A stretch of 63,769 bases of DNA, counting the filler, from Choristocarpus tenellus KU-1152 (Eukaryota; Protista; Phaeophyceae), in assembly GCA_964200185.2 (NCBI GenBank). It is 14 parts of 14 records of this genome, joined end to end, with 100 filler letters (N's around TTAATTAATTAA, not from the genome) between each part and the next. Parts side by side here need not be neighbours in the genome. Positions count along the whole stretch, not along the records: positions 12,313 to 18,254 come from CAXNAD020009353.1; 13 more parts are not named here. One strand, given 5' to 3'. A model generated the notes under the pieces. That model saw only the letters and a list, made by a program, of their open reading frames with translations, ran no database searches and was not told where the DNA came from. Below are positions 1-63,769 of the stretch, one piece after another; the stretch's first letter is position 1; each line of letters starts with the position of its first letter. The position numbers and the translations under genes are program-made.

Positions 1-875
1 GTGCAGGTACACACCTTGCCCATCTTTGAGGATGTAAAACTACTCCTTGTCCACATGCACCCAGTCAGACAAAAAGATGATCCGAAATACCCCATTTCCC
101 ACCATCCTGCGCGTGTAGCTGGTGACAAAACCCAACTTTTTGACTTTCTACTGGTCTGAGAGGACTGGCTTTTAATTCACTGCCTAACCTTCTTCACTTT
201 CTCAAGTGTGTACAGATACCACAACGAGTCAAGGGAGACGCCAGCCAATTCCAGAAGGACGTATGGTGTACCAATGGGACATCCCAAGTGTCGAGGGTAC
301 TTTCATAGCGGTCACATCACCCCTTCCGACGTCATATAAGGTCCATGCATTCACCATGTGCAACCTCACTGTGATACTCCTTCAGATGACCCAACATGGT
401 GATTAGGGAAATTCCAAAAGTCCTGTATGACGGCTCCTGCCATCTCCCAGGGAACACGAATCTCACACCCTCTCACCTTTAGGCATTTCACCATCACACT
501 GCTAATTCGCTGAGGTGCTTGAGTCTGGACCCCAGACAGACTTCGGGGCTGAAGAATTGGGACCAACAAGCAACAGCAGGATGAGCAAGTCGCTTGAACA
601 ACAGGGGGTCAATGCTCTAAGCATCCCAATAAACACCTGCTTTGACAGTTACGACAGTTTCACAAGATTTTTGAATCCCGTCAAATGCGACTTGGTCGAC
701 TTCGCACTGGTGATCCTCCACAGTAATGGCAGCTCACCAACTCAAACTTTGGACACCTCCCAATCTGTAATAGAACTCAAGCCTTGTTAAGAGGACTCGC
801 TTACCACGTGGGTCTTTTGAGGGTGAGAACGGACCCTGAAAAAGTTATGCTACATTTAATTCCGAACAGAGGAAT
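1..875 (-). mobile_element. Plant-type mariner transposon remnant, 5' half with TIR
   Basis: Colinear with 5107-5869. The minus strand reads [20 protein letters not shown], containing the first catalytic D. The terminus reads TA|ATTCCTCTGTTCGGAATTAAATG on the minus strand at 877-850. Confidence 0.85.
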
Positions 876-1772
876 TACACAAAACTATCAAACTAGTGTG
901 TGTTACCATGCCGGACTTGCTGAAATAAAAGGCATGAGTGACAAAGCACACAGTATCAGCATGAACACATCAAATACGGGTGCAGTTTAGTGTACGATAT
1001 GGTATGGCTATGCATGGAAACGGTGGTACGGCTGTATCTATCTATACTACCAGCAGCAAATGCCATCGCGCTTATCACCATGTCCTCAAAAAGGACCAAA
1101 ATATAAAACACTGGTTAGAATCCCAGACCTGGAAGGGGGTTCTTGGGGATCTGTAGATTTGAAAATTCTACACACCTTGTATGTTAAGCGTTATGCACAA
1201 CAGGCAAGCCTGTACCAAACATTGTGCATCTCTAACTTCTGGGTTGTGATTGTGTAATGTACTTTTCCATGAACATGTGGAAGTTAGCGTTAACACTGGT
1301 TACATAATCACCACAGCTTGTTTCATTATGAACCCATGTGCTAGATAGCAGTGCAATCATCCACTCATCCCCCATGTCAAACACTCTCCCCTCCCCTGCC
1401 CAATCCAGCACAACGACAATCTCACTTCAGTGCCACACCTCACGCCGGTGACCTGCCAGTGTCAAAACAGCTTGTGCAACCACATCCTTAAGCGTGTCAA
1501 TCACATGTTGATAGCATATTTCCCCTCTCTCACTACGAGGACCAGAGAAAACCAACGCTAAACATGTCCACAGCATCATTGACCGTTCTTGCCCATGTAA
1601 GCAAATACACATTCCAAGCCACAACTCATCCTTCCCCCCTTTGCCTTGATGCTGCCCCCAGGAGGAGCATTCTAGGTGGAGCATTCTAGTCTTATGCAAG
1701 GGGGAAAGTGTCGAGTGCAAAGAATGTTGCACAGACAGTGGAAAATAGAGAGTGGAAAATCAATAAAATTCA

Positions 1773-2292
1773 TAGAGCTTCATTCATTCAGTCCGATAGC
1801 ATTGTTTGGGTCCTGGCTATGACTGCGAGCTGGTCCATGGCCTGGACATGCTGAAACAGTTGACCGCCATGGACCAGCCGTGCTAGAATATTGGACCCAG
1901 ACAGCCCTCTGTCGTTTCATGTTGAAACAGCTGACTGCCACGGATGGGCCTTGTCAGAACATTTTTTGGTACAAGACCATCCCGTGCAGTAACCAATTTG
2001 ACATAGCCGACGGCCATCAATAAAAAAAACTTGATCAGAACCACCTCGGTCAAAGTGTCTCACATTTATCCCAAATACATGTGGGAATTAATGGGTGGTT
2101 CATTCAATATATATATAAAAATATATATATATATCCTTTCAGACACCTCTTCTCATTGGAAAACGGGACCTGAGCAGGCTGGGCTAGCTCTAACACTTTG
2201 TCAGCTCAGTTCGGGCATGTGACAAACGTCATGATTGGTCTGGTCCACAGACTGATCCACTTGCATTTGCCTGGGCCCAATAAATAGCCCTG
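1773..2292. mobile_element. Possible degenerate hAT-like non-autonomous element
   Basis: Ends TAGAGCT...AGCCCTG, with subterminal direct repeats CATGYTGAAACAGYTGACYGCCAYGGA at ~1848 and ~1918. No convincing 8-bp TSD. Confidence 0.3.
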
Positions 2293-2989
2293 ACACATTC
2301 CTTACTTCAACCAATAACTAGCTTCCACCAAGACCAAGCTTCACCTCTTACTCAGCTGTCTTGCATGGCAGACAGCCTTCAACACTACAAAGGGAACTTG
2401 AGTCTGTGTCGAACACCCAAGATAGCTCTGCTCGCCTTGTATGCCCTCATACTCCCAACAATATTTATATATTTATATTTTTATATATTTATATTTATTT
2501 ATATTTATTATGTACCATAGAACACCATCGGTTCTATCTCTCTCTCTTTCTCTTTTTTCCTGGCGGCAGTCATCACTTCCAAGAACCCTTCAACACGTTT
2601 TGAGTTTAGACCTCAGCAACACCCATGCACTCTACAATCAGGTTGTCCAGAGAGGCCCACACATCATTTTGATGGTCGCCTTTGTCAGGCAGGATCATTT
2701 TGTTGTCAAATATAGGTTCCACTTCTCAGTCATCCCCGAGGCTGCCCACCAAGATACCACAGACTCCCTGCTTGACAGGAGTCTGACTGCATCTTGCTGA
2801 GCAATAACACACTGCCGAGTGATGTCCACTTCATTCCATACATTTTTGTGCTTGGTGATAAAGCATCACGGGTAAGTACTTCCCAGGTTCCTTTTGATGC
2901 ATATTCAGAGTTGTTAAGGTTGCCAAATCACAAGACCACTATCACATCACCGGTATCAAAAAGATACGATACATACCATAGATCCAATT

Positions 2990-3042
2990 GATAAGATAAG
3001 ATAAGATAAGATAAGATAAGATAAGATAAGATAAGATAAGAT
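2990..3042. repeat. (GATAA)n microsatellite
   Basis: About 10 perfect pentamer copies. Confidence 0.95.
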
Positions 3043-3120
3043 CGAATGCGTCAATACATCCCCTCTCTCATAACACCAGAATCATGTCGGGAGCCTCATT
3101 ATCTTTTTTTCGTGTCAGCA

Positions 3121-3162
3121 CCCTAACCCTAACCCTAACCCTAACCCTAACCCTAACCCTAA
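3121..3162. repeat. Interstitial telomere-type repeat (CCCTAA)7
   Basis: Seven perfect CCCTAA units, internal to the contig. Confidence 0.9.
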
Positions 3163-3454
3163 CCCCAGCCGATTGATCATGTAAGAACACCAACAAACAC
3201 ACCTTCCATCTCCAGTAGAAGTCGCCCAGCTCTCCCCCTTCGATAGAGAGTGTGCTGGTACCATCCGCAGTCCCAATTTTTGAATCACAGGAAGGACACG
3301 CTCATTAAGCGCATCTGTCCCCGTGGATGAAAACACAGTGTCCAGACACATCTGTTTCAAATCCTTTCCCTCTGCAACCTCAGTACCCAGCGTCTCTTGA
3401 AACTGTCAAGAGATTCATGTACAAAACATATGCATATACACACACGTATGTTTT

Positions 3455-3515
<61 letters not shown>

Positions 3516-3576
3516 ATTGAATGAAGTATGCAACATGGTACACCCAGGCAAGAGATGAGAGTTAGGATTAGGGTTG

Positions 3577-3676
3577 NNNNNNNNNNNNNNNNNNNNNNNN
3601 NNNNNNNNNNNNNNNNNNNNTTAATTAATTAANNNNNNNNNNNNNNNNNNNNNNNNNNNNNNNNNNNNNNNNNNNN
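3577..3676. other. Artificial contig linker N44-TTAATTAATTAA-N44 (first of 13)
   Basis: Identical 100-bp linkers at 3577, 9519, 12213, 18255, 22304, 24905, 27899, 35382, 40235, 45638, 51155, 57089 and 61159. The 12-mer puts stop codons in all six frames. A separate 10-N gap lies at 19732-19741. Confidence 0.98.
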
Positions 3677-3882
3677 CCCCTCCCAGATACTTTGGGTCTG
3701 GTGTCTTAGTGTCTCCTTGTATTTCCTCCACACCTTGCTCTGTTCTCCCTTAGAACCCCAATTCCCCAAACCTGAGCAAACATGAGTGTTGTTTTGTGCC
3801 CTTTCTACAATTGTCTGCAGTTTTGTTCTCTTAGGGTCCGACCTTGATGCCTCTTAACACACCCAAAGCCATGAATATATAC

Positions 3883-6719
3883 CTGAGTGGTGGAGGTTGC
3901 TGCGGTGCCTGGACCCTGTCCTGATCCCCCTCTGTTTCCACTCTTTTCAGAAGGATAGCGGTTACTTCCATTGTTTGCACCAGGAGTTCCTGTAGACTCT
4001 CTCCCTCCTCTGGTTTGCTTTCTCAACCTGGGAAAGTTGAATGTTGATTGTGTTTTCAAATTCGTTGAGGTAAGAAAGGTTGTCTAGGAGGCAAATAGTA
4101 GTTGAATTTACATACACAACAGAGAGGGAAGCGTAGGTTGTATATGATGTCACGATTGACACTTGAAAAATGTTCTGTTGTATATGCCATCTGTTGTTCT
4201 TGCTCAAAAACAGAAACAAGACTTCCTCTTTTTGGAATTAAGTATAACCTAACTTTTGCAGCCCCGATGGAGAAGCAAGACACACATACTATATAGGTGT
4301 ATTGTGTAGACACTAAAAGGTTGCCCACCAAAATCTCAACCAAAATGTGACAGCCTACACCTATCTATAATTGTACTCCCAAAGCCCTCCAAGACTCTAT
4401 TCCAACATAGTATTTTGCCACATCCAGCAGAGTGTTCGGGGGGAGCTTGCCCGCCTTCTCAGCCTTTTCCTTGCTAAGGTGGGGAATTTTGGAGATGTTG
4501 TCAACCTTGGACCCCAGCACTTCACCGTAGACTGTGAAGGAGCTCTGCCAGACACGCTCTTGAGTCTCCCAGGGGTCACAATGAAAACCTCCATTGTGAC
4601 CTCCACCAGCTCCTCTGTGTTGTTCACCCCCACGACTCCCTTCAGTTACTGGATGGAACGAAAGAATCCCAGGTCATTAATATTGAGGTCAGGTGAGTTG
4701 GCTGCCTGGGTCTATATGACAATTTCGTCCCCTGCAACCTCCTCGATTGCCTCCATGATCCTCCCCTTGGTGTATGTCTTTGCCCCATCCTGCTGCATGA
4801 AGATGGTGTGTCCTTCCAGTCTAGGCATGTGGGCCTTGATTGCCGGGATGATATCCTCAACGATGAGCTTATTTTACCTCTCCCAGTCCACTGTGGCTGG
4901 CACAAGCACCTTGGTGCCCTTGGGGTGGTGTTAGCTGGAATGCTGAGCGAAATTAGAGTCCACGATTGATCAGATCCCGATTTTTCCATCGAACCACACC
5001 CATTGGAGAGGTAGGTACCTAGGGCGGGACACAGCTGCAAGGAACATCATCTTCGTAACGTGATGCTTATTCTGTGCCATTAGGGGTTTGGGGGGTCCTC
5101 AGTGAGGTGCAGTTACACTCCTTGCCCATCTTTGAGGATGTGAAACCACTTCTCACCCACATGTACCCAGTCAAAATAGATCGTCCACTAATACTTCCCT
5201 TTCCCCTCTCCTGTGTGTGTGACTGAAGATGAAACTCACTCTGTTGACTTTCTGCTGGTCTGAGAGCACTGGTTTTATCCACAGCTCAACCTTCTTCACC
5301 TTTTAGTGCTTTCACAGATCTCACAATGAGGCAAGGGAGACCTCAGTTTTGGGTACCCATTTGTAGAAGGATGTGTGGTGTGCCAATGGGACATCCCAAA
5401 CGTCAAGGATATATGTACAGCAGCCAAATCACTCCTTGCAACGTCGTACAAGATTCATGCATTCGCCCTGTGTGATCTGACTGTCATACCCTTCAGATGG
5501 CGGAACATGACGATTTGGGAAATTCTTAAGTCCTCCGCGATGGTTGCCACTGTCCCCTGCGGCATTGGAGTCTCGCACCCCACTCGCCTCCAGACATTGC
5601 GCCACCATGCTGTTCTTCATTGGGGTGTTTGAGTCCTGACCCCAGACAGACTTCAGGGTCAAAAAATTGGGACTGAGGTTTTTGAACCCCGTCAAATGTG
5701 ACTAGGTCGACTTTACACTGGCGATTCTCCACAGTCATGACAACCCTCCATCTCAAACTTTGCACGCCTCACAATCTATGTGAGAAATAAGCCTTACCCA
5801 GAGTAGGTAATTCCCATGCGAGAACAGAGTTGCAAAAGTTAAGTTACATTTAATTTCGAACGGAGGAAATACCTAACGAGTTGTTCTCTATAACACGTCT
5901 TAAAGGGCATGACATCATCACCTTCGAATCCTGCACCACAAGGGAAAGAATTATGCTATTTTTCGCCAGTATTGAATAAAGAATGCCTCCATACAAATAG
6001 GCGACGGGAAAAAAATGAGATTTGATCACAAGTTAAGTGCAATGTATTGCCATGTGATGTTTTCAGTGCGAACCACACCTATTGAGGGCTTCGTTCTGCT
6101 GTCTCCTTCGTTCATCGTAGGCAGTCCTCTTCTGTGCATCCATGAGAACATCCTACCGTATAAAGGCAATGGAATGGATTGCATTGTGCAGTGCCATGCA
6201 TACGAAAGCCAAAGTTCAGAGATTGTGAGAGGAAGTATGGTTGTGCAAGATAGAAACATTTGCCACGGTGGTGTATGATGATGGGGGAGTGGAATGCTAA
6301 CTTGCAATCAAACATCTAGGCTAGAGTAGGAGAAAGTGTAGGAGGAAAGGAGCAACAAACTAGGAGAAGAAATAGTGTACTCTGGAGTACTTGATAGGCC
6401 CTCAGATGTGTTGCTTGTAGTTGGTAATCATAGACAAAAGAGGGTTAAGCTATATCATCATGGCAACCCCAAATGTATGATGGTATTGTTAATTGGAGGT
6501 GAATGAAAGAATCCTCACATGTGCCCCTTGAAGTATCTGAAACAGTGTCGAGGTGGCCTTGTTCTTATCTGGGTGGTACTTGAGAGCCAGCCTCCTATAT
6601 ATTTTCTTAATCTCCGGTTCACCAACCTCCGGATCCACCCCCAGAGTCATGTATGGGTCCTCCGTTAGTCGGCGCATTGCTGCCGCCAAGGGCTGCGCAC
6701 AATTCTTCCCACCTGTACC
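3883..6719 (-). CDS. DnaJ/Hsp40 J-domain protein, partial and spliced (exons ~6719-6519, 6152-6079, 4027-3883)
   Basis: Spliced translation [48 protein letters not shown]|[25 protein letters not shown]|LRKQTRGG... is a complete J domain with HPD. Junctions are GT-AG with matching phases. Confidence 0.9.
4222..5869 (-). mobile_element. Full-length but inactivated plant-type mariner (ITm) transposon inside the DnaJ intron
   Basis: Motifs WVHV(G)[33 protein letters not shown] and [21 protein letters not shown], with several stops and frameshifts. Degenerate TIRs at 4222-4260 and 5831-5869; the right end reads TA|TTTCCTCCGTTCGAAATTAAATG, which is Stowaway-like. Confidence 0.92.
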
Positions 6720-7744
6720 CTGTATGAGTTTCCGAGACGCATCAAATTATTTTTTGTACATGGTGAGTGTTGCACTCCCCAACATGAAGTTATCATACAG
6801 AAAGGGAGATAGAAAAAATGAGTAAGTTTTATTGTCTTTTGATCAGAACAAGGGGTGCGCAGGACGAGATAAAGATGTTACGTTCGCATTGAATTGATCA
6901 AATACAACCTGACCTCAACTCTGTACATACTAGAGGGTGGTGCATTCGCAACTGCTCAGGCGACCAGTTAGTTGCTATTGTTGCTTCGTTTCCATTAAAT
7001 ACAGTCGTCACCCAAGAGTGATGTTCCAGTGCGGGGGAACAATATATCCATTTGGCAAGTCATGGAAGTTTGGAATAGGTCCTCATTGGTTGTCTAGAGT
7101 CAATGGATGGGAAAAAGTTCTTGAAGAGGTTTGAGTGCGAAGCATATAATGAATCAAGTTGCACCATAGTAACCTTATTCCTTTCCCCGACATTGTATTC
7201 CTTTTCCATTGGTAGTACAATCTATCATGTGAGCTAGAGGTATATACAATACACAATTGATACTAAGAATGGTACGAAGTAATGGTTTCGCCTTGACTTC
7301 CAATTAATTGCCCGATGACCTCTAGAACAAAATGAGGTCCGAGACTTATGCCTTCCTTTGCGAACCTGAGCGTTTTGATACTCGAGTTTGGCCTCCAAAA
7401 GGATGGCGACTCCTTCACGAACGCCATCACCACCTCTTTGAATAGACAGAGTAGCTTCGGATAACCTATTTGGGAATACCAACTCTACCAACATCCCTCC
7501 ACCTACTAATTGTCACAGGGATAATTTGTATCTCGTTCTACAAAACTCGATCGTAAGTCTAGAAAGATGTAAACCTGAATTAGCCACCTAACCAGATCAT
7601 TTTTTTGTACGAACATCGATCCATGTTATACGTAGTTATGCTAAGTGTGAGCGATGAAACCGCTGGAAAACCGCCACATGGCAGAACGCCTACCTCAGGT
7701 TTGAATTATTCCTCCATATAAGTAAACAAGTAGGAACTACACGA

Positions 7745-9053
7745 ATGTTTCAAAACAAGAAGAATGTTGATGCGGAGCCGTCAATGTCTCCGTCCTTTTC
7801 GAACCTTTGGTTGTTTGTAGTAAACATGTCTGCATCCGTAACTCCCATCATGCTTATTGCAGCGACAGTGTCCACGTTATTGGTGCACTCAGGTGTGGGT
7901 CTCGCTGGTGGGGCTGGGACCACAATCGCATTATTCCTCTTCGCCGACTTCATCGTGTACAGGTAATATACTCTGTGTTCAATTTTGAGGGAAGGAGAGG
8001 TTGATACCTGAGAGCTGAAGTAGGTGGTCGGCGATAGCTTTATGCTTATGTACTATCATCTGACGACCTTGCGTGAACTAGATTTGAGTAAGGTGTACAT
8101 TGCATCCATGATTTGCCAGGGTCTGTCAACGGAGTCGGTTGGAGGGAGTCTGATTAGCTGTTTTCGACCTATTCCTCGATATGCAGGGGATAACGAGTCT
8201 TTCCTGTAGGTAGCCCTTAATGAAACATAATGTTAATGACCAGATTTACAATGAGGTTCCTTGTGCTTACCGATTCTTTGGTTTGTGCGCTCTGTCAGGT
8301 TAAGTGGCCCCGAAGATTCATCTCTAGCCCTTGAGGGTGTTTTTTCTTCAACCAAGAGATCAGCAGACTTGTCGGAAATATGTGATGCTGTCGATATTCC
8401 GGTGGACCCTATGTTGAACTCACCAACCGTCGGTGGGATGGATGGGACGACAGCAACACCAACAACGGGTTACGAAGATGATGTAATGGCAAGGGGTCTT
8501 GGGATGGCACCTCCATCTAAGGCCACCTCCACAGATGTTTTAGATCCCCCAAGAGCTTTGCCCAACCAGGACTCCAACATTGAAGTTTCTGCTGATGCCA
8601 GGTTTGCCCCAGGAGGAGGGGCTGGAAATTCACCAATGCCACCAACCCCACAAGGCCTAAGGTGGGCAAAATGACTGGCATTTCGCAAAGTATGGAACAC
8701 TTTGTTCAACCAGTTAGGTCTAAATAATGGTAAAATGACATCCCACAGCGAACACAGTAGTTGGAAGGAAATAACAAGGGGAGGGTGGAGATGTATCTGG
8801 TGGTAAGTCTGGGTGAAGATGCAGCCGAGTAGACCAGCGTCCCATGACACGCCTTCCATAATGCTATTGTATATAATACAGAGTAAGCACTGTTGCAGCT
8901 ACCGTGTACCCCCATTACTGTATTGGATACAAGTGCCAGAGTCCTGATCAGATGGGGAATGGTCTTGTGCTGGCACCTTCGACCCGCTTACTCCATCTTG
9001 TGTCTGTTATGTTCCTGGATATCCCTAGGCCCTCAACATTTATAGCACTGTGA
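7745..9053 (+). CDS. Unknown protein with N-terminal hydrophobic segments (exons 7745-7962, 8299-8661, possibly 8882-9053)
   Basis: The phase-2 junction AG|GTAATA...TGTCAG|G joins ...IALFLFADFIVYR to LSGPEDSS... in frame. The third exon is tentative. No family recognised. Confidence 0.5.
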
Positions 9054-9619
9054 CCTATGCCCTCAGATGCATATTCAGAAGTTGATGATTTTACACACAC
9101 ACACACACTTGCATATGCTTGCGTGTTTACATCAAATGTACACATTTCTGTGTTGCTGATGTACACATGGCTCATTTGCCCCTCCTCCCCACAAAAGTCA
9201 TGTACCACACGATAGACTTAACAAGAGAACGTAAAGAATCAACTGTGTAACCTTCCATCATCTCCACCACTATCACAAAAAGAGGAAGTTCACTCTGAGT
9301 AGGTTGGTTTCTTCACCTTCCACATTGTCCTTGGTTCTGCTTTCAGCCTTTGAGGTACTCCTACTACCCGTAGACCACACACTAACAAGTCCTACATGTA
9401 TATACTTGATAGAACCATTTTCTCCCCCCCCCCTCCCCCCCCCTTTTTTTTTTCCCTATTCATGCACCCAAAAGCCCGCGAGCGAGGGGGAGGAATGTGG
9501 CGCCAACAACCCACACCCNNNNNNNNNNNNNNNNNNNNNNNNNNNNNNNNNNNNNNNNNNNNTTAATTAATTAANNNNNNNNNNNNNNNNNNNNNNNNNN
9601 NNNNNNNNNNNNNNNNNNG

Positions 9620-12130
9620 TACTTACTTGATGGTGTTTGGGATGTACATGGAGGGAGTGCCCAAGACAAATTTGAGGTGTGCTTGCGACAATGGGATGTT
9701 TTTTTGTGTGTTTTGAAGAGCTATCACACTTGCTGAATTGCGCTTTAAAATATCGTCAGTCTCGTAATTGTGGTGTGCATCAATGTATCCTAATCATAGC
9801 ACTTTGATTTGAGTATCTAAATGGGGTAATACCTTGTTCCATGCTGGAGTAGTGGCTTCTCTCCCTAGCCTCCTCCCTTACCCTCATCCTACAATGAAGC
9901 TGACACGTTCAATCTATTTCTCCCACCCACACCTGTCCCTCTTTTTTGAAGAGTAGAACACAATGTGTTACTGATATTCCCACTCATCTTGTGTCGATCA
10001 AGTGACTTAATATTACAAAGCGCTATCAACATATTTGGGGATTAGGACATTTTCCAAGTTAAAACTTCCAGTTACAGTATGATCCAAGAGTTTGCTGCAG
10101 ATCCCAATGGGCTTCGGCTCCCATTGCATTTAGCCTTTCACAAGTATACAACCAAGACAAGGCGCTCATTTCTTTCTCCTTCCCACCCTCCACTCCACAC
10201 TGGTCAACCAACCTCATCCCTCATACCATGCAATAGAGGCATCAATGATGGTAGCAACGCTGATCTTGGTAATGGCAGCTTTTGCACACAGGGCCAGAAC
10301 TCAAGCCAGCACCGAATACAACCTCCAAACAGCAGCCTTGGTACATCACCTACCTTTGCCACTTCCATGTCAGCTGCAGCTTGGGGAGTTGGGGGTGGTG
10401 CAGACTCTGCCCCCTCTGTCAAGGGAGCTTTAGCCGAGGGTGACTCTGGCAGGGCCACCCCCCAGCCCCATCCACCACTGACACCACTGACCCGATCTGA
10501 GCTCTCATATGGTGACTTGGAAAACACCAATGCAAAGTTTCCGACTGCTGAGTCTGGGGAGAGGTTCAGACTGTTGGAGCAGGGGTCAGTTTCAGGACTG
10601 GGGGCATTGGGCAGGGGCTGGAGTGTGGGTGCAGGTGGAGGTGGAGGTGGTGGGGGGACAGCAGGTGGTGGTCAGGGGGAGGATGGAGGAAGAGAAACCT
10701 TGTCAAAGTGGCAGCAAGTAGTGAGTATCTTCAGGAGTTCGAGATCTTCAGTGTGGTTTGTGTGTGGAATGGGGAAAGTTTTTTTTGTGAGCTTATGTCT
10801 CAACAGATGGCCTGATCCTTAGTCGTTAGTGTTTAATGCCGTTGTGTACATACCTCTTGGTCAGGTGCTTTTTTCGTGGGCCAATGGACCTTTCAGGACA
10901 TTTTAAGGAAATCGCCGTTGGTCACGTGAAAGAGATCATGCAAAAAAGTTTCCCCGTACCCATTTTAATGGATTGCGTCTTCTTATTCTTATTCTTATTC
11001 TTATTATTATTATTCTTGGTGGGGGGATGTTTTGATGATGTAGGGTCAAGTTTGAGCTGAGTGACTGGGGTTGCAATGATCACTGCTCTAATTTCTATCT
11101 GTCTTATTTCTTCTTTTGCTGGTCTAGTCAAAAGAAAAATGTACCTCTGTAAAATACCAAGTTTGAACTTGGGGAGGAAAATTGTGCCGTTTCTGCAACC
11201 CGGTGAAGATGAGGTGGGTGAAACATGTTTGTAAAATTATGTTGGGTAGGGATGGTATGGTGGACGTGCCCGCTGTGGTGGAACAGTTGCAACTGAAAAT
11301 GGGATTACTCATCCTTTTTCTTGGCCTACTTACTCCCCTGCCCCCATCCCATTACACCACTTCAATCCTGGGTATACAAAATAGCACTCCACACAAGCAA
11401 CGGTCCTCATTGAAGTCACTCATAATCTTCAGAATATACCCATTGTTGCTTTATGTCCTTGTAAGGCTCGGCGGCGAGGAATGTTCTGTGTCATTCAAGT
11501 ATCATCCCATCATCAATCCCTCAACATGTACAACTTCAGTCCTGCACTGGTGGACAAGTTCCGGGAGTCTTTCCTGAACATACTATCCTTCCGTGCTAGG
11601 TATGTTCAATTTTCAATTCTCACACAGACATTTCTTCCCCCCTATCCCCCTACCCCTTCCCTTTAAAGTGTATGCCCACTATATTGATATGCTCATCCTG
11701 CTTTGAGTCGAAGTAGATGAGAGATACCCCAGGGTTGCTGAAGAATACCCGTGAAAAATTTGACTCTTGTGAAAAAAAATTGCTTGTAAGAATTTTTCTG
11801 AATTCTTTAAGATAAAAATTCGAACAGTAGAGAAATTAACACTCTTAAGTCAATGTTAGCACTTCATCCATAATAATATGAATGAATTGCAAAGACAAAA
11901 AAAAAAATGAGTACCTCTCATATATTTTGACTCTTGATCAGAACCAGTCACCTTTGTCAACTGCACCCTTGCCCTGTTGCTCAATATGGCAGGTTCCAGA
12001 GGATGGCTCTAAATGCAATTATTTACCAAAAGCTTGGGCTCATGTGGCATGCTCCCCTAGTGTGTCAATGGGTTTCTACTGATGACATATCTGAGAGTCC
12101 GTACCCCAGCAAGAAGCCTCATGCGTCAAA
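9620..12130 (+). CDS. SZT2: SZT2 (KICSTOR subunit)-like protein, internal exons 9620-9676, 10046-10720, 11466-11599, 11993-12130
   Basis: Phase-consistent splicing gives ...KWQQV|ARRRGMFCVIQVSSHHQSLNMYNFSPALVDKFRESFLNILSFRAR|FQRMALNAIIYQKLGLMWHAP. This resembles, from memory, the animal SZT2 block RQR..LLEV..KKLQLLTYNWAP...LVQW...LLSQKLGLFHH. Confidence 0.65.
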
Positions 12131-12319
12131 GTGAGACCCCCCCCCCCTGTTCATCCTGAAAATAATAATAAAAATAATAACAATAATGCTACCCTTTGTT
12201 GTGTATATCCTTNNNNNNNNNNNNNNNNNNNNNNNNNNNNNNNNNNNNNNNNNNNNTTAATTAATTAANNNNNNNNNNNNNNNNNNNNNNNNNNNNNNNN
12301 NNNNNNNNNNNNGACTCAC

Positions 12320-12657
12320 CGTTGACCGTGCTTTGCTGGGGGGGGGGGGGGGGGGGGGGGGTTGGCACATGCAAACTGCACAACTCGTAGTTCTCCATGG
12401 TGTTGAAGATTCTCATGCTGTGCTCTCACTTCGATTGATTTGAGTACACTGAAAGCATTTACCCCAAGTCGATCAACACCCATAAATTATTTCGATTCAC
12501 AGCACTGTTCGTTTCTCTTTCTTTCTCAAACACCCACCTTCTCAGGACTTTGACCTTGCGCCCACTTTGCTCCTCTGCATACCCTTGCATCCGTCCCGGG
12601 TCCATCTTTAACTGCCTTTGCAGGAACACGTGATCGCCAATGCAGAAGGCATCCGAC
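12320..12657 (-). CDS. Exons of an unknown minus-strand gene (~12657-12538, ~12449-12320; further candidate exons up to ~14845)
   Basis: Donors AG|GTGGGT and G|GTGAGT and acceptor TTTCAG. Open frames SDAFCIGDHVFLQRQLKMDPGR... and SVLKSIEVRAQHENLQHH...; no family recognised. Confidence 0.35.
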
Positions 12658-15452
12658 TTCAGATGGCAAAAACTTAGGTGTGAGAATAGCGCAATAATGT
12701 ACACTCTAAACGTGGTTGTTGTAGTCGGTAGCATGTCCCCCCCCAAAAAATTATGTTGTTTGGTGGTGGAAGGTTGCGAGAGGTTTGAAGTTCTACACTC
12801 TCTATCCCTTGATGGTTTCTTTCATATTTTGCTGGATTTGCGGGGGAATAGGAAGGGGAGTGTGTTTATCTTAGGTCCAAATATGGATGGTTTCTATGTG
12901 ATGAACCTAGGTGTCCTAGGGAGGGGCGTGATTTGGTCATTTGACCATAAGGGACGGAGCTTGTAAAATATTGTACCTGATGCCCCATTTCTGTAGCGCA
13001 AATAAGGGTTGCTCCAGTCAGGAGTTTGTAGATATAGAAGGCGTGTTCATATGAAGGAAGTTGCTGTAATACTGATGGGAGGCATAAGTTCATATTTTAC
13101 CTTAGGGTTACTCGGATATGGCAAACAGTAAACTGTAGCTGTAGGTAGTAGTGGAACAACCAAATCAGATAGTCTAGAAACAACAAGGAATTGAGAAAAA
13201 AAAATGAATTCTGGCATAATGTAGGTAGGTTGGGTAATGGAGTAGGCCCATCTTTTTGTGAGATGGTCACTTGGTCAACAAATCAATGGGTAGCTAACTA
13301 CTGGTAGTCTTACCTGGAGGCCGGCACCTTGTGGAATAGAAGTCACTGCAAGCCAGGCAGTGAACAATAAATATTCCTGTCCATGGGAGCAATGTTGAGA
13401 TCAGGGTTGCGTCTGGGTTTGATAGTCCATTTACCCCCTCCCCCTTTCCCTCCCCCTCCAGCCTTCCCTTGTATGGGATTTTAGGGGTCTAACCATAGGA
13501 TGAAGATCTGTCTCCCCATTTTTCTTCAAGCGTGGCAAATTCAGTATCTCCTAGATCGACTTGGCTGTGGTGGGACAAATATTTTTTGAAGAGAAACATA
13601 GTGCGCACGTTGTAGTTATGAGCATAGGGTTTTGTTTGTGGAGAAGTCCCCGCCCTACCGACTGCCAAGTACCCTGCTATGTTCCTTTGCAGTGCCCAGC
13701 TTATGAATGCTTTCTTCATGAACAACACGCATTTCCCTTGTGCATGGGTCTCTCCTGGTGTGTATTGTTGCCTACATCAGCATGGATTTATGTCGGCAAT
13801 GGTGTCTGCTGTTCGATGCCAGTAGAAGTAGTACTTCTGAGGCGTTTCGATGTGGTCTACACCCATTGCTTGTGTGCCTTGAACTTGCATCTGTACCGCC
13901 TCTTTTTCGCTTCTAACCTTCATTGATTTTTAGTTTAATCTCTTTCAATCCATGCCATTCCTGCCACTCTATGCTGTCTGTGCACATGTTGCTATTCAGA
14001 ACGGAAATGCCATTGGGAATGAAGAAGAGAATGCCTACATTTTTCTCGTGCATTTTCTCCTTAAGGAGTTCGTTGTCCTTGGTAGTATTTGAGGCGACAA
14101 TTTTTTTCATTTTGAAGTTGTACACCACACGAAGACAACCAGGTATCGTTGAAGAACCATTCATGACAATCCTTCATGGGGAGGCAACAAAGGTATGAAG
14201 AAGTTTTGGCAAGCACCTAGTAATAGTGAGTGGTAGCTGTCACTGGTATTTTGCTCAAGTTTATCTTGTCAACGGAATAGCAGAGCAAAAACAGAAGTGG
14301 GAAATTATCCACATCGTGCAGAATCCTGGTCTGTACACCCTCTGCTCACACAGAATATTCCAACAGAAGCGTCCAAGTGAAAAGAAGAGGATTGACAGGG
14401 AGGGCATTGAATAACACGGATATGAGGTGTGTGAAGGAATTGCACATGCACTGTGAAATATCCAAAAAATGTGAGGGAAAAAACAAAATTATACCAGTGC
14501 TATGGTGTAGAGATCAATAAATCTCTGGGGCATCCATATTTACCCACTCAAAGGAAGACTAACGAAGGGCGTCACACTACCTATAGCAACACAGGGAAAT
14601 ACAAAAAAATTACCCAACGCTCTTCCTGTCTCTCCCAACCCTACTTGGTCTAAACATTTTCATGGTTATATTCCTTCCTCCACCACAGCCTTAACTTTTA
14701 CTAATGCATCGTTGTTCATTTTTATTTGTACGTAGGTGTAGTTAGGTTCATCTCTCTCCTCTTTCCAGCTGATGTGTTTGACGACTTGTCTACTTCTCCC
14801 TTGAAGATTCTTGTAATGTTCTTGATGTCGTCTAAACACTGCTACGTACTGACCATAGCAGCACTATCAGCAACTTGGTTACCCTTCCCATTTTCTTTTC
14901 CTTCTTACATCCTTCACACTCCTCAGTGTGGAATAGGAGGTGCTCCCTCCTGTACACTCCATCGAGGAACTCTATCTGCATCACCCATGGAACAGACCCA
15001 CTACTGCCCCCCCTTAACTTAAACTAGTCACATACAATAATAGCTGTATCTGGAGCTTGTTGCAAAAATCGTCGAAAGCTGTTCAGGGTGCTCACAACTT
15101 GTATCCCAATTCGGCCTAGCCAGGGGGAGTAGTAGTGTTCGATGTGTCCTGGGTTAGACCACATCATCAATAATCTGCATAGACCATCAAAACCGGTCTC
15201 TGCCTACCAATTCTCAGGTGGAAAACAGGGGGGGTTGCATCCCCCTAACTCGATGGTGGTTTCAAATTACTGGGTGCTACAGATGGTCCATTCCACCAAT
15301 AGTGGGGTAGTTAGGGATGGGCTGCCAACCACAGGCCTTGGGGACGTTACTGGTCGGTCAGAATTAACGTTTGATTCCATGAAGACATTGATCAATCACC
15401 TTGAACCCTCAGCCCAAACTCCAACTATCTTTTCTTTTATTTGGTCACCCTT

Positions 15453-15850
15453 TTTCCCCAATGGGGCCCTTCCGGGCCATTTTGGCCCCTCTCATCTACA
15501 AACTACATCAAACCAAGTAGTTGATGCCTGCTGTCCATCTATCTGTCTGTAAGTTACCGATACAAGTTCTTGTCTTCGAACGTAGGATTGCTCGCCCATA
15601 CTTCTCCCAAATATCAAAAATCCTAAGAAACATTGATCTCATTCGGACTTGTTCTTTGATTCCCTCTCACGTACGTATTGTATAAAACCAAGCGATTCCT
15701 GCCCTTACAAACTCTTACATACTATGTAGTAGCATCAAATTATTCCTGTGTGCCCATCCATTTATCTGTTTGTATGTGTCAAAATCGGCTCTATTGAGCT
15801 GTGTTTGGCGAGTTGTTTGGAGTTTGAGTCCGATCATTCATCTCACCGAT
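15453..15850 (+). repeat. Left arm of a long degenerate inverted repeat (partner 17520-17986)
   Basis: Blocks CCAATGGGGCC, CATACTTCTCCCAAATATCAAAAATCCT and GAGTTGTTTGGAGTTTGAGTCC match the reverse complement of 17986-17520 in the same order. Confidence 0.6.
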
Positions 15851-16369
15851 TCTTTCGGTCCGTCTCACGTACTAAAACGGAGGTACTGTCCAACCATCCG
15901 TGTCTCTGTGTACGTTACCATTACCAGCTCTCGTCCTCACACCTCATAGAAGTAATAGGTGTAGTTCGTACGTACGTCACATTTCGACGTAATGCCTTGA
16001 CTTCAACATAAGCTACCTCGCACTTAAAGTTGCAAGGAGGAGTCATGGCATACTTTCTCGTCTCCCCCTCTACCTCTCTCTGTCGTACACGTGCAACCTT
16101 TCATTAATTTGACCAGATAAAGCTAAGCGGACGTCTCTAACTACTTCTGCTTCAGAACAAAAAAAATCCCATTTTTTCCCAGTACAGTGTTGGCAGTCGA
16201 CTCTAGGATGAGACCAGTCTTGATTTTTTTTATGGGGTTGCCCAACGAGTTAAACAACAATGAGCATATCAAATGAAAGCTCTGGATCTAAGCTATCACT
16301 GGTGCAAAGGAATGTTTCCGGAATTTTTTTTGGTAAGGTAATTTTAGGTCGTGCTCAACTTATTATAAG

Positions 16370-16575
16370 CCGTGCCTTCCTGATGAGAGCAAGAGAGAAA
16401 GGCTAAACTAGGCAACACACCAGGTTACCGAGGGACTTGGAGGCTCAACGATATTCCACTCTTCCACAGCAAAAACGTTTTGCACCATTTCGAAGACTTC
16501 ATCCATATGGACAAGAAGTGGTTCTTCTTGTGCAAGGATGGACAGAAATACCACCTCTACGACGTCAAGAAGTCT
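16370..16575 (+). pseudogene. Mariner transposase fragment (first-D region)
   Basis: FEDFIHMDKKWFFLCKDGQKYHLYD is homologous to the VHVDEKWFY..KDGQ..YL block of the other mariner copies. Confidence 0.75.
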
Positions 16576-16705
16576 GTTGTCCACTATGACATCCAGGTGT
16601 CCCTTTTTTTCCTTTCCGAAGGCATGTATGATATAGGGTAGAGGGGAAGGCGAGAGCCGTTACTCATGATTATGAATGGACATATATATCTGCCAGCTGT
16701 TGTTG

Positions 16706-16928
16706 ATGTCTTGAAGATTGTTGTATCGTATTGACAACGACTGACAGTAAAGAAAATGCAAGTTTAATTGCTGAAACCTTATGAAAAAACAAGCTAGCTG
16801 CTTGTGTTCAGATTGATAAGGTAGAAAAAAAAATTTACTATGAGGCAAGCTATAGGCAAGCGAATGAATTTCGTTTAATGATAAAAGCTCTATCTGATAA
16901 CTATAAGCTGATTGAAGAATCAATAAAA
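16706..16928 (+). pseudogene. cutA: Bacterial cutA (divalent-cation tolerance protein) pseudogene, Rickettsiaceae-like, 3'-truncated
   Basis: Frame from 16713 reads [71 protein letters not shown], with the CutA LAACVQ and E.RL.IK motifs. One internal TGA and a frameshift just after the ATG. The ATG overlaps an upstream stop (TGATG). No introns; AT-rich. Confidence 0.85.
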
Positions 16929-16930
16929 TT

Positions 16931-17083
16931 CAAAAACATTCTATAGCACGTCTAATCGGCTCTCCTCCAGGGTATGTTGGCTACGATCAAGGAGGCGTTT
17001 TAACTAAATCCATCAGAAGAAGACCATATCAAATTATTCTGTTTGACGAAGTAGAGAAGGCCCATCCAGATATATTTAATATA
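16931..17083 (+). pseudogene. clpB: Bacterial clpB NBD2 fragment, alphaproteobacterial/Rickettsiales-like
   Basis: [51 protein letters not shown] contains the GYVG pore loop and Walker B. It is fused directly to the cutA piece and has no splice sites. Confidence 0.92.
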
Positions 17084-17373
17084 TCAACTATTATAAACGT
17101 TACTTATTATTCGTATTATCTATCTTAATATGCATGTTCTATATAAATAAAATGCATCAATACTTAACTAACAAGAATAGAGAAGAATATTTAAAAAAGA
17201 TTCTTAATTTTAAAACTGAGCTTCAACAGAAAGAGTGGGAAGTCAAATTTAGCAAAGAAAAGGATTTAGAAATAAATTTATTATTTATGAAGTCAGCTCA
17301 GACAATAACAGAGCAAAATGTAGCAAATTCAGAGGCCCGTGAAAGTGATGAAAAAAAAAATCATAGAGATTGA
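17083..17373 (+). pseudogene. AT-rich bacterial-style ORF fragment: TM helix followed by a Lys/Glu coiled coil
   Basis: Reads [56 protein letters not shown]..., with the same AT-rich codon style as the cutA and clpB pieces. Family not recognised. Confidence 0.45.
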
Positions 17374-17519
17374 ATAGATTTTAGGGAAATACTTCTTTAA
17401 ATGATATCGATGGAGAGGTTGATTGTGGAAGCAAATTCGAACATTCATCTCATACTTTGTTCCCTTGAAACTTCATTTTTCGACGGCAAATTAAGGTATT
17501 TAGGTGAGGGTACCAGTGA

Positions 17520-17986
17520 GGTGAAATAGGATGATAAGGTGTTTTAGGACTCAAATCCAAACAACTCACATCGAGATAACTCAATTCTATGGAGCTCGTA
17601 CTGTCACGTACACACAGACAGATAGGCAAACAGAAGAACGGACAGGTGGAAGGACATGAACTGTTTAGTTCTTACACACAATACATTGGTAAGGTCTTAC
17701 ATTTTCTAGGATTTCGATTTTGGAACAAGTAGGTTTGTGAAGCCAATAATTGGTTATAATAAGCATGTACGGAAGAGCGAGTCCTTGCACGGTTTTTCAT
17801 TTTCAGGATTTTTGAAACTTGGGACAAGTATGCAAGAGTACACAGATGGGCCTACACACGAGGATGAGTGCTGGTACTCGTAACATATACGTACAGACAA
17901 ACGGATGGAAGGACAGGAATTACTGGTTTTACATACTATGCATGAAAGAGGGATCCAAAAAGGACTGAGACGGCCCCATCGGAGAA
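17520..17986 (-). repeat. Right arm of the long degenerate inverted repeat (partner 15453-15850)
   Basis: The reverse complement starts TTCTCCGATGGGGCC... and follows the left arm block by block. Confidence 0.6.
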
Positions 17987-18355
17987 TACATAGGTCCCTC
18001 TGAGAGGGACCGGACCCCTCAGGAATTCGCATTGGACAGGGGAGGAGAGGAGGGAGTGTGGGGTAACTCCTTGCATCTTTGCGCATGAGGGAGAATTTTA
18101 TGTCAAAGCAAGATGGGATGTCCAAATCTGACCAGTACATTCAATTCTATAATATATGGAGTAGTAGGACTTTATACTGTCAGTCTAAGAAACAGAGGAT
18201 TCGCAAAATTGAGGATGGAGCGGGACTATGAGGATGGTTGTTTTGCGAAAACGCNNNNNNNNNNNNNNNNNNNNNNNNNNNNNNNNNNNNNNNNNNNNTT
18301 AATTAATTAANNNNNNNNNNNNNNNNNNNNNNNNNNNNNNNNNNNNNNNNNNNNG

Positions 18356-19160
18356 GACAGAGACAAGGGAGGGGACGAACACAAAGGAGGGGACGAAGAC
18401 GAGGGAGGGGACAGACTGCCAGACAGGGAGGATACGGGCGAGGGGGGTTCTGTCGACAGCGTTCCTGGTGTGGAAGAAGAACATAACGGTCATGGAGGGT
18501 GGAACGCAGGCGTTTGCTGTACTGAATGCAATCCTCCACCTACGTCTCGGTAAGCAATGTAGTTGTAATGGTGCACACGGGGATGGCAGGTAATTAATGG
18601 CGTAAGATTGGTTTTCATCCAATCCCCCGAACGGCTAGCTAAGTTGTCTTGCTTCAGCAGTGCATGCCATTGAACCGGTGGATCTTGCGGGGTCCCTCTG
18701 TGTGTGGCGCTGCAGTCGCTACCCCCACGTCTCTTTATTTGCCACAGCCTGATTGTGTGTTAATGCATGTATATCACCGACTGTTGTATCTCACCTGTAC
18801 TACTTCGTATTGTTTTGCGCCGCCAATTTCGTGGTCCTTCGTAGCCGTGGATCCCCGCGTTGCGTTGTTGCGCCCAATTAATGATTTGGAAAAATACTAT
18901 CCTGTCTATTTCACGCTCTCGTTCGATGACACGTGCGACAGGTATTCCTGCCCAAAGTGCTCCATCACGCATATGGGTGAATGTGCCAACGTGGAGATTG
19001 TGGGTGACGAGAGGCACAAGGATCGATTATGTATCAATTGCCCCATGGCACAGGAGGGCAGTGAAGGGGCTGGATTGGTGGGGAACGAAGCGGTGGGTCG
19101 GGGCAGGGGCAAGGGCAAGGGTAAGGGTCACGCAAGGAGCGCGGGCAGGTCACCCACCAG
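18356..19160 (+). CDS. Protein with acidic region and PHD-like zinc finger (exons ..18549, 18942..)
   Basis: The phase-2 splice CG|GTAAGC...GACAG|G gives CTEC-NPPPTSRYS-CPKC-SIT-H-MGE-C-x15-CINC, followed by a GK/GR-rich tail. The 3' end is uncertain. Confidence 0.5.
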
Positions 19161-19510
19161 GCAAAGCCTTTTACGTCCCCCCTCACGCAGCGAACGGCGG
19201 ACATGGAGAAGTGCATGTGGGTCTCGGCGTGGTTGCACAATATACGGACACACAAGTCGTCTATGCGTGTTCGATTTTGCGTTGGTTTGCACGTGGGTCT
19301 TGGCTGCTTGTACATCATGTGGATTGCTCGTCCTTTGTGTGTTGGATATGACGTTTTTTTGGAGGTTTCCATGGGCCATGGAACTTAATGTTTTGATGTC
19401 TCCCCTCCTTCCACGAGATTATGAAAAAGAGAGCTACTCTGATAGAGTATTTTGCTTTATTTGGTATGGATTTGCTTATTAGCCGAGTGAGCACTATCCT
19501 CAAGGTGGGG

Positions 19511-22303
19511 TGTTGCTCTCCCTTGTTATCTAGTTCATTCGTCATCAAACACGTCAGAAATATGTTTAAATATGTTTGTGACAGTTACACTACGTCAGTC
19601 ACTTATAAGTTCAAGTTACACTACGTCAGATAAGTTCAAGTTACATTACTTCATTCACGTTTATACTATAAGCCATATAGACTACTAGTCTATATTGCAC
19701 ACTCCCCCATGAGCGTGCAGCAAAGTTGCTGNNNNNNNNNNCACACTTGACGTGAAAGCACAGAATGCACAAAATCAGAAGTAAGACTCTTCCACAAAGA
19801 CTTAGTCAAAATGTCAGCTAACTGTCTTGACGTTGGAACATATTCTACATGAAATATTCCTTGATCTACATACTCTCTTGTACACTATAACTTTATGTCC
19901 ACATGCTTGGTCCTTCCATTGAATCCTGTGATGCTGCTCGCTTGAATAGCACCACGATTATCACAGAACCAGGGAATCTGTTTCTGTAATATACCAATCT
20001 CTCCCAGAATGCCTTGAAGGAAAATGCAGTGGCGCATTCCATATGCCATTGCTCTCCACTCTGCCTCCGAGCTGGAGAGGGTGACAGCACCTTGAAGCTT
20101 ATAGCGCCAGGCGATCGGTGATCCGTTGAACAGGATTATGAACCCTGTAACACTCCTGCGTGTTTGTTGGTCTGTACCCCAGTCAGAATCTCCGTACCCA
20201 ACCAGGAGTTCTTCATCTCTCTCGTTCATATCTTTGTTCCCTCGATCATAGTGAATGCAGACATCCAATGTCCCTGCTACGTAGCGCAGAACATGCTGTA
20301 GTCCGCGCCAGTGTCGGATACATGGAGATGCTGCTCTACGCCCCAGTTCACGAACACTATTAGCCCGGTCTGGTCGAGTCATGCCTGCTAAGAACATGAG
20401 TTTCCCAAGAATACTGGCATAGGGGTATATGATGGGATCTAGTTCCTCCTCATGATCTTGTCTGGCAGAGAGGTCCATGCCGGGGCCCAGTGGTGTAAAT
20501 CTTTCCCGTACTTCCATAGAGCCCATCCCGGCCACGACAATACTTTCTGCATATAGTTGTTGGTCCAGAGTGATGTCATCTTCACCCACAGTGATGCTCA
20601 CTCCAATCAGCTTGTCTGGCATACCTAGGTCTCGTCCTTCGTACTTTAATAGTAGTGATGCCCTCATCCTTTGGATCTCTTCTGTGAAGTCTCCAGTGGT
20701 GGCAGTGTCGTCCACGTAGGTAGTGAGGATTACAATGCGTCCATCTTCACTTTTCTTGAAGTAGAGACACTCGTCGTGTTGACTACTTGTCCATCCTTCT
20801 GCGAGAATAGTGCCCCTTAATTCATGAAACCATTCCATGGCTGACTGCTTCATCCCATAGATTGCTTTCTCAGCCTTAACGATGCGGCTGTCTGGAAGCT
20901 CCAACCAGATTTCCTCCTGCAGATCTGCGTTGAGGTAGGTCTGTGTGAAATCTTGGGATTCAATGTTCCAACCTTTGTACGTTGCAACTGATATGACACA
21001 TCGTAGTGTGTCGTATCCCACTACTGGGCTGAAGGTTTCAAAGAAATCTACTCCTGCATTTTGGATAAACCCACGTGCCACTAGTCTTGACTTATATCGT
21101 TCTACTGTCCCATCTGCAGAATACTTGATTTTGAAAACAAATCGTGTCTTGATTGCCTCCCTTCCTTGGGGCAGGGCTTTGTCACTAAATGTCCCCTTCT
21201 GCCAAAGTCCTGCCATTTCCTTCTCCATGGCTTCCTGCCATTGATCTGCATCTGGCCCATTCAAGGCTGCCTTTGGTGTAGATGGTTCTTCTGGACCTGC
21301 TGTTACTTCCCCATGAGACCCATAAGGCAGTACACTTCTTCGTTGTTCTGCTGCATAAGGGTTGATACGAAGTGGTTCATTTCCATTTCCTCATCCTCTT
21401 CCTGGGCACACATTTGGCATGTGTGGGCCATCCGCCGGCGCTGCTCTAGCCTGGCAGATTCCCGCCCCTCAGAGTGTAGGGTCAAGCGCTTGGTTACCAT
21501 TTGTGCAGCCCTATCCATGCGTTGGCGTTGTCCCATCCTGGGAATTTCTTGACTGTGTGGGGAAGCTGGGTGCTTTGCATTTTGAGTCCCACGTCCAATA
21601 TTTGGGTTCTCATCCCCAGTCATGTCTGCCTCACTCCCTGCTGTGGAAGCCTCTTCTTCGTCTTGTGTATCCATGTTCATGTCTACATCAAATTCTGGCT
21701 CCCCCAGTATGTCTAGCTCTGGCTCCCCCACTAACTCCAGCAGTTTGTCTTCAGGCTGGAAAGTCACTTGAGCTGAGGTCATTAGCTTACCCTCCTGTGG
21801 GATCCACACGTGCCAGCACAGTGACGTTCTGTCATGTCCAATAAGGATTCCCCGCTTCGCATATGGGTGGAACTTGGCATTAGTGCCGCGCTGCTGCTTG
21901 GTCTGGTGTACAAAACACACTCTGTCCCAAATACTCGAAGCCGCTTGTAATTAAAGGGTATGCTGTTCAGGCGCTCATATGGCGTCTCGCCTCCCAAGTA
22001 CTCGTGCGGCATTCCAGTGGTCTTGAATGTGGCGTCTGCCACTTCAAAGAACCAGAATTCCTCCCCCATTCCAGCTTGAATCAACTGACTGCGAGCAGCT
22101 TGCATGATCTCTTTGATTGCCCGCTCAGCAATACTGTTGCTCTCGGGCGTGCGTGATGGGCTCTTACGCCATTTCACGCCTCGCTCTGACAGGATGTGTT
22201 GGAACTTTGTACTCCTTCCAAATTCTCCAGCACCATCCCCACTGATGCATCTCACTACCACCCCATCCCAAGCCAGTTCATCTAGAGAGAAACTATCTTA
22301 GAG
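19511..22303 (-). mobile_element. Ty1/copia LTR retrotransposon, 3' part (integrase-RT-RNase H, PPT, 3' LTR), inactivated
   Basis: IN-RT-RH order. Integrase SGDGAGEF...SRTPESNSIAER (21782-22261) frameshifts into the SH3-like KRGILIGH block, with a stop near 21303. PPT GGGGGAG at 19708-19702 is followed by an LTR starting TGTGCAATA at 19701. The far LTR end (~19511-19577) is uncertain. Confidence 0.95.
19885..21264 (-). pseudogene. Copia reverse transcriptase-RNase H ORF
   Basis: Motifs RYKSRLVARGF, KAIYGMKQS, YVDD, GYGDSDW, AVTLSSSEAE, CDNRGAI and RTKHVDIK. A premature stop precedes ..EYVPTSRQLADILTKSL. Confidence 0.95.
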
Positions 22304-22694
22304 NNNNNNNNNNNNNNNNNNNNNNNNNNNNNNNNNNNNNNNNNNNNTTAATTAATTAANNNNNNNNNNNNNNNNNNNNNNNNNNNNNNNNNNNNNNNNN
22401 NNNGGGGAGGGGGGGGGGGTAAAGAATTGTGTTGGTTGTATCTTTATGTGCACAGGTTGTTTGTGTAGACAATGCCTCCTTGAAATATTTTCATCTTTTA
22501 ATTTTATTTTTAATTTTATTTGAAGTGAAACATTTTTTTAATATCGAGTCGTTGACTCTACTGTAGATTTTTTTAAAAGTATGGAGGAGTAAATTGTATC
22601 AATATTTTTGTGGGTTTAAGAAAAAGTATGGTCAATTTTGTTTGAATATATAATTATGGGAGATGATGACATTTTATGATGTTGAAAAACGAAC

Positions 22695-23156
22695 TATTTA
22701 GCTATTTATTGCAAACCCTTTGTTAAATGGTATTTAACTATTTATTCCAAACCCTTTGTTAAATAGTATTTAACTATTTATTCCAAACCCTTTGTTAAAT
22801 AGTATTTAACTATTTATTGCAAACCCTTTATGAAATAGTATTTAACTATTTATTCCAAACCCTTTGTTAAATAGTATTTAACTATTTATTGCAAACCCTT
22901 TATGAAATAGTATTTAATTATTTATTCCAAACCCTTTGTTAAATAGTATTTAATTATTTATTGCAAACCCTTTGTTAAATAGTATTTAACTATTTATTGC
23001 AAACCCTTTATGAAACAGTATTTAATTATTTATTCCAAACCCTTTGTTAAATAGTATTTAATTATTTATTGCAAACCCTTTGTTAAATAGTATTTAATTA
23101 TTTATTCCAAACCCTTTGTTAAATAGTATTTAATTATTTATTCCAAACCCTTTGTT
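22695..23156. repeat. 36-bp minisatellite, ~13 head-to-tail copies
   Basis: Unit TATTTAACTATTTATT(C/G)CAAACCCTTT(GTT/ATG)AAATAG. No spacers; stops in all frames. Confidence 0.95.
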
Positions 23157-23525
23157 CGTGAAAAAAAAGAGCCGGCTGTGCTGTGTAGATAATCTATTCT
23201 TTGAAAAAAACAAGTTGCTTTTCATTCTTATGTTTATCAAGAAAAGAATTCGAGGTGTAGGAAATTTCTCATCTCTCATGTCCATGTAGTGGATGTGACC
23301 AGGGTAAGACTCATGTTTAAAGAAGGGATGCAGGAGTTATTCAAGTAGTGATGTGGACCAATCAGGAGTTTGCAGTCTCTTTTGAACAACGATACCTTCC
23401 TTGCAGACACACACAAACACTTACCGCCCTATGTGTTTTAGTATTGTGATGTGTGGTTTGATGGGTTTGGACTTGGTTGTGATGGTAGCGATGGACGTGT
23501 GGTGTTGGTGGTTCTTGATTGCATG

Positions 23526-23556
<31 letters not shown>

Positions 23557-24097
23557 AGCAATTTTGTTTTTAACCCTCCCCCCCCCCCCCCAATTAGTTG
23601 CAGTCCACCTACACCTATACTCTTTACTAAGAAGGGTCCAGTGTGGGATTGAAATTGAGATTTATCTGACCAATCAGCATGTATAGTGCTTCTTAATTGA
23701 CAGATTTATTTCTTTATTTTCTTTCTTGGGCTGAGTGTTGTGGGGGACAGCTATAAAGCTTTAAAAAAAATCATACCAATGGGTTACCCAAATGTAGGTT
23801 ACCTGATGATAGGGGCATTTCTGCTCATCACGCTCATTGTATATATAATACTATATTGTAGGGCTGTATGTGCTGACGGAGGCACTGAAAATGTTTCTCC
23901 TCCACTCCTGTCCCCTACTGTGCTGACTCTGTATGTACCATGCTTTTTTTACTTACATACACACCCCTACAATAAAACTATGTATATATATATATGTAAC
24001 TATGTATATATATGTAACTATGTATATATATAACTTTTTTGTGATTTTTGGAGATTTTTATTTTTTTGTTTCAATACCGATGTGCTTGTTTGAATAG

Positions 24098-24904
24098 GGA
24101 AAAATTTTTACGGAGGAGGAAGACGCCTTCCTGTTGAACATGATGCACCGATATGGGTATGGCAATTGGGAGATCATTCGAATGGAGATTCGCAAGGTGA
24201 GTTGATTTTTCTTTTTTTTTTGGGTTGGCAGGGTGGTTAACAGCAGGAGGCAAGACAAGACACCGTTTGTACAATATAGAGGTATACCTTTTGGGGGGCA
24301 GCTGTATGGGGAAGGGTTGATATTGTTGTCTTTTGGGGGCAGCTCCGGGAGGTATTTTAGTGTTATGTCAGGTGTTATGATAGGTGTTATGATAGGTAGT
24401 AAGTACTCTAGAGGTCCATATAATAAGCAGTACGTTGGGTTTGGTGTTGGGTTGGGTGTTGGGTTGGTCGTTGGATTGCAGAGTAGTGAGTCTCTGTTTT
24501 TTATTTTTAATTGGAGCAGTCTGATGTTATAGAACATTATCTGATGTCATCTGATCTTATCTGATGTCATCTGATGTTGAGCTGATGTCGTTCAGAGTGG
24601 TGGAATGAAATGGGAATGATTTTGGTGGGCAGTTAGTTTGGTATTTAATATATTTTAAGAAATGTTTGACAATTTTTTTTTTTGAAAATGTTACACGGTA
24701 AGTGATTTTTATTTTTTATTACACAAACAACCCCCCTGCCAATCCCCCTCTAACATTAGTTCAAGATAGCAAGAAGTGTGAACTCTTGTTTTTCTTGTTA
24801 GTATTGTTGTCATTGTTATTTTATTCTTGTTATTTATTATCATTTTTATTTGATTATGTTTCTTTTCTTTCTTTTTTTCTTTGGGGGGGGGGGGCAGGCG
24901 TGGC
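24098..24904 (+). CDS. ISWI: ISWI/SNF2H chromatin remodeler, SLIDE-domain exons (24098-24196; next exon starts 24898)
   Basis: A 99-nt exon GKIFTEEEDAFLLNMMHRYGYGNWEIIRMEIRK|GTGAGT. The next acceptor CAG|GCGTGGC encodes AW(Q), the expected start of AWQFRFDW. Confidence 0.9.
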
Positions 24905-25004
24905 NNNNNNNNNNNNNNNNNNNNNNNNNNNNNNNNNNNNNNNNNNNNTTAATTAATTAANNNNNNNNNNNNNNNNNNNNNNNNNNNNNNNNNNNNNNNN
25001 NNNN

Positions 25005-25179
25005 GGGGGTTCGGCGTCCGTTTTTCACCCTTTTTTCGATTTTTAATTTTTTGGTGTGATTTGGTAGCACGTGTCGGATTTGAAATGTCAGCAAAAAAAA
25101 GAGGTGTTTGACCGAAACGGACGCCCCCTCCCCACACCCCCCCCCCCCCCCCCCCCCCCCCCCCCAGATACTTTGACCC
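25005..25179. mobile_element. Poly-G/C MITE subfamily copy, truncated by the contig start
   Basis: Ends in polyC-AGATACTTTGACCC, the reverse complement of the family TIR. Confidence 0.7.
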
Positions 25180-25905
25180 TTGAGGTTACAACTACGAGGG
25201 TCAAAAGAACCCTCATAGTGGGTGCACTGTTTTGGCTCAGTTGCGGCAGCAGCTACACAATTGCTGGTGGATGAGCGTGGGAGGTGAGGTGCTGCCTGCA
25301 CTTCTGCAAACGTAACATCTAGAAGGAGGCCTTTGTCTTGGTAGGGAGCTGATCCAGCATCAAAGACCAGATCCACCAGGAAATTCCTGTCCACTGTAAA
25401 AATGGGCTACCATCCTCAATAGTGGAAGGGGTGACCATTCCTTTGCAAAGTTGACTTAGACGCTTCACCATTGGTGTGTGTTGACGAGCCTGCCCTCCTG
25501 CCCTAGGGCAGGTACGTGCATGTCCGGTGTCTACATTTTGTCTCCTGTGCCCAGTCACTGGGCACCTGTTCGATAGAGCCTCCTCTCCCCCTAGAGATCT
25601 GCTGGTGGTGAGTCTAAACTCAATGAGGGGGGTCTGGCATGTCGGCTCCAGGGGTTTTGTTGAGGCCCATGCATTTGCCCCTTGTCCACATTGGCTCGGG
25701 TGGCGTGCCAGGGTCAGCGAGGAACTTTCCTTCCCTTCTTCCACTTCATCAGGTAAGGCGACCAATTGCGTCCAGAAAGAGTCAAAGCGGATCCTGTTTA
25801 GGAGGGAGGTGATCTCATGTTGTGCCCTCCTTGCAATCCTGGCATCATGGGCTGCCAGAGAGTGGACCTCTGAGGCCGGTGTGGGGAATGTTGTTCCCCC
25901 CCTTG
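25180..25905 (-). mobile_element. Non-LTR retrotransposon remnant with CCHC knuckle and restriction-like endonuclease (CRE-like)
   Basis: Reads FRLTTSRSLG...RCP...DTGHARTCPRAGGQARQH...IEDGSPF, then after a frameshift DLVFD...LLLDVTFAE...AAAATEPKQ..HYEGSFDP. This is the layout of RLE-clade C-termini. Confidence 0.65.
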
Positions 25906-27167
25906 TATCGTAAGCATCGCTTTACTGTAAGCTGGTGTTTGTGATATACTAGTCCTTTCTGCGATATGCCCGAGTTTTAATAACATTAGTTCTCTACTTA
26001 CCGCCCTTGGGTTAAAATTACAAGTAGAAAATGCAGGTCATATGTTCGTTGTATTCTTTACACGATCTTTCGCTCTCTATTCCATATTCTCTATTGTCCT
26101 ATTTCATGTTTCTTTGCCTTCTCCCTGATATATTTCTTGTTGTCCCTATATGACAATCCCTGCAACATGTCAGCATGCATGATAATATATTTATAGATGT
26201 GTATATTAATCAATATTATACTTACACTTGAACTATATATATACATATACAGGTAAGTATATATGATATATATATATATGTATGCATGGATGATGGGGAG
26301 TGCATAGAGTGGTTCAAGTGATAGGGCCTTTGGCAGGAGATGTTTTACTCTGATCCTCTTCAGGATCTGCTTCTTCACTACAGTGCCAAGTGTGGCGTGG
26401 CAGTTAAGGAATGTTCACCTCTGACCCCACCATTTCCAAGGACCTTGTTGTCAATTAAGAGAGACACCACAGACAACCTGAACAGAGGAGGAGGAGGAGG
26501 ACCAGGGAGTGGGAAAATACTTAGCCGACTTTTGTGGGAGTATCCTTTATGCTAACATGATGTGTTATCTCCAAGATCCAAGGAGGTTTGGCCAGGATGG
26601 TGACAACAGTGCTTGCGAAGGTGACCAGACCATTTGGTCTGACTTCATTGGCATTAAAGATAGAGGCTACGTGTCTTCGTCCTCCTAATCAGGATGCTGA
26701 AACCACGGAGACTGGGGCACTGAACCTGACCTACAAGCAGACTGACAGGTTTATTTACCTTGGGGGAACTATCACAGTGACGATAGCACTCTTTCTGCTG
26801 AGATCAGCTGGAGAATTCAGAACACTTGGGGTCATTTTCGCAAACACACCCAAGCCCTCTATGACAAGATCTATGGCGTCCCACTTGGGCTCAAGGTTTG
26901 AATACTCAAAGTTGAAGTATTTGAAGCTCTGTTTTATGGCTGTATGATATGAACACTCTGCAAGACTCACTATCTGGAGTTCTGCTCACATCGTCACGAA
27001 TTCCTCCACCACTGCATAGATTTCCGCAAACAGGAATGCACCGATCATGCCTTATCCTACCAAGATGCTCTTAATGAAGATTGGGTGTGAGAGTATTGAG
27101 ACAATGGTGCGAAAGCGGAGGCTCTTATTTTCTGAGTCAGTTTCTCACATAAGAGATGGGGTGACGT

Positions 27168-27676
27168 GAGTCAAAGTATTTTAGAGGGTAGAGCCGCGTC
27201 CGTTTGGAGGCCAAGATCCAATGTTGCGATTTTTATTTAATTTTTTCTATCGTGTTTGTTAGGAGATGTCAATATCCTTGTTCCGAGCACACCTTTCATA
27301 ACGTTACATTTTACCTACTCCGATTTCGGAGTAGGAAAATGCAACAAAAAACCCGTGGGAAGAGCCAATGTATCTTAGAGGGTAGAGCCACGTCCATTTG
27401 GAGGTCAAAATACAATGTTGCGATTTTGACGCAATTTTGTCTGTTTGTTAGGAAGTGTCAATATCCATGTTCCGGATACACCTTTTCATAACATATTCAC
27501 TGTACCTATTCCTAAGTATTTTGGAGTAGGAAAATGTCATAAAAGGACCCATGGGAAGCCAAGCACCAAATGGACAAACAGGGCAAAACTCGTACCCTCT
27601 AAGATACTTTCACTCGGAAGTCAAACCCCAATGAACAAACAGAGCAAAATTCGTACCCTCCAAGATACTTTCACTC
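27168..27676 (+). mobile_element. Sola-like MITE, outer copy, TSD ACGT
   Basis: ACGT|GAGTCAAAGTATTTTAGAGGGTA...TACCCTCCAAGATACTTTCACTC|ACGT. Confidence 0.88.
27362..27615 (+). mobile_element. Sola-like MITE, inner nested copy, TSD GGAA
   Basis: GGAA|GAGCCAATGTATCTTAGAGGGTA...TACCCTCTAAGATACTTTCACTC|GGAA. Confidence 0.88.
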
Positions 27677-30292
27677 ACGTCCTCCTCAAGTATTGATGTT
27701 TGAGAGGAGCTTGCAAATGGAAAACGGAAGCAATGTGGCGACAGGAGAAGAACTGGTGGACATCTCTCCAAGACGACCTTGACAAGTTTGGGATTGGAGA
27801 TGAGGGTTGGGGTGCGAGAGTCAGTAAACCAACAGGAGTGGTACTGTTACAGGCGCCCCTCAATGCTCACCTTCCAGGATGTACAACTCAAATCCAACNN
27901 NNNNNNNNNNNNNNNNNNNNNNNNNNNNNNNNNNNNNNNNNNTTAATTAATTAANNNNNNNNNNNNNNNNNNNNNNNNNNNNNNNNNNNNNNNNNNNNTT
28001 GGGGGTTTTTTTTTTCGGGGGCTCCCCCTTTGGGGGATTTTTTTTTTAGGGTTTTTTTTTTTGGGGGGGGGGGGGGGGGGGTTGGGTTAGGGACTCATGG
28101 CTTTTAGTGTACATAGTGGTTGGTATTAGGATATAGTGTGTCCTTGCAGGGTCTTTTCCATCGCAGCATTGTGACAGGTGTATCTGTGCGATATCCCAGT
28201 TAGGTGTGTATGTAATGCTTTTAACCTTCTCACCTGGCAAGTATCTATCACGGCCATGCCACACATAAGCCACAACATTACAGTCAGATGACAACTGTGT
28301 TCTTTCTTTTCATGGGATAAGATGTGTCTATGTCTAGAGTGTTTTACAGAGGTGCACCTTGGATGACATGCGCTGCTTTAACAATACATCAACTACAACT
28401 CAGTTCAAATTGATGTCAACTGATCGGAGGGAATTGCAGTACATCATGGTGGATTGAGTACAGAGGATGGTACCACATCAGGTGTAAGTACAGAACATTG
28501 AAGTACAAGAAAAAAGAGCAGTGCTTAGTTCCGAGAGGTCCAGAGGCTATAAGCCTTACCCTCACCCACAGAAAAAGTGATAATTTCAACTAAGGAACAG
28601 TCAAATGTATACAATGTTCCGTCTTTTCAAATCTACACGGAGGTTGTTGTTGGTCCAACATATTCTTGAACAAAGAAGGAAATCAGGGACTTCAAATAAT
28701 GCATGTTTAAAAAGGAGTTTCGAAAAATCCAAAAAGTGCTACATCTTAATTATATCTTGGGATGTTGATGATGAGACGAGACATAGTAATTGTTTTTGGT
28801 ACGCCGTTTGATTGCCATAGTTCAGGTACTCTTGGTGGGCTTCTACAAATGAAAACACCTACCTACAGCTAGAATGTAACCAGAATGAGTTATGCATATA
28901 GTAGTTGGAAATGCTCTGTGAAGCAGTGCTTGCTCATCGGGCACAATACTAGCAATAGCTGCAAGTGACTCATGAACTCTTTGTTGTACTTAATGGCACA
29001 AAGCTTTTTGAAATTACTTTGGTGTGAAAGCAGTAGAGTAGTTTGTTGTGGTTTGGATTGCCTCTAACCTCTTTGGTCTGATATTAAAAAACTGAACATA
29101 ATAGTCACGAATGGAGGTCCCAAAAAAAATGCAAGGCAAAGCAAAAAATATGCCCACATTGACAATTGCCACACACAGGCATCTAAGTGGGAAAGAAAGT
29201 ATACCCAAATTTGGTGAAGCAGGTGAGACCATGAAATCATTGAAGTTACAAAATAAGAGCCGTAAGCCAGAAATGAAACAAGAAGATCAAGACCTCACCA
29301 AAGATTTATTTTTCTGCATTTTCCATATATATATGTGTGTATGTTTGTGTATGTATTGGCATGTGGTGCATGCAAAATACATGCTTTTAACATATTTTAC
29401 GCAAATATACATTTAGCTCATGTTATCATGGGGGAAGAAATAACACACAAGCAACGGGGTCTGCACTGACTAACAAAGGCCTTTTCTATCCAGCAGTGGT
29501 TGTACAGTATTGGAAATCAAGGAAGAGGCCTTCCTATGCCATGGTTATCATATATTTGAAATACAAGAGGAAAACCTTCCCACACAACACAATATGCTAA
29601 AAGTGCATATAAAATAAACAAGAAACACACGATACAGTTGAATTTGGAGCTAGACTGGCACAGAGAAGGCGATCTAAACACAAGAGGGGAATCCCTGACT
29701 AGATCAGAATTTGAATGACAGCATTCTAGACCTGATTATTAGCTGCATTCAATCCACCAACTCAAAAACAAGTTCTAACCCCTTGAAGGGAAACAAGGTC
29801 TGGTGCCCTCCTGGAAGAGCCGAAAGAAATGTTTTGGTAAGCCAAAAAAAAAAGAAAAATCAATTACGCATGAAATAGATCCATCAAACGTCCAAGCAGC
29901 CCAACACATACAAAGCTCTGTTGGAGAGAAGCAAACACACCTCCATGCTATACAGGTTACATACGAATGAAGAAAATTAGTCCCCACACCCTCCAAGGAA
30001 AACATGGCTCTAGTATACTTCCACAGATAAGGCCAATAAGTTTGTTATCACACCCAGCGGAGAGTGCAAGTCACGAAAAAAAAGAACATAGGATGGGGGC
30101 AATGCTCAATCACAAGTCTGTTGTACAGAACCACCCAAGCATTCCATGCGAGGAACTTCTAGGTAAGGAGTACATACAGAAGCCTTTTACACATCCTCTC
30201 CCGATGTTCAGCAATTGCCACGCCTAGACAAGATCCTCCACACACCCCTTTAAACCTTTAAGTGGGAACAACTACAGTCCAATGGAGCATTC

Positions 30293-30847
30293 TTACCCAC
30301 CGATACCACCGATAGAACCCGTGCAGTGCTCCGGGACAGCAGCTCCTGCTCGCAGTAAGTAACCGGGAACGAATATACCCAGGAGAGTCGCTGCCACGGC
30401 CACCACTACTCCAACAATTGCGAGGAGATGCCGGCCGCGACTTTTGTTGCTGTTGACCTCATCTCCTCCCTTCACTCTCGCGCAAAACACCATTGCGAAA
30501 ACCATGATAAGTGCACCTCCACCTTCTCTTGCTGACTCAGACTTTAACAGAGTGATCCACACCATTTCCTCGGCCTCCAAAATATCATCAGTAGTTGATA
30601 GTGCGATGGAGGATGGGGACGCCATCGTGTAGAGGGCGAGGGACAAGCAAGCTAAGCCATGCAACATGGCGGCTCCCTCAATAGCTCTCACTTTCCTTGA
30701 CCGATTTACCGCTGTCCCAATGCAGATGGTGGCAGCTACGACATAGAATGAGCACCATAATTCTGGGTCAGGGTCATTCAAATTGAGGTAAGCCGCTAGG
30801 AAGAAGAAAAAGGACAGAGTACCTACCGCCACACTTTCTGTGCTCAT
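30293..30847 (-). CDS. TMEM220: Transmembrane protein 220 family, single exon, 184 aa
   Basis: FFLAAYLNLNDPDPELWCSFY and ESAREGGGALI match the TMEM220 NDPD..W and E..RE..GL motifs. Several TM helices; intact ORF. Confidence 0.88.
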   Translation of the reverse strand: MSTESVAVGTLSFFFFLAAYLNLNDPDPELWCSFYVVAATICIGTAVNRSRKVRAIEGAAMLHGLACLSLALYTMASPSSIALSTTDDILEAEEMVWITLLKSESAREGGGALIMVFAMVFCARVKGGDEVNSNKSRGRHLLAIVGVVVAVAATLLGIFVPGYLLRAGAAVPEHCTGSIGGIGG

Positions 30848-33170
30848 TTTGGCGAGTGTTGTGCCCTAAGTCACCCTGGGCTCCCACCTAAAGACTGCCC
30901 CCCTCTCTGGAGACGAGAGACCCGACTTACACTTCCATTACTCACTACACTGGTGGAAGTCTTCACTACTTGTCGAACAATAAGTAGCCTCTATTAATTG
31001 TGATGTAAGGTACATAAGTCAGTTCTTATTATTACAGTTGAATAACTTACGATTGTTTATTTAAGTATGATTTCAGGTATGAGTGGATAGGGGTAGGATT
31101 TAAAACGGAGATTATATGAGTCAGAACACCATCAACGGGCTTTTTACACTATAATGGTTTTTCCCCTGACACATCTGCAAAATGTCCGAGGGCATAAAAA
31201 TAAAAATACAAAAATATATTTACTTGGTTTAGGAATCAGGATTGAACCGGGTGGCCGTGAAGTAGGACCTGCGTGAAATCGGGAGCAAAACATATTACCG
31301 TTGACATTTACGTTAGATGAGTGGGTTACTGATACTGGTGAAGGAGGAAATGATGAACGTTAGTTTCACCAATCATTGCACATTCTACATTCCGATTACT
31401 TCTTTTTTTACATGTTCTCATCTCCACAGTCTCAGAAACAGATTGTTTAGGAATATCAAAGAAAGGCCTCCTTTATTCTTTTTAATTTATGTGTGGAGAA
31501 GAGTGGATTAAAAGGTCAACCCATCCCACAATTGGTTTAACTCTATGTAAGTATCTCTATCTGACTTGACCATGATACTCAGTTGTTTGCCTATATGGGG
31601 TTGAACGAAGAGGCTGGTACATGTTGGTGGAAGACACGACACATCTATATACCCGATATTTGCGTTTGCCAAGTCTATCAGGTAGAAATAAGCCAACAAT
31701 AACTGGAATTGTGGCATTGCACCACACGAACGGGGTGTGTGCATGCGGTAAGTGCCTTTACAAAATTATACCTTGAAGTAGAACGTAGAATGGAACAAAT
31801 TGCAAATTACATACATCATATGGGACAAAAGGGGGTGTGGATAGACAGTATTGTAGAAATGATGATATATATGGGATTGGGAGAGGACAGAAACATTTTC
31901 GAACGAATCTAAGCCCAAAATTAAATCAAAAAAGGGAGGAATAAACTTTTCACAATAAAAATGAGCCCGCCAATATATAACTAACATTAGGCGGGGATAT
32001 TGATAAACCTGTGCATACTGTTGCAGCCTATATGGAGGAAGTTATGACATGAACTCAACAAAGAGAGGCATATCAAAGATTCACCTCAGGTCGATAGGAC
32101 AATACTACTACTGTTCAGCTTTTTTTAGTGACGGCCAAGTCCGTGGCCTTGAAAAAGGTGGACAGGGGCATACAGACCCAAACCAACTGAGAGAAAGGCA
32201 GGGTTGCATTTTAAGGATCCTGAGAAAGGTAAAAATATGCCATTTCGTACTATTGTAGAAGGAGCATTTCCAGAATTGTGGCGTCACTTTGTGATGTGCA
32301 AAGGGGAAACATCTATTTTGCGTACACTGCTGTGTAGATAAAGCAATGGAATGCAGTGTATTGAACAGGGTAAGAAAGATGACTTAGAATGCAGGAGGGT
32401 CCGAACCTGCCTCCCTCAGTTTATTTGGTTCACAATAAGCAGCTATGGTAGAGGCACCACATGAAAATGATCGTTCAAGGTGGGAAGGGCATGGAAAAGA
32501 CAGCACACCTACCACAAAATTGTTCTTGCCTTCATTTGCTGACTTTGCGGGTTGATTGCGGGGTTGCCCTCCTCCTGCTAATGATCTTACATGGACAGGA
32601 AACTATTACGCACTTCAATGTTTGTTTTCGGTGCCCTCCAATGTTTGTTGTGCCTAAGAATCAGACCCGCCACCACACATAACTTCAATTTCGAACAAAT
32701 ATATATATGAAAAACGAGATCAGTGTGCCACAACTGCGCATAACCTGCCCACAACTGGAAATGTTACAAAAGACAGTAACCAATACTACTAGTATTAGCA
32801 TACGTGGTGTTGTAAAGGTTGACACATAATGATAGATTCAACTACGGTATGCAACATGTGTCGAAACAGTCAAGGGCTAGAGATTCTGAAAGAACACCTG
32901 ATCTCGTTTTCTCCTTTGACATGAGCAGATTATAATCATGTCCCCAGTACAGGGTCGAGTTCATCTCCAGGCTGGTCATGCATGTAGACATCGTAGTGTT
33001 TGGCCCATAGGGTCTGGTTCCCACACCATGCGCACGGGTCCTAAATAACAAGACATATCTAGAATATCTTCTGTAAACACTCTACCTTTCTCTTCCAGTA
33101 TTCTCATAAGGGCAGATAATTTGTTCCCCACCTCCGCCTACTGCAGTGGCAAGTGGTGGACTGTTGCAAT

Positions 33171-33357
33171 GACCCAAAGTATCTGGGGGGGGGAGGGGGG
33201 TTCTACACCAGGGTGTCCATTTGGGACAAAGTTAGGAAAAATGCATTTACATTATCCATTCGACGTATGCAACCAAATCACCCAATAATCGTGACATAAA
33301 AAAAATTGACCCCAAATGCACAGCCGTCACACCCCCTCCCCCCCAGACACTTTGAGC
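33171..33357. mobile_element. Complete poly-G/C MITE subfamily copy, probable TSD CAAT
   Basis: CAAT|GACCCAAAGTATCT-polyG ... polyC-AGACACTTTGAGC|CAAT; the right TIR is 1 nt short. TIR stubs of this subfamily also occur at 3677-3698, 35350-35381, 40206-40234 and 51255-51323. Confidence 0.75.
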
Positions 33358-34234
33358 CAATATCTCACAGTAGTTCTCCAGTGCCCTCCCAACCTTTGCT
33401 TGAATGGATTTGTGTGTTCTAAGCTTATGTAATAAAAAGCGACTGTCTGAATGGTTGTGAGGTTCAGTGTACAGGACCCCATTGCAATGCATCGGTCACT
33501 TCTACCTGTGCATACTCATCTAGTTGGGTTAGGGACGTCCAAGACTACTCGTGGCGCTCCATAACTACTCTGGGATAGTTCGGCAAGCAATTCTGGCGGA
33601 GGTACGGGAGGGAGAAGCAATTTATAACATACACGCGTTTCGATACAAGCGGCATTAAGTATATTTTAAAACGCAAACACTGCAAACTACAAACAGAACA
33701 AATCGCACAACCCAAAATGACTATTAGTGGGGGTACTTACCGCTGGAGACTGGACACTTGCTTACCAAGTAAACGTCCCAAGTATTATGGACTTCTTGTT
33801 AGTTTATCATCTTCTTTGATGTTTCAATATCTCACATTATTTGAAGATGTGGGAAGAGATTGTAGGATTATGAAGTAATCTGAGTCTTGTGGGCGCGAAA
33901 CAATTGTCCGGAGTGATTGGCTTTCTCGAGTGTGGAAGGGAGAAAGACGAAGGATGGGGGGAAAGGTAAACAAAGAAGGTTGATCGGAGCAAAGATGGGG
34001 GGAATGAAAGGCTAAAGAAATTGTGGGCGAGGGAACTCGTAAGATGGTCTTTGTGAAAAGTATTCCAATAGAGGTAAGAGGTAAAGGTGGAGCACGCCAA
34101 ACGAATTTACAGGGGCCTGTACGGCTGTTACGATCGCGTTAGAAACCGCAACTATTTCAGGGCATTGCAGATTGCGGTTACTGTTGGGGTAATTGTTGAA
34201 GAGTGGTCTCTAGACCGCAACTCTACTAAAGTGA

Positions 34235-35349
34235 TACCAATAGGTTACCCTCTGGAGCAATGTAGCTTTTTTTCAGTGTATTGCCACAAGAATTACACAA
34301 CAATATATATATATATATATCTCAAATGAAAGCCTATGACACGACCTGTTATAGACTAATGTACAAACTTCATTGAACAGGAACAATACCCCCATCAAAT
34401 AATTGAAGAAATGCGGAGGAACATCTCTGACGCGATTTTGATGGTCACAATCTAAAAAGGAACAAAAATGAAGTGGTTGGCTGAATTCCGAGCAAAAACC
34501 TGATGCAGCTCAGAGGGCGCTGTCCAAATATGGTGCTTGTGTCAATACCGAAAAAAAAGAGCAAGATTTGCAGACATCGTTATATTACTATTTGCAGAGT
34601 TTCTGTGAGTACACATGAACCACGATGATGAGACAAGAAGAGCCGCCGAGGCCACTCTGCCCCCTGAATCTACCCTCTCAGCACCTTCTCTGTCGAGAGG
34701 CAACGGAAAAACAAGTACCGTGTGACATTCGGCGCGATGTTAGGTGACGAAAACGTGCGTAGACTATGATGCAGCAACATGATCAAATCGCGAAATGAAC
34801 CACGCAGCCGCAACACTGACGCTGAGAGAAGTTGCATTGAAAACATTACCACACAAACGTGGTTGGATCTTCAACCGCGTTGGAGCACTGCTCTGCAGTC
34901 TCTGCTGCCTCCGGAAAACAGGAAGAGAGTGGCGAGTCCATCACCAGGTGGTACAGTGACGAAGTCTGTGGGAAAGCTTGGTCACGGCGGGCGAAGGGAG
35001 AACCGGGGTGACCGCCCGAAGGGAAGATCGGAGAAGAGAGCAGTGCAACTGCGTGCTATTGCGCTCAGGAAACGCCTAAGCGAAACCCGGATGTAGAATA
35101 TCTTAGTAGTCGACAGTTGCAGCAGGACCTAGCTGTTTGGAATCTATGTGAGTCGGAGTGGCTTAAGGAAAACAAGAAAGAAGGTGTTAGGTTGGGCTAC
35201 AAGGCTCTGAAGCCCCAAGGAGGTCGAAACGGCTCGCAAGGTGGAGGAGAAAGCGATCGTATCAAAGGAAGCTGTGGAGACGTTTCGATACCACCAAATC
35301 CTTTACTTAGAAGAGGTCGCGAAGCAGGTGGAGGTAGCCATTGACGAGG
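34235..35349 (+). mobile_element. Unclassified repeat with decayed ORF, copy 1 (probable DNA transposon 5' region)
   Basis: Colinear with 53808-56020. Shared peptides MNHD.ETRRAAE, TWLDLQP, ASPSPGGTVTKSVGK and VETFRY.QILY.EEV.K.VEVAIDE. Confidence 0.7.
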
Positions 35350-35873
35350 GGGTCAAAGTATCTGGGGGGGGGGGGGGGGTTNNNNNNNNNNNNNNNNNNN
35401 NNNNNNNNNNNNNNNNNNNNNNNNNTTAATTAATTAANNNNNNNNNNNNNNNNNNNNNNNNNNNNNNNNNNNNNNNNNNNNTTATACAGTGTACTATGGC
35501 TAAGAGCTACAAATGGGTTGGCAGAGGAAAAGGTGAACGCTTGTCCCCCCCCCCTCCCCCCCCCCGCGCGCGCACGTGCCACACCATCCTTGTGAGAACA
35601 AGTTACCCACCACTAATGAGAAGAAAATTACACCCACACCATCAGACCTCATAGGGGCAAGAATAATGAGAAGATCATTTATTCAACATACGTAGCCCAG
35701 AAATAAAAGGGTGCAAACGAGGATCCTCTCTAGATGCCACTTGGCGATATTTCAATGGTGGCTGGCTAAACTACGAAAGATCTTGACTAAACAATCCAGG
35801 AGGTAGATGGATCGGATGTCAGGTCAAGCCTAGACCTCAAAGACGATACCACAGTATAGGGCGTAACCTTCAC

Positions 35874-36998
35874 CTCCCGAGAAGGCGAGATCGACGAGAA
35901 AGCCTCCTGGCTCTGCCTGACGGCCATCCGAACGTCTTCCATATTTATGTTAGCCCTTCCCGCGTGATTCCCATAATCCCTGGCATCGTGAAGAATGCCA
36001 CTAACATATCCTTTCATGTAGCGCAAACATGGAAAGTTAAAAGGTGGGGGGGGAGGCAAGGGGGGAGGAGCATGAAAAGGCTGGCTGAGCTGGTCACGTG
36101 GATTGTTTTGCGTCGCCGTTTGAAATTGGTGTCCTTTTGAGTCTAGATATGAATGTACTATGTACGTTGTCAGAAGATGGTTTACAGTTAGGTGCACTCC
36201 AGCTCACGTCTGTCTTCGAGAGGGGTTTTTAATTACCCATTTGAATGAGGTGCTTGTGTAGATTATGCGAGCAAGGCTTGTGTTTAGAGCTTCCTCGGGG
36301 AGAAGATGTGTATTGCATAATACATGATACTCTTGTTTGAGTGGGAGTATCATTACCCTCATCGGGCAAAGCTCCTCGCAATAAGTGAGACGCTCACAAA
36401 CTTGAAATAGGACAGCACACGACAGCTCTTGCACTCACTCCTCATGCGTTCCACGAGCTGACTCGTGACCCTCGACTCATATGAAGTTACTCCCATTGAC
36501 TGAAGAATCTGAATGAGTGGAAAACGCAGGGAACAAGGGGGGTTAGAACCCGTCTCCAGCAATGTCGAGAATAGCGGGGTCAAAAAGGGTGGAAATAAGA
36601 CATGTTCCGCGTCGACGGTACGCAATCGAGAACCCATAGTCTCTTTCCCCCACCCATAGGGTCAACAAAGAAAGTGGGGATAGTGGGGGTCCAGCTCGAC
36701 ACCTCCAGCAAATAAGGTAGCCTAATAATTGCAGAGTGAAGACCAATTCTAAGTTTCTAAGGCCACACAGTAGTGAGAAGTAGATATTTGCCTGCTCAGT
36801 GGCTTTCTCATGGAGTCAAATTGAAACCAGCAGTCAACACTAATCCACATCTGGAGTTATGACATGTATTAATCGTACCTTGGAGATGGCTTTCTCATCT
36901 CGATGCTGAAGATTTGCAGCCGCTACCGTCGCTACCGCCGCAGCGGATGACGCGGAGTCTACTCCTCGCTTTCCGCTACCATTTGCCCTTGACGACAT
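35874..36998 (-). CDS. TAF9: TFIID subunit 9 (histone fold), exons 36998-36879, 36508-36439, 36010-35874; 3' end not found
   Basis: Spliced translation ...HRDEKAISK|ILQSMGVTSYESRVTSQLVERMR|RYVSGILHDARDYGNHAGRANINMEDVRMAV...SPSRE matches the TAF9 histone fold, with consistent phases. Confidence 0.92.
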
Positions 36999-37271
36999 AC
37001 CCCACTTCCTCTTTGTTTGACTTAACAATATCCTAGTGTAGATAGACAAAAACCTCAATCGCATCCTTAACCCTAAGCTGGAACAATCATTCCCCTCTCT
37101 TCTCTCATTGTTGCTAGTACTGTATTGGTCAATATACTTCATATTTTTAAGTATACAATATATTTTGAGATACACTAGACAAGAGTGGACCAAGAGTATA
37201 CCAGGAAAAGAGGAAGGGGTAGGAACGCCACCCCCACAAGTGCAAGGGCTGTATGGGCGTGGTAGGTGGTG
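36999..37271. promoter_or_regulatory. Putative bidirectional promoter between TAF9 and the Qc-SNARE gene
   Basis: Divergent start codons separated by 273 bp. Confidence 0.55.
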
Positions 37272-39306
37272 ATGGACTGGAACGATGGAAGAAAGTCGAG
37301 GACATCGTGGGAGACTAGGGATGCAATGGAGAGGGGACTGGGTGGACAGAATGGTGGACGTAAACCGGACTATTCCCGATTACCACTGGACAACGAGTCA
37401 GACGATGACAGCGACTGGATAAAGAAGCAGATCAGAGGGCATAAGGTCTCTTATTCCCTTCACCTTCCACCCCAGTTTCTTGTTGTGTAGTCATTGAGCC
37501 TACCTGACAAGACGATACTGGAATGAGTGATGTTCTGTCCCTGTTGACGATTGGATCGTTGGTACACTGGCTTGAAGTTTCGCCTTCCCGTCAACTTGAC
37601 ATAGAAAATTAGAATACGTAAGGTCTCGTGTTCCTTCCCCCTACTGTCGTTAGGGTTCCTTGAGCATCAGAGGCTGACTGACTACGGTATAGTGTGGAAG
37701 TGATAGGAACGTTGAAGGACTACCTCGAATATGTACCTGCCCTATCAAGGTTGTTGTAGTTAGAGGCAAACATTTTGTATCATCTTTCTTGCTTGTGTTG
37801 TACGCAGTATCACTTGCCGACCAAGCTGTTGTCTGGAGGACCTCTCTCATAGGCAACCCCGGATTCCCCACATCGCAGTCCCAGATTCGAGATCAGGATG
37901 ATCATCTGGAAGAAATTGGAAATTCTGTTCAGCGCTTGGGAGATATGAGGCGAGTCCATATAGGGATAAATTCAAGAATGGCTGTAGATACGATAGAGCA
38001 GTGTGGAAGGTGGTGAGAACGACTAATTTTTTTCGATTAAATTGCAGATTTTTTTTTCAGTAATAGTTGGTATTAATGCAGTGTATGTGGTACCAATAGT
38101 TACCTCAACTACTATTTTTTTCATCCACGTGCATAACTTGTAGACTTGTTGCGATGCTGCAAGCTAGGGTCCGGAATCCGTTGCGAGGATATAGGAAGAA
38201 TGTCACTACCTTGCCAAAAGAAAAAAATGCCTCAGCTCTAAAGATGAACCTCCTCTTGGATTCCTGCTGCTGATATCCTCTGTTCATCGTGTACTAATTC
38301 GACTATGGTTTGCAAGTATAAGGTCATCCTGTAGACAACCTTTCGTTGATGATATCATGATATCCTGCCGATTTCTCAAACACAACTCAATGAAGAGTCA
38401 CATGCTGCCTGCGGTAATGATGATGACTTTCACGGTCAGGACCATATGTACTCAACATTGAGCCTAGGGCAGATTACTGGGACTAACACATTTTTGAAAC
38501 ATCTGGTACTAGTCTTTGGTTTCGCTCACGCCTCAAAAGGGTTTGATGTAACTACAACGTTTTCCTTGTACAACAGACAGCAAGCATGTCCTTGCTAAAA
38601 CTCTGGTGACATGAAAATATTCTACAAGACATTTGTTCAATATGTTTCCTCTACCAAGTGGAGGTTCAATCATTGCATCCATGATATGGTGCTGACCCAT
38701 AGCGGGTAAAACTCCCAAGTAAAAACACAGCGCATCTCCTCAAATCAAGGAGCCTCCTGTAGGAGGGAGAGGGGGGGAGGGTGAAGGGGTAAAATAAAAA
38801 GAGAGTCTAAAATTGCCGCCCATTTTCTAGCTTACTATACATTTCACTCCTACATGTTAACTAGAAACTTAGAAACTTCAAATATTCGTAGTACTTAGAG
38901 CCCAGTTAAGGGCAGTGCGACCCTATGACTTCTGGACCTCTCCCAATCATCAGCTAGAGTGTACCTGAACTGTTTTACTGTTTTGCCATTGTTTTCCCCC
39001 CAGCCCATGTCTTCAATTTCGTCTTCATACTCACCATTTCGAATCACCCCTCGCCCCCTCAGCATTTTATTTCTATTTTGTAATCATTTTCGTTGGCGTT
39101 GAGCTTCGTTCCTCTTCGTTAATGCTCTTGGTATTTTCCATGTAACTGTCATGTAACTGTCATGTAACCATCACGCAGCCTGGAGATATCCAAGGAGTTG
39201 AATTCGCAGAACAAAATGTTGGACAATGTCAACTCCGACTTTGACGAGGCTATTGGGGGTATGGACACTGTCACCAGAAAAACACAGGCACTCATCAAAC
39301 GATCTG
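37272..39306 (+). CDS. Qc-SNARE (syntaxin-6/8-like), exons 37272-37445, 37879-37949, 39179-39306; TM exon not in contig
   Basis: ...WIKKQIRGHK|SQIRDQDDHLEEIGNSVQRLGDMS|LEISKELNSQNKMLDNVNSDFDEAIGGMDTVTRKTQALIKRSG is a SNARE motif with the 0-layer Q. Intron 2 is GC-AG. Confidence 0.88.
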
Positions 39307-41054
39307 GTGTGTACTAACAAAGTCTTATCGCTTACACCCTTGAGGCTTTGAGCTTCTTCCCCTTCTTTTGTAATCGTTTTTTTAGACGTTTTTTTTTACC
39401 GTACTTTTCAATGCTGCAGTAGCAGTGGGCGTTGCCAATAACCCGGGGGCGTTCCATGGGAGTTCGTATCTCTTTGCGTTTTCTTTTCTTTTCTTCAGCG
39501 GTATTGTTGCACTCCATTCTTGGAGTAGATCATTTTGTATGTGTCTGTGTCTGTGTTTTTCAAACTCTTGAAGGGGAAAACTGAAAAATCGTCTGCTTTG
39601 ACTTCAGTTTAAAGAGAAATTGCCTGCGGGGCGGGGAGAGGAAAGGGAGGATGGGAGATTGCACGAAGGAGGGTGTTGCCTTTGAGAGGGGTATGATTGT
39701 ATCCGTGGACCAAAGTCATCCTAGATTTCATTTATGCAAATATCGTGTAGCCTTGTTTTCATATTCGTAGTCTCGGAGTGTTCTTTGGCCCCCATGCTTT
39801 TTGCTCCTCCTCCCTTCCCCCTGCTGACAAGCTTGTATCGCATATTAGGTGTAGACATAAGTGGGTAGGTATGAAAGTAGTGGATTAGGTACTGGGATTA
39901 TAGGGAGTGCGTTGATCTTTTTGTTTGTTCCATGTGTGTTTAGTTTAGTTGGTCGAAAAAACTCTTGAAGAGTTGCTGCTTAGGGTCTATGTTCTACCTC
40001 GAGTTGTCAGTTAGGGTTAGGGTTAGTAGAGCTTAGATGTTTTGTTGAAACCGAGGGAGTTTTACTATATTCTAGGCGTGCTGATCCGGAAAAGACGGTA
40101 AACATTTTTTTTTGTTTCCAATAGCGGTTAGTTTGTGTAAGTGGGTCTCAATCACAGGTGGGTGACCTCACATACCTCACTTGAAATGGTCCCGAGAGAA
40201 CTCTTGACCCAAAGTATCTGAGGGGGGGGGGGAGNNNNNNNNNNNNNNNNNNNNNNNNNNNNNNNNNNNNNNNNNNNNTTAATTAATTAANNNNNNNNNN
40301 NNNNNNNNNNNNNNNNNNNNNNNNNNNNNNNNNNGGGTCGGTGGGGGTGAGGAAAGGGGGTGGGAAAGGTTAGTTTTTGTAGATAGATTGGTTTTGGGGG
40401 GTGGGTGGTGTACATGGGGGAGAATGGGGGGAGGGGGGGGCAATGTTTTTTACTGGAGATGGGATGAGGGTTAGGGTTGCACTCTTTTTCTTGCTAGCAC
40501 CGGATTGTATTACGGAGTGTGCAGAAGGCGTTTTGTATCTCTTTTGCTCACGTAGAGTTAGTTAGCACTACGATACTATTCATGGAGAATACTTTTATTT
40601 TTTATTATTATTTTAAGCACACTTGTGTACCAGTCTTTTTTTTCTAAGTTTTTTTTACCTCGCAATGCTCTTGTTTGAAGCAGTAACATCAGGCTTAGAG
40701 AGATTGCAATTTACTCTTTTTTTTTAATACCCCCCAGAGATAAACAGTTACGCAAATCACCCCACGCCGTGTTTAAAAAAAAAAAAAATCCTATGTTTAT
40801 GTTTATGTTTTTATTTATTATTTTCTGACGTCTTGGTACCATGAGTGGGGGCACTCACTCCTATGACAAGAGAGAAGTTTGGGTCCTATGTATTACTGGT
40901 TTATGGACTGACATTTTAAGGATAAAATTTGGAACATTGTGGAGTGGAAGAACTCGGAAGGTCATTTTTGAAAATCAGCAGTTTTTTTTTTAATATAATA
41001 CAATTGTGCCGATATATTAAAAATAAATGAGCACAAACTGATAATAATACATAA

Positions 41055-41087
<33 letters not shown>

Positions 41088-41963
41088 CATATGTTTTTTG
41101 TTGTAGTAGCATTTGGAAACACCCTGTTAGAAAAAGGGTTAGGGTTTGGGTTATATGAGCTAACTAACCACTGTGCTGCACGTGCACGAGTTGTTCTGGA
41201 AGTTTTATTTTTATATATTTTTAAATCCACAGTGCAATGCAATGTACTTTTCTTCTTAATCTCTCCTCTCTTCTCTCCTCCAGATGTGGGGAGGTCTAGT
41301 ACTTCAATCAGATGATGAAACTATATTTTTTTCTAGTTGACCAATCAATCACAATTGATGATACTCCGATTGAAAACATCCCCCCTGAACCCCCCTGACA
41401 CCCCATTACCTGGTCCCCACGAATTCTGCCTTTGATTATGTCTTAGATCTACGTATCTATGGTTAGAATGGTGAGGTTAGGGTATGGAGGATGATTGTAG
41501 TATGACCCGACACTTGTACAAGAACTAAAATATATTTGAATACGTGTATGTAGCAGTAGTTTTGTCAAGTGATGAGATGGAGTCTACTGCGACAATTTCC
41601 CTTCCTCCGCAACCCCCATTTCTTACTTTATTTTTGTTTCAATTATAAAAGTAAGCATTACTTCCTCTGCAACCCATTTTTTATTTTATTTCTATTATTA
41701 TATTGCTTTTTATTTTGTTATGATTATAACTATGTGTATTAATATTAATAAAAAGTGTATGCGTTGCTCCAAATTGCTCTTCCCTTTAGTTTGTTGTTGT
41801 TACACACACATAGAAATAGAAGCATCCTCTTTTTTTTTTTACTTGCTTTCTCTTTTTGTGTATATTTATGTGTATGTATAATATATATATATATACACCT
41901 ACGTATGTGCAAGTACTTGATGTATTCAATTGAAAATGTGCACATCAACATCAATGACACTAG

Positions 41964-43353
41964 GTCCTGGAGCTGGAGGAGACACTGGAAGGGACTTTGT
42001 ATTTTGTGAAGGCGTTGTCTTCACCGGAATCGTTCCTGTTCACCCTTGCAGAGTACCTGGTTGATGGATATGAGGTAGGGGCATTGTATTTTCAAGTAGA
42101 TTACACTAGATTATTTTCAAGTAGATTACACTAGAGTATTTTCAAGTAGATTACACTAGATTATTTTCAAGTATAATACAGTAGAGTATTTTCAAGTATA
42201 ATACAGTAGAGTATTTTCAAGTAGATTACAGTAGATTATTTTCAAGTAGATTACACTAGATTATTTTCAAGTATATTACACTAGATTATTTTCAAGTATA
42301 ATCCAATAGAATATTTTCAAATATAACACAGAGTATCGTCAAATACAATACAGTAGATTATTTTACATGTTGCAGCTGCTATCCTACTGGCTTTGAAGAA
42401 TGATGCAAGTTCTGTAAAATGTTTTGTCTGTTGTGCAGGATGTTTCTTTAGAGTTAGTTACTTGCCATGAGGGGTTATATTATTATTATTACTATTATTG
42501 TCAATGTTCAGTTTAGGTCAGCGCTTGAGTATCTTTATTTGGCATTTTTTTCTGAGCATTCAGTAGAAGCCCCCCCCCCCTTTGTAGATTTTCTTATTTT
42601 TGGGGGGGGATGCTCTAGTGTGTTTTCGAAGTCCCGAGCCTTCTCGTCGCATAGCTAGCTACAGAGCATTCACAAGTGCTACAGAGCATTACTGTGTGTG
42701 CTAGTTATTTAAACATGAAATCTACACAGGTGTGGTAGTGGTTGTTGTAGGAGTAGTAGTGCCACAGAGTGAAATCATTGCCACTAGAGGAGAGGAGCCC
42801 GTGATCTAGATAAACTGTTCTTTTTTATTCTTGCAGTAGTTACTCCTCTACTCAGTAAAAATGTAGAGTATGTGGTTGGTAAAGTGATGATTGTATGGTA
42901 ATATATGTGTTCGGTCGTCGTTCCTGTAGTATACACGTGTTGTTATTATTATTAATATTATTATTGTTATTAATGTCATTATTATTATCTTTATTATTGT
43001 TATTGTCATTAATGTCATTATTATTATCATTATTATTATTATAAATTGTTCTGCACTGTGAGAACAGAAACAAATCTTTATCCTTCCGATTTCCATGAAC
43101 TGATCTTCATCTATGCACGCACCTTTACAAGGTAAGAGTAACCTCTGACTATTGATGGGAGGAGCGCCTCTGACAATTGTCATGAATCTCTTTTAACTTT
43201 TTGGTGGGGTGTATATATTTTGTTGGGGCAGTCAGTCCATGACCATGGGAGCGTTCTCTTCTTTGGTGCGTTTTTGTATCCTCAGGGGTAACGTTCCCAA
43301 TTGGCAGGTTAGGGTTATATTCTCTCGTATCGGATGCCCTCCTTTGAATGTCT

Positions 43354-43394
<41 letters not shown>

Positions 43395-43655
43395 TTTTTA
43401 TATATTAAGAACAAGAGTTTTTTTGTTTTTTTTAAAGATCGAAGTCGGTTGAAACTCACGCTCTACTCTCTCGGGCACTCTGACTCACCCTACACTACCC
43501 TACCCTACCCCCACACGGCCCTTTACTTCTTCCCAACCTTTTTACTATTTTTGCTATGGCCATGCCCTTCGAACAACAACCTCAGAACTCAATGCTGCTG
43601 GTCGGAAGATAAGACCTATATATGGTGATATACGAGACCTACCACCCTCTCTCCC

Positions 43656-43690
<35 letters not shown>

Positions 43691-44103
43691 ACACTCTCCT
43701 AACCCCCCCCCCCCCCCCCCCACACACACACACTGATGTTGCTGCTTCCGCCCATGCTCATCCTTCGAACAAACAACCCCCCCCCCCCCCCCGGACAGAG
43801 CTGAGAAAAAGCATATTACGCTGTCCTTGACGTTGCGCGCTTTCATCTTTCATGCATGCTGTTGTTTGGTGTTATTGATGGATCAGGATCCAACGGCGGT
43901 GCTAGGTGCATCCACCCGACGCCTCAGTGAGTTGGTATCGATCTCGCCGCCGGAGGTGGCGCCAGAGGCCCGGAGTCGCCTCAAGTCGTTGATCTCAAAC
44001 GCCTCCAAGGCTCCGTCATCATCCTCTTCTGCGTTTGCTCACAGGTTTGGCATGGGGGGGAGGGGTTGTGAGGTTTGCAGCAGGTTCATCTCGTGAACGT
44101 TTG

Positions 44104-44141
<38 letters not shown>

Positions 44142-45012
44142 TTATAAGTATTGGTGGTTTTTGTGTGTGTTGTATGGCATTTTATATTGTGTAATGGGAT
44201 TAAACTGTGGGTCGGTTTTAATCTTCCGGTCCAGTGTAGAGCATTTTTTGTACAGTTGTTTATGCATATATGCGTGAGTATTGGTGGTTTTTGTGGGTAT
44301 ATTGTATGGCGTTTTTGTGCATTGTGTAGTGGAGTCGGGCCTCGGGCAGAAAAGAAAGAAATTGCAAGTCTGGTGGAATGCCCTGTGTGTATTTGAGAGC
44401 AGTACTGCAGTGAAAAATGGTAAGGAACAAGCAGATTTATTTTATTTTTTTGCATTCATTTTCTAGAGTACCCTGTGAGTGGGTGATCGTGTTGTGGACA
44501 TAGCAAAAAAAATAAATCATCAGGTTATTTCCTCCACTGGAGGGAAGTCAACATAGCGAAGGGGTTCAGGGACACTCCGATTTCGAGGATAACGAATCTG
44601 AGATTCTTGGCAACCAGATGCATGTATTGACGGGATTGAGACATGGGTGTATATGACGTTTCGAGGTATATATAGTCAAGGTACATCGTGTATTGGAGAT
44701 GGTGTGTGCATTCATTCCCCTCTTTGTACCAACACATCTTATTCTTTCGCGGTTGGTCGGGTTGTTCCACCCTATTCACATATACTTTCTGTAACTGCTT
44801 CTGTGTCCATGCTGTGTAGAGTTGTTCCCCTCTGATGAAGAAGAAGAAGAAGAAGAAGAAGAAGTTCCGTTTGGATTTAGTTTTTGTTTGTCGAGTGTGG
44901 GGGGAGTGTGGGGGGACGGTAGGGAAGAGATGTGGATGGACACGTTCTTGTGTGCTTTTTTTGATGCACATTTCAACCTCTCTGATGTGGGATGCATTGG
45001 ACTTGGCTAGGC

Positions 45013-45064
<52 letters not shown>

Positions 45065-45637
45065 GTGTGTCTTTGAGGAGAAAATGCCGGTAGAGGTGCA
45101 TTCTCTGACGGCGGTGATACGGAACAATAATGTGCTGCTTCTATTTTTTTTATTATTATTATTTTTTTTTACTTTTGTCGGTGTTCGATTACCCTGTATG
45201 TTGTTGCAATACCCGATCGCCGCCCGTGCAATTGTTGGAAAACCCGCAGATTTAACCAGGCCGCGTCATCAACTGCAGCAGCGCCTTTGCAGATCGTTTC
45301 GTCATCGCGCACGACTTCATCGGAGGAATCGCCACCTAATTCCACTGTCTCCACTGTTGGCACCTCTACCACTTGGATTTCACCAATGCGAACTGATCCG
45401 ACCGTACTCACAACGACCTCCGCCGGAGCTACGGGCGCAGTATCGGGTGCATCGGGGTCTACCTCTGGGCTGGGCTCTGGAGCTGGTACGGTGGGCTCTG
45501 GGGTGACGGGGACGGGTGCAGGGGCCAATCCGGATGCACCACGGACACTGGGACCTTCACTCACTCTTGAGGCAGCAGGGTTGAGTGAGCTCTTGCGTAA
45601 GCGGGGGGGGCTGGCAGCGCTCACAGATGCTAGGGGG
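41964..45637 (+). CDS. Unknown multi-exon protein (exons 41964-42074, 43887-44044, 45250-contig end)
   Basis: GT-AG junctions with matching phases: VLELEETLEGTLYFVKAL...DGYE|DPTAVLGASTRRL...AFAHR|FNQAASSTAAAPLQ... Confidence 0.7.
42087..42365. repeat. 25-bp intronic minisatellite, ~11 copies
   Basis: Unit TATTTTCAAGTAGATTACACTAGA(T/G), decaying toward the 3' end. Confidence 0.92.
42941..43043. repeat. Degenerate (ATT)n microsatellite
   Basis: Run of ATT/GTT triplets. Confidence 0.85.
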
Positions 45638-46450
45638 NNNNNNNNNNNNNNNNNNNNNNNNNNNNNNNNNNNNNNNNNNNNTTAATTAATTAANNNNNNN
45701 NNNNNNNNNNNNNNNNNNNNNNNNNNNNNNNNNNNNNATGATGAAGGGGTGTTCTTGGTTGATTGTGGAGTGGTGTTGAGTAGTGCGGGGGAGTGGTAAG
45801 TGATGTGGGGTTGGTTAGGAAACGTGGGCAGGAGCTACCGACCTTTTAATACCAAGTAGTGTCGATGAGGGTGTTAGATGTACGTAGATTGAGGTCTAAT
45901 CACACTCTTGGGCTCAGTGGGTGCAAGCGTCGATGGAGCAGAGTGTGCTGAGGGGCGGATAAAAAAGTTGTATTTTTTGAGGCAACACGAATGCGCATTA
46001 GATGCTAATTTATTATTTCTAAAGTAGGATTGCTCAACATTGAGAGCGTTTAAAAAAAGATTATTTGCCTGCGATCGTACAACCAATTTCTCCTGGTAGC
46101 CTGGAGTTCAGCAAAACGTAGGGGAAATAGGTAGGCCCCCTCAAATCTTCGACGCACTCTGGTAGAAAGTAGCCATCACAGCTCATGGGTGCAATATGCA
46201 TGCTGCCTTGTTTTGATCCAAAGGTACGCATAGCCTTCGTCAGGAGTCTGTATGTAGAGGTAAGACCCTGTGCATGAATGTCTTATGATTGGATTGGAGG
46301 ATGTGGGGATGTATAGGTCAAAACCAGAAAAGGTCACAGAGACAGATAGATCCCTTAACAAACAGCACCGCTCCCCTTCTGGGATACTTCTACATATTTT
46401 TCTTCACTGCTCCTTGCGTACTGGCTGCTCCAAAACCTGCGTTTCGGCAG

Positions 46451-49400
46451 TCCACTATTCTCCTCTTCCATGGCTGACCTCGTCAAGCCTTCAAAGAGGA
46501 CCTTGGCTGGGGGAGCATCAGATCCTTTCGGTGTCAGCAGCGTGGATGAGGAAGCCCCGGGAGGCATTGCTAACATGAGGGTTATCTCTGCCAGCAAGGT
46601 ATGCATTCTACCGTTCACTGTAGGGTGTCATGATATTGTTCTGTTGCTGTTGAAAGTTGCTCCTTAGAGTTGATACAGTACGAAATGTGATGGAATAATA
46701 GAGTGTTTGGCATTGCTTTAACACCTCTGGCACCACCACCTGGAATGTTGGCTTTCTTTCCCAGCAATCCCTATGAATGCGCTCTTCTCCATCACTTCCC
46801 GATTGTTGTTATGGGGCATCATCTATACTCTTGCCCCCTCCCAATTTGAGAGACAAGACGAGGGCCCAAAGCATTTAAGAGGGTAGGAGTTTTGACCTGT
46901 TTGTCCATTTGGGGCTTGGGCTTCCCACAGGTTTTTTATGGTCTTTTTCTGGTTTCTGTGTGAACACAGTTACATAATCCGAAATTTTTCGGAGTAGGTA
47001 AAATTTGTACAACTATGGGAAATGTGCCCAGAGCAAGGATAATGACACTTGCTAACAACACGATAGCCAAAATTCATTAAATCACAACATTGGATTTATG
47101 ACCCTGAACGGACGTGGCCCTACCCTCTTAAATGCTTTGGGTCAAATACACGTCTTACATTGAAAGATCCTTGGAAAGAGAACCAACCCATCAAGAATTT
47201 CATCAACAGGAAGGGGGAAAGGGGGGGGAAGGGGGCAGGGAGAGGTAGAGGGGCAAGGAGTGACATCATGGTCCACTGACGACCTCAGAATAAAGTATCG
47301 GTCCGAAGAGGAGCGCCAGGAGGCCTATAGGGCATTTCTGCTGGCCAAGGAGGCCTCTGAGGCGGTGGAGAAGGGCTTTGGGGAGGTGAGGTCTGGGGGT
47401 TCAGAGACCAGATTACCATGGAAGGCAGTGGTCAGGGAAATGTTGGGTCATTACCCATTATAGGGTTCTCAAATCCGTATTGCCACATCCCTCTTGTTGA
47501 ATTGAATGTGCACAACTTACATGTTAAAAATACTCAGTATCCCTTGGGCGCTACAATAGTGTGCACTGGAAGAGTAAACGAGAGATATTCGGCCTTTTTT
47601 CTGGTTGAGTTATCATCTCTGATGTTGTGGCATTCAACAGCCTGCCAACAGAGAGTAACAGGAAATCGTATGTCGACCTTTCATCTACCCTTGGTCACAG
47701 GCATCTTGGACTCCTGTGCATCACTGTGTGATATCATTATACCCTCCCATTAAGCATAGTGATCAATGTGTTTATTATCAAGTGAAAGTATCTTAGAGGG
47801 TAAGGTTTGCCCTGTTTGTCCATTTGGGGCATGGCTTCCCTCACGGTTTCTTATGACATTTTCCTAGTCCAAAATATTTTGGAGTGGGTAAAATGTATAC
47901 ATTATGAAAAGGTGTGTCCAGAGCAAGAATATTGACACTTCCTAACAAAAACGATAGCTAAAATTACATCAAAATGGCAACATTGGATTTTGTCCCCCAA
48001 TGGATGCGGCTCTACCCTCTACTATACTTCGGGTCATTACCCAAGTTTTTGGACAACTCCCTTTGATCATGTCTTTGAAATGAGGTGCAATCCCCATAAA
48101 CACACACACATGAAAGAACACACAGCATGGGCATGAATGAAGCAACCCAGCATATGTGCTCTCAAATCTACAACAGGTGGTTCCATTCGCAGAGGTGGAC
48201 CAACACCCCCTCTATGCAGCCTATGAGGACCATCTTGAGCGTGAGAATACTCAATGCCTTCTCAGAGCCAGTGCCAGGAACAAGATGAAACGGTTTGTCC
48301 TTGATGTGCACACTGTATGGCTCACAAACCTTTCACACCATCCAGAGTACCAGGGGTTAGCAAACGGTTCGACCAAAAACATTGGTGTGTCTGAGGGGAA
48401 ACAACCCCCGAAGGAGGGTGACGGGAGGCAAACCAGAGGGCTCGATAATAGGAGAGATAAGGACGCAATCTTGGGTTCTATCTCCCAGATTCAGTCGGTG
48501 CAGGTGGGGCGAGCTTTTCAGGGAGCTGTTTTCTACAGTGGAAAGGGAGGTGGAGCCCCAGTGGCACCGACACCAGGTCAACTTATTGCCGAGGTCAATT
48601 CCAGGCAAGGTCAGGAGGAAGGGGTAAGAGATATGGGGTGAGAGGGGTTAACAGAAAAGGGAAGAAGCATTGAGGACTGCGAATTTCTGGCAAGGGAAAG
48701 ATGATAGTAAGCATCAGGGTTCGGAAAGGGCAACAACTTGGAGAGGGGGAAGTATACACAGGAGAAAGGAATATTGTAAGAGCAATATCGCTGCTTTGTT
48801 TGGGTGAAAACTTACCCGCATACCTACTTATATTTTGGGGACAAAAAAACGGGCCTCAACGACTTTGAAGGTGACGTATGAGGGTGCTACAGGTTTTATT
48901 TCGAAAGAACAATGGAGGGATGATGTCACACCAATCTCTTAAGCTTGGTTCTTACGCATCAATTTATTGCACGAGGCAAGTCTCAGTAATGATTTAATCC
49001 TTGACTGTTGTGTCTGTTTTCCACGCATTGCAACAGGTGAGTGACTCCCTACACAAACTGTTCACATTTTACCCACAAACGTATCTCCACCTTACCTTAA
49101 TAAAAACTGTCATGACATAGTCCATTAGCAGCTATAACTCCACGAGATTCAGTAGGTCAGTTACTGCCCAAGCGAGTAGCTCATCTGCTTCTCCATCATC
49201 CCCCCCCCAATTCTTTCCACTATTGCCACCCCCTGAAATAGGTACTCTGAAGAAGACTCCAGGGGAGGGAGTATTCCACAGCTGCGTCCCCCACCTCACC
49301 CTGTGGCTTCCCTCTCTACCCTAGCCTCTGAGCACCCTCGTGATATACCACCACCCCAACCTCCAAGAAAGGGTAGTTACCCTCCTAGAATAGGACTCGG

Positions 49401-51077
49401 TCCTAAGAACACAAGGGCCATGCTTCGCATCCTTTGTTTTGTTCCCTCTGCCCCATGTCCAATCCATGCTGAAGGTGGGGGGGAAGGGCGTAGCAAGGCG
49501 ATATCTCTGGGAGATAATGGGGACAGGATTGAAGAAAAGGTTGATGCTGGAGGAGCAGGAACTAAGTTGCAAACCGTGATCGATGACAAGGTTTTGACAG
49601 GGGCAAGGGGCATTGGGGTGGCAGGAACAGCAGGTCTGTGGATGGTGTCATGTTACCGACTTGATCTTGCTTCTGAATATTGTGTGGTGATGCAGGAGGA
49701 GGCCATCAAAGCAACTGTAGGTGCAGTGCTCCATGAGAGGATGAAGGGCTTCCAAGGGGAAGGTCACTTGGAGGCGGAGGGTAAGAACCTGGGAGGGTAC
49801 TTACGCCATGAGGACGTGGGGCAGAGTGTTCTTGTCCTACGCCGTAAGATGCGGGTACCAGTTCTGGGCGTTGTCAATGATGTGGGTTGGGGCAGGGAGG
49901 GACTACCTTCTGTGGTTGAGGTGAGGGGAAGGAGTGGGGGTGTTTGGTCATCTGTACATCATGTTGACTCTTGTATGGACATGAGGCGAAGGACCCACAA
50001 AGTGCAGTTGCAATGGCATAGCATTTTTTGCACCTAGCAAGAAGCAGGTAAATGGATTAGGAGAGAAGAAGATTAGGACGTCAGTAAGGAAAGGAACCGG
50101 AAGTTCTAAGACGTTATGATATGGGTCAGTTGAGAGATGAAGTTTGTGGGGCTGGAGGCTATGTAGAGGTAGCTGAAGGGGACAAGGCGATTATTGACTG
50201 CTACCACCTCAGCAGCGTTGGGTTCTGATTATGAAAGTCAATTCCTGGGGCACTGAAGGGACTGCAACAATATCTTTGTGTCATTTCCTGCGCTCTCATG
50301 CCATTGAGATAATGGTCTAGGAAGAACCACCCATAATGCAACTAACCACCTGACCTCTCAGAGACAGGGGATATGTGGTTGTTGCAGAAATCATCACCGT
50401 AGTGTCCTAATGGGAAGTGAAGTACAAGATTGGAGGCAAGAAGAACCGCAGATTATCGTTTGTGAATCTGCCCACCTTGCATGGTTCTCCTTTGCCGCGC
50501 CATTGCTGTACATATTTGATACTCCAGAGTAATTTTCTTGATGAGGGCAGGGGATATAACTGAGAAGGGTGATGAAGGAATAACATCATGGGGAGACAAG
50601 AGGTAGAGATGTCAATACTATCTGATGATACAAACCATTTGTTGTTGCCAGCCTTGGGTACTCCCATGCCACTTCTCGTTCATTCCTCTGCAGTGTTTGG
50701 GCCCCTGGTAAACCCAACAATATATCTCAAGCAGTGCTTCCCAATGGACCTAACAAATGAAATACAATAAATTACTGATTGGGAGACAGATATTTGTGCG
50801 CAGACTCTACCCTGATCAAGTTGCTGAAGGCGTTTCCCTGGAGATAGCTGCCTTTCCGCTCCGAAACTGTGAATCCTCCGTTGGTCAAGACAACGACATC
50901 GTTGATGGGAGAGATAAAGTTTGCCAAGGTTGTAACAGCAGTGGGATAGACAACGGTGGGAGTGATGGAAGTGAACCCACTATGTTAAAGACAGCTACAT
51001 GCCAGGGGGTCTTCATCACAGATGAGCTTTTATGGCGCCGCCTTAATCACCCCCGACCCTACTTGAGGAAACAGAGG
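46451..51077 (+). CDS. Unknown large multi-exon protein (exons ~46451-46598, ~47210-47385, 48177-48637, 49242-49920, 50790-51077)
   Basis: Long open exons with canonical splice sites and mostly consistent phases; one poly-G tract breaks phase. No domain recognised. Confidence 0.7.
46863..47143 (-). mobile_element. Sola-like MITE copy, intronic
   Basis: GGCCCAAAGCATTTAAGAGGGTA...TACCCTCTTAAATGCTTTGGGTC; TSD not preserved. Confidence 0.82.
47780..48035 (-). mobile_element. Sola-like MITE copy, intronic
   Basis: AAGTGAAAGTATCTTAGAGGGTA...TACCCTCTACTATACTTCGGGTC; TSD unclear. Confidence 0.82.
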
Positions 51078-52028
51078 GTGGGTGAGGGGGGAGTGGTTGG
51101 AGAAGGGTTCGCTGGGACGGGGGGGGGCGGAGAGGCATTTGAGGGGTGGGGCGGNNNNNNNNNNNNNNNNNNNNNNNNNNNNNNNNNNNNNNNNNNNNTT
51201 AATTAATTAANNNNNNNNNNNNNNNNNNNNNNNNNNNNNNNNNNNNNNNNNNNNCAAAAATCGCGACATGAAAAAATTGACCCCAAATGGACAACCGTCA
51301 CCCCCCCCCAGATACTTTGAGTCATTGTTTTTGGTTTGTTTGTTGATTGTGTGTTTGTGTACTATTTTTAAGACTAGTGTCTTTTGGCCAGATCTCGTGG
51401 TACCCACATACTATAATCCTTCACATAGGTTGTCCATCTAGTTTAGACGAATCCGTTTGTGTGTCATTTTGTCATAGATGAGTATAGTCTATCGTTTTGT
51501 GAAGAGATGAGATAACTGGTAACAGATGACAGTTAACCTGCTCACGACCAGCTCTGCATCTCGCGTTTACCAGGGGTATGAATCCTTGCAAATAGACTAT
51601 ACATTAATGTTGGTGGACTAGATAAATTAATATACAATTAATTTTATGTCTCAACTCTCCTCCTTGTTTGCATGAGTGGACACATGCAGTGGTGAAGAGA
51701 CCGTTATCACCGTGCATATATATATTAGCAAATATGTTCTAAGGGTAGCTGTTCATTACATCATGTCACGCTTTCATGAAATGGATTTATTGATCATCAT
51801 GAAATGACTAATCCCATCCTAAAACAGAAAAACAGAAGATTCAAGTCTACCACCAGGTATGAGATGGAGACTTCAGGTGAGTCATACATGTTACTAATTT
51901 TTATTTTTTTTCGTGTGGCATGATCCCCCCAATATGATGCAATTATCGTACAGTCACCTCGTATTGTTTTAAGAGAGTTGAGCCACCAACATCGTATGTC
52001 CGAATTGTCCACTTGGAAAATTGTTGTC

Positions 52029-52289
52029 GAGTGAAAGTATCTTAGAGGGTACAAATTTTCCCCTGTTAGTCCATTTGGGGCTTGGCTTTCCATGGGTTTT
52101 TTAATGACATTTTCCTACCCCTCAAAGTATTTCGGAGTAGGTAAAATGTATATGTTATGAAAAAGTGTGTCTGGAACAAGGATATTGACACTTCCTAACA
52201 AACACGATAGCCAAAATTACATCAAAATCGCAACATTGGATTTGGACCCTCAAATTGACACGCCCCTACTCTCTAAGATACTTTAGCTC
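52029..52289 (-). mobile_element. Sola-like MITE copy, TSD TGTC
   Basis: TGTC|GAGTGAAAGTATCTTAGAGGGTA...CTCTAAGATACTTTAGCTC|TGTC. Confidence 0.88.
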
Positions 52290-52838
52290 TGTCGTGAAAA
52301 ATATTCTAATCGAAGTCAGAATTGAGGAAGGAGAATGGGCACACACAGTTGATCTCGTCGTTTGCTGTTGATTTTATCATGTAACACACGATGTTGTTTT
52401 CACGCATCAGAGTGGTGATCAAATCATTGTATAACACCCGTATAGCAATGTCGAATCACAAACACTAGTCAAATCGTTTTGTTGACATCGTGTATAATGT
52501 TTGCTCCTCGTCTCCCCATTCTGAGTGTATCCTCTCTGTTTAATACGAGATATTAGAGACCCTATATGCTGGCCACATATACCTCTAGCCTCGTCCTTAG
52601 GCTGATTGATACGCTGATCCCATACTCTCAGACCTCATAAGCTTGATTGGTGTGCTGACCACACACCATCAACCTTCAGGCCATGTTATCCTGATCAGAT
52701 ATACATCGTGAGCCTCGTTTATATTGTATACTTCATGTTGTATTAATGGAGTCGTGTAATACAATGGTGCAATAGTATACTAACAGTCACACATGTTTCC
52801 CATTTCGCTCCCAGAGCTCACCTTTGGTTGACCTTGAA

Positions 52839-53353
52839 GATCCAAAGTATCTTAGAGAGTAGAGTCGCGTCCATTTGGGGGTCAAAATCCAATGTTGCAA
52901 TTTGATGTAATTTTAGCTCTCGTGTTTGTTAGGAAGTGTCAATATCTATGTTTCGGACACACCTTTTCACAACGTATACGAGTGAAAGTATCTTAGAGGG
53001 TACGAGTTTTGCCCTGTTTGTCCATTTGGGGCTTGGCTTCCCATGGGTCCTTTTATGACATTTTCCTACTCCAAAATACTTAGGAATAGGTACAGTGAAT
53101 ATGTTATGAAAAGGTGTATCCGGAACATGGATATTGACACTTCCTAACAAACAGCCAAAATTACGTCAAAATCGCAACCTTGTATTTTGACCCCCAAATG
53201 GACGTGGCTCTACCCTCTAAGATACATTGGCTCATACATTTTACCCACTTGGAAACATTTCGGAGTAGGAAAATGTCATAAAAAAAACATGGGAAGCCAA
53301 GTCCCAAATGGACAAACAGGGCTAATATCGTACCCTCTAAGATACTTTCACTC
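52839..53353 (+). mobile_element. Sola-like MITE, outer copy, TSD TGAA
   Basis: TGAA|GATCCAAAGTATCTTAGAGAGTA...TACCCTCTAAGATACTTTCACTC|TGAA. Confidence 0.88.
52980..53233 (-). mobile_element. Sola-like MITE, inner nested copy (inverted), TSD ATAC
   Basis: ATAC|GAGTGAAAGTATCTTAGAGGG...CTCTAAGATACATTGGCTC|ATAC; near-identical reverse complement of 27362-27615. Confidence 0.88.
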
Positions 53354-53807
53354 TGAATCATGTTTACATGGCTTCAAGGTCGATCAGAAGGGGGGGGTGA
53401 TGTGAAAAGCATGTTTGCCTGTTGTTATACCATTTTTGCCGTATGCCATATACCGTTATACTGTGGTACCGATTGAGGTTCTCAGTCAAGCGTCCATGAT
53501 TTCGCTGACAGACGTTCTGTCAGAATTAAGCTATGGAATCTCTTCATATGACCAATCCCATAGACTTGGGGTAGCTCGTCATCAGAGTTGTCGAACATGG
53601 AAGTTCCACTTTGTTCTGACCTCTTGACCTATGATGAAGCCCCATCTTCGATAATGCTCATTACTCCTCAGTTTTGCACTTGTCGAACGTTAACCTTGTA
53701 CCCTCAGTTACGGTTCGTCCTTGTTCGTGTGGTCCATCTTGCCCGGTTATTCTCTTCACCACCCTTGCCTGAGTGAACCACACCGCCACAGAATGACACG
53801 ATTCACA

Positions 53808-56620
53808 GTGGTACCAATAGGTTCGCCCTCTGTGACAATTTTTTTTTTTCGCCGTATCGCCACAATAACTACACAACAATATATATATAAAATGAACGCT
53901 TATGACAGGCGTTTTGAAGGTTTGTATCCATGAAGTTTCAGACTTCCAGGAACGGGAGTTATGTGTTAAACTTGAATCGAATGCATCGTACTCGTGAGCA
54001 AAATGCTTAGTCTACGTGCGATGAGGAATCATAGTGCTGCAAAGTCTGTGTTACGAAGAGATGTGATTGTGCTGCAAAGCACTGATGTATTTATTCTGTT
54101 GTAACTGAGGTCATTGATCGCTCAGTCAAGAATCACGCGATGTGAATTCAGTGTTCTTTCATGATATACTCAACGAAAGAAGTCCATGCTCTGTGGAGAG
54201 ACTTGTTACCTTGGCGGACAAGGGTTTCCGTGGATGGTTTAACTCTGAATATATAACATCCAGGTGTGCATCAGGTGCACTTTCTACAGAGTGAGGTTGG
54301 TACATTATGAGGGGTGAATGACAACCAAGAAAGAAACAATAATCAACAATTAACATACAGCTGTCATCTTCTCCTGCTAAGAAGAAGAAAGAAAAAGAAA
54401 ACAAAAAAAGGGAAGCAACACAACAAAAGAACAACCTTGAATCAATATGTGGCTACTCAAGTGACGAATACTATTCCTGTATGTAGAATGCACAGCGACT
54501 GTTCTGGACTGTGGTGATGATGACCTAGTGACAGTAACGACCAGTGCGTAACGGACCAATCAATAGTCAATATTGACTGGTGGAATTGTATCGCATCAAG
54601 GAAAAAACAAATGAGTACTTATGTTTTAACACTATGTCCCAATCAAGTAATGGCCAACACGCAGAGGAACATCTCTGGCGCAATGTTGGAGGTCACGACT
54701 TCAAAACGGACAAAAATGAAGTGGTTGGCTGAACTCCTCGCAAAGAACTGATGCGGGTTAGGTCGCTGCTTAAGTTTGGTGTGTGTGGCAATACCACAAA
54801 AACCCCAAGATTTGCGGACATCTTTTTAGCACCTTTTGCAGACAGGCTGTGAGCACACACACACGTGACCCACACAGCAACATGAACCACGACGGTGAGA
54901 CAAGGAGAGCCGCCGAGGGCACTCTGCCCTGGATCTACCCTCGGCACCTTCTCTATCGAGAAGCGGCAAAAAAAAAGTACGGTGTGACACTCAGTGCAAT
55001 GTTAGGTGATGAGAAAGCGCGAATAGTGTGGCACAGCAGCATGATCAAATCGCGCAATGGACCACGTGTTCGTAGATAGTTCTGCTGATACACTATAGAC
55101 ACCACCGTTGGATTAGGTAATAGGATGGAGAGCAAGTAACAGATATATCATATGTACTGACTCATAGTGTCCATTGATTTTTGCGTCATGTTCAAGATAC
55201 ATTTGCTATACTTCAGACAAGTAAATAAGTGATTCATAGTGATTAGTGTGGACAATTACAAACCCCACACTACAGGAACAGTAATGATAGTCTAGGCATG
55301 TCTCACCCCCCACCAGTTCAGTCAATGGAATTGATACCAGATGCCTCTTCTTGTAACATTAATACTGTGTATCTACATCAAGCTATTCATTGTCCTTTAT
55401 CAAGGCACACAGCCGCGGGTCCAGTGTGGAATATTTCAACACCACGTGACCGCGGCACTGACGCTGAGAGAAGATGCATGGAGAGCATTACCTCACGAAC
55501 ATGGTTGGATCTTCAACCACATCGGGGCACTCCTCTGCAATCTCTGCTGCCTCAGGAAAGCAGGAAGAGACCGGCGAGTCCATCACCAGGTGGTACAGTG
55601 ACGAAATCTGTGGAGACACAGTGACGAAGTCTGTGGGGAAGCCTGGTCACGGCAGGTGAAGGGAGAACCAGAGTGGCCAGCCGAAGGGAAGGTTGGGGAG
55701 GGGAGCAGTGCGACTGCATGCCATTGCGCTCAGGAAACGCCTAAGCGAATACTCGGGTGTAGAATATCTTAGTAGTCGACAGTTGCAGCAGGCCCTACCT
55801 GTTTGGAAGCTATGCGAGCTGGAGTGACTTAAGGAAACGAGAACGAAGGTATTAGGGTTGGGGTACAAGGACTCTGGAGTCCGAGAGAAGGTCGAAAGGG
55901 CTCGCAAGGCAGAGGAGAAAGTGATCATAGCAAAGGCAGCTGTGGAGACGTTTCGATACCGCCAAATCCTCTACATAGAAGAGGTCACGAAGAAGGTTGA
56001 GGTAGCTATTGACGAGGACGCCAGGGAAGAAGAAGAAGTGGGATTGAGACTATGTGCACACCAATGTTTTGGTGTCTCCCACTTCTTGCAAGATGCCATA
56101 CATTAACCTGGTCTTGTTCAATGATCCCCTCAGCTGTTGGCTTGTCTTAAATTTGTTCCAGGACCTAGGGTTGAACGTATAAAGTTGATTATTATGGTTT
56201 CCTCCCCGCCTACATTCTTTCGAGAAATCAACACAATTTTCGATCAACTCAAGCCTGTCCTTCCTTGCCCTTTCGCTTTGATGAAGAGAAATATCACCCG
56301 TCCAGGAAACACGGACAGCGCCCATTTCCAGCGCTCAACAAAGAAATGTGATAGTAAAGGCTCCACTGCGAATCCTGTAGTACCTGTGTATACGACGGGA
56401 AAGACCGACAAACGGCGCTCGAGATGGCAGCAGGATATGCGATGGTCAGGTCGGAAACTGTGAGTAAATGGGAGAACGACTTCCCAACTAAGGGCCACAT
56501 CAAGGTGTTGGAGCAAGGGCACTACAGGAGGCGTTTCGTTCTGGGCCTCAACGAGGACATCCTTGCCGAGGTAAAAGAGTGGGTGGGTGAACACACACAA
56601 AGAAAGGGTGCGGAGGCTTT
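53808..56620 (+). mobile_element. Unclassified repeat with decayed ORF, copy 2, interrupted by a solo LTR
   Basis: Homologous to 34235-35349 and extends into MAAGYAMVRSETVSKWENDF..GH...EQGHYRRRFVLGLNEDILAEVKEWVGEH, an HTH-like transposase N-terminal block. Confidence 0.65.
55067..55441. mobile_element. Solo LTR, 375 bp, 5-bp TSD CCACG
   Basis: CCACG|TGTT...AACA|CCACG. The paralogous copy at ~34800 has a single CCACG (empty site). Confidence 0.85.
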
Positions 56621-57188
56621 CCCTCCACCTAATCTCTATACTTTAATCAAGTAATAGGGCATCTGTTGGCACTCTTGGTGACCTACAATCCAGGGTTTGA
56701 ACCACAATATGACCGCTCTTTCTTTTAATAAGAAACAAAATGGTGAAAAAACGAAGCCCGTACTCTGAAGGGCCTTGTGACGGGCATCACGAACATGCTT
56801 TTATTTGTTATCTCCGATGTCTACATCAAACGTTATGACGGGACAACCCCAGATGTAGAAGCTACTGGTACCAGTATATATAATGCAACTATAGCGTACT
56901 AGTGTACTACCTTTGTGCCATAAGTTTGTGCCGAGAAACATTTGGGCTCGCCGAGCGAGAATGGCACCGAATCGGATGATATTCCCACAGAATGAAATCG
57001 GGTTGACAATCAGCTTTCACAAGAGGTGGGGGTCGAGGATCATCGGGTACAGACTCGAGGTGCTTCAAGCCGTCAAAGTAGGGGTCTTNNNNNNNNNNNN
57101 NNNNNNNNNNNNNNNNNNNNNNNNNNNNNNNNTTAATTAATTAANNNNNNNNNNNNNNNNNNNNNNNNNNNNNNNNNNNNNNNNNNNN

Positions 57189-57850
57189 CCACAATGGACG
57201 AGTGGTGTGTACACGGATGAGACCACGAATAATTACAGGGCATCGAATCCAAAAATGGTAATTTAACCACCATTTGCAGGTGGTGTATACACGCTTTGGA
57301 GCACAGATAATTTGAGGGAATCGAATACAAGTTTGGGGATATCACCCCCACAAGGACAGGTGGTGTGCACCCTTTTGAATAAACGCAAGCAACCACATAA
57401 CATCGAATCCGAAAATGGTCACATCACCACCGCGGAGAGGTGGCGTGCACACGCGGTTTGGAGCACAAAGCAACACAGGAAATCGTATCTAAAAATGCTG
57501 GAATATCCACAATGAACAGGTGGTGTGTAAAAGGATGGGACCACGAATAATTACAGGGCGTCGAATCCAAAAGTGATAATTTAGCCACCATTTGCAGGTA
57601 GTGTGTACACGCTTAGGAGCACAGATAATTTGAGGGAATGTCGAATATAAGTTTGGGGATATCATCACCCCCACATGGACAGGTCGTGTGCAGACGGTTT
57701 GGAGCACAATCAAATACAGGACATCGAATATATGAACGGTGATATCACCACCGTGGAGAGGTGGTGTGTACACGATTGGGAGCACAAAGCAACACAGGAA
57801 AGCGAAACTAGAAATGCTACAATCTCCATCATACACAGGCAGTGGGTACA
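57189..57850 (+). repeat. Array of ~9 units of 78-85 bp with a 4-unit (~318 bp) higher-order period
   Basis: A GTGGTGT-type anchor recurs at 57202, 57280, 57360, 57440, 57520, 57598, 57683, 57761 and 57842; 57189-57506 matches 57507-57830. Confidence 0.85.
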
Positions 57851-58400
57851 GTATCATCTCAGCCACATTCTCGTACATTCAAGGTTGACGAACGATAGAC
57901 GCAACACCCGCCAAAGGCGCTATAAATCTTGACGGCGTGTTTGCGACGTTGATCATCCAGATACGCTCCTGTGTAGTAGCCCGCAGGAAGGGCGAACGTT
58001 TCTTGTATGTGGGGGCTCACCTTTTGGTTCCCTTTGGAGGCATTGCGGCGTCAGGTGGTTGTACTTCGCCTCGTAGTTGATCGCTGGATTTCTGCATGGA
58101 GTGGGCACGTTCGAAACGGGACAAGAGGAACAAACAGAAAGAGAGAGGAAATATTTTGCGCATCGAGTCAGGCTCAAAGAGGATGGCATTAGGCGGTCGG
58201 TTCACACTATCCTCCAGCCGTACACAAACGATTACATTGCACGAGGTGGCAGTGGGGTATTTTTTTACCTTCCGATATGCCCGGTATTCAGCGTAACGTA
58301 CGACGCACAGGGATGGCCGCACACAAGGACGGTTCCCATGCAAGGGATACACGCATACCCTCTCCCGATCAAGAGGGTATGGTCCTGTTATCTATTCTTT
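57675..58400 (+). pseudogene. Decayed unknown ORF, copy 1 (follows the 26-aa repeats)
   Basis: Homologous to 62886-63420, with third-position-biased substitutions; frameshifted. Confidence 0.6.
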
Positions 58401-59878
58401 TTTCGGTTGTGTAACGACAGAACCATTGTCCGTACAACAAGAACCGCCTTTATTGCATGTTCTACCCCTATCATATAATAGTACATATGTTTTGCTGTTA
58501 CGAACAGGCCACTTCGGGTGTTCCTTCTTCTATGATAAGAACGGATATTTAATAAACGGGATTCTGCACTCTTGACATATGTCTCGAAACTTCTATGCAT
58601 GACAATTCGGTTAAATCGAAGCAAAAACATATACACTTATATATATAAATATTCATATATTTATCATATATTTATATGTAAGAGTTATATCTATATGCCA
58701 ATGGTAATATTAATATATATGTAAATAAAATATATATATATATATATATATATATAAGAGATATGTATATATGTATTAGAGGCATATATATATAACTCTT
58801 TACGCGCTAATCCTTCATTGGAGCGAAAGGGTCAAAACTTTGAGTTGGCATCTTCTTCTGCATAGATTCGCGGTCCTTTACTCTTACATTGGAACAAAAA
58901 CGTATATTCACACTTCGCCTATAGTGTTTATATTATATTGCACAACAAAGAAAAACTTTCACCAAGTTACATATGCAAGAGAGACCCCACACTCCCTCAC
59001 TCTCTCCACAACAAAGCAACGGGTCTGGACAATTATTGAGGAATTCGTCGCTGCGGTTGTCCAAGGGGACCACACATCCCTCGCACTGCAGATGTACGAG
59101 TACGACCCGCCAGCCACTACGGGATCTCTCTAAGAACGGGACTGAATTCGTGGACTTCGAAGGGGTAGACACCAGGACATCCCAAAGGCAAGACCACGTC
59201 TGGTTGCAGCGATACACTCAAATGTGGCCTGTGTGTTCTGTAATTGCCTCAATGGGGAATTAGCGCTTGAAGAATAGGCTTAGCGAACCATATGGTCACC
59301 ATACTCCTACCGAAATTACAGAATTGCATCGAAATCCGAGAGACATGGTATTCACTACTTGGGCCGTAGTTCCGAGCTGGTGACAAAAAACCTCCTCCAA
59401 TAAAGAGCAGAACGAAACCTATCGATGAAGCTCTTGCGCTCCGATATCTGCGTTCCGATATCTATCGGAACCAAACGATGTTCTTTACGGTTTCTGTTTC
59501 CGATCCCAACCATAGCACCTGTCCCGACCCTAACCCTATGCTTTTACCCTGACACTCTCTCTCACCCTTACATGTTGATGAAATAATACCGATTCATGTT
59601 TCCTCCTTCCTTCATCTGCTCGCCTCATGTCACATTTTGTCATACTCTACCGTTGGTCAAAGCACAGAAAATATTGCGGCTCTACACATAAAACCTACTT
59701 CAAGTCACACAAATCGTGTCATTCTCGCCGAACGTTGTTCCGCAACAGAGTGTGGCGAAAGTTGCTGCGGTCGACATACCAACTTTTTCGAGCCACACGC
59801 CCCCAAACCATCGTCCTGGACTCACCACAAAACTCAATCGCTATCTCGTGCCCCCATAGACCGAGGGGCGCATACGAT

Positions 59879-60763
59879 GGTATGTGCATACGGGGCTATG
59901 TGTTGACCTACATCACATGTAACATTCAAGATTGATTCTACAAAATCCATAGTGCACATTAGTTTACCGTTTGTCAGAACACGTCAATTGTGTACCATAC
60001 GCGAGAACACGATGTCAGGGGCGACACCCACCATGCACATGTCAACTGTTTTCCAACAGAAATTCGTACCAAAACACACTTCGTACCGTTGGACAAACTC
60101 CCCCAGTCACCTTTTCCTACACATGCTTCATCCCTTTTTTGGTAACCTTTTGTATGTGGCTCGCGATTGACCGCATATATGCGACGCACACATTTTCAAG
60201 AGAATATATTCAAGGCAGTTTCGGTTGTTGATGCATCAAACACACCCTTCTCTATGCTTTCAAAGTGGGGTGTCACTCACCACGGCCCTTTTCCGTTTAG
60301 CACCTAGAGTGACGAAACAGTGCGGTATGCGCATATGGGGCTATGTGTTGACCTACATCACATGTAACATTCAATATTGATTCAACAAAGTCCATAGTGC
60401 ACATTAGTTTACCGTTTGTCAGAACACGTCAATTGAATAACATACACGAGAACACGATGTCAGGGGCGACACCCACCATGCACATGTCAACTATTTTCCA
60501 ACAGAAATTCGTACCAAACACACTTCGTACCGTTGGACAAACTACCCCCAGTCACCTTTTCCTACACATGCTTCATCCTTTTTTTGGTAACCTTTTGTAT
60601 GTGGCTCACGATTAACCGCATATATGCGACGCACACATTTTCAAGAGAGTATATTCAAGCCAGTTTCAGTTGTTATGCGTCAAACACAGCCTTCTCTATG
60701 CTTTCAAAGTGGGGTGTCACTCACCACGGCCCTTTTCCATTTAGCACCTAGAGTGACGAAACA
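59879..60763. repeat. 445-bp tandem duplication (59879-60319, 60324-60763)
   Basis: Two highly similar direct copies from GGTATGYGCATAYGGGGCTATG to GAGTGACGAAACA. Confidence 0.95.
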
Positions 60764-60814
60764 TCGTGCGTGAGCACCTTTCCCCGAAGAAAGATGCAAT
60801 ATTACTGAGGTTTT

Positions 60815-61158
60815 TTGCATGATGAGGATCGATCAATAGTGTCAAAGGAAACAAACCCACCCAACTTACATCGTGACCTCCTTTCGATCCCACTCAGGAG
60901 ACGGGGACTAAAGAGACTACCCAAGACCAGTGCCGCCCGTTCGTGGAAGAAATCCCAAACGGACCAGATAATGGACCTCTTCCTCTCCATGTTTGTCAAC
61001 CACAATGGATCAGAAGAGATGGAAGAAAGCGGTCGCACTTGGAACGACCTTGCCTCTTGGTTGTTGGATGAGAAGAGCAGATTTGCACCGTTGGCAAGTG
61101 CACTGCGAGTTGCGTTGGGTCGGGAACAACGCGAGTCAACGCCTGATCTCCAGGTTTA
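60815..61158 (+). CDS. Unknown ORF, open to the contig end (possibly a TE protein N-terminus)
   Basis: An ATG-initiated frame of >110 codons starts right after the duplication and contains a basic segment LRRRGLKRLPKTSAARSWKK. Confidence 0.35.
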
Positions 61159-61258
61159 NNNNNNNNNNNNNNNNNNNNNNNNNNNNNNNNNNNNNNNNNN
61201 NNTTAATTAATTAANNNNNNNNNNNNNNNNNNNNNNNNNNNNNNNNNNNNNNNNNNNN

Positions 61259-61417
61259 AAAATTACATCAAAATCACAACATTGCATTTTGACCCCAAAT
61301 GGACGCGGCTCTACCCTCTAAGATGCTTTGGCTCAAAATGCCATAAAAGAACCCAAGGGAAGCCAAGCCCAAATGGACAAACAGGGCAAACCCGTAGCCT
61401 CTAAGATACTTTCATTC
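61259..61417. mobile_element. Ends of two nested Sola-like MITE copies (inner ends 61334, outer ends 61417)
   Basis: ...CTCTAAGATGCTTTGGCTC is followed directly by internal MITE sequence AAAATGCCATAAAA... and a second TIR CTCTAAGATACTTTCATTC. Confidence 0.75.
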
Positions 61418-62885
61418 CAACCCACCAGGTAATGAACAGGAACAGGATAACCGTTCGCCTAGCCCTACAGTAGGTACGGGAAGCAGGACTCTACAAGGGG
61501 GAAGGCAAACAACCACACCCTCAGAAAACGACTCTGAAGGCGATGGGGACCAACCCGTTTGTAGCGCTTTGTCAGGTCCAGAGGAACTTGCACAGGAGGA
61601 CGTGAGGGGGCGGCTAGGTAGGGGCTCAGAGTCCACGCCTGTCAGGAGTGACCCATGTATGTCCCCAAACGCCCATTCGGTGGGCAGCGACGGTAACAAG
61701 TCCAAGGTGCCAGGGAACACCTACGACGATGCTGTGGGGTGAAGTGAGAACCACGCCCATGCCCATCCAATCACAACACCGAGGGACAAGCCTTCCGTGA
61801 AAGGTAACGGAAAGAGGAAAAGGACAATAATTGGGAAGAAGAGGTTGAGAGAAGACTCTGAAGGCAATGTGGACCAACCCGATTGTGATGTTTTGTCAGG
61901 TCTGCACGGTTGCAAAGGTAAAAAATAGAGGGCATAGAATTTGAAAAACGTTGGTGACATTACCATTGACAGCTGGTGTGTACACAGATGTAAAGGTAAC
62001 AAATACGAGGCAGTGAGTTTGAAAATGTTGGTGCTGTTACCACTGCTGGCAGCTGCTTGGTACAAGCTCAGAATACAAATGAACACGTAAATATGTGTTG
62101 AGCCGTGTGGTTGTGTTCACGACCGAGAAAAACGAAATTAAGGTTAGATACGTTGGAAAATCTTCAACACCGCACACGTTGCCAATCTTGGCCTAACGTG
62201 AGCATTTTCTCCCTCTGGATTTCAAAGCGCCATGACATGGAGGCCTCTTAGTATATACGAAACAAAAATTCGCCAGTGTCGACAGAGCCGTGGACTATAC
62301 TGCAGAATAGACAGACCGGCGTGCATAGAGTTTACTCCGATTTTGACGCAAAATTGCTTTCACTCAGTATTCTATCTGGAGCTTCCGACAAAATATTTAC
62401 ACAGGTGGAAACATAGCAGTGGTGGGCGAAATTGGTATGGTCGTAATCCTGAAGACCTTTGTGCATAACGCGTTGAGGTCTCAATCGCTACCGCTTTGCA
62501 TTGTATTGAAATGCGAGGGAATGTAATTAGGTCCCTGTCTGTATCGTGTCTGTTTGTTTGGCCTATCTCGTGTGAATCGATGTAGCGTGGTGAACAGCAA
62601 CGCCATCTAGACCTAACCCGGATTTGGGCTATACATTAAGAAAGCAAGAACGAGATCATCATTCCTAATGGGAGGGGCATGTTCGTGCTTTTGCAAAAGA
62701 CGAAAACAAGACATGTTGGAACTTAGTATCGAGAGGAATGCGTACGTAGGAATTGGTGGGATACGTTACACATCGCAAAGGCCGGTAGATGAGGAAGGCT
62801 CGACCCCAGATGGGTGCGTTCGGTACGGCACACTATGCGACAATGTTTGGATTAGCGACCGTGACTAGGGGGTCATGCAAACGCT

Positions 62886-63630
62886 TGGGTACACCATCAT
62901 GTCAGCCACATGATAATACATGCTACGTGAAAGGACGAAAGCCGCAACATCCGCCAAAGGAGCTAAATCTTGATGGTGTGTTTACGATATTGGTCATTCA
63001 CAGAAACGCTGCAGTGTAGGCTGCACGAAGGGTATTTGATTCTTGTATGGGGACTCACCTTCTGGTTCCCTTTGGAGGCATGGCGGCATTCGGTGGTTGG
63101 ACTAAGCCTCTCAGTTGATTGCGGGATGTCTGCATCGGGTGGGCATGTTGGAAATGGGACAGGAGAAACAAACAGAAGGAGAGAGAGAGAATGTTTTGCG
63201 CATCGAGTCAGGCCCAGAGAGGATGGCATGTCGCGGTTGGTTCACATCCTCGAGCCGTACGCACCTGATCACCTTGTACGAGGAGGAAGTCCTGTCGTAT
63301 TTTTGCCTTTCGACACGCCCAGTGTTTAGCGTTACGTACAGCGCACAGGGATAGCCACAGACGAGCCCGATTCTCATGGAAGGGATACGCTCTATTCTCT
63401 CTTCTCCAAGAAAATATAGACTTTTCAACCTGTTTTTTTTTGGTTGTATAACAATTTCACAATCAATAAAGGAACAACCGCCTTTACTGAATGTACCCCT
63501 ATTAAATAGTAGTATATATATTGTGGTTATGAACAGGCTAGTTGGGGTGTTCCTTTTCCTCGGGAATCAAAAAGGATATTTAATAAGGAGAATTTTGCTC
63601 TCTTCACATATGTTTTGGAATTTCTATGTA
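62886..63630 (+). pseudogene. Decayed unknown ORF, copy 2, with shared 3' flank
   Basis: WVHHHVSH, NLDGVFT, GLTFWFPLEA, FAHRVR..EDG and PVFSVTY.AQG blocks are shared with 57843-58610. Confidence 0.6.
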
Positions 63631-63769
63631 CAGTACCTACCCCGATTTTGGGCCAAATATTACTAACCAAATCGGAAAATATGCAATTTTGTACCGCTTT
63701 TTTCGATATGCTAAAAAAAATAGACTTTTGTACTGGAATTCTCGTATTCGGGCGATTTGGCACAAAATC

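Follow-up and report, generated by a model that had tools for sequence, protein, structure and literature searches.

Inserts of symbiont and organelle DNA have been described in several eukaryotic systems. In the nucleus of Volvox carteri, truncated Rickettsiaceae pieces from unlinked loci lie beside repeats and a transposon (Kawafune et al. 2015, PMC4324946); this insert is closest to a strain other than that found in a living host strain, and is probably non-functional (PMC4324946). Filarial NUWTs are short (mean 434 bp in Onchocerca), mostly non-functional fossils, and they record symbiont replacement (PMC12693587). In numins, or complex NUMT/NUPT, fragments of different replicons are joined with blunt or short-microhomology junctions (Portugez et al. 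2018, PMC6215612). Lastly, the mitogenome of the fern Haplopteris holds degenerated Rickettsiales coding scraps (PMC10027690). For Rickettsiales symbionts other than Wolbachia, we found few documented cases of transfer into a eukaryote in the literature, namely the Volvox nucleus and the fern mitogenome.

In this report, we describe a patch of bacterial DNA in the assembly of Choristocarpus tenellus KU-1152. The window is the whole stretch of 63,769 nucleotides, and the analysis covered its positions 12313-18254. Two sequencing runs, X1 and X2, from one organism and one study, contain the stretch in their contigs, and no RNA run contains it; X1 may be the source of the assembly itself. The patch proper, 16714-17330 (617 bp), consists of three fragments placed end to end with no filler between them. 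It is very probably a non-functional nuclear insertion of endosymbiont DNA, formed by end-joining of fragments of a lysed symbiont and decayed since. The features of the region are as follows.

16094-16340, no strand assigned: high-copy host repeat in the left flank (summed contig depth ~8100 against 16-22 locally, X1)
16450-16602, plus strand: decayed Tc1/mariner-like transposase fragment in the left flank, from ESM-atlas leads
16694-16709, plus strand: putative atpD micro-fragment of 16 nt (all 16 letters agree with the atpD 5' end in L002)
16714-16933, plus strand: cutA fragment from a Rickettsiaceae chromosome (Pfam CutA1, E 6e-6; nucleotide matches; tree)
16934-17082, plus strand: clpB fragment, NBD2 pore-loop to Walker B region (TIGR03346, E 4e-28), in another frame than cutA
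17083-17330, plus strand: internal fragment of an unannotated 438-aa membrane protein from Rickettsiaceae plasmid-type modules (245/251 nt to an intact gene in contig L098)
17331 to about 17410, no strand assigned: AT-rich stretch right of the last identified fragment (GC 0.22-0.40; single-copy depth)
18084-18254, no strand assigned: very high-copy host repeat in the right flank (summed contig depth ~103,000 against 22 locally, X1)

The patch stands out by composition, as a reading of the sequence alone had noted: the GC content of 16660-17400 is 0.31, against 0.45 and 0.43 in the flanks. Six-frame translation reveals a CutA-like, a ClpB NBD2 and a hydrophobic-then-charged stretch, in three reading frames. 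The sequence-only reading had counted four pieces; three of them stand, and the other, an 'operon tail' whose stop overlaps the next ATG (TGATG), is rejected. The ATG at 16706 and cutA are in different frames, the cutA match begins 10 nt into the gene, and no similarity to queD, the upstream gene in relatives, is present in the window upstream of 16714. A different fourth micro-fragment, derived from atpD, is possible at 16694-16709. This segment ends 4 nt before the cutA piece and is the sole 16-mer match in the 5.3 kb of flank, where 0.32 such matches are expected by chance per shuffled flank set; in L002, atpD and cutA share one orientation, with atpD 2.2 kb upstream. On the right, the stretch from 17331 to about 17410 is either host DNA or another bacterial scrap; it has no match in the plasmid collection or in the fetched loci of relatives, and 17325-17520 has none in the plasmid collection. 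Rfam and tRNA scans gave no match.

The cutA piece covers codons ~4-77 of 104; it lacks a start codon and the last ~27 codons, and an internal TGA lies at 16782-16784, so that the earlier description of a cutA without its 3' part and with an internal stop is accurate. Besides the stop, decay is visible as E>K and P>L replacements and as a block of six adjacent changes at 16828-16833, where a T-run has become an A-run; from its pattern, a single micro-inversion or template switch seems a likelier origin of this block than six separate substitutions. The Pfam and NCBIfam matches of the cutA and clpB pieces are far beyond chance. The top four GTDB matches to the cutA piece are all Rickettsiales, comprising two Rickettsiaceae MAGs (78-82% amino acid identity), Ca. 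Megaera venefica (67%) and a further Rickettsiales MAG, and the next matches reach at most 50%. At the nucleotide level, identity is 86% without gaps to the MAGs CBDBTV (L001) and JALZUG (L002), and 88% to the Logan contig L130. In the tree, the piece groups with Rickettsiaceae with a support of 96/98. The gene order in these relatives is atpD, atpC, queD, cutA and an SDF transporter gene, with queD/PTPS overlapping the cutA start by 11 nt in those inspected (L001, L002, L100-L116, L130), and identical cutA proteins are present in marine metagenomes (TARA and others). The sequence-only reading had proposed kinship with Rickettsiaceae and Megaira. The family assignment stands; the nearest relatives are marine Rickettsiaceae MAGs with the same gene order (86-88%) rather than named Megaira, since Ca. 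Megaera venefica matches cutA at only 70% of nucleotides. The genus Megaira is itself broad, with an AAI below 65% between clades (PMC10132079).

Some variation was seen around this operon in the relatives. Two marine metagenome contigs, L113 and L115, encode the same cutA protein with other genes in place of the SDF transporter, a sulfatase in the case of L113. Between atpG and atpD lies a small ORF, tautomerase-like as judged from its N-terminal sequence (L001, 5380-5601; L002, 5416-5628).

The second piece had been described as 51 codons of clpB NBD2, and this is borne out: about 50 codons correspond to residues ~640-689 of E. coli ClpB (641-689 in the PDB ClpB). Pfam assigns it to AAA_2 (E 1e-20), and among NCBIfam models ClpB TIGR03346 outranks ClpA, TssH and ClpK/G. 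In the plasmid collection, its best matches are alphaproteobacterial ClpBs at 76-80%. Plastid clpC and host nuclear genes had been named in advance as sources that would speak against a bacterial origin; neither plastid ClpC nor host Hsp100 gives the best match, and ClpB scores above ClpA/ClpC and Hsp104-type proteins. A viral source was also considered and rejected, the best ClpB matches on viral contigs reaching at most 78% of amino acids. A related query retrieved 120 full-length ClpBs, of which the closest is P0084 (47 of 50 residues, the next having 46), and P0084 pairs with this second-closest protein in the tree (98/95). The contig of P0084 has 33% GC and carries clpB directly after an ATP/ADP translocase gene whose product shares 71% identity with the Ca. 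Megaera polyxenophila translocase; this neighbour marks the contig as that of an intracellular Rickettsiaceae-type bacterium. The clpB piece and P0084 share 80% of nucleotides, and third codon positions account for 13 of 17 shared differences; at such an identity the source of P0084 is a relative of the donor and not the donor itself. A Rickettsiaceae-type origin of the clpB piece is thus supported by its nearest neighbours, 50 residues being too short for a tree. The piece carries A>S and E>K changes at conserved sites. A degenerate ClpB pattern retrieved only unrelated alphaproteobacteria from metagenomes, at 66-72% nucleotide identity.

As for the third piece, it corresponds to residues 171-254 of a 438-aa protein, that is, to the second TM helix and the coiled coil, in agreement with the transmembrane and coiled-coil fragment first described. 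Pfam, a word search and a metagenome scan with its 97-aa ORF gave no match, and HMMER retrieved one protein, P0001 (438 aa, 80% identical, E 4e-35), from which a family of four proteins was obtained. One of their genes, that of P0021 on L098 (Logan SRR26831613), matches the piece at 245 of 251 nt (97.6%), and the gene on L097 at 86%. Genes of the family are flanked by a DnaA_N-domain gene on one side and an NB-ARC/TPR gene on the other, and ParA and HTH genes lie close by. In the plasmid collection, the DnaA_N and NB-ARC/TPR neighbours match only Rickettsia and Ca. Megaera plasmids. From this neighbourhood, we infer that the source of the third piece was a plasmid or a plasmid-like element in integrated form. 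A 26% homolog of the family is annotated on a plasmid of Ca. Trichorickettsia mobilis; P0021 itself has no tblastn match in the plasmid collection. ESM features suggest, as a lead, a degenerate sensor-kinase architecture. Membrane proteins of this sensor-kinase-like type, 438-469 aa long, recur on L097 (676-5411), L098 and L099 (P0001, P0021-P0023, P0144), in a module with DnaA_N, NB-ARC/TPR and HTH proteins on Rickettsiaceae plasmid-type DNA. A Rickettsiaceae origin, claimed at the outset for the patch, therefore held for all three pieces.

The pieces have different source loci. The cutA piece stems from an atp-queD-cutA operon, which in L001 and L002 has no clpB within 8 kb of its cutA; the clpB piece stems from another locus, and the third piece from a plasmid-type module. 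The sequences overlap by 0-2 nt at the cutA/clpB junction and by 0-1 nt at the junction of clpB with the third piece, these ranges depending on the clpB relative used, as the available relatives are 80% identical and the donor sequence is not among them. Blunt or short-overlap junctions of this kind are as expected from end-joining and would fit it. Both inner junctions change the reading frame, so that no fused protein is formed, and a chimeric ORF was rejected on this account. All pieces are cut at both ends, frames are broken and cutA contains a stop; no intact reading frame under selection is found, and the patch is probably non-functional. Over 251 nt polarised against two intact genes, the third piece has two G>A changes and one 3-nt deletion that are specific to the insert, and the intact gene from another sample shows one change of its own in 248 nt. 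Neutral drift since insertion may thus amount to ~1-3%, which would make the event fairly recent.

The flanks fit nuclear DNA rather than an organelle or a bacterium, given that they are gene-poor, contain repeats and have eukaryotic ESM neighbours. The two repeats reach several hundred (16094-16340) and ~4,600 (18084-18254) times the local depth; they match no tRNA or Rfam family and are probably MITE- or SINE-like. The claim that the flanks are transposon DNA stands in part: it is backed by the high-copy repeats and by the Tc1/mariner-like relic at 16450-16602, the latter through ESM leads, and no further transposon support was obtained from the ten other flank ORFs, which have no Pfam match; no host gene was found in the flanks. 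The ESM-atlas neighbours of the relic are eukaryotic and include Transposase_1 and DDE_3 clusters (0.83-0.89), a lead that Pfam, without a transposase match, and the PDB, without any, do not extend; presumably the relic resembles plant- or stramenopile-type mariners. It is bracketed by a 19-nt inverted pair (16056-16074 and 16637-16655), which may represent the element ends.

Longer inverted repeats, internally repetitive and 65-72% alike, lie on either side of the patch (15454-15938 and 17800-17986). They are much older than the insert. Capture of the Pack-MULE type by these bracketing arms is not favoured, as the arms are 65-72% alike and the insert is 1-3% from its source.

In X1, all four junctions lie within a single unitig that covers 16301-18220 at a depth of 22.1 with 0 differences; the unitig of the left flank has a depth of 15.8. 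In X2, where flank depth is 4-9, three unitigs of depth 5.5-6.8 give good cover of the first three junctions and overlap the last, right junction by only 7 letters. Unitig depth is therefore continuous over the junctions at the host single-copy level, with no sign of the coverage break that a chimeric assembly had been expected to leave. No empty-site allele was seen in either run.

The same samples contain an intact cutA, on one contig per run, at a depth of 3015 (X1) and 1917 (X2), or ~140 and ~300 times the local host depth, although contig depth is a rough measure. This resident contig matches 16834-16933 and then continues as intact cutA; the resident Rickettsiaceae belongs to the same marine clade as the cutA relatives. 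Resident and insert differ at 16808, 16814, 16823 and 16893, that is, at 4 of ~64 compared sites outside the block change, and the insert states at these positions occur in other bacterial relatives. For the clpB and plasmid-type pieces, no high-depth contig was found at 85% among the records passing a filter, a result that is not informative on the resident. The resident is thus a near relative of the donor with a non-identical genotype.

Two histories can account for this difference. The resident could be the direct descendant of the donor, the differences having arisen in the symbiont after the transfer and no strain having been replaced. The T at 16889, common to resident and insert alone among nine sequences compared, is what such descent predicts. 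Yet at the four differing positions it is the insert that carries the states of other bacteria and the resident that departs from them, and the intact gene of the third piece, with its one own change, suggests little drift on the bacterial side, even if plasmid and chromosome rates may differ. We consider descent unlikely, if still a serious contender, and strain replacement, in which the resident has taken the place of the donor strain, is clearly favoured over it.

The sequence of events that we propose is the following. A germ-line or clonal host cell would have contained an intracellular Rickettsiaceae bacterium whose lysis freed short DNA pieces (150-250 bp), two from distant chromosomal loci and one of plasmid type, whether from a free plasmid or an integrated plasmid-like element. 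Non-homologous end joining would have ligated these to one another and into a break in a host chromosome, probably in a single event, and the patch would then have drifted neutrally by ~1-3%. The donor would be a close relative of the Rickettsiaceae now abundant in the samples and not of the same genotype. The sequence-only reading had likewise proposed integration of unlinked endosymbiont fragments by end-joining followed by decay; the unlinked sources, the 0-2 nt overlaps and the decay support it.

An RNA intermediate would also produce a mosaic, if a host reverse transcriptase had changed template from one bacterial mRNA fragment to another and its cDNA product had integrated. All three pieces, and the possible atpD 16-mer, do lie in coding orientation, which for three pieces has a chance of 1 in 4. 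Such a route nevertheless seems very improbable to us: no poly(A) follows the third piece, no target-site duplication and no retroelement end was found, and end-joining at the DNA level already accounts for mosaics of this kind (PMC6215612). Pre-assembly of the mosaic in the bacterium, as a decayed, rearranged region or a packaged DNA particle, or its carving by deletions out of one long insert, would imply a single entry. A deletion could leave just such an atpD 16-mer, its source being a co-oriented gene 2.2 kb upstream of cutA in relatives; given that cutA comes from a chromosomal operon, clpB from a locus of its own and the third piece from a plasmid-type module, and that the fetched loci support neither loss of a single essential-type clpB context nor a plasmid-chromosome fusion, this origin is highly improbable.

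An assembly or library chimera of host DNA with the abundant resident deserves mention because Rickettsiaceae stand at 140-300 times host depth in both samples and contigs are the only data. It is hardly credible, and simple contamination is unlikely: the insert differs from the resident cutA, which was accordingly not the template of a chimera, and bears a stop and other decay, while junctions spanned by one unitig in X1 recur piecewise and without differences in X2 at host depth, where a chimera should have the resident's own sequence and should not recur from one sample to the next. That the patch was captured through RNA, or that the host keeps scrambled patches among its repeats as small-RNA templates restraining Rickettsiaceae, the patch being a sequence memory of an earlier strain and not inert debris, is a very remote prospect.

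If insertion of end-joined symbiont fragments is the correct reading, the patch is a small, clean example of the ongoing passage of DNA into a eukaryote from a Rickettsiales symbiont other than Wolbachia. It ties to a host genome a widespread marine Rickettsiaceae lineage known mainly from metagenomes, indicates that chromosomal and plasmid-type DNA entered the host together, and may be the trace of one symbiont strain giving way to another. Such patches also risk being miscalled as contamination or as functional horizontally acquired genes.

Compared with the described systems, the patch resembles the NUWTs in consisting of short, non-functional symbiont fragments, and differs from them in its donor, a member of the Rickettsiaceae and not Wolbachia (Anaplasmataceae), one locus being examined here. 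The fern inserts lie in a mitochondrial genome, whereas the patch is at host single-copy depth with nuclear-type high-copy repeats beside it. The Volvox insert shares with it a Rickettsiaceae donor, truncated unlinked pieces, host repeats, a transposon relic and a closest strain that is not the resident one. In Volvox, however, 16S stands next to murB-ddlB-ftsQ, a syntenic block is kept within ~9 kb, and the insert was confirmed by PCR and lies in symbiont-free strains (PMC4324946); the patch described here measures 617 bp and is made of three scraps of 150-250 bp, including a plasmid-type gene, from a marine donor with a related symbiont in the same samples. In a literature search of incomplete coverage, we came across no description of a symbiont mosaic of this scale that combines chromosome and plasmid; such a mosaic is expected variation and implies no new mechanism or function. 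With numins, the patch shares the end-to-end joining of fragments from different replicons and probably the short inner overlaps, its sources being a bacterial chromosome and plasmid-type DNA instead of mitochondrion and plastid. It works like a numin but is not one, as all of its pieces are bacterial.
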